Source: Patescibacteria group bacterium (GTDB lineage Bacteria; Patescibacteriota; Minisyncoccia; Phycocordibacterales; PALSA-1337). From it: a stretch of DNA of 64,000 nucleotides. A program made the translations under genes and the position numbers. A model generated the notes under the pieces. That model saw nothing but the letters and a program-made list of their open reading frames with translations. It had not been told where the DNA came from and searched no databases. Of the stretch, positions 1-64,000 are shown piece after piece. The stretch is taken from assembly GCA_040388415.1 (NCBI GenBank), contig JAZKBV010000003.1, positions 47,571-111,570 on the forward strand. Reading direction: 5' to 3'. Position 1 is the first letter of the stretch. Each line of letters begins with the position of its first letter.

Positions 1-1
1 C

Positions 2-1717
2 TGGTGGTATGAGAAGGGGGGAAAGCAGGAATTGGTCAAGAACAAAGATCTCTCTGAGCGCGAATGGGAAAGTGAAGATCTCATCAAAGAAAAGCTGCGC
101 ACGCAGGGCGACCAAGGGCATGAAAGCTTCCGCCTCCGCCTCATTCATGGCATCATCAACTTTCATCGTTTCTTACCGCTCTATGAACGATCAGTCAGAC
201 ACTATATCTTGGATAAGAAGCGCCGTCGTTTTATACTGATCAGCGTTGTCGTGCTCTTTGTCGCTTCAGTCGCGCTCATACCACTTGGCTTTGTTAAGAG
301 TGTTTTCTTTCCGATCCAAGATAGCGATTATGTGTATATAGATATACGTACGCCCGTTGGAACTAACCTGACTGAGACGAGCGCTCGCGTCGAAAGCATC
401 GAGCAGAGGTTGCTCGGCTACAAAGATATCTCCAACTTTTCAACAGTCATTGGACATGCGAGTCCCAACTCTGGTTCATTTGGCGCTGGCGCAGGCACGG
501 GATCGAACCTTGCCTCGATATCGATCATATTGAAAGATGCGGGCGTGCGCAGTATGAAATCATATGATTTTGCTGACAAACTGCGCGTTGATCTGGCTTC
601 GACCACTGGTATGGAAGCGAATGTCTCGACTTTGGCCGGTGGCCCACCGGCAGGAGCTGCTTTTGAAGCCCATATCGCTGGCGATGATCTCGATACACTT
701 TCGAAGATCGTGACCGATCTCAAGCCGATACTTTCATCTATTCCTGGCGTAATCAATGTGAGTGCTTCACAAAAAGAATCAGTGCCAGAGTATACCTTTG
801 AGCTTGATCCTGCAGCGATGGAACAAAATAGTCTCAATGCTGCGGTAGTCGGTTCAGTTTTGCGTACGGCAGTTTCCGGCATCGAACTGACCAAGATCAT
901 TCGAGGGGACAAAGAGATCCAGCTCGTCGCCACGTTCGATCAAAACGCTATCCCTGATCTTTCATCGATCCAAAATCTGCAGGTACTCAATACGCGTGGA
1001 CAGCCAGTATTCCTCAAAGACGTTTCGACTATTAGGCTCAAGCCTGCCGTAGACGTCATCACACGTATCGATCAAAAGCGCACCATCATCCTGTCGGCTG
1101 GCACTGATTCATCTACCAATGGTCAGGCAGTTCTCGCTGCCTTTGAAAAGAAGTTTGCTGAGTACACGATGCCCGCAGGATATTCGATCACCTATGGAGG
1201 AGAAAATGAACAGAATGCCGAGTCGGTCACTTCAGTTCTCCGTGCCATGATTATCGCTCTCATATTGATCGTCGCGACGCTCATCATACAGTTCAATTCA
1301 TTCCGCAAAGCTTTGATCGTGCTCGTGCCGATTCCGCTGGCTTTGATCGGCGTATTTCTGGGCATGGCGCTCTTTGATGTTCCTCTTTCATTCCCTGGTC
1401 TCATCGGTATTTTGGCTCTGTTCGGCATCGTCGTCAAAAACGCCATCATCCTCGTGGACAAGATCAATTTGAATATAAAAAGCGGCATCAAGTTCGAAGA
1501 TGCAATCGTTGATGCAGGCAGGTCTCGTCTCGAGGCTATCTTCATAACATCGATCTGTACGATCATCGGTATTTTGCCCGTCACTCTGTCCAATGAGCTT
1601 TGGCGTTCGCTTGGCGGAGCAGTGATCTTCGGTCTCACGCTGTCATCTTTCCTGACTCTCTATATCGTGCCGGCTTTCTTCCTCTTGCTGGTGAAAGATA
1701 AGAAACAGCACTTCTAA
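2..1717 (+). CDS. RND (AcrB/HAE1-family) efflux transporter, C-terminal half; 5' end lies outside window
   Basis: Frame open from window start; porter-domain-like soluble segment followed by ~6 TM helices (ALIVLVPIPLALIGVFLGMALF.., VIFGLTLSSFLTLYIVPAFFLLL) typical of second half of RND pumps. Confidence 0.65.
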   Translation, partial: WWYEKGGKQELVKNKDLSEREWESEDLIKEKLRTQGDQGHESFRLRLIHGIINFHRFLPLYERSVRHYILDKKRRRFILISVVVLFVASVALIPLGFVKSVFFPIQDSDYVYIDIRTPVGTNLTETSARVESIEQRLLGYKDISNFSTVIGHASPNSGSFGAGAGTGSNLASISIILKDAGVRSMKSYDFADKLRVDLASTTGMEANVSTLAGGPPAGAAFEAHIAGDDLDTLSKIVTDLKPILSSIPGVINVSASQKESVPEYTFELDPAAMEQNSLNAAVVGSVLRTAVSGIELTKIIRGDKEIQLVATFDQNAIPDLSSIQNLQVLNTRGQPVFLKDVSTIRLKPAVDVITRIDQKRTIILSAGTDSSTNGQAVLAAFEKKFAEYTMPAGYSITYGGENEQNAESVTSVLRAMIIALILIVATLIIQFNSFRKALIVLVPIPLALIGVFLGMALFDVPLSFPGLIGILALFGIVVKNAIILVDKINLNIKSGIKFEDAIVDAGRSRLEAIFITSICTIIGILPVTLSNELWRSLGGAVIFGLTLSSFLTLYIVPAFFLLLVKDKKQHF

Positions 1718-1736
1718 ACTTTTTGTCTGCGTACCG

Positions 1737-2258
1737 CTACTCCCACTTCGGTTTGATGCCTGTTTTCTTCATATATCTATATTCATGCCAGGTGAGCCAA
1801 ATGACAGTGATGTCCAGTATGGTAAATACGATGAGCCAGATCGATCCGCGATGAAAGTATTCGTACATCTGATATACGCCAAAGAGGGAAAAGACGGCGA
1901 TAGCGAGCGGATATGACCAGAGTCGTTCTCTAAAGAGATTGTAAACAAGGAAGCCTTTGATGATGCCATGGCTCAAGAGATATAGCGCGAAGAAGTGCTG
2001 TGAAGAGATAGAATATGACTGAGCAAAATGAACGAGGTAGTTGGCAAAAGCGTCCGTAGGGTCATCTGATAATTCATCTTGGGTGATCGACAAAACGATT
2101 CGAATGATAAAATCTTGGCTGATAAAAAGCACCACAAAACCGCCAATAATTTCAATTATGGCATGTGATCCTTTGAGTATCAGACCGATATCAAAAAGGC
2201 GGTGTATGTATTTTTCTTTTCGTTGAGGGTCCATAGATAACTCTATACTAACATGCAA
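1737..2258 (-). CDS. DUF2127-like small membrane protein
   Basis: 173 aa, 4 predicted TM helices, N-terminal HRLFDIGLILKG motif resembling DUF2127 family. Confidence 0.45.
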   Translation of the reverse strand: MHVSIELSMDPQRKEKYIHRLFDIGLILKGSHAIIEIIGGFVVLFISQDFIIRIVLSITQDELSDDPTDAFANYLVHFAQSYSISSQHFFALYLLSHGIIKGFLVYNLFRERLWSYPLAIAVFSLFGVYQMYEYFHRGSIWLIVFTILDITVIWLTWHEYRYMKKTGIKPKWE

Positions 2259-2310
2259 CTCGACTAACTTTTTTGTGCGCGCAAGGTTGCCTTACGCTGT
2301 GATTATTTTG

Positions 2311-2383
2311 TGCGCGCACTAGGATTCGAACCTAGGACCCCACCAGTATCAGTGGTGTGCTCTACCAACTGAGCTATGCGCGC
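2311..2383 (-). tRNA. tRNA-Ile (anticodon GAT)
   Basis: Reverse complement folds as cloverleaf: acceptor GCGCGCA/TGCGCGC, D-arm GCTCAGTTGGTAGAGC, anticodon stem CACCA/TGGTG with loop CTGATAC (GAT), T-arm CTAGGTTCGAATCCTAG, discriminator A; CCA not encoded. Confidence 0.85.
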
Positions 2384-2414
2384 GAATTTTGCACTTCAAA
2401 ATTCGGATCGAAAG

Positions 2415-2443
2415 ACTTTTTTTGGGCAAAGCCCGAAAAAAGT
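2415..2443. terminator. Symmetric hairpin flanked by T-run and A-run (bidirectional terminator-like)
   Basis: ctttttttgggc-aaa-gcccgaaaaaag, 12-bp stem with one G.U. Confidence 0.35.
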
Positions 2444-2546
2444 TTTCGACCAGAAGCTCTTTGCACTTAGTGAGATGAAGTACGGCTCAAAGATTGGATC
2501 GAGCTGATACCTCAAATCAGTGGGTATACACTATCAAAATTACCCG

Positions 2547-2574
2547 TTAAATGCAAAGACTCTCGTGGTATAAT
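2547..2574 (+). promoter_or_regulatory. sigma70-like promoter with extended -10 (TGGTATAAT) for downstream membrane protein gene
   Basis: TTAAAT -35-like, 16-nt spacer, TGgTATAAT, 9 nt before ATG region. Confidence 0.4.
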
Positions 2575-2582
2575 CAACCATT

Positions 2583-3572
2583 ATGAATACCAAAACAACC
2601 CCGAAGGATTTTTTCCTTCACCTTGGTGCGACCGTGGCGCTCTATATAGCTACAGGCGCTCTTATCAATCTTTCGTTCAGTGTCATCAACTATTATTTTC
2701 CTGATGCGCTGGCAGGGTACTTCTATGGCAATGCTGTTGCATGGCCAATATCTATCTTGGTCGTGCTCGTTCCTATATTGTATGTGCTCGAGTGGCTCAT
2801 CAATGGGGATATAAAGAAGATGCCTGAAAAGGCTGATCTCATGATTCGCAAATGGAGGATTTATCTCACCTTATTCTTGACCATAGTTCTTATGGGTGGA
2901 GACTTGATTGCTCTCATCAATACATACCTCAACGGAGAGATCACTTCGCGCCTCGTACTCAAAGTTATTCTTGTCCTCTTGGTTGCGGGTTCAGTAGGCA
3001 AGTATTATTACTTTAGTTTGAATACAACTCATCGTTGGTCAAAGCTCGCACGTCAGGTCAATGCATGGTTCGGCCTCGCATTGGTTATCATTGCTATTGT
3101 CGTCGGCTTCATCGCAGTTGGTTCACCTGCAAAACAACGTGCTCTACGCTTTGACGCACAACGCATCAATGATCTGAGCACGGTTCAGTGGAAAGTCGTC
3201 GGTTATTGGCAGCAAAAAGGGAAGCTTCCAACTGCACTCACTGATCTCAATGATACGATCGGAGGATTTACCATGCCTACCGACCCAGAGACAAAGGCTG
3301 TTTATGAGTATTCGATCAGGCCAGCAACAAGCACAAAATCTCTACCAACATTCGCTCTCTGTGCGACATTCGGTGAAAAATCACAAGACCTCGCTGGTAG
3401 AGGTGCTTATGGCGGTGGAAATGTTGGGTATCCAATCGCTTATGATGTTTCGGTATCGTATCCAGGACCAGGAGGAGGCATTTCAGATGTATGGAGCCAT
3501 GAAAAAGGTCGTACTTGTTTTGATCGTACGATCGATCCAGATGTATACCAAGTTATAAAGCCAGTCAAATAA
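2583..3572 (+). CDS. Hypothetical polytopic membrane protein with C-terminal type IV pilin-like soluble domain
   Basis: 329 aa; ~6 N-terminal TM helices; C-terminal segment FDAQRINDLSTVQWKVVGYWQQKGKLPTALTDL resembles the conserved region following the hydrophobic helix of pilins/pseudopilins. Confidence 0.4.
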   Translation: MNTKTTPKDFFLHLGATVALYIATGALINLSFSVINYYFPDALAGYFYGNAVAWPISILVVLVPILYVLEWLINGDIKKMPEKADLMIRKWRIYLTLFLTIVLMGGDLIALINTYLNGEITSRLVLKVILVLLVAGSVGKYYYFSLNTTHRWSKLARQVNAWFGLALVIIAIVVGFIAVGSPAKQRALRFDAQRINDLSTVQWKVVGYWQQKGKLPTALTDLNDTIGGFTMPTDPETKAVYEYSIRPATSTKSLPTFALCATFGEKSQDLAGRGAYGGGNVGYPIAYDVSVSYPGPGGGISDVWSHEKGRTCFDRTIDPDVYQVIKPVK

Positions 3573-3697
3573 TAATCTCAGCAAAATAGTATTTGTGAAG
3601 ATGGCTTTGACTTTCAGAGCCATTTTCCGTATGATAGAACCTCATTTAATTTATAAATAACCGCGCCTCAAAGCGCTTAATTAACCCCTTTTATCCT

Positions 3698-5125
3698 ATG
3701 AACCTCGGAAAGAAAACAAAGATCGTATGTACTATCGGCCCTGCTACAGAGACAGTCGAAAAGCTCGAAGCACTCGTCACTGCCGGCATGAACGTTATGC
3801 GCCTCAACTTCTCGCACGGAGATTTTGCTGAGCACCAAGGCCGCGTCGACAACCTTCGCACCGTCATGAAGAAGCTCGACAAGCCTGTCGCTATCCTCCA
3901 AGACCTCGGTGGCCCAAAGATCCGTATCGGCATGTTCAGCGATGAAAAGGGTATTGTGCTCAAGGCTGGCCAGACATTTACTCTCACCACAAACGAATCA
4001 GAAAAGCTCACCGGTGATGAACATCGCGTCTATATCAACTACCCAAAGCTTCCAAGTGAAGTGAAGGTTGGTGGTACGATCATGGTCCATGACGGCAAGA
4101 AACGTCTCCAGATCACCAAGATCAAAGGCAATGACATCATCTGTAAAGTCATCGTCGGTGGTCCTCTCGGCAACAAGAAGGGTGTCAACCTCCCAGACGC
4201 TGAGCTCACTATCCACGCTCTCACTGCAAAGGATCGCAAGGACCTTGAGTTCGGTCTCAAGAACAAGGTTGATTTCTTCGCACTTTCATTTGTCCGCCGT
4301 CCAGAAGATATCCATGAGCTCCGCGCTATCTTGAAGAAGGCAAAGTCAGACGCACGCATCATTGCAAAGATCGAGACTCCTCAGGCTCTCGATTGTCTCG
4401 ACGCTATCGTTGAAGCGGCTGACGGTATCATGGTTGCTCGTGGTGACCTCGCTATCGAGATCCCTGCAGAAGAAGTTCCTATCGCTCAAAAGCGCATGAT
4501 CGATGCCTGTATCGAAGCTGGCAAGCCAGTCATCGTTGCTACACAAATGCTCGAGTCTATGATCAAGAGTCCGATCCCAACACGCGCTGAAGTTTCAGAT
4601 GTCGCCAACGCTATCAAGGATGGCACAGATGCTATCATGCTTTCAGAGGAAACAACTCTCGGTGAGTACCCAGTTGAGGCAGTCCAGATGATGACCAAGA
4701 TCGCTCTCCGCGTCGAGCAAGATGCATGTTCATGTGAATCAATGGTTGATCATGTCGAAGCACACGGTGATACTGATGTCATCTCACAGGCTGCTGTTCG
4801 CATCGCCCATGACAGCAACGCATCATTCATCGTCGCTATGACTCGTTCAGGACGCACTGCGCGCATGATTGCTCGTTACCGCCCTGCAGAGCACACCCTC
4901 GTTATGTCAGATTCTCCAAAGCATTTGAACAAGCTCGCGCTATCATTCGGCTGTCAGCCAATCGAGACTGCTACATTCAAGACAGTAGAGGAGGCTATGG
5001 TCGTCGTTCGTGAAGTGGCTTTCAAGAACAAGCTCGCAAAGAAGGGGGAGAAAGTGGTCATCGTCTGGGGCTTCCCATTCGGCGGATCAAAGGATACCAA
5101 CCTTATCTTGGTTGAGACGCTTTAG
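3698..5125 (+). CDS. pyk: Pyruvate kinase
   Basis: KIVCTIGPAT, MNVMRLNFSHG, GDLAIEIP, MLESM motifs; 475 aa with C-terminal regulatory domain. Confidence 0.95.
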   Translation: MNLGKKTKIVCTIGPATETVEKLEALVTAGMNVMRLNFSHGDFAEHQGRVDNLRTVMKKLDKPVAILQDLGGPKIRIGMFSDEKGIVLKAGQTFTLTTNESEKLTGDEHRVYINYPKLPSEVKVGGTIMVHDGKKRLQITKIKGNDIICKVIVGGPLGNKKGVNLPDAELTIHALTAKDRKDLEFGLKNKVDFFALSFVRRPEDIHELRAILKKAKSDARIIAKIETPQALDCLDAIVEAADGIMVARGDLAIEIPAEEVPIAQKRMIDACIEAGKPVIVATQMLESMIKSPIPTRAEVSDVANAIKDGTDAIMLSEETTLGEYPVEAVQMMTKIALRVEQDACSCESMVDHVEAHGDTDVISQAAVRIAHDSNASFIVAMTRSGRTARMIARYRPAEHTLVMSDSPKHLNKLALSFGCQPIETATFKTVEEAMVVVREVAFKNKLAKKGEKVVIVWGFPFGGSKDTNLILVETL

Positions 5126-5137
5126 TACAGGAAGATA

Positions 5138-5164
5138 GGAGTAAGGAGAAGGGAGTAAGGAGAA
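5138..5164. repeat. Tandem 13-nt direct repeat ggagtaaggagaa x2 (two Shine-Dalgarno-like TAAGGAG motifs) in pyk 3' region
   Basis: Exact repeat separated by 1 nt; followed at ~5186-5212 by GC hairpin plus T-run (terminator-like). Confidence 0.5.
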
Positions 5165-5248
5165 TCGCAAAAACAGAAGGCGCCGGCGAAAGTCGGTGCT
5201 TTTTATTCACAATTGCCAAAACAAAATATTTGGTGCTAAAATATCCCC

Positions 5249-5989
5249 ATGCAGAACAGCCAATACATCATCCGCGACATACCGCTGGTTCTCGACCGGT
5301 CTCCTTTCGATGACGAGTATCCGCTCCTCATCAGGGATCTGCCTCCGGAAGGGAAACCGCGCGAAAAGCTCATGGCACATGGCCCGGAGGCTTTGACGGT
5401 GTCTGAGTTGGCCGCTCTGCTCATCGTGACCGGCACGACCAAAGAAGACGTGCTGGGCATGACCAACCGCATCATCAGAGATTATGGAGAGCGCAATATC
5501 TTTGCTGAGCACGATCCCACTAAGCTTTCGAAGGATCTCGATATACCGATCGTCAAAGCGTGCACCATCGTGGCTGCGGGAGAGCTCGGTCGTCGATTCT
5601 ACGCTCGGAACCAGAGCGGCTTCACGACGATCAGAAATGCTCACGACGTCTTCGACTACCTCGGAGAACTCCGCTCATTGCCGAAAGAACAGATGCGCGG
5701 TCTGTATCTCAATAGTCACAGTCGCATCATTCGCGACGAAGTCATATCTGTCGGTACGGTCGGGTCCAACTTCGCTCATCCACGCGAAGTGTTCCGTCCT
5801 GCTCTAGAATCGTCCGCTGTCGCCGTCATCCTCGCACACAACCATCCATCGGGAGAAGCTACGCCGAGCCCTGAAGACATCGAGATCACCAAACGACTCA
5901 TCCAGGCAGGCAAGCTCATGGGTATACGCCTCATTGATCACGTCATCATCACCAAAGACGGCTTTACGAGCGTCAAAGCCGATTACTAA
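5249..5989 (+). CDS. radC: RadC-family JAMM/MPN+ domain protein (UPF0758)
   Basis: ILAHNHPSGEATPSPEDIEITKRL JAMM motif, N-terminal HhH-like region. Confidence 0.85.
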   Translation: MQNSQYIIRDIPLVLDRSPFDDEYPLLIRDLPPEGKPREKLMAHGPEALTVSELAALLIVTGTTKEDVLGMTNRIIRDYGERNIFAEHDPTKLSKDLDIPIVKACTIVAAGELGRRFYARNQSGFTTIRNAHDVFDYLGELRSLPKEQMRGLYLNSHSRIIRDEVISVGTVGSNFAHPREVFRPALESSAVAVILAHNHPSGEATPSPEDIEITKRLIQAGKLMGIRLIDHVIITKDGFTSVKADY

Positions 5990-5993
5990 CAAC

Positions 5994-6308
5994 ATGTATA
6001 GAGATTACACCCTTACCTCACCATCGCTTGATGGTATTTTGCGTCACGACAGTATCACGTATGAAGGCCTCGAGCGCCCAGTAGATATTTTACGAGCTTT
6101 TGACAGGCCGAGCGACCAGATTCGCGATTTAGACAGGCCTGAGAACAGAAAAATACTCAATGATTACTATAATGACCTCTACGGACTCTTTATGAGGAAA
6201 ATGGGGCAGTTTATCGCTGAAAAGGCGGTTTCCCCTGAAGAAGAGCTCAAATTACAGGCTATTTTGCAGGAACTCATCAAAGTCAAAAAAGCATTGACTT
6301 TAGAGTAG
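5994..6308 (+). CDS. Hypothetical small protein (104 aa)
   Basis: ORF immediately after radC stop; ATG at 5994 chosen because upstream part of track ORF overlaps radC. Confidence 0.4.
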   Translation: MYRDYTLTSPSLDGILRHDSITYEGLERPVDILRAFDRPSDQIRDLDRPENRKILNDYYNDLYGLFMRKMGQFIAEKAVSPEEELKLQAILQELIKVKKALTLE

Positions 6309-6312
6309 TTTA

Positions 6313-6323
6313 TGTGGTATAAT
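6313..6323 (+). promoter_or_regulatory. Extended -10 promoter element TGtGGTATAAT
   Basis: Located ~70 nt upstream of 6391 start. Confidence 0.4.
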
Positions 6324-6390
6324 ACCACCAGCTGAAAGTTCTTTTAAAACGTGAGAACGGACGGCTAGAAAACATCAATCCGGAGCATAC

Positions 6391-7785
6391 ATGCTCCATA
6401 CTGAAAGGCTCGTTGTGAATAAAAAACTAGAAGAAGCAGTCAAGTTCCTTGCGCAATTCAACCAAGTGGTAATGCATAAATCCCCGCACTTGGATGAAAT
6501 CGTGGCATATTATCTCCTCAAGGTATACGGCATGCTCAAGGCGAGTGTTCGCTTTGTTGATGCTGACATTACCGGGACAGAAGCTGATCATGATCGTAAT
6601 TGTGTCCTACCAATCGGTTGTGGTGACAATTGTCGCTTCAATGAGCATCGCAAAGGTATCGAGCGACTCAAGGGTGAATGCGCAACGACTCTCGCTGCAA
6701 AATTCCTTGGGATTAACGAACTACCGGAAGTAAAACGCCTCATCGCTGAAGTCCTTAAGTGCGACACCGAAGCAGGTTGCATGCCGACGCAGTTGGCTGA
6801 GTTGGTCAAGGTTGCCAATCGTTCTATGCCGGGAAATTATCTTGGCGTTCTGACATGGGTGACGACTGCTCTCAAGGCAATCATTCACAATGAGCAATAT
6901 CACTTCACGGCTCTTCCCGGCGAGAAATCTCTGGTGGATCTTTTGAAGGCGATGGATGCTGAAGGTAAATACTTCAGCGAGGATTCACGGATCCGTGAGC
7001 ACCTCTTCCGGATATCGCATGACAGTTTGCGCCGTTCGGACAAATGCATAACGGAACTCGCGTCAATATTGCAGGCCATGCATCGTTTGCCCTACAAGGC
7101 AGAGGATATCAGCACTTGGCTCGAGACTCCGCTCTTGCAGATTACTTCAGACCAGCTCCAGTTTTGGCAGCTGGTTGACCTGTATAAAAAGCAGGAAATC
7201 ATTCCGGTGCGCGCGATGGATAACCGTGGCGAATACGAGCTCAAGCTCATGGTCATCGAAAGCGATGATCTGCAAGCGCCTCGTGCAGCTCGGTTTACTG
7301 GTGCAGATATCGTTCTTTGCCGCACTTCGAAGGGTAACGTGATGATCTCTGTTGACACGCGAATCCCCGACCTCAATCTCTCCAACGTGGTCCGCATGAT
7401 ACGTTGGATGGATTTACCTAAGAAGATCACGAATGAGCCGAGTTGGCTTGACTTAGGTGTTCCTGGTGCGCACGACTTGCATTGTTTGGCGCATTGGTAT
7501 TACTTCAAGAAGGGAGAGCAGATCTTCAACGGAAGCCAGACACATTCTGCTCCGCCGACCAAGATACCTACGGAGGCGCTGGTGGAGGCCATCAAGTATG
7601 GTTTGCATCCGCACTATGTCAAAATGTGGTGCAATGATCGGCGCATCGTCATGAACCCGAAACGCTTGGCTGAGGCGATGCAACACAGAAAGCAATCATC
7701 GGAGAAGCCGGCCGGCGACATGGGATTGAAGATTGATCTTCAGCCGAAAAATCGGGCGGCGACTAATGTCGTTGCTGTAGCGTAA
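6391..7785 (+). CDS. Hypothetical protein; N-terminal HxxxHxDE motif reminiscent of MYG1/UPF0160 metal-dependent hydrolases
   Basis: 464 aa; MHKSPHLDEIVAYYLL near N-terminus; no other recognisable motif. Confidence 0.3.
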   Translation: MLHTERLVVNKKLEEAVKFLAQFNQVVMHKSPHLDEIVAYYLLKVYGMLKASVRFVDADITGTEADHDRNCVLPIGCGDNCRFNEHRKGIERLKGECATTLAAKFLGINELPEVKRLIAEVLKCDTEAGCMPTQLAELVKVANRSMPGNYLGVLTWVTTALKAIIHNEQYHFTALPGEKSLVDLLKAMDAEGKYFSEDSRIREHLFRISHDSLRRSDKCITELASILQAMHRLPYKAEDISTWLETPLLQITSDQLQFWQLVDLYKKQEIIPVRAMDNRGEYELKLMVIESDDLQAPRAARFTGADIVLCRTSKGNVMISVDTRIPDLNLSNVVRMIRWMDLPKKITNEPSWLDLGVPGAHDLHCLAHWYYFKKGEQIFNGSQTHSAPPTKIPTEALVEAIKYGLHPHYVKMWCNDRRIVMNPKRLAEAMQHRKQSSEKPAGDMGLKIDLQPKNRAATNVVAVA

Positions 7786-7870
7786 GTTCGTTCCACGTCT
7801 CTCTCACGAGGGCCCTCATTTAATTGGGGGCTCTTTTTTTATTCAAAAATCATAGACTATTTGGTGGATT

Positions 7871-9220
7871 ATGCTCTATACTATCTCTATGAATACCCGA
7901 ACCTATTTCCAAGGAAAGCGCATCGCAGTCATAGGTCTGGGTCCGCACGGGGAAATGGTTGATGATGTGAAATTTCTCATAAAAGCAGATGCACTCGTCT
8001 CAGTGTATGATCTCCGTAGCGAAGCACGTCTCAAAAACCATATCATATTTCTTCGCTCAGTCGGCCTGGCGAACTATGTATGCAGCTCTATTCCGCCCGA
8101 TGATTTGCTCGATATGGATCTCATCATCTTGTCGCACGAGTATCCTCGCGATTCGTCCTTTCTCAAAGGCGCTCGTGAAAAGGGTATACAGATCGAATAC
8201 CCCGAAACTCTCTTTTTTCGTCTTGCGCCACCAGTGACAGTTGTCGGCGTCATGGGCGCATATGGCAAAGCCACGGTCGTCTCAGTGCTTGCGCCACTGT
8301 TGGAGATGGCCTGCGAAGCTGATGGCACTCAGGATATGTTCACGCTCGACCCGGAGTCCGGAGACGGTATCCTTATCGCATTGAAAAAGATAAAGAGCGG
8401 AGACATAGCACTCATACGCGTGATCGAATCTATGATGCCGGAACTTTATGAGATGCGCGTCAGCCCGCATGTCGCTATCTTTACGAGCGTTCCGCCGAAG
8501 GGCTCCTACACGACCTCGCCATTTGAGATACTAACCTATCAGACATATAACAATTTTATCATTGCGAGTGATGAGGTCATCGATGCTATCCATCGTTTCA
8601 AATTTCAGCCGAAGGCAAAGATGTTGCGTACGAAATCATCTATCATTCCGGCTTCGTGGTCGCTAGGCATTGAGAATGTAGGTCTTTGGAATCATGATCG
8701 CGATAATGCGGCGCTCGCTCTTCAGGCTGCGCAATTATTCAAGGTTCCTGATGAGGTTTCAGAGTCGCTTATGGAAAAATGGAAGCCGCTCAAAGGCAGG
8801 CTTGAATTCGTCAAAAAGGTAAAGAATATCGAATTTTATAATGATACTGCATCCGTTTCGCCCGGCTCTACGATCGTCGGCGTCCGTTGTTTGAATAAAG
8901 ATCGCAATCTCATTCTCATACTCGGTGGCGTTGATGCTGGCCAGGATTATAGAGAGTTGTATGCCGTATTACCGGTATGTGCTCATACAGTTATTTTGTT
9001 GCCTGGCAGCGGCACAATGAAAGAGCGTAAAACGTTGAATACGATTGATAATGTTACTGTTCTTTCAGCGCCAGATATCCAAGAAGCTGTCAGGCTTGCT
9101 CGTGACAATGCACGCCAAGGCGATCGAGTACTTTTCAGTCCAGGTTTTGCGGCTGGTGGACTTGAATCTTCACGCAAAGAGAGAGGAGAAGCGTTCGTGA
9201 GAGCAGTGAGGACGCTCTAA
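7871..9220 (+). CDS. Mur ligase family, MurD-like (UDP-MurNAc-L-Ala:D-Glu ligase-like) with divergent nucleotide-binding loop
   Basis: MurD-like N-terminal Rossmann (KRIAVIGLGPHG), central GAYGKAT in place of canonical G[ST]NGK[ST]T, C-terminal domain FYNDTAS / ILILGG. Confidence 0.55.
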   Translation: MLYTISMNTRTYFQGKRIAVIGLGPHGEMVDDVKFLIKADALVSVYDLRSEARLKNHIIFLRSVGLANYVCSSIPPDDLLDMDLIILSHEYPRDSSFLKGAREKGIQIEYPETLFFRLAPPVTVVGVMGAYGKATVVSVLAPLLEMACEADGTQDMFTLDPESGDGILIALKKIKSGDIALIRVIESMMPELYEMRVSPHVAIFTSVPPKGSYTTSPFEILTYQTYNNFIIASDEVIDAIHRFKFQPKAKMLRTKSSIIPASWSLGIENVGLWNHDRDNAALALQAAQLFKVPDEVSESLMEKWKPLKGRLEFVKKVKNIEFYNDTASVSPGSTIVGVRCLNKDRNLILILGGVDAGQDYRELYAVLPVCAHTVILLPGSGTMKERKTLNTIDNVTVLSAPDIQEAVRLARDNARQGDRVLFSPGFAAGGLESSRKERGEAFVRAVRTL

Positions 9221-9236
9221 GAAAATCGACTTAATT

Positions 9237-10118
9237 TTATTCGCCGCAAATAAGACAAACAACTGGCCCTTCAATTTTATGTCCTGCATACACTGCTTGC
9301 ATAGCGCCGACAACAGACAGTGCGCTGTTAGTTGAAATATCTAACCCGGTGTGTTTTTCGGTGAGCAGTTGAGCTGTCTCGATGTTTTCATTGGTTGCGA
9401 ACCAGCCATACCCGCCTGTCTTTTGAATGAGCGGGGTTAAGTCATTTTTTCTGTACGCTGTAATATCAGTGATTGCATCAGCGACCGAAGGCTCATCTGG
9501 CCCATCGTAGCTATTCAACCCATCAGAGAGCGGATGACATGAAGATGTTTGTATAATGTGTATCTGAGGAATCTTTGTGGCAGAATTATTTAAAAAATAT
9601 GTCGCCAATGCTTGAGCTGTCGTACCAGATGAGGTACCGATGAATATAGCACCGAGATTTTTGATCTGGCCAAGCTCTTCCGCGAGCGACTCATATCCTT
9701 TGAGAGCGAGGTTGTCGGTTGATTGGCGTAGACTGCGCATGCCATCATTCATCGCTTGAGTGAGTGCTTGGAGAGGGCGTTCTTTCTTGAGGATGCGGAT
9801 ATAGTCGTCGGCGTATGCGAGCAATTTTTGATATTTATGTTCAGCGACATGGTTTCCGACAAAAATATCTAATTCTAACAATGAATCTTTTTTCTCTTTG
9901 TTGAGTTTTTGGATATGGATAGCTGCAGCGAGCGCAGCATTTCCTGATGAAGAGATGGCAAAGCGGCTTTCTCCCTGATTGCGATACACTTCGATCATGA
10001 CTGGTATAGATCTGCCTTTATGTGAGCCATAGGGGCTCAAGTCTTCACGCTTGAAGTAAAGGTTGGTGACGCCAATGGCCGCTGCAAGGTCGCTATATTG
10101 TTCGAGGGGAGTCTGCAT
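9237..10118 (-). CDS. PLP-dependent fold-type-II enzyme, ACC deaminase/D-cysteine desulfhydrase-like
   Basis: LYFKREDLSPYGSHKGRS lysine motif, glycine-rich GTSSGTTAQ loop; 293 aa. Confidence 0.5.
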   Translation of the reverse strand: MQTPLEQYSDLAAAIGVTNLYFKREDLSPYGSHKGRSIPVMIEVYRNQGESRFAISSSGNAALAAAIHIQKLNKEKKDSLLELDIFVGNHVAEHKYQKLLAYADDYIRILKKERPLQALTQAMNDGMRSLRQSTDNLALKGYESLAEELGQIKNLGAIFIGTSSGTTAQALATYFLNNSATKIPQIHIIQTSSCHPLSDGLNSYDGPDEPSVADAITDITAYRKNDLTPLIQKTGGYGWFATNENIETAQLLTEKHTGLDISTNSALSVVGAMQAVYAGHKIEGPVVCLICGE

Positions 10119-10196
10119 GAAAGTATTGTCATACTATCGCATTTCAAGTACTATGGAAAGACAGCCTCGAATACATGAAGCTGCGATTTATTATCT

Positions 10197-10394
10197 ATGA
10201 TTCATCAAAACCTTAAAACCATGAATGCTAAACTTGTATGTCCAGAATGTAAAAATGACGTCGACCTATCGCGCTACCCAAACCTCGTCGTCGGTATGGT
10301 TGTCGAGTGTAACCACTGCGGTATGACGCTTGCTATCAAAGAGATCGCCGACAATGGCGAGGTCAAGGCAGATATCGTAGATGAGGGTAAATAA
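10197..10394 (+). CDS. LysW-like zinc-ribbon small protein (probable start at M9, nt 10221)
   Basis: CPECKNDVDL...PNLVVGMVVECNHCGMTLAI parallels LysW CPECGAELxLxNPELGExVxCxDCGAELEV, acidic C-terminal tail but ends DEGK, not the canonical terminal Glu. Confidence 0.4.
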   Translation: MIHQNLKTMNAKLVCPECKNDVDLSRYPNLVVGMVVECNHCGMTLAIKEIADNGEVKADIVDEGK

Positions 10395-10408
10395 GCTCGA
10401 TTAAAGAC

Positions 10409-11812
10409 TTAGCGGAGCTTATTGACTGTTTCCTCGATCATTCCTCTGAAGCCGTGTGACCCAAGAAAGACGATGCAGTCGTCTTTTTTTGTTTCTGCGA
10501 TGAGGAAGTTAACCAAAGCGGCGTCGTCTTCAAAGTACTTTACATTTTTGTGCGTTTGTTCGATCGTTTGAACCAGATCCGTGCCTTCCATAGGTTTAGC
10601 TGAATCGTCCTCGGGCACTTTGAGTTTTGTGAGACGGGGAATGACAACGACGTCAGCATCTTTAAAAGCATTGTCATATTTGTGGGCAGTTTCGTACTGA
10701 CGTCCACCGATGTTCGGTTCATATACTGCGATAATGTTGCTCTTGTACACTTCTCGGACGCTTTCGAGGACCGAGGTCGCTTTTTCGGCAGTCGGCGCAT
10801 GGCAGTCGAGGAGAGTAACGTCTCCTTCAAATCTTTTTTCAAAGCGGCGTTTGATGCCTTTGAAGTCTTTGATGGCATCGATGATCTTGTCTGTAGGTAT
10901 GCCGACTTCGTGCGCCATGGCAAAAGCAGCAGTTATATTTTCCACATTGAAACGTCCAAGCATTGGTGAATGAATTTCATAGCAGGCATCTTTTGATGTG
11001 ATCTGAAAATGAAGGCCATTTTTCGTGTAGGCGATAGAGTGATATGAATAGTCTGCAGATTCGTTTTTGCCGTAGGTGACGGCTTTTTTTCCCGTAGCCT
11101 CAAGAGTTTTTTTGACGCCATTTTCATCGATACATGCAACGATGAGACCGTCATCTGGAATGCCGGCAACTAATCTTTCAAATGTATCGAAGTAGTCCTT
11201 TTCCGTAGGATAAAGATCAGCATGGTCCCATGAGACAGAAGTGAGAAGGAGATAGGTAGGAGCATAGTACACGAACTTTGGACGGCGGTCTGAGATAGAG
11301 ACTTGGTACTCATCACCCTCGACGACGCTCCAATCAGAATCAGAAAGCGCGCCCGTAGGATGTGAAAGCGAAAGTCCACCGGTAAAATAACTTGGTGTGC
11401 GACCGCTACTGATCATGATAAATGAAAGAAGGGCGGATGCTGTCGTCTTGCCCCATGTGCCAGCAACCACGATTGAATTCTTTTTTATAAAGTATTTCTG
11501 AAGGACTTCGGCATATGAGAATGCAGGGATATTATGTTCTTGTGCGTATAGCGTTTCAGGATTAGAAGGGCTTGTACCGGTGCCACCGATCATGACGAAG
11601 TCAGGCGGTACGTTTCCGTTTGGACAGATGTTCTCAGGGTGCCAGCCAGCATAGTATTCGACGCCCGCATCTTTGAGGTATGTTGAAACAGGAGGAAAGA
11701 AACCCTTATCTGATCCAGTTACTTTGACGCCGGCTTTATGAAAAGCGATAGCGAGCGCGCTGGTTGCTACGCCGCAGATACCGATGACGTGGACGTGTTT
11801 AGGAAGATTCAT
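10409..11812 (-). CDS. Mur ligase, MurC/Mpl family (UDP-N-acetylmuramate:amino acid/peptide ligase)
   Basis: N-terminal HVHVIGICGVATSALAIAFHKAGVKVTGSDKGFFPPVSTYL (Mpl/MurC-type), P-loop VAGTWGKTT, 467 aa. Confidence 0.75.
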   Translation of the reverse strand: MNLPKHVHVIGICGVATSALAIAFHKAGVKVTGSDKGFFPPVSTYLKDAGVEYYAGWHPENICPNGNVPPDFVMIGGTGTSPSNPETLYAQEHNIPAFSYAEVLQKYFIKKNSIVVAGTWGKTTASALLSFIMISSGRTPSYFTGGLSLSHPTGALSDSDWSVVEGDEYQVSISDRRPKFVYYAPTYLLLTSVSWDHADLYPTEKDYFDTFERLVAGIPDDGLIVACIDENGVKKTLEATGKKAVTYGKNESADYSYHSIAYTKNGLHFQITSKDACYEIHSPMLGRFNVENITAAFAMAHEVGIPTDKIIDAIKDFKGIKRRFEKRFEGDVTLLDCHAPTAEKATSVLESVREVYKSNIIAVYEPNIGGRQYETAHKYDNAFKDADVVVIPRLTKLKVPEDDSAKPMEGTDLVQTIEQTHKNVKYFEDDAALVNFLIAETKKDDCIVFLGSHGFRGMIEETVNKLR

Positions 11813-11835
11813 AGAGCTATATTAGCAGATACTGC

Positions 11836-12513
11836 TTATTTCTTCACGAGTATTTTCTTCACTTCTTCAAGATCATCTGACCACTTTGTGCCATCGAACC
11901 ACTCAAGTCCAGCAAATTGGAGCTTGTAGGTATCTGTTGGGCGCTGGAGGGAACCGAGATAGACATATTTTTTAACTGTACCTTTCGCGTGGCTGATAGC
12001 CATGGTCATCATTCCCATGCCCATATCTTTTGGCGACATGTCGATATGATAAAACGGATATGAGTAATGTAGAATGTTTTTATTTTCATAACATATAGCG
12101 TAGCCAAGATTCTCCGCATCTTTTGAATATATGAAAAGGTTTGTGAAGTTGCTCTTGTTGGCATCCGTCAGCATCTCTTTTATCTTTTGCGCGCTCATGA
12201 TGCCTGGTCCGAACTTTTTCTCATAGAAATATTTCGCATCCATAGCCAACTTGTAATTGTAGTCTTTCAAAGGCACTTCAGTCGATTTGAGACTGAGTTC
12301 TTTATCAGTTGCGCCGACCTTCTTCAAAATCCTTTTATTTTCACTCGATAGCTCGAATTTACTCAAATCGATGCGCACGCTTCTTGTCTGGTGCATAACT
12401 CCTTTGCCGATGCGTGTAAAGACATAGCCCTGATCGTACATATCAGAGATATTCTTATCTGAAAAGTCAGTGATTATTTTTTCATTCCAGTGAAGGTATT
12501 CCATATAAACCAA
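11836..12513 (-). CDS. Aminoacyl-tRNA--protein transferase-like protein (Bpt/ATE_C-like, GNAT fold)
   Basis: C-terminal KYVYLGS...YKLQFAGLEWFDGTKW resembles Bpt/ATE1 C-terminal motif KYLYLGYWI..M.YK..F.P.E.L..G.W; 225 aa. Confidence 0.4.
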   Translation of the reverse strand: MVYMEYLHWNEKIITDFSDKNISDMYDQGYVFTRIGKGVMHQTRSVRIDLSKFELSSENKRILKKVGATDKELSLKSTEVPLKDYNYKLAMDAKYFYEKKFGPGIMSAQKIKEMLTDANKSNFTNLFIYSKDAENLGYAICYENKNILHYSYPFYHIDMSPKDMGMGMMTMAISHAKGTVKKYVYLGSLQRPTDTYKLQFAGLEWFDGTKWSDDLEEVKKILVKK

Positions 12514-12516
12514 GGG

Positions 12517-13644
12517 TTAGTGCAACGCCAGCCAGAATCCGAATACGACGAAGATAAAATGAATGACCCAGAAACGCATGACAGTTTTTTCTTCACTCCA
12601 ACCTTTGATCTCAAAATGATGATGAAGAGGAGCCATAGCAAAGACTTTTCTGCCAAAGAGGTATCGTGAGCCGACTTGTATGAGGACTGAAAAAGCTTCG
12701 ATATAGAACATGAAGCCGAGGAAAAAGAGAGAGCTGAGCTCACCGATAGCGAGCGTGTTCACTGCGAGGAGGGCACCCAAGCCGAGCGATCCCACGTCGC
12801 CCATCATGAATCGAGCTGGTTTGATATTGAAATACGTATAGGTCGCCAGTGCACCCACGGTTGTCGCATTCAGAATAGCGATCTCTCCAAAACCGTTGAT
12901 CCATGAGAGGAGGGCGAGGGCGCTAAATGTGGTGACGAGCATGCCGCCAGCGAGGCCGTCCATGCCATCAGCGATGTTGACTGCATTCGCTGTGAACATA
13001 ACTACAAGGATGACGATCGGCACGATGAACCAACCTGCATCGATCGCGAAGTTGAAAGGAAAATAGATGAAATGCCACGCAGGCCCGAGTCTCCAATAGA
13101 CCCACCAGGCGGTCACACTTCCAGCGATGAATTGGAGGATGAGCTTTTCATGGACAAGGACACCGCGACGTGTACGCGAACCGAACCAGACTGAGAGGCG
13201 CTTGAACATAGTCCAAGGGAGCGTGATGATGTACCAGAGACGCATCGACCACTGCTTGTGGATGCGTATGAGTATGAGGATATGTTTGAGCTTGCGTGAA
13301 TGGCGTTCTGCGCCATATATGCTCATGAGATCGTCGACTCCTCCCAAAAGAGCAGAGATGAGCATAACTGCAATCGGTACCCACGTAAAACTGCGAGACC
13401 AATTGAAAAGGAATGTGATGATAGCCACTGTCAGGATGACGAGTAGTCCTCCCATGACTGGTGTTTTTGATTTATATGCATGTGAGCCGAGCCCTTGAAG
13501 CTCAGTTTTGGCTCCTTTGACGACATTGTAGCGATAGAGCAGTCGAGTGAGGAATGGTGCCCAGAGAAAAGAAACGATGGTGCCTGCCAGCATAAAACCC
13601 ATAATATAAGCCAAATCAGCGGTTCCTTGGAGAATGCTTAACAT
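12517..13644 (-). CDS. mraY: Phospho-N-acetylmuramoyl-pentapeptide transferase
   Basis: KSKTPVMGGL, NAVNIADGMDGLAGG, MGDVGSLGLG, APLHHHFE motifs; 10 TM. Confidence 0.9.
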   Translation of the reverse strand: MLSILQGTADLAYIMGFMLAGTIVSFLWAPFLTRLLYRYNVVKGAKTELQGLGSHAYKSKTPVMGGLLVILTVAIITFLFNWSRSFTWVPIAVMLISALLGGVDDLMSIYGAERHSRKLKHILILIRIHKQWSMRLWYIITLPWTMFKRLSVWFGSRTRRGVLVHEKLILQFIAGSVTAWWVYWRLGPAWHFIYFPFNFAIDAGWFIVPIVILVVMFTANAVNIADGMDGLAGGMLVTTFSALALLSWINGFGEIAILNATTVGALATYTYFNIKPARFMMGDVGSLGLGALLAVNTLAIGELSSLFFLGFMFYIEAFSVLIQVGSRYLFGRKVFAMAPLHHHFEIKGWSEEKTVMRFWVIHFIFVVFGFWLALH

Positions 13645-13684
13645 ACGTTACAGCGTAGCATGTTTTACTGTTATTTTGAACCTT

Positions 13685-14464
13685 TTAGGAGAAGATGTGC
13701 AGGCGTCGAAGCGAGGTGAGTGATTTTTGTGCACGGGCATATATACGGTTCATTGGGCCCGTAGTGCCACCTTCGGTCCAAACTTGTTCAGTGATCGGTT
13801 TTTCTGGATTAAGTATCTCGACGACGCCTTGCTTGATGCCGCTTCCGTATATGCCATCTTCAGGATACGCGACTGCATGCGCATAGTGTATTTTTGCTGG
13901 AGTGAAGTTTTGATATTCAATCTGATATATGACAAGCACATGATCGCGATCTGTGCCATCAGGTCCGCCGATCATAGTAATGATATCTCCAGGTTGAGCT
14001 TCTTTGATCTCGATTGTTCTACTGTTTTTCTCATGAGCAAATGTTGCGACGTCACAATTCTCGATAGGGCGGAGAGCGCAGCGTACTTTACCGATCAATC
14101 CGGTGCAGTTAATGAAATGTATATGTTTGTCGAGCGATCCTTTTTTTAATTCTTGGGATTCAGTATTCAATACATAGTAAGCAAATGCTGAACAGTCGAT
14201 ACCTATGTTGTTATCAGTGAGTGTTTTTTTGAGGAGCTCATTTGTGACTGCCGACTGATCAGCATGATCTTTGAGCATGATGCTCTTTATCTCCTCGAAT
14301 ATTTCTTGCGGGCTACCTTTGCCTATAGTGCTTCGGAGGGCGGCGCGTGCTCGCGTCGTCTTGTTGTTGAAATAAGGTATAGAGCAAACCGCTCCGCCAA
14401 TAGTAAAATGGAGATATTGGTCGATGACAGATAAGGCTCGGTTTGAGAGTGTCTTGGTATTCAT
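13685..14464 (-). CDS. Putative papain-fold cysteine hydrolase (NlpC/P60-CHAP-like)
   Basis: GIDCSAFAYYVL (Cys motif) and GDIITMIGG...DHVLVIY (His motif) in correct order; 259 aa. Confidence 0.35.
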   Translation of the reverse strand: MNTKTLSNRALSVIDQYLHFTIGGAVCSIPYFNNKTTRARAALRSTIGKGSPQEIFEEIKSIMLKDHADQSAVTNELLKKTLTDNNIGIDCSAFAYYVLNTESQELKKGSLDKHIHFINCTGLIGKVRCALRPIENCDVATFAHEKNSRTIEIKEAQPGDIITMIGGPDGTDRDHVLVIYQIEYQNFTPAKIHYAHAVAYPEDGIYGSGIKQGVVEILNPEKPITEQVWTEGGTTGPMNRIYARAQKSLTSLRRLHIFS

Positions 14465-14479
14465 ATGTGGATTATATCA

Positions 14480-15730
14480 CTACTGACTGCTCATCACGTC
14501 GACGATCTCTTTTCCTCGCTTGTTGAATCTACCATGAGTCTCCATGATGCCAAGCATGCTCTGGATACGGAGAAGATCAGTATTCTCATCAATATTAGGG
14601 TAAAGAATAGTCTGATGTCCAAGCTTGGCAAGAGCTTGTAACTGTTTATCAGAAATACTTTGTGTGATGCGGGTCACGCGCTGGATGATCTGTGAGCCGT
14701 CGTTTATCGGAATGATGCGCTCTTCTCCTTTCTCCTTTCTCCTTTCTTCTAATGCGCCAAGGTGCGCCTCAAATATAGTCTGACCATCGACGCCGAGCTC
14801 ACGATTCTTCTGTTGCAACTGCGACTCATATGTCGTTGATGCTGGCTGGCGCGCATTGATCTCGATCAAGAATATCTTGTTCAATTCATCGTCGCGCATA
14901 ACATCGATGCCGAAGAGGCCTCTCCAACCGTCAGTCTGTAGTTTGCCTGCTACATCGGTAGCCATGGCTTCTATGACGCCGATCTCATCTTCATTCAATA
15001 GGGAATGGGTGAGCGACCAGTCGTTACCTATTGTGGTGAACAGATTTTCGGTGAATGGGGGAATACCAGTGATCTGGTAGCTGATATTGCCGAGAAATAT
15101 ATTTTTTTCACTGACTACGACATTGAGTGTGAACGAAGGGCCGTGCACATATGAACTGACGCGCGCAAGTCTTTCAGGAAATTTTTCTTGCACAGCTTTG
15201 AGTTCATCGGCTGAATTGACCAATGTGGTACCGAGACCCGTATGGCTATGGGCCCATTGAATGATTAACGGCTTCTTATTCCACATGATATCTTTGGCTA
15301 TGGTAAGCGAATGAGCAGGGAGGTATTTTTCACCGAGTGCGCCAAGATATTCTACTTGGGTCATTTTATTTTCGATCTTTTCTGCGAGCATGCTTGAGGG
15401 GTTCAACAAGTTCCAGTTATTTTTTTTGCAGATTTCTTCTATCTGAGGTGTATTTTTGAATACAAGAATCGAGATATTATTTACAGCGATATTTTTAATG
15501 AATGAATGGACAGCCTCATGGTTGAGCAACTCGCGCGTATCCAAAAGCTCGCCATCTTTTTGCGTTGTTTCTATCAAATGAATAAAGTCAGGATAGATTT
15601 TTTTGACTGATTCCGCATACGCAGTCTTATTCGCCATGATTTGATAGCCTGCATGTGGCTGTGCGCCTAAAGCGCGTTCAATATCGCGTGTGACGTAGAG
15701 TGCAACAGGGGTTTCGGATGATTTTGCCAT
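14480..15730 (-). CDS. ATP-grasp domain ligase with N-terminal extra domain
   Basis: C-terminal GWRGLFGIDVM...KIFLIEINARQ ATP-grasp signature; 416 aa. Confidence 0.6.
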   Translation of the reverse strand: MAKSSETPVALYVTRDIERALGAQPHAGYQIMANKTAYAESVKKIYPDFIHLIETTQKDGELLDTRELLNHEAVHSFIKNIAVNNISILVFKNTPQIEEICKKNNWNLLNPSSMLAEKIENKMTQVEYLGALGEKYLPAHSLTIAKDIMWNKKPLIIQWAHSHTGLGTTLVNSADELKAVQEKFPERLARVSSYVHGPSFTLNVVVSEKNIFLGNISYQITGIPPFTENLFTTIGNDWSLTHSLLNEDEIGVIEAMATDVAGKLQTDGWRGLFGIDVMRDDELNKIFLIEINARQPASTTYESQLQQKNRELGVDGQTIFEAHLGALEERRKEKGEERIIPINDGSQIIQRVTRITQSISDKQLQALAKLGHQTILYPNIDENTDLLRIQSMLGIMETHGRFNKRGKEIVDVMSSQ

Positions 15731-15758
15731 AGAGCCAGTTTACTGTTAAAGTGCATTC

Positions 15759-16457
15759 ATGTCCATATTTTCTATTATCGGAACCCCTATCGGCAACCTC
15801 GACGACATTACGCTTCGTGCATTGAAGACTCTTGCGAGCTCAAATCTCGTTTTGTGTGAAGATACGCGTATGACAAAGCGATTATTCGACAGGCATGCTA
15901 TTTCAGTACCGATGAAGTCGTACCACATGCATAGCAAGATATCTCGTGTCGACGAGATTATCTCTCTTCTCAAAGAAGGTAAGAACATTTCTCTCGTTTC
16001 AGATGCAGGCACTCCTGGCATCTCTGATCCTGGCGCAGAGCTTGTCACAAGGATTAGAAAAGAGTGCGCGGTTGAAATTGTGAATGGCGAACTGAAGATA
16101 GAAGCGATCCCTGGCCCATCAGCACTGACGTCAGCTCTTTCTATTGCGGGCGTACCATGTGCAGATTTCACCTTCCTCGGTTTTTTGCCTCATAAAAAGG
16201 GGAGAGAAACTCTTTTTAAAGAAATCGCTGTATCAGAACGCACGATGGTCTTCTATGAATCGCCACATCGTATTTTGAAAACACTTGATTCTCTGGTTGA
16301 ACATCTCGGTATCACGAAAAAAGTCACTGTGTGCCGCGAGCTTACAAAAATATTTGAAGAAGTGGTCGCAGGTACAGCACAGGAAGTAAAAGCATATTTT
16401 GAAGTACATGCAGATAAAGTGCGCGGCGAGTTCGTGGTCATTGTGAGCGGGGAATAA
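15759..16457 (+). CDS. rsmI: 16S rRNA (cytidine1402-2'-O)-methyltransferase
   Basis: GTPIGNLDDITLRALKTL, LCEDTR, tetrapyrrole-methylase fold, 232 aa. Confidence 0.85.
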   Translation: MSIFSIIGTPIGNLDDITLRALKTLASSNLVLCEDTRMTKRLFDRHAISVPMKSYHMHSKISRVDEIISLLKEGKNISLVSDAGTPGISDPGAELVTRIRKECAVEIVNGELKIEAIPGPSALTSALSIAGVPCADFTFLGFLPHKKGRETLFKEIAVSERTMVFYESPHRILKTLDSLVEHLGITKKVTVCRELTKIFEEVVAGTAQEVKAYFEVHADKVRGEFVVIVSGE

Positions 16458-16490
16458 AAACCGCAGGTGTTGATGCTGCGGTGTGTTACT
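16455..16490. terminator. Hairpin ccgcag-gtgttgat-ctgcgg between convergent genes
   Basis: 6-bp GC stem, flanked by A-run upstream and T-rich downstream. Confidence 0.4.
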
Positions 16491-16932
16491 TGGGCCGTTC
16501 TCGTGCCAATGAAATAAATTCATTGACATCGTGTATATCTTCATCACGAGTTGAAAGGATGGCTAGTCCATCGCTGAACTGTATGATGAGCGTCTGGTCG
16601 CATTCTTTTTCTGAAAGAACTTTGTGTGTATCAATCAACTTGAATGGTTGCCAGTGATCCGAAAATTGAATTACTGGATCACTTGTTAGAATTAGGTGGT
16701 GATCTAAGTTGATTTCCGCTCGGATTTCTTCGCCGGGGCAATATTCAGCCATTGGCTGCACACGAAGTTTGCACTCCAGTCCAGAATCTATAGTGATACT
16801 GGATAGGAATCCGATAAACCATTTTTCTTTTTTGTAAATCCGCACAACTGCCCTTTGGTCGTCCGAACGACTTTCAGGCAAGTACGGATGTATCATTTCC
16901 TCGGTGAGAGGAATAGTGTCGCTAATTTTCAT
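16486..16932 (-). CDS. Hypothetical protein (148 aa)
   Basis: Clean ORF convergent with rsmI; no recognisable motif. Confidence 0.45.
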   Translation of the reverse strand: MKISDTIPLTEEMIHPYLPESRSDDQRAVVRIYKKEKWFIGFLSSITIDSGLECKLRVQPMAEYCPGEEIRAEINLDHHLILTSDPVIQFSDHWQPFKLIDTHKVLSEKECDQTLIIQFSDGLAILSTRDEDIHDVNEFISLARERPK

Positions 16933-17004
16933 ATCCGTATTTTGTTGTGTTTTAACGTTTCCTTCTGGTGCTATCGTATCATTTTAAGGTATAATCGTAA
17001 AACT

Positions 17005-17289
17005 ATGTCAAAACGCCAATTAATTATTCTATTTGCTGCTCTTATTATTTTATTCACTCTCGTTCTAGGTCTACGGTCAGTGTGGACGTCGACGCTCAAC
17101 ATCATATTGGCTCTTCTTATCATCGCGGTTGCGTATACAACCACTCGACCATCTCAAAATTCGGCCAAGAAATCAATGAATGCGCCGTACGTCGACGCTC
17201 ATGGTGGCACATCATCCGCGCCAGCATTCCGCGCTCCTGCTCCGTCTGAACCTGAACCAGAAGCAAAAGAACCAACTCCACAAATATAA
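17005..17289 (+). CDS. Small membrane protein with Pro/Ala/Glu-rich tail (94 aa)
   Basis: ATG at 17005 preceded by TATAAT at ~16990; one or two TM helices (LIILFAALIILFTLVLGL; LNIILALLIIAVAY). Confidence 0.45.
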   Translation: MSKRQLIILFAALIILFTLVLGLRSVWTSTLNIILALLIIAVAYTTTRPSQNSAKKSMNAPYVDAHGGTSSAPAFRAPAPSEPEPEAKEPTPQI

Positions 17290-18524
17290 TGAAGATTCGC
17301 GAGTATAGCGCAAAAGCCCAGATCGCAACGGTCATTGTAGTGGCTTTTGTTCTTGTCCTTGCAGGTGTCTCGTGTGCGTGGTTCTTGCCACTCGGTAAAG
17401 TTTCATATTCAGATCAATCAGCTTATGCCGCTACGAGCACACCTGCTGTTGTCGCAGTTGAAATTGCCTCTACAACTCCTGTATTTGTGGTCACCCATAT
17501 CACTACACCTCAACCAGTCAAAGCGGCATACTATACCAGTTGGGCTGCGGGCACACCTTCATTTAAAAAACAAATGTTCGCGCTCATCGATGATTCTGAG
17601 CTTAATAGTCTCGTCATCGACGTAAAAGATTATAGTGGACGAATCAGTTTTCCCATGGATGACCCAAAGATACGTAAGATAGGATCGGTGCAGGAGCGCA
17701 TCCCTGAGATCAAAGAGATGATAGGGCAGCTTCATGACAAGGGTATATATGTCATCGGCCGGGTGGCAGTCTTCCAGGATCCATTTATTGTGAAGGTCCA
17801 CCCTGAATGGGCGGTGCTCGACAAACGAACAGGTAAACAATGGAAAGATTCGGGCGGTGCATATTGGGCTGATCCAGACAAAAAAGAGATGTGGGATTAT
17901 GTCACTACGATCGCCAAAGAGGCATATGCGGTCGGCTTTGATGAAATCAATTTTGACTACGTACGTTTTCCTTCTGATGGTGCTCTTGGCAATGCTCTAT
18001 TTGATAAGCCAGCAAGTACGACGAAGGCAGTTGCACTCAAAGAGTTTTTCTCATATCTACATGATGAATTATCACCACTTGGTATCACGATTTCAGCGGA
18101 TATTTTTGGTCAGGTGACAAGCGATAAAGGAGACATGGGCATAGGTCAGCATTTTGAGAATGTATTGCCATATTTTGATTACGTCAGTCCTATGGTATAT
18201 CCGTCCCATTACATCTCAGGATTTTTGAATTATACAAAGCCCGCAGAGCATCCTTACGAGATCGTTAAATATGAATTGGATACAGCGGTAGCGCGAGCAA
18301 TCGCTGCTTCATCAAGCCCAGAGAAGATCCGTCCATGGCTTCAGGCATTCGATCTCGGCGCTATCTATACACCTGCAATGGTTCATACCCAGATGCAAGC
18401 CACAGCTGACGCGGGCGCGAATGGGTGGCTGCTTTGGAATGCAGGATCAGTGTACAAGAGGGAATTTGTCATGCCATATATGCACGCAACGACTACAGCA
18501 AAAGCTCCTGTGAAAGTCATATAG
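17289..18524 (+). CDS. Putative secreted/membrane-anchored glycoside hydrolase-like TIM-barrel protein (DUF4015/GHL-like)
   Basis: N-terminal TM anchor, then SLVIDVKDYSG, YVIGRVAVFQD, GFDEINFDYVRFP, YVSPMVYPSHY motifs typical of putative glycosyl hydrolase-like family. Confidence 0.4.
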   Translation: MKIREYSAKAQIATVIVVAFVLVLAGVSCAWFLPLGKVSYSDQSAYAATSTPAVVAVEIASTTPVFVVTHITTPQPVKAAYYTSWAAGTPSFKKQMFALIDDSELNSLVIDVKDYSGRISFPMDDPKIRKIGSVQERIPEIKEMIGQLHDKGIYVIGRVAVFQDPFIVKVHPEWAVLDKRTGKQWKDSGGAYWADPDKKEMWDYVTTIAKEAYAVGFDEINFDYVRFPSDGALGNALFDKPASTTKAVALKEFFSYLHDELSPLGITISADIFGQVTSDKGDMGIGQHFENVLPYFDYVSPMVYPSHYISGFLNYTKPAEHPYEIVKYELDTAVARAIAASSSPEKIRPWLQAFDLGAIYTPAMVHTQMQATADAGANGWLLWNAGSVYKREFVMPYMHATTTAKAPVKVI

Positions 18525-18662
18525 TCGCTCTTGCGCTTTTTCGTAGGAGTGGTACTATTTATATCCGGAGCACACTGGCCTGGAACTATCGAAACCAGAC
18601 CTGCACGCATAGTGTAAGGTGTGCTGCTCATTCAAAGTTAGTCAAACAAAGAAAGACATGTT

Positions 18663-18893
18663 ATGGCAAGAAAAATTGTGGCAGACGTACCGGAAACGCC
18701 GGTTGTGAACAGCAGCAAAATCACCAGGATGGTCAACCGCATTGTCGACGAAGCACCGATTGCAGGTTCCTATCTCTCTGTGTCACTCAGACGCGGGGAT
18801 GAAAAAATGAACACGTTGGTGAATGGAAACACCATCGACGGTGCGAAGCAGGCAGTTCGCGTGTTCGTCCAGGAAGGCTGGGTCCCGGCGTAA
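18663..18893 (+). CDS. Hypothetical small protein (76 aa)
   Basis: ORF preceded by structured leader, followed by intrinsic terminator. Confidence 0.4.
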   Translation: MARKIVADVPETPVVNSSKITRMVNRIVDEAPIAGSYLSVSLRRGDEKMNTLVNGNTIDGAKQAVRVFVQEGWVPA

Positions 18894-18923
18894 TTCGTAT
18901 TTGTCACCATAACTTTTATATGC

Positions 18924-18960
18924 AACCCGACGCCTGGAGGCCGTCGGGTTGTTTTCTTTT
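18924..18960 (+). terminator. Rho-independent terminator
   Basis: aacccgacg-loop-cgtcgggtt followed by gttttctttt. Confidence 0.6.
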
Positions 18961-19014
18961 GTTTATAGTTGCTACTTAATTTATGATACAATAGTATCAA
19001 ACACCGTTATTTAT

Positions 19015-20952
19015 ATGGACGACAACCGCGTTACATATTTCGCCGAGACTGATGCCCGCAACAAACGGGTAAAGTTTGGCATCAAGTCTATCGATCGCAC
19101 CAAGCACGTCTATGTGATTGGTAAAACAGGCATGGGCAAGTCTACCTTGCTCGAGAACATGGCTGTGCAAGATATTCAGAATGGAGCCGGCATGGCATTC
19201 ATCGATCCACACGGAAAGACCGCTGACCTCCTCCTTGAGTATGTTCCAAAAGAGCGTATCCGCGACGTCATTGTCATTGCGCCATTTGATACGGATTATC
19301 CTATTTCATTCAACGTTCTTGAAAGCGTTGATCCAAAGAAACGTCACCTCGTCGTCGGCGGTCTCATGAGCACCTTCAAAAAGATCTGGGAAGATGCCTG
19401 GTCAGCGCGTATGGAGTATATTTTGACCAATACGCTTCTTGCTCTTCTCGAAGTGCCAGGTACAACTCTCCTCGGTGTCAACCGTTTGCTTTCCGATAAG
19501 GCATATAGAAATGAGATTGTCGCTCAAGTCCAAGATCCTTCGGTCAAGGCTTTTTGGGTAAAAGAGTTCGCCAACTATACTGAGCGTCAGGCCGCTGAAG
19601 CCGTGCCTGCAATCCAAAATAAAGTTGGTCAATTTACTGCAAATCCATTGATCAGAAACATGATTGGTCAGCCGGTTTCGTCTTTTGATTTTCGTAAAGC
19701 GATGGATGAAGGGAAGATCATCATTATCAACCTTTCAAAAGGACGCATCGGCGACGAGAATATGAAGCTCCTTGGAGGATTGCTTGTGACCAAGATTTAC
19801 CTCGCTGCCATGTCGCGCGCTGATGTGCCAGATCGTGTGGTCAAGATGTTGCCACATTTCTATCTTTTTGTGGATGAATTCCAAAACTTCGCCAATGCGT
19901 CATTCTCCGACATTCTCTCAGAGTCGCGTAAATACAAGCTCAACCTCACTATCGCTCATCAATATATCGAACAAATGGATGAAAATGTCAGTGCTGCTGT
20001 ATTCGGCAACGTGGGTACTATGATTGTATTCCGCGTGGGCGCGACTGATGCAGAAGCACTTGAAAAGGAATTCGCTCCTCAGTTCACTATGGAGGATCTG
20101 GTAAATCTCGGACAGTTCCAGATGTATCTCAAGCTTATGATCAACGGACTGACATCTGCGCCATTTTCTGCTACATCGATGCCACCTATACCACAGCAAA
20201 AAATCTCATATGTAAAAGAGATTATGGATGCATCACGCGAGCAGTTTGCTCGTCCACGTGCTGAAGTTGAAGAGATTATTATGAAATTCCATGAGCCGAC
20301 ACCTGCACCAAAGAAGGAGCCTGTAGCCGGTAAAGCGCCCCTTACTGGTGACTTGAGGAAGCCTGAGCAAAAAATGCCGCCAGCTCCTGTACCAAAAGCT
20401 GACGCACCGGCGACTGTGCCAATGCCAACATCAGCGCCAAAGCCAGAGCAAAGACCAGTTTCAAAATTCGTCCCACCAGTGAGAGCGACTGCGCCCTCGC
20501 CGTTGCTCAAAGATACACTTGCAAAGCTTGTTGCACAGCCACGACCTGCGCCGAAGGAAACCCCGCCTCCTGCACCAAAGCTTGAAGTTGAGCCAGCAGA
20601 AGCCAAGCATCAGCCATTCAAAAAAGCTTTTGATGCAGTTCAGTCGACGAAACCTACGCCACTTACAAATCCCGCTCCGGTACCAGTTCCAGTGCCAGCC
20701 GTAAGACCTGTATCGCTTTCTGCTTTGAGTAAACCAAGCCTTGTCTCGTCAGCTTCGCCCGCATCGCCACGTCCCGATCAGAAAGCACAGACGCCTCAAA
20801 ATGTCAGCCAATTAAAAAATGCGTTGGCGGCAGCACTTGCGAAATCGAAGCCCGCGGATACACAGAAGCCAATTGAGACAATTAAGCCAGTTTCAGAGCA
20901 GCCAAACGAGGTTCCCGAAGAAGTGCTCAAGAAGGTCTTGAAGATTGACTAA
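19015..20952 (+). CDS. TraD/TrwB/VirD4-like type IV secretion coupling-protein ATPase with long Pro/Ala/Lys-rich low-complexity C-terminal tail
   Basis: Walker A VIGKTGMGKSTLL, Walker B HFYLFVDEFQNF, TIAHQYIEQM; start moved to ATG 19015 because track ORF start lies inside upstream terminator; last ~240 aa PAPKKEP/PAPVP repeats. Confidence 0.55.
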   Translation: MDDNRVTYFAETDARNKRVKFGIKSIDRTKHVYVIGKTGMGKSTLLENMAVQDIQNGAGMAFIDPHGKTADLLLEYVPKERIRDVIVIAPFDTDYPISFNVLESVDPKKRHLVVGGLMSTFKKIWEDAWSARMEYILTNTLLALLEVPGTTLLGVNRLLSDKAYRNEIVAQVQDPSVKAFWVKEFANYTERQAAEAVPAIQNKVGQFTANPLIRNMIGQPVSSFDFRKAMDEGKIIIINLSKGRIGDENMKLLGGLLVTKIYLAAMSRADVPDRVVKMLPHFYLFVDEFQNFANASFSDILSESRKYKLNLTIAHQYIEQMDENVSAAVFGNVGTMIVFRVGATDAEALEKEFAPQFTMEDLVNLGQFQMYLKLMINGLTSAPFSATSMPPIPQQKISYVKEIMDASREQFARPRAEVEEIIMKFHEPTPAPKKEPVAGKAPLTGDLRKPEQKMPPAPVPKADAPATVPMPTSAPKPEQRPVSKFVPPVRATAPSPLLKDTLAKLVAQPRPAPKETPPPAPKLEVEPAEAKHQPFKKAFDAVQSTKPTPLTNPAPVPVPVPAVRPVSLSALSKPSLVSSASPASPRPDQKAQTPQNVSQLKNALAAALAKSKPADTQKPIETIKPVSEQPNEVPEEVLKKVLKID

Positions 20953-20972
20953 AGGTGTGGGAGCATTGATAT

Positions 20973-22157
20973 ATGACATCACGACGCATACTCATTTTCT
21001 CTTTTGCGTACTATCCGCGCTTCGTCGGCGGGGCAGAGGTTGCGATAAAAGAGATCACTGACCGTATCCCTCCTGAAACAATTGAGTTTGACCTTATCTG
21101 TCTCCGCCTCGATTCGCGCTTGCCAGCTTTCGAGCGTATCGGCAATGTGAACGTGCACCGTATCGGTTTCTCACAGCATAAAGAATTTTCGACAGATTCG
21201 TTGCCGTGGTACCTCCATATAAATAAATATTTGTATCTTTTTACGGGAGTGCGAAAAGCTCTCTCGCTTCACCGAAAAAGAAAGTACGATGCTATCTGGT
21301 CGCTCATGGCTACCTATAGCTCATTTGCAGCAGTTATATTCAAGATCCTCAAACCAAAGATTCCTTTCATCTTTACTCTGCAGGACGGCGACCCCATCCC
21401 ATATATCAAGCGTAAAGCCTTGCCGCTGTACCCATTATTTAAAATGATGTTTACCCGCGCTGATCATATACAAACTATTTCAACGTATCTTGCAGAGTGG
21501 GCAAAAGATATGGGCGCAAAGTGTCCTGTGACTGTGGTGCCAAATGCAGTCGACTTCGACTTATTCTCGACAAAAGAGTCTGTTGAACAACAAAGCGAGC
21601 TGAAAGAAAAACTCGGTAAAAAAGAAGGTGATGTCTTTATCATTACCACATCACGGCTTGTGGTAAAAAATGCAATCAACGATGTCATCGACGCGCTTTC
21701 ATATGTGCCTGAAAATGTGAAGTTTATTATCCTTGGTCAAGGGTACCAGGAGGCACAGCTCAAGGCACAGGTAGCTGAGCTTGAATTACAGGATCGCGTG
21801 AAGTTCCTTGGTTATGTTCCACACAAAGAGATGCCGAAGTATCTGCATATATCAGATATATTCATCCGTCCTTCGCTTTCAGAAGGGTTTGGTAATTCAT
21901 TCATTGAAGCCATGGCTGCAGAGATACCTGTCATAGCTACACCTGTTGGTGGTATCACCGATTTTCTCATTGAAGGAGAAACGGGACTATTCTGCGACGT
22001 ACATAGTCCGCGCAGTATCGCTCAGAAGGTAGAAAAATTGATCAGGGACAAAGAGTCGAAGGATTACATTGTCGCTCGCGCAAAAAAGATGGTCCAGGAA
22101 AAATATGAATGGAATATCATTGTCGAACGCATGCAAGACATTTTCCTCAGTATGTAA
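20973..22157 (+). CDS. Glycosyltransferase family 4
   Basis: EGFGNSFIEAMAAEIPVIAT, GT-B fold. Confidence 0.85.
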   Translation: MTSRRILIFSFAYYPRFVGGAEVAIKEITDRIPPETIEFDLICLRLDSRLPAFERIGNVNVHRIGFSQHKEFSTDSLPWYLHINKYLYLFTGVRKALSLHRKRKYDAIWSLMATYSSFAAVIFKILKPKIPFIFTLQDGDPIPYIKRKALPLYPLFKMMFTRADHIQTISTYLAEWAKDMGAKCPVTVVPNAVDFDLFSTKESVEQQSELKEKLGKKEGDVFIITTSRLVVKNAINDVIDALSYVPENVKFIILGQGYQEAQLKAQVAELELQDRVKFLGYVPHKEMPKYLHISDIFIRPSLSEGFGNSFIEAMAAEIPVIATPVGGITDFLIEGETGLFCDVHSPRSIAQKVEKLIRDKESKDYIVARAKKMVQEKYEWNIIVERMQDIFLSM

Positions 22158-22164
22158 AGTGAAT

Positions 22165-22176
22165 CCGTAGTATAAT
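22165..22176 (+). promoter_or_regulatory. -10 element TAGTATAAT upstream of 22184
   Basis: Consensus TATAAT 8 nt before ATG region. Confidence 0.35.
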
Positions 22177-22183
22177 TACTCTT

Positions 22184-23221
22184 ATGAAAATCCTTATTGC
22201 TTCTGGCATATATCCCCCTGACATTGGCGGTCCTGCGCAGTACGCGCGCAACCTCTATGAGACATGGAAAGGCCGAGATCACGATGTTAAAGTCGCTGCC
22301 TATCGTTGGGAGCGTGCGTTTCCTCCGCTCGTCAGGCATTTTTTGTACTTCCTCAAGATCATTCGTAAAGGCTGGAAGGCTGACCTTATACTCGTGCTCG
22401 ATACATGGTCAGCGGCAGTGCCGACGATGCTCGCATGTTCGCTTATGGGAAAAAAATACATTCTCCGCACGGGAGGAGACTTTTTGTGGGAGACATATGT
22501 TGAGAGAACGGGAGATCTTGTTTTGTTCAAAGACTTTTATGGAAAAGATAATGCAGCCGGCTCAGAATTCGTGGCAAAGCTATCAACGAAGGAAAAGCTC
22601 GTCTTTAAGCTCGGTGGGGCTTCGCTTCGTCGCGCGCATAAGGTCATATTCAGCACCCCATGGCAAAAACAGATTTTTGAAAAAGCATACAATCTCGATT
22701 CAAAGAAAGATATCATCGTTGAAAATTATTGTGGGGAACGCATGGATGCAGTTGAACCAGATAACAGAACTTTTTTAGCAAGCACGCGCATTTTGAAGTG
22801 GAAGAATATCGATTTGCTTAAAGAGGCGTTCGCAGAGGCCCAGGCCGAGGTTAAGCGCCGTGGTCTGCCAGATATTGATATGGATACGAGCAAGGCCATG
22901 TACTCGAACTTCGTCGAGCGCATGCATCGTTCATATGCGGTCATCCTTGCTTCTCTTGGTGACATCAGCCCGAACATGATTTTTGATGCAGTGATGACTC
23001 GTACGCCGTTTATCGTCACAAAAGAGATCGGTATCACAGAGAGGATTACAGACGCCGCTATTTTCATCGATCCAAAAAATAAGCAAGACATCGTAAATAA
23101 GATCGTCTGGATGGCAGATCCGGCGAATCGTGCAGTACAAGCAAAGAAAGTCCAAGCGCTGCCATTTATGCATTCGTGGGACGATATAGCTCGTGAGATC
23201 TTGGAGATAGGGAAGAAGTAA
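22184..23221 (+). CDS. Glycosyltransferase, GT4-like (divergent)
   Basis: N-terminal GIYPPDIGGPAQYARNL typical GT4 N-domain. Confidence 0.5.
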   Translation: MKILIASGIYPPDIGGPAQYARNLYETWKGRDHDVKVAAYRWERAFPPLVRHFLYFLKIIRKGWKADLILVLDTWSAAVPTMLACSLMGKKYILRTGGDFLWETYVERTGDLVLFKDFYGKDNAAGSEFVAKLSTKEKLVFKLGGASLRRAHKVIFSTPWQKQIFEKAYNLDSKKDIIVENYCGERMDAVEPDNRTFLASTRILKWKNIDLLKEAFAEAQAEVKRRGLPDIDMDTSKAMYSNFVERMHRSYAVILASLGDISPNMIFDAVMTRTPFIVTKEIGITERITDAAIFIDPKNKQDIVNKIVWMADPANRAVQAKKVQALPFMHSWDDIAREILEIGKK

Positions 23222-23230
23222 AAACATAAT

Positions 23231-24244
23231 ATGAAGAGATTATTGATGGTATCGACAGATCGAAAGATATTTGAGGCGGGGAGCGCTGTTCGCGCGCGTC
23301 AGATTGAATACGCAAAAAACTTTGAAGAAGTGCATATCATTGTTTTTGCAAAAGGTCAGCATGAGACGCACAATGAAATTGTGATCGGACCGAACTGCTG
23401 GGCGTATTCGACGCAGTCGTTGTCACGCTGGCTGTACACTTTTGACGCCTTACGCCTCGCCAAATTTATCGTTTCAAAAAGAAATATTACAGATGTCACT
23501 TGTCAGGATCCTTTTCAAACCGCATCAGTCGGCGTCTCGCTCAAAAAACAGTTTCCACAGGTACAGTTAGAACTGCAGGTACATACTGATATTGGTTCTC
23601 CGCATTTTACCTATACGTGGGGCAATAAGATTAGAAAGACAATGGCGCTATCGTATCTCGTAAAAGCTGACTACATCCGCGTCGTTTCAAATAAAATTAA
23701 AAATTATTTGATTGAGACATTGAAAATTGAGGACTCAAAGATTGAGGTGCGACCTGTGCCCGTTGATGTGGAAAAAATTAAACATGCGCCGATTATTTCT
23801 GGTGCAGATCTGCATAAAAAATATCCTCAGTTTGAAAAGATTGTTTTGATGGCATCACGCATTGAAAAAGAAAAGAATATTGTGCTCGCTATTGAAGCAT
23901 TTAAAAAAGTGGTTGAGAAGGTTCCAAAAGTAGGTCTGATTATTGTGGGCGAAGGTTCTCTTAGCTCCTACCTCCTAGCTCTTACCTCAAAACTTGGTCT
24001 AAGCGATTCCGTCATCTTTGAATCATGGGCAGATCAACATACGCTTTATTCTTACTATAAAACCGCTGACATCTTTCTTGTTACCTCGCTATTTGAAGGG
24101 TACGGCATGACTCTCATTGAGGCGAACGCTGCTGGTTGTAAGATCGTCTCGACTGATGTCGGTGTCGCCCGAGAAATCAGCGCGACCGTCGTTCTAGACA
24201 CCCCACAAAGCGTTTCAGAGGGAATCATTGGAATTATCAGTTAA
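23231..24244 (+). CDS. Glycosyltransferase family 4
   Basis: EGYGMTLIEANAAGCKIVST. Confidence 0.8.
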   Translation: MKRLLMVSTDRKIFEAGSAVRARQIEYAKNFEEVHIIVFAKGQHETHNEIVIGPNCWAYSTQSLSRWLYTFDALRLAKFIVSKRNITDVTCQDPFQTASVGVSLKKQFPQVQLELQVHTDIGSPHFTYTWGNKIRKTMALSYLVKADYIRVVSNKIKNYLIETLKIEDSKIEVRPVPVDVEKIKHAPIISGADLHKKYPQFEKIVLMASRIEKEKNIVLAIEAFKKVVEKVPKVGLIIVGEGSLSSYLLALTSKLGLSDSVIFESWADQHTLYSYYKTADIFLVTSLFEGYGMTLIEANAAGCKIVSTDVGVAREISATVVLDTPQSVSEGIIGIIS

Positions 24245-24267
24245 AAAGCGATATACTGGGCTTTATT

Positions 24268-25146
24268 ATGGCTGACATGACCAAACCCCTCATCGGATTT
24301 ATCGGACAAGGCTGGATCGGTAAGAACTACTCGAATGACCTCGAAGCGCGCGGGTATACCGTCGTGCGTTATGGTCTGGAAGATGAATATAAGGGCAATA
24401 AAGCAAAGATCAAAGGGTGCGATGTTGTATTTATCGCTGTACCGACGCCTACAACTAAGAAGGGTTTTGACGATAGCTATGTGCGTTCAGTTCTGCCTCT
24501 CATCGGCAAGGGCAAGATCGCTATTATCAAATCGACACTGATCGTCGGGTGCACCGAGCGGTTGCAGAAGTCATTTAAAAATATTATCGTCACCCACTCG
24601 CCAGAATTCTTGAGCGAAAAGACTGCAGCATATGATGCAGCTCATCCTGATCGCAATATAGTGGGCATTCCGGTCAACAACAAAAAATATGTTGATGCTG
24701 CGAATCTTGTTATATCAGTATTGCCACCAGCGCCGTTTTCGTTGGTCTGTAGTTCATCTGAAGCTGAGCTCATTAAATACAGCCACAATGTACACGGCTA
24801 CATCCAAGTGGTCTTTGCCAATATCCTTTACGATCTTGCCCAAGAATTTTCGATGGATTGGGAAGTGCTTTTCAAGGCGTTCTCAGCTAACCCTCTCATG
24901 GTTCCACGATATCTTCGTCCAGTTCATCAGAGCGGTCGTGGCGCGGGCGGAAACTGCTTTGTGAAAGATTTTGAGGCCTTCATACGTCTCTTTGAGAACA
25001 AGGTGAATGATAAGACGGGTATTGCTGCGCTCAAAGCGATACGTGAAAAAAATATCCAACTCCTCGTCTCTTCTGGAAAAGATTTGGAAAAGATTAAAGA
25101 AATGTATGGTCAGGGTGTAATCAAAAAACATCAAAAAAATAAATGA
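24268..25146 (+). CDS. Nucleotide-sugar (UDP-glucose/GDP-mannose) dehydrogenase-like protein lacking C-terminal domain
   Basis: IGFIGQGWIG Rossmann, FIAVPTP, catalytic-Cys-like GGNCFVKD; only 292 aa. Confidence 0.5.
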   Translation: MADMTKPLIGFIGQGWIGKNYSNDLEARGYTVVRYGLEDEYKGNKAKIKGCDVVFIAVPTPTTKKGFDDSYVRSVLPLIGKGKIAIIKSTLIVGCTERLQKSFKNIIVTHSPEFLSEKTAAYDAAHPDRNIVGIPVNNKKYVDAANLVISVLPPAPFSLVCSSSEAELIKYSHNVHGYIQVVFANILYDLAQEFSMDWEVLFKAFSANPLMVPRYLRPVHQSGRGAGGNCFVKDFEAFIRLFENKVNDKTGIAALKAIREKNIQLLVSSGKDLEKIKEMYGQGVIKKHQKNK

Positions 25147-26225
25147 AGCTCCTCATCCTTACTCAAAAAGTAGATAAGCTTGATCCGATTCTCGGTTTCT
25201 TTCATCGTTGGATAGAGGAGTTTGCTGCGCAAGCAGAAAAGGTGACAGTTATAACACTTAATGAAGGTGTCCATCAATTACCAGCGAATGTGACTGTTTT
25301 GTCGCTCGGTAAGAGCAAGGAACAGAAGGTTGGTTTTAAGGATAGAGCGCGATTCGTCTTTAGATTTTATGGTTATATTTGGAGCCAGAGGAAAAATTAT
25401 GATACGGTTTTTGTACATATGAACCCGATATACGTCGTCTTTGGTGGATTATTCTGGAAAATATTTGGCAAGAAAATATCGATGTGGTACACACACCGCG
25501 CCGTGGATCTGAAATTGCGCGTCGCTGAAGTATTTGCCGATGTTATTTTCACCGCCGCAAAAGAAAGTTTCAAATTGCCAAGTAACAAAGTGGTCGTTAC
25601 AGGTCATGGTATCGACGTTTCTCAGTTTCTCAGCATGCAGCGTTCGAAAGCGATCGGCACTGAGCCTATCCGCCTGTTGCATGTTGGGCGTGTCACGCAG
25701 ATCAAAAACTGCGATACGTTGATTGAAGCAGCAAAAATCCTTGCTGAGAAGTGGGACAAGAAGTTTGAGGTGGTCTTTGCGGGCAGTCCTATCACCGACG
25801 CTGACAGATCCTATATGGCATCACTATCTTCGCTTATTTCGACGTATAAGCTCGATGACATCATTCATTTCATCGGCCACGTCGCACCATCTGATATCAG
25901 CAAGCAATATGCTGCCTGCGATGCAACGGTCAATCTCACGCCCACAGGTGGTATCGACAAAGCTGTGCTCGAATCAATGGCTTCAGGAGTAGCGGTATTT
26001 TCTTCAAACCAAGCGTTTGTGAATTATTTTGATCGATATGCAGGTAGACTCATTTTCAAAGAGCGCGACCCAGCCGATTTGGCACATAAAATAATGGATC
26101 TATTTTCAACTGGTCCAGAAAAAGCTGGTGCAGATCTGCAAAAGATAGCCGAAGAGAAGGCGGATGTTGGTGTGCTTATACATACTATCTCTGATAAACT
26201 GACTTTGTTATGGAAAAACAAGTAA
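25143..26225 (+). CDS. Glycosyltransferase (GT-B, GT4-like)
   Basis: LTPTGGIDKAVLESMASGVAVFSS C-terminal donor-binding motif. Confidence 0.6.
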   Translation: MKLLILTQKVDKLDPILGFFHRWIEEFAAQAEKVTVITLNEGVHQLPANVTVLSLGKSKEQKVGFKDRARFVFRFYGYIWSQRKNYDTVFVHMNPIYVVFGGLFWKIFGKKISMWYTHRAVDLKLRVAEVFADVIFTAAKESFKLPSNKVVVTGHGIDVSQFLSMQRSKAIGTEPIRLLHVGRVTQIKNCDTLIEAAKILAEKWDKKFEVVFAGSPITDADRSYMASLSSLISTYKLDDIIHFIGHVAPSDISKQYAACDATVNLTPTGGIDKAVLESMASGVAVFSSNQAFVNYFDRYAGRLIFKERDPADLAHKIMDLFSTGPEKAGADLQKIAEEKADVGVLIHTISDKLTLLWKNK

Positions 26226-26830
26226 ACAAGGATCATTATAATTTCAAAGTATATTCTCATCTCGGCAGATGGGTGAGCTATTTCTTTCAACTTGAGCAAG
26301 TCTTTTCTTTTAGCCCAACATCTATCCTTGAGATCGGTGTCGGCGACCGTGTCTTTGGGGATTATATAAAAAATAATACTAGTATAAAGTATCTCTCAGC
26401 CGATGTAGCCGAAGATCTCAAGCCTGATGTAGTTGCAAGTGTGACAGCATTGCCTTTCACTGACGGAGAGTTCGATGTCTCATGTGCTTTTGAAGTACTT
26501 GAGCATATTCCATTTGATTCATTTGGAGTGGCGTTGCGAGAGATGTCTCGTGTGTCAAAAAAAGCAGTTATTATCAGCCTTCCGCACTTCGGCCCCTCAT
26601 GTGAGCTTTCATTCAAGATTCCTTTTATCAAAAGAGTAAAGCTTGCCTTCAAGCTTCCATTCCATCCGATTCATGTCTGGAATGGTGAGCATTATTTCGA
26701 AATAGGAAAAAAAGGGTATGAGATTAGCGAGATACGTAAAGTACTACGAAAAGATTTTGTCATCCAAAAAGATTTTGTGCCATTTGAAAACCAGTATCAC
26801 CATTTCTTTGTTCTTGTTCCAAAAAAGTAA
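26210..26830 (+). CDS. Class I SAM-dependent methyltransferase
   Basis: ILEIGVGDRVFG motif I, FEVLEHIP post-II. Confidence 0.6.
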   Translation: MEKQVNKDHYNFKVYSHLGRWVSYFFQLEQVFSFSPTSILEIGVGDRVFGDYIKNNTSIKYLSADVAEDLKPDVVASVTALPFTDGEFDVSCAFEVLEHIPFDSFGVALREMSRVSKKAVIISLPHFGPSCELSFKIPFIKRVKLAFKLPFHPIHVWNGEHYFEIGKKGYEISEIRKVLRKDFVIQKDFVPFENQYHHFFVLVPKK

Positions 26831-26841
26831 TCGTTACGCGT

Positions 26842-27873
26842 ATGAAAATAGCTTTCATTCCACCAAAGAAGAGAAGTGAGTACCTGACCAATACCGTGTT
26901 GGACGGTCTTTTGTGGTTGAAGCGCGATGGGAATGGTCCTACCTCTGACATTGAGCTTGCGTTGCCGCCTGAAGAATACCTTTGTCCGTACGATATTTCA
27001 CCATATGTTTTAAGTCAGGCAGAATTTGATACGTTTGCCCAATCAGCTGATTTGATCATTCTTACGTTTGGAAAAAACACTACCAACTATGAGCTCGCAG
27101 AAAAAATAGGTCGTTGGGACAAAACTGTTTTTATCGATGGTGGGGAACTTGGTAAAGATAGGCGTTATGATGCTGGTATCCGCGCTCAAGTTGAAACAAT
27201 GACTTATGACGGCTTTGGTCGCATATACACTGATATGCTTAACAAATGTGCGCTCTACTTCCGACGTGAAAAACCCTATATCAAAGGCATCATTCCACTA
27301 CCGTTCGGCATTGAGTCGCGTTATTTGGCTCAATATGATCCGACTAAAAAAAGAGACATAGATTTTTGCTGTATTTTCGGTCAGGATGAATACCCGATCC
27401 TGCGCAGGAAAGTGACAAAACTGCTTGAGAAATTTTGCAAGAAAAATGGTTTTACCTGCCAGACAAAGAAGACTAAAGGATTTACTTTTGAAGATGATCA
27501 GAAGGTGGCGGGCAGAGATCCGTTCTACGAGATTCTCTCGCGTTCAAAAGTGGGCATATCGATCGGTGGTGGCGGCTTCGATACAGCACGCTTTTGGGAG
27601 ATATTGGGCAATGATTGCATGCTCATAACGGAGACTATCGATATATATGAAAAAGAAAATACCTTACTGGATTATAAGAGGATCATTCAGTTCAAGGATC
27701 TGGCTGAATTCGAAGCAAGATTACTTGAAGTCGCTGATTTTATCAAAAATAGCTATAATCAAACCGATAGATCAAGAGAGTACGCAGAAATCATCGATAC
27801 GCATTCAAGCAAGGCTCGAGCACTGACTGTTCTCACCGAGGCAGCGAAAAAGGGCATTATTTCTTTTAATTAA
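26842..27873 (+). CDS. Hypothetical protein in glycan locus (possible non-canonical glycosyltransferase)
   Basis: 343 aa, no clear motif. Confidence 0.35.
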   Translation: MKIAFIPPKKRSEYLTNTVLDGLLWLKRDGNGPTSDIELALPPEEYLCPYDISPYVLSQAEFDTFAQSADLIILTFGKNTTNYELAEKIGRWDKTVFIDGGELGKDRRYDAGIRAQVETMTYDGFGRIYTDMLNKCALYFRREKPYIKGIIPLPFGIESRYLAQYDPTKKRDIDFCCIFGQDEYPILRRKVTKLLEKFCKKNGFTCQTKKTKGFTFEDDQKVAGRDPFYEILSRSKVGISIGGGGFDTARFWEILGNDCMLITETIDIYEKENTLLDYKRIIQFKDLAEFEARLLEVADFIKNSYNQTDRSREYAEIIDTHSSKARALTVLTEAAKKGIISFN

Positions 27874-27879
27874 AACAAT

Positions 27880-28665
27880 ATGACGACATCTCAGTATGAT
27901 TGCGCGATAGTTATCCCTTCATGTGACTCATATGAAGAAGCGTGGGGCCCCTTTTTCGGTTTCTTTTTCAAATACTGGCCCGATTGTCCATTTCCTATTT
28001 ATCTCATCACCGAAACAAAAAAATTCGACGATCCTCGAGTGCAGATGATTAATCTTGGTAAAGACTTTGGTTGGGCGAACAATATGATCAAATCACTCGC
28101 TATCATTCCCGAAAATAATTTTATCTATTTTCTCGAGGATGTCTTTATCATGAAGAAAGTAGATACGGCTCGTGTACTCTCGCTTCTCAATCTTCTCAAA
28201 AAAGATACTATCTCATGTTTGCGCCTCTTTCCATTACCTGGACCTAGTACACAGTACGGTGACACAAAAGACCTCGGACTCATCGCTCAAAACGCCGAAT
28301 ATCGCGTCTCGACCATGCCAGCGATCTGGAATAAAGCTGCATTCAGTAGATTGCTCGTCGCGGGTGAGAATGCATGGCAAATGGAGCTCGATGGCACCAA
28401 GCGCGCTCATGCTATGAATGAATTGTTCGTAAGCGTCTGGCCGGGCGATGCGGTCATAGATATATTTGCTACTGCTATCAAGCGCGGACGCTGGCTCTAC
28501 GATGCGGTTCAGCTGTGTCACAAAGAGGGCATACCAGTAAAGCCGGTGAGACCAGTAGAAAGTTTCAATGAATATGTCATACGCAAAGCATGTTATCTTC
28601 CTGTCATCGGTGGATTCTTCAGGGTAGGGCATCGCTGGTATCACGCTCGGGGTAAAAAGAAGTAG
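27880..28665 (+). CDS. Hypothetical protein in glycan locus
   Basis: 261 aa, no clear motif. Confidence 0.35.
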   Translation: MTTSQYDCAIVIPSCDSYEEAWGPFFGFFFKYWPDCPFPIYLITETKKFDDPRVQMINLGKDFGWANNMIKSLAIIPENNFIYFLEDVFIMKKVDTARVLSLLNLLKKDTISCLRLFPLPGPSTQYGDTKDLGLIAQNAEYRVSTMPAIWNKAAFSRLLVAGENAWQMELDGTKRAHAMNELFVSVWPGDAVIDIFATAIKRGRWLYDAVQLCHKEGIPVKPVRPVESFNEYVIRKACYLPVIGGFFRVGHRWYHARGKKK

Positions 28666-28670
28666 ATAAG

Positions 28671-28709
28671 AAAAAACAGCGTTCCTCGAAAGGAACGCTG
28701 TGTGTTTTT
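28671..28709. terminator. Bidirectional intrinsic terminator
   Basis: aaaaaac-agcgttcct-cgaa-aggaacgct-gtgtgtttttg between convergent genes. Confidence 0.65.
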
Positions 28710-28714
28710 GTGAA

Positions 28715-29536
28715 TCAATGTAAGACTTCGAAATTGAGGCGCGCTGCTGCGAGCTCCATTGAAGCATTGATACGCGCACGTTGCACGTCGCGTTTTTCAC
28801 GCATCCCTGCATCATCTTCGGCCAGCTGTTCGGGCGGATGAACATAATCAACCGTGACCGACTTCACTTCGAGGCCAGCATCGAGGAACCAGAGGACTGG
28901 GACAAACAAAATCTGCCATTTGTCACTGTCAGAATCCGGTTCGTCAGCGCCGTTGTAAATGGCCATCATGCGAGCAGCTTCAGCTGTCATCACACGTGGG
29001 CCAAAGTAGAGATCAAGGGCAGGCTGATTGGTGATGTTGGCCAGCTCCCAGTTTCCGCGGTATTCCGAGAATTGCTGATAGGGTGGATAACCGTCAAGAT
29101 TCTTCCGGCGCGGGATAACCACATCGGCTTCTTCGAAGACGATTTCATTGAGGCAGGGAACAAGCAACGGAATGAGCGTGTGTTTTTCCGGCTCAAGCCA
29201 AACGATGATGTCCGCGCCAGAATCGATACCTGCTCCGAGAGCTTGGCGGCGGGATGCACCCATACCAGACTCTTTCTGATCAATGACAATGACTCCTGTT
29301 TCCCGTAGCGCTTTCTTGAAGGAAAGACACGGACTGCCGTCAATGACGATAAGGTTGTAACCATGCTGCTTGCATGCGAGGCACGTCTTGATCGCTAGGC
29401 GAGCACGTGGCTCGTCGACTGACTGATATGAAGTTGTCGTCACGAGGACGACTTTTTTTAAATGTTCACTCACGGCATAGTCCTTTTTGTTGTGCGTTTG
29501 CTGTGTCAGTCCGATGTTGTATCGAACTAAATTCAA
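28715..29536 (-). CDS. Hypothetical protein, GT-A-fold glycosyltransferase-like; compositionally GC-richer than neighbours
   Basis: KVVLVTTTSYQS...IVIDGSP pattern; visibly higher GC than flanking glycan genes. Confidence 0.3.
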   Translation of the reverse strand: MNLVRYNIGLTQQTHNKKDYAVSEHLKKVVLVTTTSYQSVDEPRARLAIKTCLACKQHGYNLIVIDGSPCLSFKKALRETGVIVIDQKESGMGASRRQALGAGIDSGADIIVWLEPEKHTLIPLLVPCLNEIVFEEADVVIPRRKNLDGYPPYQQFSEYRGNWELANITNQPALDLYFGPRVMTAEAARMMAIYNGADEPDSDSDKWQILFVPVLWFLDAGLEVKSVTVDYVHPPEQLAEDDAGMREKRDVQRARINASMELAAARLNFEVLH

Positions 29537-29629
29537 GCACCATTATAACATTTTATGTACTTAATGTCAATTTGTAGATTTACGTTCGTATCTCTGATAT
29601 AGTACGAATCTAAACGCTTATATTTCCAC

Positions 29630-30670
29630 ATGAAAAAAGCACTCATCACAGGCATTACCGGACAAGATGGATCATATCTCGCAGAGTTTCTTCTGAACAA
29701 AGGTTATGAGGTGCATGGACTCATTCGCCGCGCATCTTCTTTTAATACTGGCCGCTTGAGTCATATTTTTCAGGATCCCCATGAGAAGAATAAAAAGCTC
29801 ATCCTTCATTATGGAGACTTGTCAGACTCAAGCAACATCTCGCGACTTCTCGAAAAGATTCGTCCTGATGAGATCTACAACCTCGGTGCACAGAGCCATG
29901 TCCGTGTCAGCTTTGATATACCAGAATATACCGGCGACATCGTTGGTCTCGGCACGCTCCGCCTCCTCGATGCGATCAAGGATACACAGATAAAGACAAA
30001 GTTCTACCAAGCTTCATCGAGCGAGATGTTCGGTAAAGCGGTTGAATTGCCTTTGACTGAAAAATCAGCATTTCATCCCCGCTCGCCCTATGGCTGTGCA
30101 AAAGTGTTCGCCTATTGGACGACCAAGAACTATCGTGAGAGCTACGGCATCTTTGCGGTCAACGGCATCCTTTTCAATCATGAGTCTCCTCGCAGAGGTG
30201 AGACGTTCGTAACGCGCAAGATCACTCGCGGACTATCTCGCATCAAGCTTGGTTTGGAAGACAAGCTCCACCTCGGTAATCTCGATGCAAAGCGCGATTG
30301 GGGTCATGCCCAAGACTATGTAGAGGGTATGTGGCTCATGCTACAAGCAAAAAAACCTGATGACTACGTGCTCGCTATGGGAGAGATGCATTCCGTTAGA
30401 GAGTTCGTTGAACTTGCTGCAAAATGCTTGGGTATCGACCTCATCTGGAAAGGCAAAGGTATCAAAGAAGTTGGTATAGATAAAAAGACAAAGAAAGTAA
30501 TCATTGAGATTGATCCGCACTATTTCAGACCAGCAGAAGTTGATGTGTTACTCGGTGATTCAAAGAGAGCGCGAAAAGAGCTTGGTTGGAAGCCGAAGAT
30601 TTCATTCAAACAGCTCATCGAGCTCATGGTGGATGCTGATATGGAAAAGGAATCAGGAAAGAAGAAATAA
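29630..30670 (+). CDS. gmd: GDP-mannose 4,6-dehydratase
   Basis: [19 protein letters not shown], YxxxK SDR motif, full-length 346 aa. Confidence 0.95.
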
Positions 30671-30673
30671 ACT

Positions 30674-31834
30674 ATGATTAAACTCGTCAAATCAACTTTC
30701 TATAAAGAAAAAGAAACCAAGGCATCTTTGGCAGAGTTCATACTCAAGACAGATATTTTGAGTATGGGTGATGAGTGTAAAAAATTCGAGGCGGCATTTG
30801 CTAAAAAACAAAAAAGAAAATACGCGCTACTCGTTTCGAGTGGTTCAATGGCCAACCAAGTCTTGATCCAGTCAGTGCTGAATAAAGGTTTGCTTAAAAA
30901 AGGCGATAAGGTCGCAGTGTCCGCACTCACCTGGGCGACCAATATCATGCCGCTACTCCAGCTTGGTCTTGAGCCAGCTATCCTCGACGTTGATATCGCC
31001 ACATTCAACGTCTCTTCAGTTGAGCTTGAAAAACACATAAAAGGCATCAAAGCATTTTTCATAACTAATGTGCTCGGCTTGTGCGGCGATATGACTCAGA
31101 TTAAAAAAGTATGTGACAAGCATGGTGTACTTTTGCTCGAAGATAATTGCGAGTCGCTCGGCTCAGAGATCGACGGCAAGCTTCTGGGTAACTTTGGACT
31201 TGCCTCGACGTTCTCATTTTTTGTCGGACATCATCTCTCAACAATCGAGGGTGGCATGGTCTGTACTGATGATGAGGATTTATACAATATGCTCGTTATG
31301 GTACGTGCGCATGGTTGGGACCGAAACCTTTCTCCTGAAATACAGCAGAAGCTCAGAAAAGAAGCTGGCTGTGACGATTTTTATGCCAAGTATACATTTT
31401 ATGATCTTGCCTATAATGCTCGTCCAACTGAGATCACTGGTTTTCTCGGTAACTCTCAGCTTCCATATCTCGATCTGATGATCGCCAAGCGTGTTTCAAA
31501 TTTTAAGCGTTTTGCTGAAGCGGTGAATGCAAATGATGATTTTATGAATATTGATTATTCACATGTCGATATAGTTTCAAATATGGCTATGCCTATCGTA
31601 TGCAAGACGCCAGAAAAAGCCGAGATCTATAAAAAGAAATTTGCTGGTGCTGTGGAGATACGACCGGTTATTGCGGGCAACATGCTCAATCAACCATTTT
31701 ATAAAAAATATGTGACGAGCAGTGCTACATATCCGAACACTGACTTTGTTCATCAGAACGGCTTTTATTTTGCCAACAATGCAGAATTAACAGATGAAGA
31801 AGTTGACCTTATCGTTTCACTGCTTCAAAAATAA
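30674..31834 (+). CDS. DegT/DnrJ/EryC1-family PLP enzyme with His replacing catalytic Lys: GDP-4-keto-6-deoxymannose 3-dehydratase (ColD)-like
   Basis: SFFVGHHLSTIEGG where aminotransferases have K 8 residues before GEGG; flanked by gmd and fcl-like genes. Confidence 0.6.
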   Translation: MIKLVKSTFYKEKETKASLAEFILKTDILSMGDECKKFEAAFAKKQKRKYALLVSSGSMANQVLIQSVLNKGLLKKGDKVAVSALTWATNIMPLLQLGLEPAILDVDIATFNVSSVELEKHIKGIKAFFITNVLGLCGDMTQIKKVCDKHGVLLLEDNCESLGSEIDGKLLGNFGLASTFSFFVGHHLSTIEGGMVCTDDEDLYNMLVMVRAHGWDRNLSPEIQQKLRKEAGCDDFYAKYTFYDLAYNARPTEITGFLGNSQLPYLDLMIAKRVSNFKRFAEAVNANDDFMNIDYSHVDIVSNMAMPIVCKTPEKAEIYKKKFAGAVEIRPVIAGNMLNQPFYKKYVTSSATYPNTDFVHQNGFYFANNAELTDEEVDLIVSLLQK

Positions 31835-31835
31835 T

Positions 31836-32783
31836 ATGAATACAATTAAAAAAAATTCAAAGATATATATCGCTGGCCACACAGGCTTGGTCGGCAGTGC
31901 GATCGTCAGAAAACTGCAAGCTGAAGGCTATACCAGCATCGTTACACGCATACGCACAGAGCTGGATCTCTTGGATGCAAAAGCAGTCGGTCATTTCTTT
32001 TCTATAGAAAAACCTGAGTATGTTATCGATGCCGCAGCTCGAGTTGGAGGCATAAAAGCAAACATGACCTTTCCTGCAGAATTTCTCTATGAGAACCTCC
32101 AGATACAAAATAATCTCATTTGGTCAGCGCATCGGCATGAAGTCAAAAAATTCCTATTCCTTGGCAGCTCATGCATATATCCCCGCAGCGCTCCTCAACC
32201 GATGAAAGAAGAGTATTTTCTCGACGGGAAGCTCGAGCCGACCAACGAAGGATATGCTCTGGCAAAAATCTCAGGCATGAAGCTGTGTGAAAAGATCAAT
32301 ACTGAATATAAAAAAGATTTTATTTCTTGTATGCCGACGAACATCTATGGTCCTCATGATAATTTCAGCGAAGAATCATCTCACGTTATTCCAGCTCTTA
32401 TCCAACGTTTCCATAAAGCAAAGCTTGCTCACGATCCTGAAGTAGTGATTTGGGGTAGTGGCATCAGTCGCAGAGAATTCTTGTACGTTGACGATCTGGC
32501 TGAAGCGATTGTTTGGCTCATGGAGAACTACGATCAAAAAGAATTTTTGAATGTAGGCACCGGCGAGGATGTATCTATCAAAGAATTGGCTACGCTCATA
32601 AAAGAGATCGTGGGTTATGAAGGCAAGCTCGTATTTGATACGACAAAGCCCGACGGTATGCCAAAAAAGCTTCTCGACGTTTCAAAGCTCACGGCTCTCG
32701 GTTGGCAGTCAAAAACGAAGCTCGAAGATGGTCTCAAGCAAAGCTACGCATGGTTTTTGGAATACGGGCAAAAACAAAAATAA
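31836..32783 (+). CDS. GDP-L-fucose synthase family epimerase/reductase (Fcl / GDP-L-colitose synthase ColC-like)
   Basis: KIYIAGHTGLVGSAI, YAxAK motif; start taken at ATG 31836 right after upstream stop. Confidence 0.8.
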   Translation: MNTIKKNSKIYIAGHTGLVGSAIVRKLQAEGYTSIVTRIRTELDLLDAKAVGHFFSIEKPEYVIDAAARVGGIKANMTFPAEFLYENLQIQNNLIWSAHRHEVKKFLFLGSSCIYPRSAPQPMKEEYFLDGKLEPTNEGYALAKISGMKLCEKINTEYKKDFISCMPTNIYGPHDNFSEESSHVIPALIQRFHKAKLAHDPEVVIWGSGISRREFLYVDDLAEAIVWLMENYDQKEFLNVGTGEDVSIKELATLIKEIVGYEGKLVFDTTKPDGMPKKLLDVSKLTALGWQSKTKLEDGLKQSYAWFLEYGQKQK

Positions 32784-32808
32784 TCCAAATCATGATAGTA
32801 TAGCCTCT

Positions 32809-33489
32809 ATGAATACATCTACTCCAGACAGCAGATTTGACCCTGTGGCATCGTCAAAGACATTCAATAGGATCTTGGATGGTCTCTCTCTTCGTGACAC
32901 AAAAACCCTTGATCTTGGTTGTGGCTACGGTGAGTATCTTGTAAAGTTTGGCGCTGGGAGTGTTGGCGTGACGACGACATTGGCTGAAGTTGAATATGGC
33001 AAAACGCATAACCTCAATATAGTAAAAGGGAATGTGGAGCTCATCGACACACTTGGCCTCGATAGATCTTTTGGGGCGATCTGGGCGAATAATCTTTTTG
33101 AACATTTGCTCGCGCCACATGCTTTTTTGATAAAGCTTAAAACAATCACTAAACCCGAGGGACTACTCATTCTTGGTGTTCCGGTGATCCCTGTCATACC
33201 TGCCATGATGAAGATAGGTAAATTCCGGGGCGCACTAGCTGTTGCTCATGTGAATTTCTTTACACGAGAAAGCTTGAAGCTGAGCGTCGAGCGTGCTGGC
33301 TGGAAAGTGTCAGCCGTTCGCCCCTTTATCTTTTCAAATAAGATTTTGGATACTGTTGCAAGCTATTTTGCGCCACATCTTTATGTCGTTGCGCGCAATA
33401 ATGCAGACTTTAAATATGATGTAAAGAAATTGAAAGAGTGGAAAGACGACGCTCACTATAAGAGCATTCTCGATATCACTGGGCAATGA
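32809..33489 (+). CDS. Class I SAM-dependent methyltransferase
   Basis: LDLGCGYGEYL motif I; start at ATG 32809 after fcl stop. Confidence 0.6.
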   Translation: MNTSTPDSRFDPVASSKTFNRILDGLSLRDTKTLDLGCGYGEYLVKFGAGSVGVTTTLAEVEYGKTHNLNIVKGNVELIDTLGLDRSFGAIWANNLFEHLLAPHAFLIKLKTITKPEGLLILGVPVIPVIPAMMKIGKFRGALAVAHVNFFTRESLKLSVERAGWKVSAVRPFIFSNKILDTVASYFAPHLYVVARNNADFKYDVKKLKEWKDDAHYKSILDITGQ

Positions 33490-34610
33490 AAATCCTCTAT
33501 CTACAGAATATAAGGCTGCCCACGGAAAAGGCTCATGGTCTGCAGGTCATGGAAACTTGTCACTCATTGGCTCTCGCTGGCCATGAGGTCAACTTGGTCA
33601 TAGGTTCATATTTGTCGCTCGAGGAAAATGGCATTTTTGGCGTCTACGATATAGAAAAGAATTTTTCAATTAAAAAAGTCCCCGTAAGCTTCGGTCGGCA
33701 AGATCCCGAGCATACCAGTTTTTTGATGAAATCGATCATATTTGTCTATAATGCCTGGAGATCATATGGAAAAAGTTCGTTTGATATCGTCTATACGCGC
33801 GACACGCTGACCGCATTAGTATTTTCTATGCTCGGTAAAAAAGTGTTCTATGAGATTCATGATGTGCGCCATAGTCTGCTCCAGAAATTAGCCTTACAGA
33901 AAGCGGTGGGAGTGATCAGTATCACTCGCGGCTTAGTAGATTATTGTGAAAGCATCGGTGTAAAGAAAGAAAAGATCTGCATCGCGCCTGACGCAGTGGA
34001 CTTGGCCGAGTTCCAAATACGCGCTACGCAGCGTGAATGCAGGGAAAAGCTCGGTTTACCTCAAGATAAAAAGATCGTTTTGTATACAGGTCATCTCTAT
34101 TCATGGAAAGGGGCCGATACTTTTGCCGAGTCAGCGCAGTTTCTGGATGAAAATACAATGGTCTCTTTTGTTGGTGGGCATGATTATGATATCGAAGTGT
34201 TCAAGAAACGTTTTGCTAATGCGCATATCTCTGTGCTTGGGCGTAAATCCCATGACCTCATGCCATACTACATGAAAGCAGCTGATGTTCTCGTGCTCCC
34301 AAATAGCGCCAAAGAAGACATATCGCGCCTTTATACATCGCCGATAAAACTATTTGAGTACATGGCAAGCAGTCAGCCGATCGTCGCGTCAGATTTGCCG
34401 TCACTACGCGAGGTGCTTACTGAGAAAAATTGTACTTTTTTTGAAGCAGACAATGCAGAGTCGCTCGCAGGCACTATAAAGAAAGTCTTGGTTGATGCGC
34501 AGTCAGCGGGTATACTTGCCGAGCAAGCTTTGATCGATGTGCAAGAGTATACGTGGCAAAAGCGCGCGCAAAAGATCATCGATTTCATCAAGACTACCAA
34601 ACATGATTAA
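33486..34610 (+). CDS. Glycosyltransferase family 4
   Basis: GT-B, C-terminal ...PIKLFEYMASSQPIVAS. Confidence 0.8.
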   Translation: MKILYLQNIRLPTEKAHGLQVMETCHSLALAGHEVNLVIGSYLSLEENGIFGVYDIEKNFSIKKVPVSFGRQDPEHTSFLMKSIIFVYNAWRSYGKSSFDIVYTRDTLTALVFSMLGKKVFYEIHDVRHSLLQKLALQKAVGVISITRGLVDYCESIGVKKEKICIAPDAVDLAEFQIRATQRECREKLGLPQDKKIVLYTGHLYSWKGADTFAESAQFLDENTMVSFVGGHDYDIEVFKKRFANAHISVLGRKSHDLMPYYMKAADVLVLPNSAKEDISRLYTSPIKLFEYMASSQPIVASDLPSLREVLTEKNCTFFEADNAESLAGTIKKVLVDAQSAGILAEQALIDVQEYTWQKRAQKIIDFIKTTKHD

Positions 34611-35316
34611 AGATCCAGCATTTTATAATAAAGAAAGCGCGCAGTATTCTGCGAAGCGTTATCCAGTCGTAGCAACGAACTACATTCAGTTTTTCTTTAA
34701 AAAAAGGCTCAGTCTGACCCTCTCACATTTGAGAAGTTTATTCGGCAAGAGCAATGGTCTCAATCTACTCGAGGTCGGGTGCGCTGATGGGGTAGTATTG
34801 CGCGATATACAGAAAAAACTGCCTGCAGTATTTTCAGGCATGACTGGGATCGATACAGCAAAAGATATGATCGTTGCTGCTGCCTCGCTCGATAGTACCC
34901 ATAAGATGAAGTTTTATGTCCGTGGTGAAGAGCCTGTGCAGACGTACGATACGATCGTTGAGATCGGGGTTGCTAACTATGCTGATTTTGACACGGAGCT
35001 TGTCTATGCGAGTGAACATCTCAAAGTGGGAGGCGCATACATACTTTCTATTGCTGGGAACGATTCGCTCAATGCGCGTCTCGGTGGTGGGGTAGGGTAT
35101 AATAATTTCTTATCTTATGCTGAATATCAAAAGAAGATACGTGCGGTATTTGATATAAAAAAGATAATCCCGGTTGGATTTCATGTTCCATTCATCTGGA
35201 GAGTTCCTTTTATTGCACGTTGCATTCAGCCGATTGTTGAGCTGATTTTTCTCCATACGTTACCTCGCCTCGCTCATGAAAAAATCTTCTTTTTAAAGAA
35301 AAAGAATGTGTTATAA
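34603..35316 (+). CDS. Class I SAM-dependent methyltransferase
   Basis: LLEVGCADGVV motif I; ATGATTAA overlap with upstream stop. Confidence 0.6.
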   Translation: MIKDPAFYNKESAQYSAKRYPVVATNYIQFFFKKRLSLTLSHLRSLFGKSNGLNLLEVGCADGVVLRDIQKKLPAVFSGMTGIDTAKDMIVAAASLDSTHKMKFYVRGEEPVQTYDTIVEIGVANYADFDTELVYASEHLKVGGAYILSIAGNDSLNARLGGGVGYNNFLSYAEYQKKIRAVFDIKKIIPVGFHVPFIWRVPFIARCIQPIVELIFLHTLPRLAHEKIFFLKKKNVL

Positions 35317-35325
35317 TTTGAAACC

Positions 35326-36207
35326 ATGATGTTTTATACTAAGGCAAATAACAGCAAAAGCTTCGTGTACCACCGTATGGCAATGATCGCTGGATGGAGA
35401 AGTGGAGCGCTTACATTCCAAGATGCAATCTTACTCGCGTTACCAGCTCGTATTTTGCCACGCAGAAATGAGCTCACCTCACGTTATGAATCTTTTCTGA
35501 ATGAGCAATCTGAAAAAGAAATAAGAACATTTATGGATAAAGACTACCCGAATGTTTTTGAAAATATACTGGGAAATTCTAAGTTATCACTTATTTTTCA
35601 AATTTTTGTCAAAGATGAGTATAAAGCAAAAAGCTTTCTGAAACCTGACTCAGTAGTCATAGATGCAGGAGGAAATATCGGCATTTTTGCGATCTTCTCA
35701 TCCTTGCATTGTCCGCAAGGAAAAATATTCTCATTTGAACCAGTGACAAAAACATATGGTATTATGCTTGAAAATATAAAGAAGTATCCCAACATAAGAG
35801 CTATGAATATCGGACTTGGAGAGAAAGGGGGCGATCAAACGATTCTCACATCTTCTTGGAATGCTGGTATAAGCGCAGTCAGTGATAGTAGTCTAGCTCT
35901 CAAAAATAGCCGGTTTTTTGATGGATCAGAAAAAATTCAGATTATAACTATTGATGACATGGTGGAACATGAGCATATATCACATGTTGATGTGATCAAG
36001 ATCGACACTGAGGGCTATGAAGCAAGCATATTAAAGGGTGCTCAAAAAACTATTTTTAGAGACAAACCAATAATAACCATGTCTGCTTACCACAATAAAG
36101 ACGATAAGACAGATCTGCCTAAAATCCTTAAAGCGATTTGCCCAGAATATAAATGCGAACAATACAATCGGTATGAAGAGGACATGGTCTGTTCGGTTAC
36201 ATCATAA
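35326..36207 (+). CDS. FkbM-family methyltransferase
   Basis: VIDAGGNIGIFAI ... IKIDTEGYE. Confidence 0.8.
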   Translation: MMFYTKANNSKSFVYHRMAMIAGWRSGALTFQDAILLALPARILPRRNELTSRYESFLNEQSEKEIRTFMDKDYPNVFENILGNSKLSLIFQIFVKDEYKAKSFLKPDSVVIDAGGNIGIFAIFSSLHCPQGKIFSFEPVTKTYGIMLENIKKYPNIRAMNIGLGEKGGDQTILTSSWNAGISAVSDSSLALKNSRFFDGSEKIQIITIDDMVEHEHISHVDVIKIDTEGYEASILKGAQKTIFRDKPIITMSAYHNKDDKTDLPKILKAICPEYKCEQYNRYEEDMVCSVTS

Positions 36208-37111
36208 GCCATTCTTCGGGAATAAGATCATGTGCGATAGTCTTTGGGTCGCCAAAGCGTTGTTTTGGCGCTACGACGATCTTTTGTGGGTTAGTGTTAA
36301 GCCAAGCACCCCACCAGCTATATGAGCTCTTGGCGATGATGTTATGTGAGCATGAACTCATGATGATGAGCTCTTCATAGTCCGGAATCTTATATTTGGA
36401 TATATAGACAGCGTCAGCGCCAAAATCCATATTGTTTTTGACCCACTCTATCTCATCAGAAAATACAAAGATGCGGAGCGGAGCACCGTTAGTTTTTTCT
36501 TTTATATACTGAAGCGCTTTCGAATAATATTCGCGCGTGAGCTCACCATGTTTTTTGAGCAGCGCGGGATCATTCGCTTGGTCGCCGCGGCGAATATGGA
36601 TCGATACTGAAAGAGCGGATTCGATCATTTTCTCTAGTTCAGCAGCTTTGTCTGAAAGCGGTTTTTTGAGCTGTAAATCATTTCGGATGACAGCTTCAAA
36701 TCCTTTGAAATATTTTTCACTTTGCCAGACGCCAGATAGATAGCTGTCATGATCAATGCTCATGACTTCAGGTATAAAGTCGAAACCAGGCTCGAGAATG
36801 ACCTTTCTTTTATGGAGTGGTTTAATCGATTCGATGAATCTAAATCCTTTGCGAATGATCTTTGAGAGTGTGTCTTGCTTGATAGGATCTGGAATGCCTG
36901 TTTTAATGAAGTCGCTATCAGTGGCGATAAGCTGTTCTATATTTGTAATATTGAAGTGGGGAAGCTTGAATGAACGATCTGGTTCGATATTAAGGCCGTA
37001 GAAGTGCGTATCTAGTCTGAGTTCAGTGCTATTTTTGAGCGACAAGGCCCGCCCAAGGGCGTACTGGAAGAGTTGATTGCCTATGCCTCCTGATATGCGG
37101 GTGATGATCAT
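36197..37111 (-). CDS. GT11 alpha-1,2-fucosyltransferase-family glycosyltransferase
   Basis: ISGGIGNQLFQYA, HIRRGD motifs. Confidence 0.8.
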   Translation of the reverse strand: MIITRISGGIGNQLFQYALGRALSLKNSTELRLDTHFYGLNIEPDRSFKLPHFNITNIEQLIATDSDFIKTGIPDPIKQDTLSKIIRKGFRFIESIKPLHKRKVILEPGFDFIPEVMSIDHDSYLSGVWQSEKYFKGFEAVIRNDLQLKKPLSDKAAELEKMIESALSVSIHIRRGDQANDPALLKKHGELTREYYSKALQYIKEKTNGAPLRIFVFSDEIEWVKNNMDFGADAVYISKYKIPDYEELIIMSSCSHNIIAKSSYSWWGAWLNTNPQKIVVAPKQRFGDPKTIAHDLIPEEWLMM

Positions 37112-37122
37112 AGTGATGATTG

Positions 37123-39168
37123 TTATTTAAAAAATGCTTTGTATTTTTCTTTGTTCTCAAGAAGATATTGTGGCAGATCTGATTCATCTACCCATAGTTT
37201 TACATTTTTGCCACGGTGGTCGATATTTTTTGTGATTGCATCTTCAAGCTCGGCTATGTATTTTTTGTTTCCATAAAATGGATGGTCTGCTTCAGTAATC
37301 TTTCTTCGGGCACCGTCTATGCCCCCTTGAAAGTTGAAGTGCCAACCGCCGTTTCGAAGAACAGTGAATGCTGTTTTACCCTTTAAGCTGCGGATATCAT
37401 TGAGAGACCGAGCCTTTATGTTCTTGTATTTTGTCACAACCGTCCCGCTCCAACCCATCCAATCTTCATCTGATCGATTATTGAGATAATACATATAAGG
37501 CAATTGACGAGGCTTGAAGTAGCTATCCTGAGAATAATCAATAACAAGCTTCGGGTTCCATATTTCATCAAGGTCAGATAGGTAACATACATCAGCATCA
37601 TTCAACCCGACAAGCGCTTTCCTAATAGATTCTTTCATGTAGCATTCTTTGACCCAATATGGCTTTGAATGGTCAATTGTATCGTTTGAAATGCAATATT
37701 CAAGTGTTTCTCTGTCGATAGTTTGAGCTTCGCTGAGCTGAGACAATCTTTTTTTCATGTCAGTATCGTCTTGAGGTATATCGTCGATGACATGGTGGAT
37801 TATTTTGTGCGCCCATTTTTTGTAGCGGTTTTTGTTCTCTTCAAAATGCAGCTTTTTCTTATTTCCTGAAAATGTTTCTGCATACTCGACTATAACAAAA
37901 TAGTCGACATATGGGTCAAGGATATTCAGGCGTATCTCCAAGAGGTCGAGCTCATTGAAAAAGGGGAAGACATCGTATATCTTTATTTTTTTTCTGTATT
38001 CGGCGATTTGATTCTTTGCTAGCCATACCATTTTTCTAAGTCTAATTTCGTTTATTGCTTCGATTACCTGATTTGGATATTTGAGTATTTTCTTGACTAT
38101 ACGTTTGCTATTTTTTCTTGTTATAAAAGAAAACTTTTTGGCATTGCGAATAGTTCTTGTAATATTATCTTTTATCCAGATAGCGCTTCGAAGCCCTCGT
38201 GCACGGAAGAGCCAGATGAGCGCATATATCACCGTAACGTCATTTCTAATCGCTTTAAATATCTGCCAATTATTTTTTATCCGGTTCACAATAGTTTTTT
38301 TGAATTTGCCTGAATGAGCAGTATAAAGCGCTTCATTTCTTTTCATATAATCAGCAAGCTCAGAGGCGCACGAGTCATACCCACTTAGATCTCCTTTTCT
38401 ATCTAAATACATCCAGCTTTGCGTAAGGTTATATCCCAAGCTCCAATATCCATCTGAGATGTTGTGCCGCGCCCAATATTTAGGAGCTATGCAGAATTTG
38501 AGGTCTTCCGAAAGCCATGCAGGGAACCAGGCGAAGCTCGAATTTGAGAGTATGAGGTATTTTGCATTTTTGATCACCGCGTAATCTTTGCCGATATTCC
38601 AATGGTTGACCTCAAAATCAGGGAAGAATTTTTTTGCTGTCTTTACGTCATCGGTAACGACGACGAATCTGAAATTAGGGTTGATATTTCGCATATGGGC
38701 GATCGCATTATCCCAGTATCGTTGTGGCAAGAAAAAATCTACGTCGAACGCATATCCGCCGCCCCGAAAATTGATGATGCATATGCTCTCGTCTGAGTAA
38801 TCCCTGCAATCGAATTCAGGCCTGATTCGCAGCCACTCGCGAATCTCGTTTTTTCGATGGGCGATGTATTGTTCGTCCTGCATGTAGCCATCGATTTGCG
38901 TGCCGTTAGGCACGTTCACTAGATCGGCGTCATACGTGCGTATATCCGATCCGTTGAGAGAGTGAATGATCTCCTTTTCCTGATAATAGTTCGTCACGCT
39001 TTTAATTTCTTCACCCAAGTTGATCGGCATGAAATCATGACCTTTGAATAACTCTGGCGAAACTAAGCCGAAATCGCATCCGCGATCTTTTGCGATGACG
39101 CGGGCAGTCACATAGCACCAAAGCTGGTTGCCAAGTCCTTGTCCGTTGTAGAATTTAGTCGATATCAT
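37123..39168 (-). CDS. Fused two-domain glycosyltransferase: N-terminal GT11-like + C-terminal GT17-like
   Basis: N-term NGQGLGNQLWCYV (GT11 motif variant); C-term YDVFPFFNELDLLEIRLNIL...VDYFVIVE (GT17-like); start at 39168 gives ATGA overlap with upstream GT2 stop. Confidence 0.5.
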   Translation of the reverse strand: MISTKFYNGQGLGNQLWCYVTARVIAKDRGCDFGLVSPELFKGHDFMPINLGEEIKSVTNYYQEKEIIHSLNGSDIRTYDADLVNVPNGTQIDGYMQDEQYIAHRKNEIREWLRIRPEFDCRDYSDESICIINFRGGGYAFDVDFFLPQRYWDNAIAHMRNINPNFRFVVVTDDVKTAKKFFPDFEVNHWNIGKDYAVIKNAKYLILSNSSFAWFPAWLSEDLKFCIAPKYWARHNISDGYWSLGYNLTQSWMYLDRKGDLSGYDSCASELADYMKRNEALYTAHSGKFKKTIVNRIKNNWQIFKAIRNDVTVIYALIWLFRARGLRSAIWIKDNITRTIRNAKKFSFITRKNSKRIVKKILKYPNQVIEAINEIRLRKMVWLAKNQIAEYRKKIKIYDVFPFFNELDLLEIRLNILDPYVDYFVIVEYAETFSGNKKKLHFEENKNRYKKWAHKIIHHVIDDIPQDDTDMKKRLSQLSEAQTIDRETLEYCISNDTIDHSKPYWVKECYMKESIRKALVGLNDADVCYLSDLDEIWNPKLVIDYSQDSYFKPRQLPYMYYLNNRSDEDWMGWSGTVVTKYKNIKARSLNDIRSLKGKTAFTVLRNGGWHFNFQGGIDGARRKITEADHPFYGNKKYIAELEDAITKNIDHRGKNVKLWVDESDLPQYLLENKEKYKAFFK

Positions 39169-39950
39169 TTGGTGTAGCCTATAATGCTTACGATACAAGA
39201 CTTTATGAAACTTTTCATTCTTTTTGCTTTATATAGCAAGAGCAGGGCATGTTTGTGTCTTATCTTATGTTTTTTCAGCACATAGGCATACTCAGTCTCT
39301 CTCCGTTTCGTTGGGCTCGAATTGCCCATTTGGTTTTCGTGAACGCGTATAGCTATATCGACGCTGCCCAAGATTTTCGGGTTACCATAAAGGTTAAAAA
39401 GCGCGCGATAAAAATCAAGATCTTGCCACCAGATCAAGTTCGTATCAAATAAAGGGATGCTCGGGCTATTTTTTATAGTGACCACGGATGGCGCGCTCAC
39501 GGTATTTTTTTCTAGTATTTTTTCTCCATTAAAGCGAGGGTGGAACTCTCTAAAATAATTCGCTCCATCTTTTGTATGGATGCAGGCTGTTATAAGCCAT
39601 GCATCTTTTGCTAGGTCAAAATTATCGACGATATGTTGGAGCGACTCACTGTGATAAAGGTAGTCATCCAAGAAGAGTATTTTGATCAGTTTCCCGGTTG
39701 CGCGCTTTAGTGCATTATTCGTATTATCCGAAGGTGTTGCCCGAGGGTCTTCCTTGAAATAATGGATATCAAGCCTGTCGCCGTATTCGCGGCACACATC
39801 TTCGATCGCTGTATTTTTTGATTGATCAGAAACAACAATGTCAAAATCTTTGAATGTTTGGATGCACATCATATCGAAGCTGCGCTTTAGATACTGTGCA
39901 CCCTTACCACCCATTTCATATGCCGAGATGCAGATACTGATATGCTTCAT
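39165..39950 (-). CDS. Glycosyltransferase family 2 (GT-A)
   Basis: ISICISAYE...DIVVSDQS N-terminal GT2 pattern. Confidence 0.55.
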   Translation of the reverse strand: MKHISICISAYEMGGKGAQYLKRSFDMMCIQTFKDFDIVVSDQSKNTAIEDVCREYGDRLDIHYFKEDPRATPSDNTNNALKRATGKLIKILFLDDYLYHSESLQHIVDNFDLAKDAWLITACIHTKDGANYFREFHPRFNGEKILEKNTVSAPSVVTIKNSPSIPLFDTNLIWWQDLDFYRALFNLYGNPKILGSVDIAIRVHENQMGNSSPTKRRETEYAYVLKKHKIRHKHALLLLYKAKRMKSFIKSCIVSIIGYTK

Positions 39951-40008
39951 TTGTGTTTAGAATACTACTATAAGTTGCGATTTTTGCCCACTTGAAGATT
40001 ATCGAACT

Positions 40009-41628
40009 TTACATGAGAAGCTCGTTGATAATGGATCGTATTTTCTTATCTCTATCTTCTTGATCGCGCACGGTCTTCCAACCTGAAGCGCCGAAGATAT
40101 GCATCCAGTCGCCTATGTATTCTACCTCATCCAATGATAGGTCATTCACGGTCGTCGTGGGATTTTTTTGTTCCCGGATTTTTTTATGCGAATATGCAGG
40201 AAAAATGATCTTTTCTTGTTGAATCTTTGAATAGAACGAGTCCCAATTCATGCCACCAGTATCAACGGCAGTGCCATGTATCCTTCCATTGAGAAAATTC
40301 GCATGTATCCCGTCAAATGCTGATGCAGTATAAAAACAGAATCCAGCCCAGAGATACCACAACGAACCTCTCATCTGGAGATGGCCATATATGCGTTGCG
40401 AATCGAGGTGAGGAACGATGGATGTTTTTCTAATCGGAAAAATGTCATGGTCAAGAAAGCCGAAATAACGTGCGCCTCGCTTGCTCACATAATTTTTGTA
40501 AATCCAGTTGAGCGATGCGCCGTGGGAGGCCGAGCGTGTGAGAGGGTTTTTCGGAAGCTTCACATAAGCCACATTTTCGATTGCGCATAACTCTTTAATT
40601 TCCGCTGCTATTTTTATGTCAGGCGTGTTATCGAATACAGTATAAAAATAAGGATCAGTAAGGTTTTTTCGGAGCAGCTTGATCTGCCACTCGATGACTT
40701 CTTTATTGTTAAAAGCAACGGTGGCAAGGTCGATGACATATTTATTTTTGAGCGGAAGGATATCGCAGTTGATATGGTCGCATGCATTGAAGGGTATGCG
40801 ATAGAAGGCCTGTTCTCTGTATCTCAGGTATATCTTTTTAAAATGGAATCTAGCTTTGCTCATTACTATTCTCAAAATAAATAAGCACATATACCAAAAG
40901 TATACAGGCTGGATTATTTTGTATTTTTTAATCAAAAATGAAAGATATTTTTTTTGTACGTTCATGAGCTCGATGCCTCGCACCCGACTTTCGAAATATG
41001 TGCTTATCTGGTCCGCATGGATCCTTTTCTTGAGCAAGACCTCGGGTACATTTGCGATACATAATCCAGCGCTCATTGCTCGGACGTATAAGTCGTATTC
41101 ATTCTCGTAACGGTATTTTTCAGTATAGGCCAGACTCTTCCTCTCTAGATCGCTTTTACGGATAATGAGAGAAGATGATTCAACTTCATTTTTGAGAAGC
41201 ATTCCGCTGTGAACGTGCGTGACGAACTGAGGATATTTCCTAATCGCATTTCTTGATCCTATCTCTTGGATCTGACTTCCTGCAATGGCTATTTCTGGAT
41301 GAACATCCATGAAATGTACAAGTGTCTCAATTCTTGCAGGATAGCTGATATCATCGGCGTCCATTCTCACGATGTACTCGCCACGCGCCGAGCTTAATCC
41401 CTGGTTGAGCGCTTTAGTGATGCCGGTATTCTTTTCATTCTTTAAATAGGTGATCCGGCGGTCTTTGATCGACGCCACTATTTTTTCTGTCACGTCTAAT
41501 GATCCATCATTGATAATGATCAGTTCAAAATCAGGAAAAGTCTGGTACAGGATGCTGTCGATAGCATCTTTGATATATTTTTTGCCATTGAATACAGGTA
41601 GTATAACCGAAACTTTTGGATTACTCAT
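40009..41628 (-). CDS. Glycosyltransferase family 2 with additional ~300-aa C-terminal domain of unknown function
   Basis: VSVILPVFNGKKYIKDAIDSILYQTFPDFELIIINDGS...RMDADD; C-terminal half with FDNTPD / GFLDHD motifs. Confidence 0.75.
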   Translation of the reverse strand: MSNPKVSVILPVFNGKKYIKDAIDSILYQTFPDFELIIINDGSLDVTEKIVASIKDRRITYLKNEKNTGITKALNQGLSSARGEYIVRMDADDISYPARIETLVHFMDVHPEIAIAGSQIQEIGSRNAIRKYPQFVTHVHSGMLLKNEVESSSLIIRKSDLERKSLAYTEKYRYENEYDLYVRAMSAGLCIANVPEVLLKKRIHADQISTYFESRVRGIELMNVQKKYLSFLIKKYKIIQPVYFWYMCLFILRIVMSKARFHFKKIYLRYREQAFYRIPFNACDHINCDILPLKNKYVIDLATVAFNNKEVIEWQIKLLRKNLTDPYFYTVFDNTPDIKIAAEIKELCAIENVAYVKLPKNPLTRSASHGASLNWIYKNYVSKRGARYFGFLDHDIFPIRKTSIVPHLDSQRIYGHLQMRGSLWYLWAGFCFYTASAFDGIHANFLNGRIHGTAVDTGGMNWDSFYSKIQQEKIIFPAYSHKKIREQKNPTTTVNDLSLDEVEYIGDWMHIFGASGWKTVRDQEDRDKKIRSIINELLM

Positions 41629-41633
41629 GGATG

Positions 41634-43016
41634 TTAAATCGGATTAACTGGAGTAACTGTTGTAGCCTCAAGTGGTTTCTTTCGAATAAAAATGATGATT
41701 TGTAGTCCGAACAGAATAAAGTTCAAGAGTATTTGAGCCCAGAGCAATCCCCAGATGCCATAGAAGTAGAGCAATACTGAAAGCAATAGTATTCTCAGTG
41801 TTGGCATGACAAAGCTGACGATATAGAGCTCTTTCGTTTTGCGTTGAGCAATGAGAGCCATTTGCACGACCGTGGTGACGAGTGAGAAAAAAGATAGGGC
41901 ATAGATCTGCGTATAATGTATAGAATCGACATATGCAGGAAAGAACGTATGGAACGCCCATGGAGCGAACGCCGCATAGCTGCCTTCGCTTACGACGACA
42001 AGGACGACTATGACCCATAGCTTTTTCTTCAAGATATCTTTTACCTGTTCCTCTGATCGGTCTGATAATCTGAGAAGCACGAGGTTTGGAATGAATTTGA
42101 GGATGCCAGAGATCTTTTCTGGTATGATCGTGGCAAATGAATATATAGCGAGAGCGGTTGAGCCGATGAAATGGAAAACAAGCAGAGAGTCGAGCTGTCC
42201 CGCCAATGTTCCAAAGATATTCATTACAGACAGATGGATACCATAGGAAATGGTCTCATTATCTCTTTTTTCGTTTGGCGGAATATGTTTTATGACATAC
42301 AGATATAAGATGAAGTTGGTGAGAAATATGAAAAAGTAGTTTGCCGCCACGATCCAGAGAACATTTCTTGTAAAGTAAAGCGCAAGAAGGATCGGGACGT
42401 AGCTGATTATATTGTTGAAAAGTCCGTAGTATGTACCAATACGAAATAATTTTTTCCCGCCCAGATATGCGACCCACGTATTGAATGCGTTTCCAAGGGG
42501 GAGAAAAATAGCAATCAATATAAATGCTGTTCCGAGCGTATAGTTGCTGTGTATGAAGTACCATGACGATACGCTGAGTCCGAGAACGGCAGGGATGATA
42601 CCTGCCATGAGCTGGAAATGAACCGAATGCTTGAATTCTCCTTCAAATCCACGCGCCACTGCACGAGTGACAGCGCCGTTCATGTTATTGAGTGTTGTTG
42701 CGCCGATGAGCCCTGCAATAGCAAGTATGTATTGATACGTTCCGTAGGCATCTTTGCTCATGTATCGTGCAAACAAGAGCGATCCAGCAAAAGACATGAT
42801 CGTCACTATTGCCATGTTGAAATTGCTCCAAAATGTGCCGCTCGCCAAGTACACCATATCCGTCTTGGTGTACTGCTCTGACCAGCGAAGAAGTGAAATA
42901 AGTCTATTTTTCATGCGTTTGACTATGTTGGAAAGGTGATTGTGCAATACTAACATATCTTGCACCAGCTTGTTGAGTATTTGTCGTACATTAAGTATGA
43001 TGTATGAATTACCCAT
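41634..43016 (-). CDS. Wzx-like oligosaccharide flippase (MOP superfamily); alternative start at 42914
   Basis: ~12 TM helices, length and topology typical of polysaccharide flippases. Confidence 0.65.
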   Translation of the reverse strand: MGNSYIILNVRQILNKLVQDMLVLHNHLSNIVKRMKNRLISLLRWSEQYTKTDMVYLASGTFWSNFNMAIVTIMSFAGSLLFARYMSKDAYGTYQYILAIAGLIGATTLNNMNGAVTRAVARGFEGEFKHSVHFQLMAGIIPAVLGLSVSSWYFIHSNYTLGTAFILIAIFLPLGNAFNTWVAYLGGKKLFRIGTYYGLFNNIISYVPILLALYFTRNVLWIVAANYFFIFLTNFILYLYVIKHIPPNEKRDNETISYGIHLSVMNIFGTLAGQLDSLLVFHFIGSTALAIYSFATIIPEKISGILKFIPNLVLLRLSDRSEEQVKDILKKKLWVIVVLVVVSEGSYAAFAPWAFHTFFPAYVDSIHYTQIYALSFFSLVTTVVQMALIAQRKTKELYIVSFVMPTLRILLLSVLLYFYGIWGLLWAQILLNFILFGLQIIIFIRKKPLEATTVTPVNPI

Positions 43017-43028
43017 ATATAAATTAAT

Positions 43029-45236
43029 ATGCCACTCAAATCCCTTACTCGATTCCTTACGCTTGCACCGCTATTCCTTATACCGTTCTTTCCTTTGATC
43101 GTTGAGAATTCATTCTTCTTTCCATTCATTACCGGCAAAGCTTTCTATTTCCGTATTCTCGTTGAGATCGCTTTTGCTAGTTGGATTATCCTCGCATGTC
43201 TCGACGCAAAGTATCGTCCAAAGATAAACGCACTCACACTCGGCGTCACTGCATTCGCGCTCATCACGCTCGCCGCTGACCTTCTCGGCGTGAACCCGCT
43301 CCGCAGTCTCTGGTCAAACTTTGAGCGTATGGAAGGTTGGATCGTTATCGCGCATCTCTGGATGTTCTTCATGGTCATAACTCATGTATTTGGCGCAGGG
43401 GAGATAGGCAAGAAACTGTGGCGTCAATGGTTGAATGTTTCCCTCGTCGCGTCGCTCTTGGTTGCCTGCTATGGTTTCGCGCAGCTATTTGGTTGGGCTG
43501 AGATCCATCAAGGATCGGTTCGTATCGATGCGTCTCTCGGCAATGCAGCATACATGGCCGTGTATATGCTCATCAGCACTGGATTTGCCGTATTCCTCTT
43601 TTTGGAATCACGAGCGCGCCGCACAGTAAAAAACATCTTTGACCTCAGCGTATTCGAGTGGCTCTACGCTATCGGCGCTCTTGTCTTCGCTTTCTTGCTT
43701 TTTGAAACAGCGACTCGCGGTACTGCATTTGGCTTGATTGGTGGCGCCATGCTCGCCCTCTTCTTGTATGCTCTCCTCGCTGGTCCAACAAAGAAAGCTT
43801 CTCGCATGGTCGCTGGCGGCATCATCGTCGTCATCATGCTTATCGGCGGCGCACTATGGTCAGCGCGCGATACGTCTTTCGTAAAGAATAATCAAGCGCT
43901 CAACCGTCTCACATCCATCACTCTTTCTGAGATACAGACACAAGGCCGCGCCTATATCTGGCCTATGGCAGTAAAAGGATCGCTTGAGCGCCCTGTTCTC
44001 GGTTGGGGCCAGGAAAATTTCAATTATATCTTCAACGCCAACTATAACCCTGCCATGTATAACCAAGAGCAGTGGTTCGATCGCGCGCACAGCGTCTATC
44101 TCGACTGGTTGGTTGCATCTGGCTTCGTAGGTTTGTTGGCATATCTGGCATTATATGTATTCTTCTTGCTCGCTGTATGGAGATCGACTCTCACCATCGC
44201 CGAAAAGAGCGCATTGACTGGCCTTCTTGTTGGTTATGCGATCCACAACGTCTTTGTGTTCGATAACCTTGCGAGCTATGTATCATTTTTCGCCCTTCTC
44301 GGTCTCGGCGCTTCATTGAAGTCAGCAAAGGCACAAGATGTTCCAAAGCCAGTGCGCGAGATAAGTCCTGATATCATCGAATACGTCATTGCACCGCTCT
44401 CGATCATCATTCTTTTGGGCGGGCTCTATATGTTTAATGTTCGTCCGATCCAGGAAAATACTCGTCTGATCGATGCGCTTCGTGCATGTAGTGGTAGCAG
44501 CATGCCTGATGCCACGCTCTTCCAGCGCGCCCTAGATGCAGGGTCATATATGGGCATGCAGGAGATTCGTGAGCAGATATTCTCATGTACGCCAAATGTC
44601 ATTAACTCTCAACAGATACCTGGTCCCACAAAGCAGGCGTTCGGCGAGCTTGCAATGACTGCGATTACGGATCAGATCGCCGCTTCTCCAAAGGATGCTC
44701 GTATATATACTCTCGCTGGTTCATTCCTCGAGCAAGTCGGCTCATTCCAACAAGCTGTTCCATTCCTTGAAACAGCGCACAAGCTTTCTCCTGCAAAGCA
44801 GACCATCGCATTTGCGCTTTCAACGGCATACATCAATATCGGCAAATATGATCAGGCTATCGCATTGCTCAAGCAAGCATATGAATCGGCGACAGAAAAT
44901 GCGGATGCAAAGTCAGCCTATCTCACCGCGCTTATCATCGGAGGACAGGAGTCGCAAGCGAAAGCGCTTTTCGGCAGCATGCCTGAGCTCTTCAATAATG
45001 AACGCGTTGCGCAGGCATACGCATTGAATAAGCAGTACGATAAAGCCATTGCCATTTACAAAAATATCATCGGTACAAGCACTGATCAAGTCAGTACCCA
45101 GTTCAGACTTGCGGAAATACTCTTTAGCGCAGGACGATCATATGAATCAGTCGCGCTTCTGAAAGCGATCGAAACTGCTCATCCAGAGTACAAGGCTCAG
45201 CTCGAAGCTGCTATAAAGCAGATTCAATCAAAATAG
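43029..45236 (+). CDS. O-antigen ligase/polymerase-like (Wzy_C domain) membrane protein with C-terminal TPR repeats
   Basis: Multi-TM N-domain with RAHSVYLDWLVASGFVGLL (Wzy_C-like), periplasmic loop, ~250-aa C-terminal TPR-like region. Confidence 0.6.
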   Translation: MPLKSLTRFLTLAPLFLIPFFPLIVENSFFFPFITGKAFYFRILVEIAFASWIILACLDAKYRPKINALTLGVTAFALITLAADLLGVNPLRSLWSNFERMEGWIVIAHLWMFFMVITHVFGAGEIGKKLWRQWLNVSLVASLLVACYGFAQLFGWAEIHQGSVRIDASLGNAAYMAVYMLISTGFAVFLFLESRARRTVKNIFDLSVFEWLYAIGALVFAFLLFETATRGTAFGLIGGAMLALFLYALLAGPTKKASRMVAGGIIVVIMLIGGALWSARDTSFVKNNQALNRLTSITLSEIQTQGRAYIWPMAVKGSLERPVLGWGQENFNYIFNANYNPAMYNQEQWFDRAHSVYLDWLVASGFVGLLAYLALYVFFLLAVWRSTLTIAEKSALTGLLVGYAIHNVFVFDNLASYVSFFALLGLGASLKSAKAQDVPKPVREISPDIIEYVIAPLSIIILLGGLYMFNVRPIQENTRLIDALRACSGSSMPDATLFQRALDAGSYMGMQEIREQIFSCTPNVINSQQIPGPTKQAFGELAMTAITDQIAASPKDARIYTLAGSFLEQVGSFQQAVPFLETAHKLSPAKQTIAFALSTAYINIGKYDQAIALLKQAYESATENADAKSAYLTALIIGGQESQAKALFGSMPELFNNERVAQAYALNKQYDKAIAIYKNIIGTSTDQVSTQFRLAEILFSAGRSYESVALLKAIETAHPEYKAQLEAAIKQIQSK

Positions 45237-45247
45237 CGTCGACGCTA

Positions 45248-45275
45248 TTGCAGCTGCAAGATACTATAGTATAAT
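45248..45275 (+). promoter_or_regulatory. Strong sigma70-like promoter TTGCAG-16-TATAAT in non-coding region
   Basis: Overlaps perfect palindrome TTGCAGCTGCAA; adjacent upstream palindrome GCGTCGACGC. Confidence 0.45.
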
Positions 45276-45281
45276 TGGTCT

Positions 45282-45346
45282 GTGAGTACCCTAGGTGGGC
45301 ACTCTCCAATAAATGTCTCGCAAAGTGCCGCCCTCGGCGGCCTTTT
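45282..45346 (+). ncRNA. Candidate small non-coding RNA (~65 nt) bounded by promoter and intrinsic terminator
   Basis: 5' hairpin GAGUACCC/GGGCACUC, then terminator gccgcc-ctc-ggcggc-cuuuu; no ORF. Confidence 0.3.
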
Positions 45347-45502
45347 GCGTTAAGAGATAATTTCTTGGTATACTTGAGTGCAGATTGCACCAAATGACGG
45401 CGAGCGGCTGTACTCACATTATATTTAGACATATTATTTGGAGCTCACACCCGCTCGCCATCATTGGGTACAATTACCACGTTCGTGGATATACCTTAGA
45501 TT

Positions 45503-46597
45503 ATGATTATTCAAGAAAATATATCTCTAGCTCAATATACGACATTCAAGATCGGCGGTTCAGCTCGATTTTTTTGTTTAGTGACGGGCATAGATGAATT
45601 AAAGGAAGCAGTCAAGTTCGCAAAAGAAAAAAACGTACCTTTCTTTGTCCTTGGTGGAGGGTCAAATGTGCTCATCTCAGATGAAGGATTCCATGGCCTG
45701 GTCATAAAGATGGAGATAAAGGGGAAAGTTAAAAGGCAAAAGTTAAAAGGCAAAAATGAAAGTCAAAAGAGTGAAAATATAGAACTTGAGATTGTTTCTG
45801 CTGGCGCAGGAGAAATGTGGGATGATTTTGTCGAATGGACACTTGCTAACGGTTTCAATGGATTGGAAAATCTTTCAGCTATTCCTGGCACTGTCGGCGC
45901 TGCGCCTGTGCAGAATATCGGCGCGTATGGAGCAGAGATCGGACAGTTTGTTTCGAGTGTTCATGCATTTGATACTCATACGATGAAAGAGATTGAATTG
46001 AATGCTCGTGACTGTCATTTCGGTTACAGAAACAGCTTGTTCAAACACGAAAAGGGAAGATATATTGTCACTTGCGTTGATTTTTCTTTGAAGAAAGATG
46101 GGAAGGTGAATGTTGAGTACAGGGATTTGAAGGAGTATTTTAATAAGTTACAAGTGACAAGTGGACCCAGTGGCGAATCTGCTGATTCGAAGGTACAAGA
46201 AATCACACCATCGCAGGTTCGTGAGGCAGTGATTGATATTCGTTGGCATAAATTGCCTGATTGGAATAAGTGGGGCACTGCAGGATCGTTTTTCAAAAAC
46301 CCTGTGGTCACACAAGAAAAGTTTGATGAGTTGAAAGTTAAGTACCCAGCGATGCCGAGCTTCCCCGAGGCTAGTGGCGGCGTCAAAATACCGCTTGGTT
46401 GGATACTCGATAATGTGTGTCATCTCAAAGGCGTTATGACTGGCGGTGTAGGCACCTATGAAAAGCAGGCACTGGTCATCGTCACCAAGCCAGGAGCTAA
46501 AGCAAAAGAGGTAGTCGATTTTACGCATGATTTGATGAAGCAAGTGAAGGACGCGACCGGGATTACGATCGAAGCTGAGGTGGAATGGGTGAATTAG
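45503..46597 (+). CDS. murB: UDP-N-acetylenolpyruvoylglucosamine reductase
   Basis: FAD-binding FKIGGSARFF, VLGGGSNVL; C-terminal MurB domain; contains short Lys-rich tandem-repeat insertion. Confidence 0.9.
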   Translation: MIIQENISLAQYTTFKIGGSARFFCLVTGIDELKEAVKFAKEKNVPFFVLGGGSNVLISDEGFHGLVIKMEIKGKVKRQKLKGKNESQKSENIELEIVSAGAGEMWDDFVEWTLANGFNGLENLSAIPGTVGAAPVQNIGAYGAEIGQFVSSVHAFDTHTMKEIELNARDCHFGYRNSLFKHEKGRYIVTCVDFSLKKDGKVNVEYRDLKEYFNKLQVTSGPSGESADSKVQEITPSQVREAVIDIRWHKLPDWNKWGTAGSFFKNPVVTQEKFDELKVKYPAMPSFPEASGGVKIPLGWILDNVCHLKGVMTGGVGTYEKQALVIVTKPGAKAKEVVDFTHDLMKQVKDATGITIEAEVEWVN

Positions 46598-46762
46598 CCG
46601 AGGTCCGACCTCAGTATTGACATTTACTCAATAAAGCGTAGTTTTGGTATCAGGTTTGTTCGTTGTCAACAAAACTGCTCTGAAAGGAGCTCGCATAAAC
46701 AATGTTTCTGAGAGGAAACATGGCAACACTAATGCCTGAAAGGGCAGAAAGCAGAGGTAGTT

Positions 46763-47557
46763 ATGAAAAATGCAACGCAGGTCCGTAAATTACTGGTTGG
46801 CGACTTGATGCCAAAAGCGGTCACTGATGCAGAGAAGGAAATTCTTGCAACAGTGTTTGATCGTCTCATTGAAGCGCCCGATTGGGCAATTGTCCCGCAG
46901 ATAGTTGTCGAATTGGTTGATTCGACCGCTGATTCAGACTTGTCTGGGTCAATACCGACACGACGGTTGAAAAGCGGGGAATCGATAGAAAATATCTTGG
47001 AGGCACTGATCAATGCGTTTCCAGGACAAGCAGGAAACATGCCCGAAATCGTCCATTTGGCGATGAAAAATATTAACCAGGACAAAAATTTCAAGGATGA
47101 TCTTGGTCAGCATGCAGTCTTAATGACTTTTCTCTTCGAGCTTGCGGATTTTAATGTATTCAAGTTCGATAAGGTGACATTCGATAAACATCTCATTGAG
47201 TTTTTGGGAGAGGGGTTTACGAAGTGCTATTTTAGGAGGTCGCTGATATACAACAATCAGTCGGGTAAACTTTCGAATCATATTGCGAAATTCATCACGA
47301 ACGCTCAGATTTCGCTTAAGACAGACAAAGTAAGTAATCGTTGGGATTCTTTGTTGGGGTTACTGACTATTGCTAGACAGGCATTTCCTGACCACGCTCC
47401 AATGGGTGATGCGTCACTGGAGTATGCACTACTCAACGACTTGTGTTTCAAGATGTTTGGCACGCTATCGCCCATCAAGAAGCTTGATGTTGTTAATGGT
47501 TACTTTAATGCAACCAGTGCGCCAGTTGCTCCCTCGAATGAGCTTGTGACAAAATAA
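46763..47557 (+). CDS. Hypothetical protein (264 aa)
   Basis: Clean ORF, no recognisable motif. Confidence 0.45.
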
Positions 47558-47570
47558 AAACTCCTTTCTC

Positions 47571-47607
47571 ACACCCACCCTGGTTCGCAGGAGTGGGTTT
47601 TTTTATT
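47571..47607 (+). terminator. Rho-independent terminator
   Basis: acccaccctg-gttcg-caggagtgggt + 7 T. Confidence 0.6.
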
Positions 47608-47636
47608 GTCTCAAATATGCTAAAGTGCCTGTTACT

Positions 47637-50195
47637 ATGTCTATTTTCAGCAAACTATTTGGGGGCGATCATACTGCATCGGTGAAGCGATTTGAGCCTA
47701 TGGTGGCCCAGATCAACGCTCTTGAACCTGTCATTCAAAAACTATCAGATACAGAGCTCAAAGAGAAAAGCTTTGGCTTTAGGAAGCGTCTCCAGGAAAC
47801 AAAAAATAGAGAAGAAGAAAATAAGATCCTCGAAGAAATCCTTCCCGAGGCTTTTGCACTTGTGCGCGAAGCGGGTCGTCGCACGCTCGGTCAGCGCCAT
47901 TTCGATGTGCAGCTTATCGGTGGTATGGTCCTCAACTCCGGTGGCATCGCTGAAATGCGTACCGGTGAAGGAAAGACGCTTGTCGCTACACTTCCTGCGT
48001 ATCTCAATGCGTTGTCAGGAAAGGGTGTGCATGTTGTCACAGTGAATGATTACCTTTCACGTCGTGACGCTGCGTGGATGGGTCAGATATATTACGCTCT
48101 CGGTTTGTCAGTAGCCGTCATCAACCACGAAAGCTCATTTGTATATGATCCTGCTCACACAACCAAAGAAGAAGATGAGAAAGAAGATGAGCTCGGTTCA
48201 TTCAAGATCGTTCATGAGTTCTTGCGCCCTGTCACACGCCGTGAGGCCTATGCTGCTGATATCACCTACGGTACGAACAACGAATTCGGCTTCGACTACC
48301 TCCGCGATAACCTCGAGTATGATCCTGCCAAGCTCCGCCAGCGCGAACCGAACTATGTTGTCGTGGATGAGATCGACTCTATTTTGATTGACGAAGCGCG
48401 TACACCACTCATCATCTCTGCACCTACTCGCGACGCTGAAAGTGTCTACAAGCAGTTTGCGTCGCTCACATCTTCATACAAGAAAGATGAAGATTTTACT
48501 GTTGATGAAAAGCGTAAAGCGATCCAGCTTCTCGGTCCAGGTATCGAAAAAGCTGAGAAGTCTCTCGGCATCACGAACCTTTATACAGATGCAGGTATCA
48601 AGTTCGTTCACCACCTCGAGACCGCCGTTCGCGCCAAGGCTCTCTACAGTAAGGATGTTGACTATGTGGTCAAGGATAATGAGATTGTGATCGTGGATAC
48701 ATTTACTGGTCGTCTCCAGCCGGGACGCCGTTGGTCAGAAGGTTTGCATCAGGCGATTGAAGCGAAAGAGGGCGTCAGTATTCAGCAAGAGTCACGCACT
48801 TATGCGTCGATCACCTTCCAAAACTTTTTCCGCATGTATCCAAAGCTTTCAGGTATGACAGGTACGGCATCGACTTCAAGCGAAGAATTTTTCAAAGTGT
48901 ATGGCCTTGCCGTCTATCAGGTTCCTACAAACAGGAAAGCGGTCCGTATCGACAGTCAAGATCAGATCTTCCAGACGGAGATCGGCAAGTTCAAGGCGAT
49001 CGCACGCAAGGTCAAAGAGCTTCATTCAAAAGGTCAGCCAGTTCTGATTGGTACGGTCTCTATCGAGAAAAACGAATTGCTCTCGCAGTTTTTGAAGAGC
49101 GAAGGCGTGCCTCATGAGATGCTCAATGCAAAGAACCATGAGCGCGAAGGTGAGATCGTCGCTCAGGCAGGTAAGAAGGGTGCAGTGACTATCGCTACCA
49201 ACATGGCGGGTCGCGGCGTTGACATCAAGCTCGGTGGCAACCCGAACACGCCTGTATTATATGAAGAGATAAAGACAGCAGGTGGACTCTTTGTTCTCGG
49301 TACTGAACGTCATGAAGCGCGTCGTATCGATGATCAGCTCCGTGGTCGTGCAGGACGTCAGGGTGATCCAGGTGAGACGCAGTTCTTCGTTTCTCTCGAG
49401 GATTCACTCATGCGCGTCTTTGCTTCTGATACGCTCAAGTCTATGATGGGTAAGCTCGGTGTCAAAGAAGATGAGCCGATCCAACACAGTATCATCTCAA
49501 AGTCTCTCGAAAATGCTCAAAAGAAGATCGAAGGATTCAACTTCGACTCGCGCAAGCATGTCTTGGAGTTTGATGATGTCATCAACAGTCAGCGTACGAG
49601 TATCTACAAGAAGCGTAGAGCATTGCTTCTTGGCTCAGTTGATGAAGTAGAAAAAGAATTGAATGAGATTTTGGGGGTGAATGATCAAGTATCAATAACC
49701 AATGACATAATAGCGACAAAGGAAATTGTCGATAAGAAAATAGCTGAATTCGGCCGCGAAGATTTCCTCAATGCTATTCGTATTGTTCTCCTACAAACGA
49801 TTGATATGTATTGGGTCGAGCACCTCGAAGTGATGGATTACACTCGTTCAAGTGTGAACCTACGTGCCTACGGTCAACGTGATCCGCTCATTGAATATAA
49901 GAAAGAAGGTTTAAGATTATTCCGCGAAATGAACACAGCTATCCGCGATCAATTCATCCGTATTCTGCCAAATATAGTTCCAGTCAATAAGAATGCTAAC
50001 AATCCAAATATAAAGGGCGTACAAGATGCCGAGTTCAAAGAGATTCACGAAAATGCCCAGGTGATCGGCGCTGGTGATGGTTCAAGTAAAGGCAACAACT
50101 CTCAAGTAAAAAGTGCTCCCGAGGTCGGAAGAAATGATCCTTGTCCATGCGGTTCAGGTAAGAAATACAAGAAGTGCCATGGGGTTGGTAAGTAA
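47637..50195 (+). CDS. secA: Preprotein translocase ATPase SecA
   Basis: DEAD motor motifs, C-terminal zinc finger [14 protein letters not shown]; ATG 47637 preferred over GTG 47625. Confidence 0.95.
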
Positions 50196-50202
50196 ATCAA
50201 TC

Positions 50203-50685
50203 ATGAAGCCTCGCAAACTCCTCACTCTCTGTCTCATCGTCAAAGATCATCGAGTACTGCTCGGGATGAAAAAGCGAGGTTTCGGCGAAGGGCACTGGAA
50301 TGGCTTTGGTGGGAAAGTTGAACCAGGTGAAGAGATTGAGTCTGCGGCGAAAAGGGAAGTCTTTGAAGAAGCTGGAGTGACGCTCTCATCGGCTGAAAAG
50401 ACTGGCGTACTTAATTTCGAATTCGAGAGCGATCCAGAGAAGCTTTTGGAAGTTCATGTCTTTAGGTCCGATGTTTTTACTGGTGAACCGATTGAGACAG
50501 AAGAAATGAGACCGCAGTGGTTCGCTTTCGATGAGATACCATACGATAAAATGTGGTCAGATGATGCGTACTGGCTGCCTCTCTTGTTGAAAGGGAAAAA
50601 ATTTGAGGGATATTTTCTTTTTGATAAGCCTTCAAGTGCTACGTATCAGGCAAAGATAGTTAGGCAGGAACTTACAGTTAAATAA
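50203..50685 (+). CDS. Nudix hydrolase, MTH1/NUDT1-like 8-oxo-dGTP diphosphatase
   Basis: LLGMKKRGFGEGHWNGFGGKVEPGEEIESAAKREVFEEAGV closely parallels MTH1 N-terminus and Nudix box. Confidence 0.75.
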   Translation: MKPRKLLTLCLIVKDHRVLLGMKKRGFGEGHWNGFGGKVEPGEEIESAAKREVFEEAGVTLSSAEKTGVLNFEFESDPEKLLEVHVFRSDVFTGEPIETEEMRPQWFAFDEIPYDKMWSDDAYWLPLLLKGKKFEGYFLFDKPSSATYQAKIVRQELTVK

Positions 50686-50686
50686 A

Positions 50687-50899
50687 ATGCTTAAACTTGG
50701 CGTATATAAACACTATAAAGGAAATGAGTACGAAGTGATTGGTTTTGCTAAGCATAGTGAAACTCTGGAAGACATCGTTATCTATCAAGCTCAATATGGA
50801 GACAAACAGACATGGGTTCGTCCGCTCAAGATGTTTACGGAAGTAGTCGAAGTGAACGGAAAGAAGGTGCCGAGATTTGCTTTCATTGGAGAAAAATAA
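50687..50899 (+). CDS. DUF1653 family protein
   Basis: YKHYKGNEYEV...VRP...VPRFAF. Confidence 0.65.
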   Translation: MLKLGVYKHYKGNEYEVIGFAKHSETLEDIVIYQAQYGDKQTWVRPLKMFTEVVEVNGKKVPRFAFIGEK

Positions 50900-51111
50900 T
50901 GAAAAAGAAAATAGAAAAATTGAAGGGCACGCTTTCCGTCGAACATCTGCATCATTTTCGTTGCGGTGCATGCGACAAGTGGTGGTCAATCGGTGATCCT
51001 TCTATCGCTTTGCCAGGCAAACAGTCGGCCACGAAAAGAGAATGGTTTTGTCCTTGGTGTGGAGAGAAGAATATCTTTGGTGATGGAACGGAGATTAAGA
51101 GGGAGTTTTAG
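50899..51111 (+). CDS. Small zinc-ribbon protein (CxxC...CxxC), hypothetical
   Basis: FRCGACDKWW ... FCPWCGEK; TAATG overlap with upstream. Confidence 0.4.
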   Translation: MKKKIEKLKGTLSVEHLHHFRCGACDKWWSIGDPSIALPGKQSATKREWFCPWCGEKNIFGDGTEIKREF

Positions 51112-51169
51112 GTAGAATGCCGCGTAAAACTTGAATAAAAGCCCAATTTATTGTACTATAGGTTCCCTA

Positions 51170-52189
51170 ATGGCATTCATCGACGAAATACAATTTCATG
51201 CGAAAGCAGGCCGTGGCGGAGACGGCGTTGTTCGTTGGCGCCATGAACGTGGAAAAGAGTTCTCTGGCGCGGCTGGCGGTAATGGTGGCAAAGGCGGTGA
51301 CATCTATGTTCGCGCTGTCCGCGATATCAATATTCTCGCACGCCACAAAGTCGTGAAGGAGTTCAAGTCACGCAGCGGCGATGAAGGTCAAAACTGGAGC
51401 CGTCAGGGAGCATCAGGCGAAGATTTCTATATCGAGCTTCCTATAGGCTCAGTCATCCGCAACCTTCAGACAGATCGTGTCGTTGAACTTGTCGAAGATG
51501 GTCAGGTCTCAAAGCTCCTTCATGGCGGTCGCGGCGGTGTCGGTAACGAGCATTTCAAAGCTTCAACGAACGTTACCCCTATGCAGTCGACTCCTGGCAT
51601 GCCCGGCGAAGAAGCTGACTTTGTCGTTGAGCTTAACCTCATTGCTGACGCTGGTCTCATCGGTCTCCCAAATGCGGGCAAGTCGAGTCTTTTGAATGCG
51701 CTCACTCGTGCCAATGCAAAAGTAGCGAGCTACGCCTTTACGACACTCGATCCAAACCTTGGCGCACTCGCCGGTGGATATGTCCTCGCTGATATTCCAG
51801 GTCTTATCGAAGGTGCGTCAGAAGGCAAAGGTCTCGGTCATAAGTTTTTGAAGCACGTGAAGCGCACCAAGATTCTCCTCCACCTCGTTTCTCTTGAAAA
51901 TAAAGCTCTCGTGGGCACCTATAAAACTGTCCGTAAGGAGCTTGAGAAGTACGGTCATGGACTCACAGATAAGAAGGAAATTTTGATATTAAGTAAGACT
52001 GATACAGTTACTGGTACACCTACTGAGATAGCAAAAAAGATCAAGGCCGCAAAAACTGCGCTCAAAAAGTACAATAAAAACATTTTGGAAGTCTCTATCC
52101 TCGATGATGCGTCGCTCAAGAAGCTCGCAGATCAGATCGTGGTGCTCATTCGTCAGCAACAGGCTGATGAAGCGAAGGTTACAGAGTAG
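51170..52189 (+). CDS. obg: GTPase Obg/CgtA
   Basis: Obg-fold glycine-rich N-domain (AKAGRGGDG, GGNGGKGGD), G1 GLPNAGKSSLL, G3 DIPGLIEGA. Confidence 0.9.
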   Translation: MAFIDEIQFHAKAGRGGDGVVRWRHERGKEFSGAAGGNGGKGGDIYVRAVRDINILARHKVVKEFKSRSGDEGQNWSRQGASGEDFYIELPIGSVIRNLQTDRVVELVEDGQVSKLLHGGRGGVGNEHFKASTNVTPMQSTPGMPGEEADFVVELNLIADAGLIGLPNAGKSSLLNALTRANAKVASYAFTTLDPNLGALAGGYVLADIPGLIEGASEGKGLGHKFLKHVKRTKILLHLVSLENKALVGTYKTVRKELEKYGHGLTDKKEILILSKTDTVTGTPTEIAKKIKAAKTALKKYNKNILEVSILDDASLKKLADQIVVLIRQQQADEAKVTE

Positions 52190-52256
52190 TTTGCATTCTA
52201 GTCTTTTTGGCGCTACAGTTATATTTCAGAACAACCTCTTTTGAGAAAGGAACGCT

Positions 52257-52541
52257 ATGAACAAAGTAACCTATGGGCTGGATACTATTATCCAGCACTT
52301 TCCTGAAATGCTTGACCAAGCTAAAGCAGGGCATGTTGTTGTTTCAAAAATTGTCACAGCCAAGGGGATACTGGTTGCACGCGTCGTGCATTTTCCAAAT
52401 ATTTCCCTTTTTTCGCCGGATGACTATTTGAAAAGACAAGTTGAAGCCCTTTTGTTGCATGATTGTGTTGGTCAAATTCGAATCAAGCGTCGCGGAGCAC
52501 ACGGAATTTCGTTTGTTGGTCGACCGCTAATACGCCTTTAG
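52257..52541 (+). CDS. Hypothetical small protein, weak Phd/YefM-antitoxin-like N-terminus
   Basis: 94 aa; no cognate toxin gene adjacent. Confidence 0.25.
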   Translation: MNKVTYGLDTIIQHFPEMLDQAKAGHVVVSKIVTAKGILVARVVHFPNISLFSPDDYLKRQVEALLLHDCVGQIRIKRRGAHGISFVGRPLIRL

Positions 52542-52547
52542 TCTCAC

Positions 52548-52573
52548 AGCGCCGGCATTATCGGCGCTTTTTA
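52548..52573 (+). terminator. Intrinsic terminator
   Basis: agcgccg-gcattat-cggcgct + tttt. Confidence 0.5.
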
Positions 52574-52575
52574 AT

Positions 52576-53427
52576 TTAGCGAGAACTATATTTCTTCAAG
52601 ATATTTGTCGCCATAGTCTCATAGAATCTCGGTAACTCCTCCAAGAATTCGGTTGAAGTAAAACAAGTCATTTTCCGGGCATGTGATATCGACAGGCGAG
52701 AGTGTCTGAGGATCTTTCGGGCCACACGAGGGGAGACCGTTGTGTCGAATGCTTTTCTGTATTCACGAACAGATCTACCTTTGCCAATAGCTTGTTCAAG
52801 CCATAGGGTGACGAGGGTATGCTGACCCTTTTTCATATCTTCCGGCCAATCGAGAGCGTCATCTGAGAGTTGGCGTGCACCGATGAAGTGATAGAAGTAT
52901 TTCTGGCATAGCCTGATGTGTTTTAGCTCTACTTGCATTTTCATCATTAAAGCTAGCAGCGGCACAGACGCAGCCGCTGATTTTAATATATACGGTGATC
53001 TTATTGTTGTTGAGCACATTTTAGAATTTGCGCATTCCATCATGCCGATTTTTCCGATCAGCTTGTTTTTTAGTTTTTTATTTAGGCGCAAACTGTGAAT
53101 CATCTCATCGACCATCGGTCGCAGAGTGGAAAATATAGCTAAGCTATCATGTTCAAACTTTTTTTCATCTCGTATTTCATCAAGCGCTGTCCACGCGGTC
53201 CATGCAACGATTCCTATAGCTACGCACGTTTTGTAATCAAGGTCGTGCTTATTTTTATGGGCAAAATATTTTTGTTCAAATGAGTCGTACGCAAGCTTCG
53301 GTAACAATATGATCGCTCGAAAGCCTTTTTTCTTAATTGTGTCCTTAAGATGTATTTCAACGCACTTCCATTGTTTCTCTGTAATAATATATGAGCTATT
53401 TTTAATACGATGTATCTCTGCTTTCAC
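52576..53427 (-). CDS. Isoprenoid-synthase-fold protein, squalene/phytoene synthase-like (two Asp-rich motifs)
   Basis: TALDEIRDE (DxxxD) and LSDDALDWPEDMKKGQ (second Asp-rich motif cf. NxxRDxxEDxxxGR); 283 aa; overlaps HK gene end by 26 nt. Confidence 0.35.
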   Translation of the reverse strand: MKAEIHRIKNSSYIITEKQWKCVEIHLKDTIKKKGFRAIILLPKLAYDSFEQKYFAHKNKHDLDYKTCVAIGIVAWTAWTALDEIRDEKKFEHDSLAIFSTLRPMVDEMIHSLRLNKKLKNKLIGKIGMMECANSKMCSTTIRSPYILKSAAASVPLLALMMKMQVELKHIRLCQKYFYHFIGARQLSDDALDWPEDMKKGQHTLVTLWLEQAIGKGRSVREYRKAFDTTVSPRVARKILRHSRLSISHARKMTCFTSTEFLEELPRFYETMATNILKKYSSR

Positions 53428-54892
53428 GTGTTGGTAAAGTGATTATGATTGAAGTGCCAAAACCCTTTTTGCTGACGACGTCAATGGTGCCGCCAAGCTC
53501 GCTTGTGATGATGGAGTGCGTGTTCATCAAGCCGATTCCTGTGCCGTGAGATTTTGTCGTCTTTGGATGAGTAAATAATCTTTTGACATGTTCGTCATCC
53601 ATACCGCATCCATTGTCTGATATTGTTATGCGCACCGCATCATGTAGATGCTCACCGTCAATATGAATAGTCTTTTCTACCCCAGCATCTTTGATCGCCT
53701 CGGCTGAAGCGCATGCATCGATCGCATTTGAAAGCAGATTGATCAGCATGTATTGAATGCGTAACGGGTTCGCGTCGATAGTTATCGACTCGCTGATATT
53801 CATCACGATACGCACATTATTTCGCCGAGCATTATACGCTATAACATCGTATGCCATATGCACCTTTTTGTTCAGGTTTGAGCATTTGTTCTCATGAAGC
53901 TGTATAGGCGATATGAGATTGTGTGCGCTTTCCATGAATGAGTTCATCCGTTGCGATGCTTGGAGCGTCTTGTTGATCATTGCTCGAGTTGCATCTATTG
54001 AATATTTTTCTGGATTATTACCAACCTCCTCCATGTATAAACTCATCGAAGTAAGAGGGTTCATCAAGTCATGAATGATACCTCTGGCAAGCTCGCCGAC
54101 TTTCACGACACGATCCATTTCAGCTAGTCTTTTTCGTTGGCTGGCGATAAGCTCCTCCGTGCGCTCACTGACCTTCTGTTCGAGAGTGTTTCGTTCTTTT
54201 TGGAGCAGACACTCAGATATCCTTGCTCTCTGCAATGATCTGTCGATCTCTCTGTTTGAAAGCCAAACAATAAAGCTGATGAACAAAAACATGACCGAAT
54301 AGGTGATGACATCAGTTACGCTTATCTCGTCGAGACGCCAGTCAGGCACATTGAGATGGATTGCTTCGTGAACACCAAGCACTGACAGGCTCAAAATCAT
54401 AATTCCTGCAGTTATAAATCCAAACGTTGAATTTATCAGTACACTTGCAATAGCGATCACGAGCACGGTCAACAATAGTGTTTCAGGCAAACTCGCGCCC
54501 CATTGCCATCCTGTATATATCGTCCCAACTGCATTTATGAACAAAAGTAGGGCAGTGGAGATCCTCCAATAACCTTTCTTTGAAAGATAAAGTAGTGTTG
54601 CGTACAAAATGATGATAAACGTAAAAAGCACGGGGCTCATGCCAGCGTATGCTTCTACTGTCGCAGCATTCCAATAGAGCGTAGCGCCGAGGGTACTCAA
54701 TGCACAAAGTGAAATAACGAGGATGACGTTCAGTATATACTCACGACGTCTGTCATCTTCATTTTTGGACAGTGGCTGAAGCACTCTTTTGAATCCTTTT
54801 GAACATATTATCAAACACAATGTCGCACGAGCCATCCACGCTCGTGCGACCATACCCATTTTCTTTACTGCCTGTACAAGAAAATAAGACAT
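53402..54892 (-). CDS. Sensor histidine kinase
   Basis: ~6 TM N-domain, HisKA (ELARGIIHDLMNPLT), HATPase_c (ISDNGCGMD ... GTGIGL). Confidence 0.85.
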   Translation of the reverse strand: MSYFLVQAVKKMGMVARAWMARATLCLIICSKGFKRVLQPLSKNEDDRRREYILNVILVISLCALSTLGATLYWNAATVEAYAGMSPVLFTFIIILYATLLYLSKKGYWRISTALLLFINAVGTIYTGWQWGASLPETLLLTVLVIAIASVLINSTFGFITAGIMILSLSVLGVHEAIHLNVPDWRLDEISVTDVITYSVMFLFISFIVWLSNREIDRSLQRARISECLLQKERNTLEQKVSERTEELIASQRKRLAEMDRVVKVGELARGIIHDLMNPLTSMSLYMEEVGNNPEKYSIDATRAMINKTLQASQRMNSFMESAHNLISPIQLHENKCSNLNKKVHMAYDVIAYNARRNNVRIVMNISESITIDANPLRIQYMLINLLSNAIDACASAEAIKDAGVEKTIHIDGEHLHDAVRITISDNGCGMDDEHVKRLFTHPKTTKSHGTGIGLMNTHSIITSELGGTIDVVSKKGFGTSIIITLPTRESRDTSY

Positions 54893-54901
54893 GTGTATGT
54901 G

Positions 54902-55129
54902 TTAGCTATTCCAGGGAGCGTAAGCTCCACCGTTCTGTTGACCGAGGGTTCGGGTACCCTGGTCAGTAGGTCTGCGCATCATTGGTGGTTTTGTCATCAT
55001 GTTAATAATAGTTATGTCGACACATAACTGGATACAGCATAACAAGTCAAGATAAAGAACTGATAAAAAAGTCTTCAAAAAGCGATAAAGTTCTGATAAA
55101 GGATTGATGAATTTTTCCAAAGTCACCAT
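54902..55129 (-). CDS. Possible small hydrophobic protein encoded between response regulator and kinase genes
   Basis: 75-aa ORF exactly filling RR-HK gap on same strand; hydrophobic segment FLSVLYLDLLCCIQLCVDITII; could be non-coding. Confidence 0.25.
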   Translation of the reverse strand: MVTLEKFINPLSELYRFLKTFLSVLYLDLLCCIQLCVDITIINMMTKPPMMRRPTDQGTRTLGQQNGGAYAPWNS

Positions 55130-55132
55130 CAG

Positions 55133-55828
55133 TTATTTTCTAAAGCGCGCCAGGTTCGCAGGAATATCCATCATGTACCCATGTCCCGGTACATTAGCTA
55201 TCAAATCTTTCTTTTTACCTGCGTTTATCTTTTTGCGTAAATTGCGGATGTGCGCCTCAACGGTATTTGAAAATGGGTCACTATCCGCTGTCCACACATG
55301 TTCCATAATAGTGCTTCTTGATAAAATAATACTTTGGTGCCTCATCATATACTCGAGTAGCGCAAATTCTTTCTTCGTTAAATGAATGTGTTTACCGCCT
55401 CGCTGTGCGCTATGGGAATTTGGCTCAAGGATCAAATCATCAATGATACGTTGATTACTTTGAACTGTGGGCGTACGACGAGCTACTGCCTTGATACGAG
55501 AACGCAGTTCGATGAATGAGAATGGTTTGACCATGTAATCGTCAGCTCCGCTATCAAGCGCCAGCACTTTTGTTTCTACTCCTCCGGTGACTGAGATAAA
55601 AATAATCGGCGTCATTTTTCCTGCACCTCGAATGTCGCTGCATACGGTCAATCCATTTTTTCCTGGCAAAGAATGATCGAGCAGGATGCAATCGTAATCA
55701 TAGTTTCTTCCGAGAAAAGATCCTTCATTCCCATTTGGCGCAATGTCGACGGCGTGAGTGTCAGCGCGAAGGCCAAGCGACAGGGCATCTGAGATGGAGG
55801 GATCGTCTTCAACAAGGAGAATTTTCAT
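55133..55828 (-). CDS. Response regulator, OmpR/PhoB family
   Basis: Receiver (MKILLVEDD ... DHSLPGKNG ... KPF) plus winged-helix trans_reg_C. Confidence 0.9.
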   Translation of the reverse strand: MKILLVEDDPSISDALSLGLRADTHAVDIAPNGNEGSFLGRNYDYDCILLDHSLPGKNGLTVCSDIRGAGKMTPIIFISVTGGVETKVLALDSGADDYMVKPFSFIELRSRIKAVARRTPTVQSNQRIIDDLILEPNSHSAQRGGKHIHLTKKEFALLEYMMRHQSIILSRSTIMEHVWTADSDPFSNTVEAHIRNLRKKINAGKKKDLIANVPGHGYMMDIPANLARFRK

Positions 55829-55857
55829 GGCGATAGTATATCAGGAAATTATTTCGA

Positions 55858-55886
55858 TTGACAAATGTTCCTGTGGAATATATGTT
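55858..55886 (+). promoter_or_regulatory. Promoter-like TTGACA-17-TATGTT in divergent intergenic region
   Basis: Followed by AAGGGA SD-like and ATG 55900. Confidence 0.35.
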
Positions 55887-55899
55887 GATAAGGGAATTT

Positions 55900-56298
55900 A
55901 TGACAACTAAAAATAATCTTAAACCACATGTGAATGTGGGTCGGATCAGTCACCCGCGAGCTTCATTGTTCATCGGTCTGCTTACTGCAGGCATTGTGAC
56001 CTTTCGTCGTGAGCCATATCTTCGCGAAGTAAGTCTTACCTGTCTTGAAGACCTTCACTTATCTGGCAAGCCGCCAGGGCAATATGTCGAACAGCTTGTG
56101 CTCATCATACCCGATCCGGTAGATGAGCGTCAGCTCACGTCGATCATGGAGGCGCTTTCGGTCAAGTTGTTTCCAAGTTCATCACCAAGTGCTTCAGGTG
56201 AATCTTGGCCACCACCACTCAAAAAACGCGTGCCACTGAAGTATCTTCCTGGACACAAACATCGTGTCGCAATCCACTCATCCCGCGCTCGTCGATAA
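55900..56298 (+). CDS. Hypothetical protein (132 aa)
   Basis: ATG with SD-like aaggga; no motif. Confidence 0.4.
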   Translation: MTTKNNLKPHVNVGRISHPRASLFIGLLTAGIVTFRREPYLREVSLTCLEDLHLSGKPPGQYVEQLVLIIPDPVDERQLTSIMEALSVKLFPSSSPSASGESWPPPLKKRVPLKYLPGHKHRVAIHSSRARR

Positions 56299-56325
56299 TG
56301 CCATTATCGACGGTGCGGTTTTTTA
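56290..56325 (+). terminator. Intrinsic terminator (perfect 11-bp palindrome + T-run)
   Basis: cgtcgataatg-c-cattatcgacg then gtgcggtttttta. Confidence 0.6.
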
Positions 56326-56350
56326 TTTGTATATGGTATAGAATATCCTC

Positions 56351-56602
56351 ATGACTCCCTTCAAAGAAAAAATCTTCAACATCGTCCGTAAAATTCCAAA
56401 AGGAAAAACAATGACTTACAAAGAAGTTGCCATCAAAGCTGGCAGACCTCAGGCTTTTCGTGCTGTCGGCAATATTTTGAATACGAACTATGACCCAAAG
56501 ATTCCTTGTCATCGTGTTGTTAGAAGCGATGGTAAAACTGGCGGATGGAACAGGGGGATGAAGCAGAAAGCTGAGTTACTCAAAAAAGAGAGGGGTAATT
56601 GA
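56351..56602 (+). CDS. MGMT-family protein (methylated-DNA-protein-cysteine methyltransferase DNA-binding/active-site domain only)
   Basis: AGRPQAFRAVGNILNTN...IPCHRVV active-site motif; 83 aa. Confidence 0.8.
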   Translation: MTPFKEKIFNIVRKIPKGKTMTYKEVAIKAGRPQAFRAVGNILNTNYDPKIPCHRVVRSDGKTGGWNRGMKQKAELLKKERGN

Positions 56603-56637
56603 CTCGTTTTTGATTAAGTTGTAGTGTGTGTTTAGAT

Positions 56638-57063
56638 ATGAAAAAACTCATCACAATAGATACTGTTACGTATGACCTTTACATCAAAACATTCGGACTC
56701 GAAGCAAACGCTCGTCTCGTCGAACACCTAGGTGCGCAAGACTTCGAGAATTACGTGGTTAGTCGTCGGCTTGGCGGCAAACCAATCGAACTTGTCTCGA
56801 TCACGAAAGACAAGCTTGAAGATTTCATCGAAACCAATAAGCGCGGAATTGTCTTCAAGTTCGACACCTATATTGGCAAACGCGGTGAACGCGATGTGTT
56901 CCCAGTTGTGGTCAGCGTGCTCAATAATGACACGACGTTCAAATCGGCATTTCAACAAGCGATTGACGTTCGTCTCGTCGCCTTCAAATTGGCATCAAAA
57001 CCGCCCAGTCGTGTCAAAATGGTGCACAAAAGAAAACTCGCATACACAGGCTCTACGCCCTAG
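56638..57063 (+). CDS. Hypothetical protein (141 aa)
   Basis: Clean ORF between MGMT and nuclease genes. Confidence 0.4.
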   Translation: MKKLITIDTVTYDLYIKTFGLEANARLVEHLGAQDFENYVVSRRLGGKPIELVSITKDKLEDFIETNKRGIVFKFDTYIGKRGERDVFPVVVSVLNNDTTFKSAFQQAIDVRLVAFKLASKPPSRVKMVHKRKLAYTGSTP

Positions 57064-57079
57064 TTGTTATTTCACTCAT

Positions 57080-57111
57080 GCCGTCATCCTTTGTTGGGTG
57101 GCGGCTTTTTT
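57080..57111 (+). terminator. Intrinsic terminator
   Basis: gccgucaucc-uuuguu-gggúggcggc (G.U-containing stem) + tttttt. Confidence 0.5.
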
Positions 57112-57127
57112 ATGTTAAAATACCCCC

Positions 57128-57898
57128 ATGTCAGACTTCTACAACCCCCGCCGAACACGCAATGTATTTGACCCGCAGAGTGCCGAATACTTCAAAGCGA
57201 GCCGTTCAAAGATAGATCTCTTTTTGAATTGCCCATTGTGCTACTACCTCGATGCGCGCCTCGGTGTCGCTCGTCCTCCTGGTTTTCCATTTTCACTGAA
57301 CTCTGCTGTCGATACGCTCCTCAAAAAAGAGTTCGATATCCTCCGCGAAAAGAAGCGTCCGCATCCGCTCATGCACGCCTTTGGTGTTCGTGATGTCATC
57401 CCATTTGCACATGAAGATATGGATATTTGGCGCTCGAATTTCAAAGGCATCACGTACCTCGACCCTGAGACGAATCTGCTCATTACCGGTGCCGTGGACG
57501 ACGTTTGGATAAATGAAAAAGGGGAACTCATCATCGTTGACTACAAATCGACCAGCAAAGAAGAAAAAGTGACTCTCGATAAAGAATGGCAGATTGGCTA
57601 TAAACGTCAGATGGAAGTGTACCAGTGGCTGTTCCGCAAGAATGGATTCACTGTTTCACCGACAGGATACTTCGTCTATTGCAACGGTAAGACTGATGTG
57701 AAGTCATTTGATGCGAAGCTGGAATTCGATATCGACCTTATCCCTTATACCGGCAATCCCGATTGGATCGAGCCATTGCTCCCAAAAATGAAAGCATGTC
57801 TCATGAGTGAAAAGCCTCCAAAACCGAACACTGAGTGCGACTATTGTCGTTACCGCAAGGCTGCGCGCGATGTGCAGGAAGAGCAGAAGAAGGGGTAG
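57128..57898 (+). CDS. PD-(D/E)XK nuclease superfamily protein with 2+2 cysteines (Cas4/RecB-nuclease-domain-like)
   Basis: IIVDYKST core motif; CPLCYY near N-terminus and CDYCRY near C-terminus. Confidence 0.55.
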   Translation: MSDFYNPRRTRNVFDPQSAEYFKASRSKIDLFLNCPLCYYLDARLGVARPPGFPFSLNSAVDTLLKKEFDILREKKRPHPLMHAFGVRDVIPFAHEDMDIWRSNFKGITYLDPETNLLITGAVDDVWINEKGELIIVDYKSTSKEEKVTLDKEWQIGYKRQMEVYQWLFRKNGFTVSPTGYFVYCNGKTDVKSFDAKLEFDIDLIPYTGNPDWIEPLLPKMKACLMSEKPPKPNTECDYCRYRKAARDVQEEQKKG

Positions 57899-57907
57899 TT
57901 TCACTTT

Positions 57908-58201
57908 CTACGGCGAAACCTCGAAACTATCAACGATAATCTTTGTAATCCCCTCAACATCTTTCGTATAAATAAATACATACTGCACAGCCCCATTACC
58001 ACGAACGACAGCTTTTACGCCTCCACTTATCGGTAAAAATTTTATATCACGTCTACCACCAGACACGTGCCTGATCTCTCCCAGGCTTATTTTAGTTACC
58101 TCGGAAAGTCTGGTGACAAGATTTACCACCTCAGCAGACGCATCAGTTGTCGTACCGTGACTGCTGGTTATTTTGCCACCGAGTTTAGTATTTGGTGCCA
58201 T
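57908..58201 (-). CDS. Hypothetical small protein (97 aa) downstream of dnaE
   Basis: Same strand as dnaE, 16 nt after its stop. Confidence 0.35.
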   Translation of the reverse strand: MAPNTKLGGKITSSHGTTTDASAEVVNLVTRLSEVTKISLGEIRHVSGGRRDIKFLPISGGVKAVVRGNGAVQYVFIYTKDVEGITKIIVDSFEVSP

Positions 58202-58216
58202 GGATTTTTATTAACC

Positions 58217-61200
58217 CTACAACACCTTCACTCTCTCCAAGATAAAACCTTTCTCATCATTGCGACTGTTTACTGCCGCTTTGATCGCTAGACACTTATC
58301 TATGACGAGATGCGCAGCAAATTCTTTATAAGATCGAGGGAATACAACAACCTCCGCAGAACCAGAAAAGTCCGCAACGGTCATGAAAGCCATAGTTTCA
58401 TTTTTCTTGGTTTGGATAGGGCGTATAGCCGTGACGATGACAGCTATGACGACAGCATCACCATCTTTCTTTGTTTCCAAAGCCTTTTTAATATTAATAT
58501 CGCTCTTGGTAATGTTGTCGCGGTACTTCTCAAGTGGATGGCCTGAGAGATATAAACCAAGTAACTCCTTTTCCCATGCCAGACGGTCTTTCATATCTAT
58601 TGGCGGTGCAGAAAGAAGTTTGAGTGCAGGTACAGAAGCGCTATCAGCCATCATGCCAAAAAGTGAGGTTTGATCGCTGTGACCTGCTCCGCTTTCTTTG
58701 TTATAGGCCAGAAGAAGATCGAGGTTGCCTAGGAGGACGGCACGGTCTTCACCAAAACAATCGAGCGCGCCGGCTTTGATGAGAGATTCAAGTGATTTTT
58801 TATTGAGATTTCTATCTTTGATACGCTCAAGAAAACTTGAAAGAGAAATGAATGGGCCATTTTTCTTGCGCTCATCGATGATGGTTGTTGCTATGCCTTG
58901 GCCGAAGTTTTTGATTGTCACAAGCCCGAATCGGATACGATCCTTCTTATCTCTTACCTCTTGGCTCTTACCTCCCTTTACGACAGTGAACTGACTAAAG
59001 CTTTCATTGACATCAGGTGGCAATACAGGAATCTCCATACGCTTACATTCTTCGATAGTCTCAGCGACTTTTTCTGTATCGCCAGACTCTGATGATAGTA
59101 CGGCTGAGAGATATATCTCAGGAAAATGAGCTTTGAGGTATGCGGTAATATATGCCACGCGACCGTATGACACTGAGTGAGCTTTGTTGAAACCATAGGC
59201 TGCAAATGGCTCGATCCACTTCCAGACCTCTTTTGCTTTCTTTGGCGACCATTTGCTGTGGCTGATACAACCTTCGATGAACTTCTCTTTTTGCTTAGCC
59301 ATCTCTTCTGGAATCTTTTTACCGACGGCTTTACGAAATTTATCCACTTCGCCCCATGAGTAACCAGCGATGAGATGCGCCATCATGAGAAGGTCATCTT
59401 GGTACACGAGGATGCCGTAGGTCTTGTCGAGGATCTTTTCCAGCATGGGGTCGAGATACTGGATGAGTGAACGGTCATGCTTACGGGCGATATAATCAGG
59501 GATAAAGCCAATAGGACCAGGACGATAGAGGGCCACCATAGCGTTGATATCGTGGATGGTAGTTGGCTTGAGGTCTTTGAGGAAGCGCGTCATACCGTCG
59601 CCGTTCAACTGGAACAGGTCAGCTGTCTCTCCGCGCGCCAGCATTTCAAATGTTTTTTTATCATCGATAGGCACATTTTCATAATCGACAGTAACGCCTT
59701 CGATGGTTTTGATACGGGCGATAGCGTCAGCGATGATGGTCAAGTTTTTGAGGCCGAGGAAGTCGAACTTGAGGAGACCTGCTTCTTCGATGGAATACAT
59801 ATCGTACTGGCTGATGATCTTGCCTTCGCCCTTTGGATCGAACTGGAGCGGAGTAAAATCGGTGAGCGCAGTGGGGGCGATGACGACACCAGCAGCATGG
59901 ACGCCGATGTGACGGGCACATCCTTCGATCTTCAGTGCCATGTCGATGATGCGTCGCGTATCAGGTTCGGTGTCATACATAGTTTTGAGTTCGGGTGTCT
60001 CAGTGAGGGCGCGTTGTATAGTCATGGCGAAGCCTTGTGAACCCATCGGGATCATCTTGGAGATACGATCACCAGTTGCCACAGGGAAACCGAGGGCACG
60101 AGCAACGTCACGGACTGAACCGCGTGCTGCCATCGTTCCGAAGGTACCGATCTGGGCCACTTTTTCCGCACCATATTTTCTGCGAACGTAGCCAATCATC
60201 TCGTCACGGCGGTCATCGGCATAGTCCATATCGATATCAGGGGCTGAAGGACGATCAGGATTCAAGAAACGCTCGAAGGGAATCTCATACTCGATCGGGT
60301 TGATATTGGTAATACCAGAAAGATACGTCACAAGAGAACCAGAGACGGATCCACGAATGTTGGAGAGGATGCCGTTTTCTTTGGCGAAGCGGAGAAGGTC
60401 AGCCACTACGAGGAAGTACGGCGCATATCCTTTGTCGCGGATGACTTTGAGCTCATACTCAGCGCGTTTGACGAGTTCAGGTGTCTGCTCGAGTCCGCGG
60501 ACAGGAAATCCTTCGTATACGAGGTGTTTGAGTTCATCATCGGGTGTGCGTCCACTTTCCACAACGAATGCAGGGAATACCCATTTACCAAGTTCCATTT
60601 CGAACGTACAGCGCTCAACTATTTTCGCAGTATTTTCCAAGGCCTCCGGCATATCACGGAAAAGTTCTTCTGCACGTTCGCCAGAGATAAAAGAAAAATC
60701 ATCTTCATCATTTTCAGACATGCGATCAGATGAGTCGCTGTGACTGTTGACGCGAACGAGGGTCTCACGAGCCAGGCGGTCATCAGGAACCATATAGTAC
60801 ACGTCGTGTGCAGCCATAACAGGGATATTTTGACTCTTGGCGAAAGTAGCGAGAGTTGTCATGTTCACTTCGTGGCCGTCCATCTCAGGGTGGCGAGTGA
60901 TCTCTATGTAAAGGCGATTTTCTTCGGGTGTTTTTCCGCCAAATGTTTTTTTGTACCATTCAGCGATCTCTTTGGCTTTGTCTTGATTTCTGCCCTTGAG
61001 TGCTTGGACTATGTCGCCAGAAAATGAAGGAGAAATAGCGATGAGACCTTCATTGTATTTTTCGAGAAGTTCGCGGTCGATGCGGGGCTTATAGTAAAAG
61101 CCTTCGAGGTGAGAGAGGGTGACGAGGTGAATGAGATTACGATAGCCGGTTTCATTCATGGCGAGGAGGACAAGACGGGTGCGACGATTGTCGATACCAG

Positions 61201-61438
61201 CCTGCATGTCCTTGCGTCCGCGGATTGCCATGAAAAAGTCGACACCGATGATTGGTTTGATCCCGGCTTTCTGGGCGGCTTTGAAGAATTCGATGGCGCC
61301 ATAGAGATTACCGGCATCGGTGAGAGCGAGCGCTGGCATCCCAAACTCGACGGCTTTATCTACGAGTTCATCCACTTTCGGTAAGGCAGAGAGGAGAGAG
61401 TAGTGCGAGTGAGTGTGGAGGTGGGAGAAGCGGGACAT
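58217..61438 (-). CDS. dnaE: DNA polymerase III alpha subunit
   Basis: PHP domain HLHTHSHYSLL, polymerase core and OB-fold; 1073 aa. Confidence 0.95.
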   Translation of the reverse strand: MSRFSHLHTHSHYSLLSALPKVDELVDKAVEFGMPALALTDAGNLYGAIEFFKAAQKAGIKPIIGVDFFMAIRGRKDMQAGIDNRRTRLVLLAMNETGYRNLIHLVTLSHLEGFYYKPRIDRELLEKYNEGLIAISPSFSGDIVQALKGRNQDKAKEIAEWYKKTFGGKTPEENRLYIEITRHPEMDGHEVNMTTLATFAKSQNIPVMAAHDVYYMVPDDRLARETLVRVNSHSDSSDRMSENDEDDFSFISGERAEELFRDMPEALENTAKIVERCTFEMELGKWVFPAFVVESGRTPDDELKHLVYEGFPVRGLEQTPELVKRAEYELKVIRDKGYAPYFLVVADLLRFAKENGILSNIRGSVSGSLVTYLSGITNINPIEYEIPFERFLNPDRPSAPDIDMDYADDRRDEMIGYVRRKYGAEKVAQIGTFGTMAARGSVRDVARALGFPVATGDRISKMIPMGSQGFAMTIQRALTETPELKTMYDTEPDTRRIIDMALKIEGCARHIGVHAAGVVIAPTALTDFTPLQFDPKGEGKIISQYDMYSIEEAGLLKFDFLGLKNLTIIADAIARIKTIEGVTVDYENVPIDDKKTFEMLARGETADLFQLNGDGMTRFLKDLKPTTIHDINAMVALYRPGPIGFIPDYIARKHDRSLIQYLDPMLEKILDKTYGILVYQDDLLMMAHLIAGYSWGEVDKFRKAVGKKIPEEMAKQKEKFIEGCISHSKWSPKKAKEVWKWIEPFAAYGFNKAHSVSYGRVAYITAYLKAHFPEIYLSAVLSSESGDTEKVAETIEECKRMEIPVLPPDVNESFSQFTVVKGGKSQEVRDKKDRIRFGLVTIKNFGQGIATTIIDERKKNGPFISLSSFLERIKDRNLNKKSLESLIKAGALDCFGEDRAVLLGNLDLLLAYNKESGAGHSDQTSLFGMMADSASVPALKLLSAPPIDMKDRLAWEKELLGLYLSGHPLEKYRDNITKSDINIKKALETKKDGDAVVIAVIVTAIRPIQTKKNETMAFMTVADFSGSAEVVVFPRSYKEFAAHLVIDKCLAIKAAVNSRNDEKGFILERVKVL

Positions 61439-61474
61439 GGGAGAAGTATAGCAAATAAGGGGTTTTTACTGTGA

Positions 61475-61502
61475 TTGACATTTATCTAAAAAGTGATATA
61501 AT
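61475..61502 (+). promoter_or_regulatory. Consensus sigma70 promoter TTGACA-16-TATAAT
   Basis: Both hexamers perfect; ~130-nt leader to ATG 61631. Confidence 0.55.
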
Positions 61503-61511
61503 TCACTCAGA

Positions 61512-61529
61512 ACGTTAAAAAATTAACGT
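61512..61529 (+). promoter_or_regulatory. Perfect inverted repeat ACGTTAA-aaaa-TTAACGT just downstream of promoter (operator-like)
   Basis: 7-bp arms, 4-nt spacer at about +10 to +27. Confidence 0.35.
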
Positions 61530-61630
61530 GACATTAATGAATCACATCTTTGGTTCATATCGTATGACATCAAGTGTTTTGGTGTAACGATCCATGTTGG
61601 TGATGAAAAATCTCTGAAAGGAGATATAAG

Positions 61631-62116
61631 ATGAAAACAAAAGACGAAAAGTATATTGTAAATTTAGCGAATCAGCTAATCGGAAATTTGAAGGTTCCAA
61701 TCCAGTTGGTATCAGGAGAAATGAATCCTCGGGAGTTTAACCTTCTCTTCAGGAAATGGGGTTTTGGAAGTCGATTGGAAACAATTATTCGGAAAATGAA
61801 TCCGGAAACTCTGGGGCACATCGTTATGCATGCCATAAATGATTACGAGGATTCTTCAGATTTTCGGCGGACGATGTTTCAGGACATTTTCCAGGAAGGA
61901 GAAGTTTTCTTCAAGCGGTCCGATATCGGTCTTCATGTGCTTCAAGAAGTTGCTTATGGAGTAGTTGTTGCGACGATGTATGACATTCTTATCACTGAAT
62001 GGTGGATTGGGAACGTTGAAGAAGGATCTGTTGATCCTGACACTTTAGGTTATAAAACTCGCCCCGCTATGAGAATCTTTGTTCGTTCGGTTCGGTTGCA
62101 TGATTTATTGCAGTAA
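61631..62116 (+). CDS. Hypothetical protein (161 aa)
   Basis: SD aaaggag, own promoter and terminator. Confidence 0.5.
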   Translation: MKTKDEKYIVNLANQLIGNLKVPIQLVSGEMNPREFNLLFRKWGFGSRLETIIRKMNPETLGHIVMHAINDYEDSSDFRRTMFQDIFQEGEVFFKRSDIGLHVLQEVAYGVVVATMYDILITEWWIGNVEEGSVDPDTLGYKTRPAMRIFVRSVRLHDLLQ

Positions 62117-62135
62117 TTTGATTTTGTTCTTCATG

Positions 62136-62169
62136 GCCCTTCGCACTCATCATGCGACGGGCTTTTTTT
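62136..62169 (+). terminator. Intrinsic terminator
   Basis: gcccttcgca-ctcatca-tgcgacgggc + ttttttt. Confidence 0.6.
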
Positions 62170-62173
62170 ATTG

Positions 62174-62202
62174 TTGACCAGCTCTCTGGTCGGGTGTATA
62201 AC
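62174..62202 (+). promoter_or_regulatory. Promoter TTGACC-17-TATAAC overlapped by perfect inverted repeat GACCAG-ctct-CTGGTC
   Basis: IR spans -35 and spacer (62176-62191). Confidence 0.5.
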
Positions 62203-62255
62203 TACTTTAGATAAACCAAAGCATAGCCAATGAATGGTTATGCAGAAAGGAAATA

Positions 62256-62777
62256 ATGCCCACTAACACAGAGTTGCTTACAGCTGTGAATAATCTCACT
62301 AAAATCGAACCGGCAAAAGACCTTATTTTGCCCAATCAAAGGACGAAGGGTTGGATTGAGTATATGCATTTAGTGCTCTTCGTTCATCCGGTTGATGGTG
62401 TGTTACGGATTTGGACCGGACACATTACAAGTTTGCCTGGCAGCCACGGTGACGGTTTTGAGATCGACAACGTCGTCAAGACAGTCGTCTGGACTGACCT
62501 ACCGCTCCGGAATTGTGATCGTCTGAATGATTGTCATGAGAAGACATTCAAAGTGAACAACCCGCTTCTTATCCGTCGCGATGAAGTTCACTTTTTCAAG
62601 GATGAAAATCTGGCTCTCAAATGGTTCCATGGAGTCTTGTCACCGGAGGAGATTGGTCTGGTCGTCAAACTTCTTTCAATGGAAGATTTTGGTCTGTCAT
62701 TTCAGGCGCCTGAAATGAAAGGCAGCACTCGGCGATTCGAAGAGGTTCCCAGTGCACAATCCAGCTGGTGGAAATAA
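62256..62777 (+). CDS. Hypothetical protein (173 aa)
   Basis: Own promoter/terminator; no motif. Confidence 0.5.
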   Translation: MPTNTELLTAVNNLTKIEPAKDLILPNQRTKGWIEYMHLVLFVHPVDGVLRIWTGHITSLPGSHGDGFEIDNVVKTVVWTDLPLRNCDRLNDCHEKTFKVNNPLLIRRDEVHFFKDENLALKWFHGVLSPEEIGLVVKLLSMEDFGLSFQAPEMKGSTRRFEEVPSAQSSWWK

Positions 62778-62793
62778 CGCACATTTTGGTTCA

Positions 62794-62827
62794 AGCCCTT
62801 CGCATTCACAACGCGCTGGGCTTTTTT
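62794..62827 (+). terminator. Intrinsic terminator, sequence-related to the one at 62136
   Basis: agcccttcgcattcacaacgcgctgggc + tttttt. Confidence 0.45.
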
Positions 62828-62859
62828 ATTATCTATTACGTAGTAAGATAGTTTTACTT

Positions 62860-63468
62860 ATGAAATCTCTCAAACCCCAATTCCTCATCGGCATAGACGA
62901 AGTGGGACGTGGCCCTATTGCAGGTGCTGTGGCTGTTGGAGCTTTTTGTATTCCAATTAAAAATCTCATCAAAGTCCGCCGCATTTTTCGTGGCGTCAAA
63001 GAGTCAAAGCAATTATCTGAACAGCAGAGGGAAGGATGGTTCGGTATCATTCAACAGAGTCAAAAGGTTGGACTGATCGATTTTGCGGTCACATTTCAAA
63101 GCGAGAAAATCATTGATACAAAAGGTCTGTCGTATGCCATTAAGCGTGCGCTCGCGATTTCCTTAAATACTATCGCTCCTAAACCGGATGTAATCCAAGT
63201 CCTTCTCGATGGAGGTTTGAAAGCACCTGCTGAATTCACGAATCAAAAAACGATCATAAAAGGCGATGAAAAAGAGTTAGTCATTGCACTGGCATCTATT
63301 TGTGCAAAAGTGCTGCGTGATCGAAAAATGAATGCACTGGCGAAGAAATATACTCAATATGGTTTTGAAAAGCATAAAGGATATGGGACCCGCGCGCATT
63401 ATGAAGCGATAAAAAAATATGGGCAGCTTCCCCTTCATCGAACTTCTTTTCTAAAAGCAAAAAGCTAG
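62860..63468 (+). CDS. rnhB: Ribonuclease HII
   Basis: LIGIDEVGRGPIAGAVAVGA, DSK, 202 aa from ATG 62860. Confidence 0.9.
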   Translation: MKSLKPQFLIGIDEVGRGPIAGAVAVGAFCIPIKNLIKVRRIFRGVKESKQLSEQQREGWFGIIQQSQKVGLIDFAVTFQSEKIIDTKGLSYAIKRALAISLNTIAPKPDVIQVLLDGGLKAPAEFTNQKTIIKGDEKELVIALASICAKVLRDRKMNALAKKYTQYGFEKHKGYGTRAHYEAIKKYGQLPLHRTSFLKAKS

Positions 63469-63592
63469 TGGCGTGACAGAAGATGTCATCCGACCACTAG
63501 CGACTCCTTACCGTGCGCAATATGGAACTGACCATTCACATTGTCATATTGCCCAGCCGATTTTATGCTAGCACTAAAATGTAGATTGTACA

Positions 63593-64000
63593 CTAGATGG
63601 TAAAAACCAAGAAAAGTATGAGAAAGGTGATCGCCAAAATAATATTAATTACAACGCCAGTAAGCGTTCCTATCACTCCAACAGTTGCTGCCTTGAGGGC
63701 ATGAGTACTACTCTGTTTTCGTCTCAATTCACCAATGATGATACCGATAAATAGCCCGAGAAATCCCCCAAATAAAGGGAAAATGATCGTGCCAATGATT
63801 GCCCCTGCAATACCATAGAGAAATGTTTTACCACGTGCGCCACCATAGTGTGCGCCGAGGATGCCAGCGAGTTGGTCGATGATTACTGAACAAATGGCAA
63901 TGATGCCGAGGATAAGGAGCTCGTTTAGGCTGAGGCGAGTGAAATGATCGATAAAGCCATATATGAGGGCTACAATAAAGAGATATGGTATACCTGGCAG
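63593..64000 (-). CDS. DUF456-family membrane protein, 5' end outside window
   Basis: Reverse-strand frame open to window edge: ...LAGILGAHYGGARGKTF...GELRRKQSS...; stop TAG at 63593-63595. Confidence 0.45.
   Translation of the reverse strand: MPGIPYLFIVALIYGFIDHFTRLSLNELLILGIIAICSVIIDQLAGILGAHYGGARGKTFLYGIAGAIIGTIIFPLFGGFLGLFIGIIIGELRRKQSSTHALKAATVGVIGTLTGVVINIILAITFLILFLVFTI

Follow-up and report, generated by a model that had tools for sequence, protein, structure and literature searches.

The window analyzed here is the whole stretch of DNA from a CPR/Patescibacteria genome, 64,000 nucleotides long. A cassette of four genes lies on its minus strand, in the order response regulator (RR), short ORF, sensor histidine kinase (HK), and an enzyme designated X. 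The genes and the accompanying DNA and RNA elements are as follows, from the 5′ end of the cassette.

55835–55864, minus strand: sigma-70-like promoter (TTGTCA-18 nt-TATACT) 5′ of the RR gene, found by promoter scan; a consensus match with putative function
55133–55828, minus strand: RR, OmpR/PhoB-type, 231 aa (Pfam Response_reg, 5.5e-22; Trans_reg_C, 2.5e-25)
55046–55111, minus strand: six 11-bp-phased boxes (TTCATC, TTTATC, TTTATC, TTGAAG, TTTATC, TTTATC), candidate regulator sites
55010–55029, no strand assigned: palindrome AGTTATGT-GTCG-ACATAACT from an inverted-repeat search, candidate operator or promoter spacer
54902–55000, minus strand: short ORF of 32 aa plus stop, MMTKPPMMRRPTDQGTRTLGQQNGGAYAPWNS, conserved in related loci; candidate precursor peptide
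54822–54850, minus strand: conserved 11-bp stem-loop with a U-rich tail, flagged as terminator-like, in HK codons ~15–24
53402–54892, minus strand: HK, 496 aa (Pfam HATPase_c, 5e-22; HisKA, 0.01)
52576–53427, minus strand: X, 283 aa, GTG start, with Asp motifs and a predicted trans-isoprenyl diphosphate synthase fold
52548–52568, no strand assigned: GC-rich hairpin from a terminator scan, in the gap where X and a plus-strand 94-aa ORF converge

The sequence-only reading had placed RR, a 75-aa ORF (54902–55129), HK, and X on the minus strand, and all of them are present there; the overlap that it described between X and the end of the kinase gene amounts to 26 nt. Its proposal that signaling is coupled to the X gene gained support, because the RR–gap–HK–X order with the HK/X overlap recurs in approximately 20 loci, all retrieved via X, with flanking genes that differ between loci. 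The shared segment is 11–32 nt long in the seven loci in which it was read, which suggests translational coupling of HK and X. RR is conserved at 41–82% identity upstream of HK in the related loci. This recurrence supports a close tie between X and the two-component system. Among more distant relatives of X, that in L024 has no adjacent peptide and RR genes, and that in L010 stands alone. The cassette encodes neither an exporter nor a processing protease.

The gap between RR and HK was previously regarded as being filled by the hydrophobic 75-aa ORF. That frame is open only in the window and in its closest relatives (L001 and L032/L033); stop codons interrupt it in more distant loci and in most loci overall, and only its last 32 codons (55000–54902) form a conserved gene. 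The hydrophobic N-terminal part is translated conserved noncoding DNA, namely the box array and the palindrome, and the conserved 32-aa peptide is hydrophilic (GRAVY −1.16). Rather than filling a gap, this peptide holds the key to the locus in its conserved C-terminal P-W-x-x-stop. It ends with GGAYAPWNS, placing the Trp third from the C-terminus; the Trp of ComX is the third or fourth from the end. In 18 distinct CPR loci, the RR–HK gap contains an ORF with the P-W-x-x-stop ending. The codon differences in A-P-W-N-S of the close clade and in N-P-G-T-P-W-R-D of the distant clade are all synonymous and at the third position, indicating that the peptide C-terminus is under protein-level selection. 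Since the frame of the short ORF relative to HK also differs among loci, the shared ending and its purely synonymous variation identify the small ORF as a real gene. Its start codon is probably at 55000, with alternative ATGs at 54997 and 54982. The peptides of the relatives are 26–42 aa long with variable N-termini, and strict conservation is limited to the last five to eight residues before the stop. The N-terminal segment is hydrophobic in the distant clade, and the stop precedes the HK start codon by 6–10 nt in the close clade. A Gly-Gly lies seven residues from the end of the window peptide and is not kept across loci. The peptide has no match to PF05952 (ComX family). A strain-specific pheromone explains so nearly invariant a C-terminus no better than an enzyme-recognition box or a cis-acting arrest motif does.

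Upstream of the peptide ORF, the boxes lie at −90, −79, −68, −46, and −35 from the palindrome center, in a single phase modulo 11, with direct repeats spaced 33 and 11 nt. Perfect matches to YTTTATCN4YTTTATC are confined to this array in the 64-kb window, and the boxes are conserved in L006, L008, L018, and other loci. The boxes are probably bound by the OmpR-type RR. The palindrome has 8-nt arms with 100% complementarity and is directly followed by a −10-like TATTAT (55005–55010). Its DNA is nearly invariant in 10 loci, despite X proteins that are only 36–69% identical. Downstream of the peptide ORF, pairing of the HK stem-loop is kept in 93.6% of cells among 10 loci, compared with 25–46% in slid controls. 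Double-sided changes occur at 7 of the 11 pairs, and some of these alter the amino acids encoded. This covarying hairpin, located approximately 50 nt downstream of the peptide stop in the clade of the window, is a candidate partial terminator or processing signal between the peptide gene and HK–X. The distant loci L012, L014, L023, and L031 have instead a canonical intrinsic terminator directly after the peptide gene, beginning 3–10 nt past the stop codon. A peptide gene directly upstream of HK with a hairpin or terminator after it matches the pattern of pheromone and RiPP precursor genes.

The OmpR-type assignment of RR in the sequence-only reading agrees with its Response_reg and Trans_reg_C domains. 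In NCBIfam it comes closest to regulators of the RppA/CopR/PhoB type, with every score under the family cut-off, and its match to GerE (E = 0.0013, 18.7 bits) is below the 23.5 cut-off. A hydropathy scan and reading of the sequence gave approximately six transmembrane helices in HK (residues ~53–213) with very short loops, followed by a coiled linker, the H-box IHDLMNPL, and HATPase_c. The dimerization domain matches HisKA (PF00512) weakly (E = 0.01), and HisKA_3 (PF07730) was absent in the Pfam search. The N-terminus of HK, MxxFLxQAV, is common to the compared loci. Six transmembrane helices with minimal loops are typical of peptide-pheromone receptors.

X contains the two Asp-rich strings noted earlier, ALDEIRDE at residues 81–88 and DDALDWPEDMKKGQ at residues 189–202. 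The first motif (FARM) is D83-x3-D87 (53164–53187), and the second (SARM) is D189-D190-x2-D193-x3-D197 (52822–52863). None of the six Asp residues varies in a family alignment of 50 sequences reaching down to ~16–20% identity. The second position of the first motif, D83-E-I-R-D87, is variable, and the consensus of this motif in a 142-sequence alignment of X-domain relatives is yDdilD. The SARM is the invariant S-D-D-A-L-D, a canonical DDxxD, preceded by the invariant Q186; hhalign places this segment on FQVQDDILD of IspA. Conservation is poor over the first 60 residues. In the model of X, the motifs are at the C-terminal ends of two long helices (residues 62–88 and 168–200), and the predicted structure has the all-α trans-isoprenyl diphosphate synthase fold. 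The top 50 Foldseek matches in the PDB are all polyprenyl synthases, the closest being genuine chain-elongating enzymes. No Pfam-A family, including PF00348, matched X by hmmscan at E ≤ 1, and none in NCBIfam did. A profile search against the PDB gave E of about 1. One relative, P0023, has a subthreshold match to PF00348 (E = 0.011). Candidate kin of X are the trans-polyprenyl diphosphate synthases (PF00348; FPP, GGPP, octa-, deca-, and solanesyl-PP synthases) and the aromatic prenyltransferases of the same fold, Ord1 and MoeN5. X resembles the synthases in its helix-end Asp motifs, the KS/KT lysine, and the Q-x-x-DDxxD context of the SARM, whereas it differs in the apparent reduction of the first motif to DxxxD, the lack of significant profile matches, and a signaling rather than biosynthetic setting. 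Neither a GGKRxR close to the N-terminus nor an RRG following the FARM was found when the X sequence was read by eye; D87 is followed by EKKFEHDS. Because these motifs bind IPP in chain-elongating synthases, chain elongation by X is unlikely.

Similarity of X to ComQ, the enzyme of the Bacillus comQXPA system, was examined by hhalign. The X family profile aligned with ComQ over both motif regions (E = 5.2e-4, probability 31%), with D83 and D87 on D67 and D71 of ComQ, its first and fifth FARM Asp. The same profile gave E = 8.5e-3 with IspA, and ComQ with IspA gave 3.6e-3. These alignments support placing X in the same fold superfamily as ComQ. The two differ in that ComQ falls inside PF00348 (E = 1.8e-13) and X outside. 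The first and fifth FARM Asp, both retained in X, are essential in ComQ, and ComQ substrates require Trp at the second to fourth position from the C-terminus (PMC5331326). The SARM position of ComQ must be N/G-D-x-x-x, a pseudo-SARM; an N-to-D change strongly cuts Trp geranylation, and DDxxD was judged unsuited to Trp isoprenylation (PMC5331326). The same requirement for NDxxx/GDxxx was reported in a preprint on StheQ (10.64898/2026.08.29.745113). With its canonical DDxxD, X would differ from ComQ in chemistry if it prenylates Trp. StheQ from Sphaerobacter thermophilus (Chloroflexi) is a ComQ-family peptide Trp prenyltransferase of solved structure (bioRxiv 10.64898/2026.08.29.745113). StheQ is 19% identical to ComQ and, like X, is a very divergent enzyme of the IPPS fold beside a short ORF that has a Trp close to its C-terminus, showing that such enzyme–peptide pairs exist beyond Firmicutes. 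By its description, StheQ has FARM DDxxD and pseudo-SARM NDxxx, compared with DxxxD and DDxxD in X; StheX has 69 aa and its Trp is second from the C-terminus (same preprint), compared with third in the window peptide.

As in comQXPA, the cassette comprises four adjacent genes on one strand, with overlaps, with a multi-pass membrane kinase, a response regulator, and a short precursor peptide in which a Trp two to four residues from the C-terminus is the sole constant feature. The order is A-X-P-Q, not Q-X-P-A, the host is a CPR/Patescibacteria bacterium, and a 2014 census found no comQXPA-like loci outside Firmicutes (PMC4008528). In the criteria of that census, ComP has HisKA_3 (PF07730), HATPase_c, and transmembrane segments, ComA has Response_reg and GerE, and ComX has 52–73 aa, a location between comQ and comP, and a C-terminal Trp (PMC4008528); of the ComX features, the peptide shares the C-terminal Trp alone. 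HK is of HisKA rather than HisKA_3 type, RR is OmpR/Trans_reg_C rather than NarL/GerE, and the peptide, with 26–42 aa and a highly conserved rather than hypervariable C-terminus, is encoded in the RR–HK gap. The three-component pheromone systems of Gram-positive bacteria, such as plnABCD, comCDE, and agrBDCA, also have the peptide gene immediately 5′ of the kinase gene, a polytopic receptor kinase, and direct-repeat regulator boxes before the peptide gene that suggest autoinduction. The window peptide differs in having no recognized double-glycine leader, the locus in encoding neither an ABC exporter nor a processing enzyme of the AgrB type, the modifying enzyme in its prenyl-synthase fold, and RR in being of OmpR rather than LytTR type.

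Here, we propose, with slightly better than even confidence, that the locus is a self-contained peptide-signaling cassette of CPR/Patescibacteria, an analogue rather than an orthologue of ComQXPA, built from different parts. The 32-aa peptide would be transcribed from its own promoter within the RR–HK gap. X would bind an allylic prenyl diphosphate through the two invariant Asp motifs and Mg2+ and attach the prenyl moiety to the invariant Trp of the peptide. The lipidated peptide would leave the cell, probably following N-terminal trimming, and be detected by the membrane-embedded six-helix domain of HK, which would phosphorylate RR. On the six phased boxes, RR would then enhance transcription of peptide, HK, and X in a positive feedback, and the hairpin past the peptide gene would keep the peptide transcript more abundant than that of HK–X. 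This proposal is favored by the linkage of RR, gap, HK, and X amid different neighbors, the evidence for the small ORF as a gene, the fold superfamily that X shares with ComQ, the minimal-loop six-helix kinase, the peptide gene directly 5′ of HK and followed by a hairpin or terminator, the phased repeats unique in the window upstream of that gene, and the Trp position, which fits the substrate rule of ComQ. It is weakened by the invariant DDALD SARM, which ComQ does not keep, by the weak X–ComQ sequence similarity, by a C-terminal motif that is near-invariant over deep divergence whereas ComX pheromones are hypervariable, by the lack of an exporter or processing protease in the cassette, by the distant X relatives outside the full cassette, and by the absence of prenyl-diphosphate supply genes: no MEP, MVA, IPPS, or UppS gene was found in the 64-kb window, which does encode polyprenyl-phosphate-dependent enzymes (MraY-like GT4, Wzx, and Wzy). 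The distribution of MVA and MEP genes across CPR is patchy, and these bacteria may rely on scavenged isoprenoid precursors (PMC6107057).

Other roles of X would account for parts of these data. The earlier assignment of the motifs to a squalene/phytoene synthase, with head-to-head prenyl condensation under two-component control, is hardly credible. X shares the class I isoprenoid-synthase α fold and two Asp-rich motifs with these enzymes (PF00494; CrtB, CrtM, HpnC/D, and SQS) and contains DxxxD and DxxED-like strings, but the HMM search gave no PF00494 match even at E ≤ 1, and its structural neighbors, polyprenyl synthases throughout the top 50, are not of the SQS/CrtM/HpnC type. A more probable though still unlikely alternative is that X is an enzyme of small-molecule isoprenoid metabolism, either a terpene synthase of class I or else a prenyl diphosphate synthase or transferase with a nonpeptide acceptor. 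The two-component system would control the synthesis of its lipid or terpenoid product or sense that product, with the peptide serving separately, for example, as a kinase modulator. The intact Asp motifs, the second readable as an NSE/DTE-like DDxxDxxxD triad, the best structural matches, which are chain-elongating synthases, and the relatives lacking peptide and RR are in line with it, as is the presence, in 98 of the 150 best family matches (approximately two-thirds), of an N-terminal domain with homology to class II terpene cyclases. This domain matches drimenol synthase with E = 1.9e-13, and its DxDD is invariant, so that the fused proteins have the classic class II plus class I terpenoid-synthase architecture. 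However, such an enzyme would not account for the invariant P-W-x-x-COOH peptide, which sits between RR and HK in all cassettes examined, X lacks the IPP-binding motifs, its family profile is closer to ComQ than to IspA, and other terpenoid-pathway genes are not nearby in the 64-kb window. Alternatively, X could be a noncatalytic or ligand-sensing accessory that binds an isoprenoid diphosphate and informs the kinase, for example to report on the supply of lipid carriers or on isoprenoids from a host. The X/HK gene overlap, the missing IPP-site motifs, and the possible dependence of CPR on scavenged precursors (PMC6107057) would suit this role, which we consider very improbable, since all metal-binding Asp of both motifs are invariant below 20% identity, as is typical of active enzymes, and the many fusions to a cyclase domain with intact DxDD point to catalysis.

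The short ORF could instead act in cis, as a regulatory leader or as an arrest peptide like TnaC, SecM, or MifM, in which a ribosome stall at P-W-x-x-stop controls read-through of the hairpin or terminator and translation of HK–X, X being an unrelated regulated enzyme. The strict last residues behind a variable N-terminus and the close-clade stop just ahead of the HK start codon are as expected for such a peptide, and the terminator of the distant loci is near enough to the stop to be masked by a paused ribosome. The hydrophobic N-terminal segment of the distant-clade peptides also recalls secretion-monitoring arrest peptides. In the window clade, however, the hairpin is beyond the masking reach of a ribosome at the stop codon; therefore, an arrest mechanism would not be common to both clades. 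The constant presence of a prenyl-synthase-fold enzyme in the cassette is also unexplained, and a nonexhaustive search found no alternative antiterminator pairing. We regard arrest as improbable.

As a ComQXPA analogue, the cassette may represent an undescribed cell-to-cell signaling system of these tiny CPR bacteria. The X enzyme family numbers approximately 1000 cluster representatives. We suggest only tentatively, as a possibility short of an even chance, that ribosomal peptide signals of this kind are widespread and unrecognized in CPR: the Trp of W-x-x-COOH would be terpenylated by a new enzyme family that current HMM libraries miss, the chain would be cyclized to give a terpenoid–peptide hybrid in the many lineages where a class II (drimenyl-type, DxDD) cyclase is fused, and a six-transmembrane HK that senses the product and an OmpR-type RR would autoinduce the operon. 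In that case, ultra-small bacteria would have quorum sensing or host/episymbiont signaling.

Two further elements flank the cassette. The −10 box of the RR promoter ends 6 nt before the RR ATG, which suggests that the leader of the RR transcript is very short or absent. At the opposite end, the hairpin at 52548–52568 has a T-run on its plus-strand side and none after the stem on the minus strand. It is possibly a bidirectional terminator that closes the cassette, where the X transcript would end.

The four minus-strand ORFs that the sequence-only reading had placed in 52576-55828 were all found in the ORF check. The anatomy of the locus is real; what had to be tested was the identity of X (the 283-aa protein proposed here as a peptide Trp prenyltransferase) and that of the small ORF. 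The ORFs are as follows.

55133-55828, minus strand: response regulator (RR), Pfam Response_reg and Trans_reg_C (OmpR-type)
54902-55129, minus strand: 75-aa ORF, from the ORF call
53402-54892, minus strand: histidine kinase (HK), Pfam HATPase_c, with a weak HisKA match
52576-53427, minus strand: X, 283-aa ORF, from the ORF call, with a 26-nt overlap with the HK gene

X had been read as an isoprenoid-synthase-fold gene of the squalene/phytoene synthase type. In scans at E ≤ 1, X had no Pfam or NCBIfam match, so the expected PF00494 hit was absent even at this threshold; the small ORF likewise had no match in the Pfam and NCBIfam scans. Searches of PDB sequences by phmmer and by profile, with X, A1, and A6 as queries, gave nothing significant. 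GGPPS appeared in the profile searches at E about 1 only, and the top matches were designed repeat proteins. The AlphaFold2 model of X, calculated with the family alignment as input, is all-helical (pLDDT 90.4, pTM 0.89), and all of the top 50 matches of this model in a Foldseek search of the PDB were trans-polyprenyl diphosphate synthases. The two Asp-rich strings were located at residues 81-88 and 189-202. The model puts each motif at the C-terminal end of one of its two long helices (residues 62-88 and 168-200), the positions occupied in this fold by the first and second Asp-rich motifs (FARM and SARM). The model, the Foldseek result, and the motif placement thus uphold the first reading as far as the fold is concerned. 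The squalene/phytoene part was wrong; given the missing PF00494 match and the Foldseek matches, this identity was rejected, and we give it almost no credence. An exhaustive profile search (E ≤ 1e-3) collected 1038 cluster representatives of the X family, and the 18 close homologs, from CPR metagenome bins, are all annotated as hypothetical proteins. W76, D83, D87, S150, Q186, D189, D190, D193, and D197 are invariant in an alignment of 50 sequences spanning down to <20% identity.

The genomic context of the homologs was obtained from exact-protein lookups, a reference-genome scan, and a metagenome scan. All named records with a homolog belong to CPR/Patescibacteria, namely, Paceibacterota (a synonym of Minisyncoccota), Saccharibacteria, Parcubacteria, or Falkowbacteria. 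In tblastn searches with the three proteins of the window, nearly all loci of judgeable length showed the same arrangement: RR, a gap of 130-320 nt, HK, and X directly 3' of the HK gene or overlapping it. The genes flanking this cassette vary from locus to locus. Among the related loci found through X homologs (numbered L001 onward), two depart from this order: L024 (4506-6819) has HK and X with no adjoining regulator or P-W peptide, and L010 (4885-6675) has X alone, in a fused form, beside EF-Tu and ribosomal protein genes. Two ORFs without a Pfam match flank the cassette in the window (52257-52541, plus strand, 94 aa; 55858-56298, plus strand, 146 aa). ORFs of similar size and placement occur beside the L001 cassette and are absent in more distant loci, and the two were therefore excluded from the cassette.

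Translation of the RR–HK gaps revealed a short ORF whose C terminus is always P-W-x-x-stop and whose stop codon is followed within a few nucleotides by either the kinase start or a terminator. The loci are grouped into a close and a distant clade.

Peptides encoded in the RR–HK gap (C-terminal part where preceded by dots)
Window, close clade: MMTKPPMMRRPTDQGTRTLGQQNGGAYAPWNS
L001, close clade: ...NDGAYAPWNS
L032, close clade: ...NGGAYAPWNS
L003, close clade: ...NQELAPWNS
L006, close clade: ...GDSYAPWNS
L034, close clade: ...GATFAPWNS
L009, close clade: ...GEFAPWNS
L016, L018, L020, close clade: ...GEEFAPWNS
L007, close clade: MKATEFTPWSS
L008, close clade: ...VGFVPWND
L012, L014, L023, L028, distant clade: ...LNPGTPWRD
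L015, distant clade: ...NPGTPWRN
L031, distant clade: ...NAGTPWRG

All differences among the A-P-W-N-S codons are synonymous (GCT/GCC, CCC/CCA/CCT/CCG, AAT/AAC, and AGC/AGT). The same holds for the N-P-G-T-P-W-R-D codons, in which all four CGN codons of Arg were seen. The codon table indicates that the peptide C terminus is under protein-level selection, and by these comparisons the RR–HK gap holds a real 32-codon gene at window 54902-55000. The 75-aa hydrophobic ORF of the first reading did not survive the comparison. Outside the window, L001, and L032/L033, stop codons break its frame, its "hydrophobic" N-terminal part is translated conserved regulatory DNA, and the 32-aa peptide is hydrophilic (GRAVY −1.16). 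A hydrophobic membrane protein of 75 aa was rejected because most loci do not keep the frame open, and an N-terminal extension of HK was rejected because the frame relative to the HK gene varies between loci. The close-clade peptides share a mid-peptide motif, (Q/S)(S/G)(T/A)R(P/R), exemplified by DQGTRT, DQSTRP, HQSTRP, and RSARRP, and in most of them a Gly lies 6-9 residues ahead of the C terminus (e.g. NGG|AYAPWNS); the motif and the near-terminal Gly may be processing or recognition sites. In public annotation, the actual gene of 27-35 codons is missed or mis-sized, as gene callers placed no gene in the gap of L001, L003, and L034 and over-called an 88-aa ORF in L032 (4198-4464), the same over-extension as the 75-aa ORF.

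The DNA and RNA elements around the peptide gene are listed below.

55111-55046, minus strand: six 11-bp units (TTCATC, TTTATC, TTTATC, TTGAAG, TTTATC, TTTATC), from the sequence
55029-55010, minus strand: nearly invariant palindrome AGTTATGT-GTCG-ACATAACT, from locus comparison and repeat search
55005-55010, minus strand: −10-like TATTAT, 4 nt before the peptide ATG
55835-55864, minus strand: promoter-like site of the RR gene, from a promoter scan, with the −10 box 6 nt from the ATG
54850-54822, minus strand: 11-bp stem-loop inside HK codons ~15-24, from a terminator scan

The 11-bp array was too degenerate and short for Tandem Repeats Finder and was caught by pattern and repeat searches. Within the 64 kb, YTTTATCN4YTTTATC matches perfectly at the box array only, where the direct repeats have spacings of 33 and 11 nt. 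In the related loci, the boxes stand at fixed positions (−90, −79, −68, −46, and −35) from the palindrome, in a single phase modulo 11. Because OmpR/PhoB-family regulators bind helically phased direct repeats of this kind, the array is predicted to be bound by the cassette RR. TATTAT(A)AA, 4-8 nt 5' of the peptide start codon, is the sole −10-like element kept across loci. No convincing −35/−10 pair was found for the peptide promoter, and TTGACT at window 55046-55051 is not kept in other loci. For the RR gene and the short ORF alike, a −10-like hexamer stands only 4-6 nt from the ATG, and a Shine–Dalgarno sequence is not apparent, a pattern that suggests mRNAs with little or no leader in this organism. 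In the stem-loop within the HK gene, 93.6% of cells are paired, compared with 25-46% in slid controls, and 7 of the 11 pairs have double-sided changes; equivalents are found in L001, L003, L006-L009, L016, L018, and L020. The stem is thus conserved with covariation, and some of its compensatory changes alter amino acids (A-R-A/A-R-A to A-R-V/T-R-A or A-R-S/N-R-A); the HK protein sequence at this site is evidently constrained by structure in the RNA or DNA. Distant-clade loci have a canonical intrinsic terminator that begins 3-10 nt past the peptide stop codon. Precursor-peptide genes are usually short, with their own promoter and a leaky terminator 5' of the partner genes. An Rfam scan of window 52400-56100 gave no match.

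The cassette resembles Bacillus ComQXPA in combining a prenyl-synthase-fold enzyme, a short peptide with a Trp near its C terminus, a polytopic kinase, and a regulator. The kinase spans the membrane with about six TM helices joined by minimal loops, as peptide-pheromone receptors do. The ComQ and ComX sequences used for comparison were confirmed by exact lookup. In profile–profile alignments, the X family matched ComQ with an E value of 5.2e-4 over 153 collinear columns, and it matched IspA, represented by a similarly shallow alignment, with 8.5e-3 in the second motif and C-terminal part only; ComQ and IspA, both PF00348 members, matched each other with 3.6e-3. D83, E84, and D87 of X align with D67, D68, and D71 in the FARM of ComQ, and the X segment ARQLSDDALDW--EDMKKGQHTLVT aligns with the ComQ segment AQISGDYYVLLSGNRSDIEKNKHTLIY. 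The signal is weak but consistent, and X is about as close to ComQ as ComQ is to a canonical synthase. The Trp of the P-W peptides is always third from the C terminus; that of ComX is third or fourth, and the action of ComQ requires the second to fourth position (PMC5331326). In StheX, the Trp is second from the C terminus (preprint 10.64898/2026.08.29.745113).

Membership in comQXPA was judged by the criteria of the published census (PMC4008528). X has no match to PF00348, whereas ComQ scores 1.8e-13; the window peptide has 32 aa instead of the 52-73 aa of ComX and no PF05952 match; HK shows only a weak HisKA match in place of the HisKA_3 of ComP; RR has Trans_reg_C in place of the GerE domain of ComA; and the gene order is A-X-P-Q, not Q-X-P-A. 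The weightiest difference lies in the SARM. ComQ enzymes have a pseudo-SARM, N/G-D-x-x-x, in which replacement of N by D strongly reduces activity, and the same study describes DDxxD as unsuited to the isoprenylation of Trp (PMC5331326), whereas DDALD is invariant in X. Given these departures from the census criteria and the DDALD motif, the cassette is like ComQXPA in architecture but no more than a very distant or convergent relative of it, and the chemistry of X may be different from that of ComQ. As judged from sequence, the X lineage escapes Pfam and NCBIfam and has an active-site motif set different from that of ComQ. The 2014 census did not find comQXPA-like loci outside Firmicutes (PMC4008528), and a 2026 preprint describes one ComQ/ComX-like pair in Chloroflexi (10.64898/2026.08.29.745113). 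Our full-text searches for literature linking CPR, Patescibacteria, or Saccharibacteria to ComQ, ComX, or a peptide pheromone returned nothing relevant. The phylum, the enzyme family, and the peptide motif (P-W-x-x-COOH) are new here, and the kinase and regulator classes are different ones; all functional steps are predicted.

Among the best 150 X-family hits, 98 have at least 500 aa (most about 600-650 aa), and X corresponds to their C-terminal half. Over their N-terminal ~320 residues, these long relatives share homology with the class II terpene cyclase domain of a bacterial drimenol synthase (PDB 9mhs, E 1.9e-13) and also with squalene–hopene cyclase (E 6e-6), and this part contains an invariant P-x-D-x-D-D(T) motif; no homolog of this domain was found in the window by tblastn. 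Such fused genes are present in L008 (2531-4462), L022, L009, L010, L013/L025, and L026 (X-family proteins P0022, P0028, P0032, P0033, and others). In L008/L022, L009, and L026, the fused gene comes after the kinase; L008/L022 and L009 have RR and P-W-x-x peptides as well, and in L026 the upstream sequence is cut off. The fused relatives can be read as enzymes that transfer a prenyl group to Trp and then cyclize the prenyl chain, or as class II plus class I synthases of small-molecule terpenoids.

Here, we propose, with somewhat more belief than doubt, that the cassette serves signaling by a prenylated peptide. That X is a small-molecule isoprenoid enzyme would be consistent with its intact Asp motifs and with the class II fusion; this reading offers no explanation for the peptide, and we regard it as unlikely. 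The near-invariant peptide C terminus would suit an enzyme-recognition box (compare CaaX) as well as an arrest peptide acting in cis. A short ORF acting in cis as a leader or arrest peptide would account for a C terminus kept across deep divergence, unlike the hypervariable ComX, and for the distant-clade terminator abutting the peptide stop codon; however, the hairpin of the window clade is about 50 nt downstream and does not fit, and X is left unexplained. We consider this reading rather improbable. A sensor or accessory role of X is considered very improbable.

CPR bacteria are episymbionts of ultra-small size and minimal genome, most of them uncultured, and to our knowledge their signaling is almost entirely uncharacterized. 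If the peptide-prenylation model is true, a conserved autoinducing peptide cassette would make cell–cell or symbiont–host communication directly testable by means of one recombinant enzyme and a synthetic peptide, Trp prenylation of the ComQ/ComX type would reach far past the Firmicutes of the 2014 census and the Chloroflexi of the 2026 preprint, and these bacteria would keep or scavenge prenyl diphosphates for signaling besides cell-wall lipid carriers. The class II cyclase-fused relatives hint at terpenoid-cyclized peptides, which would be a new RiPP chemistry.

As to the supply of the prenyl donor, no MEP, MVA, IPPS, or UppS genes were found in the 64-kb window, which neither refutes nor confirms the model. 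The window encodes an MraY-like transferase, Mur ligases, MurB, Wzx, Wzy, and many glycosyltransferases, and pathways of the MraY/Mur/Wzx/Wzy type need polyprenyl-phosphate carriers. In CPR, MEP genes are sparse, and MVA genes, although common in Microgenomates, are rare in Parcubacteria (PMC6107057). A surface-glycan synthesis cluster of about 24 kb (window 20973-45236) contains several GT1/GT2/GT4/GT11/GT17-type glycosyltransferases, GDP-mannose 4,6-dehydratase, a DegT aminotransferase, epimerases, and methyltransferases, together with a Wzx-like flippase and a Wzy_C+TPR protein. The MraY-like GT4 (12517-13644) is outside this cluster, and the Mur ligases and MurB are also encoded elsewhere. 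At 18949-20952 (plus strand), a 667-aa protein with weak matches to TrwB/TraG-type coupling proteins and HerA/DUF87 ATPases is encoded by a gene that adjoins a DUF4015 glycosyl-hydrolase-like gene.
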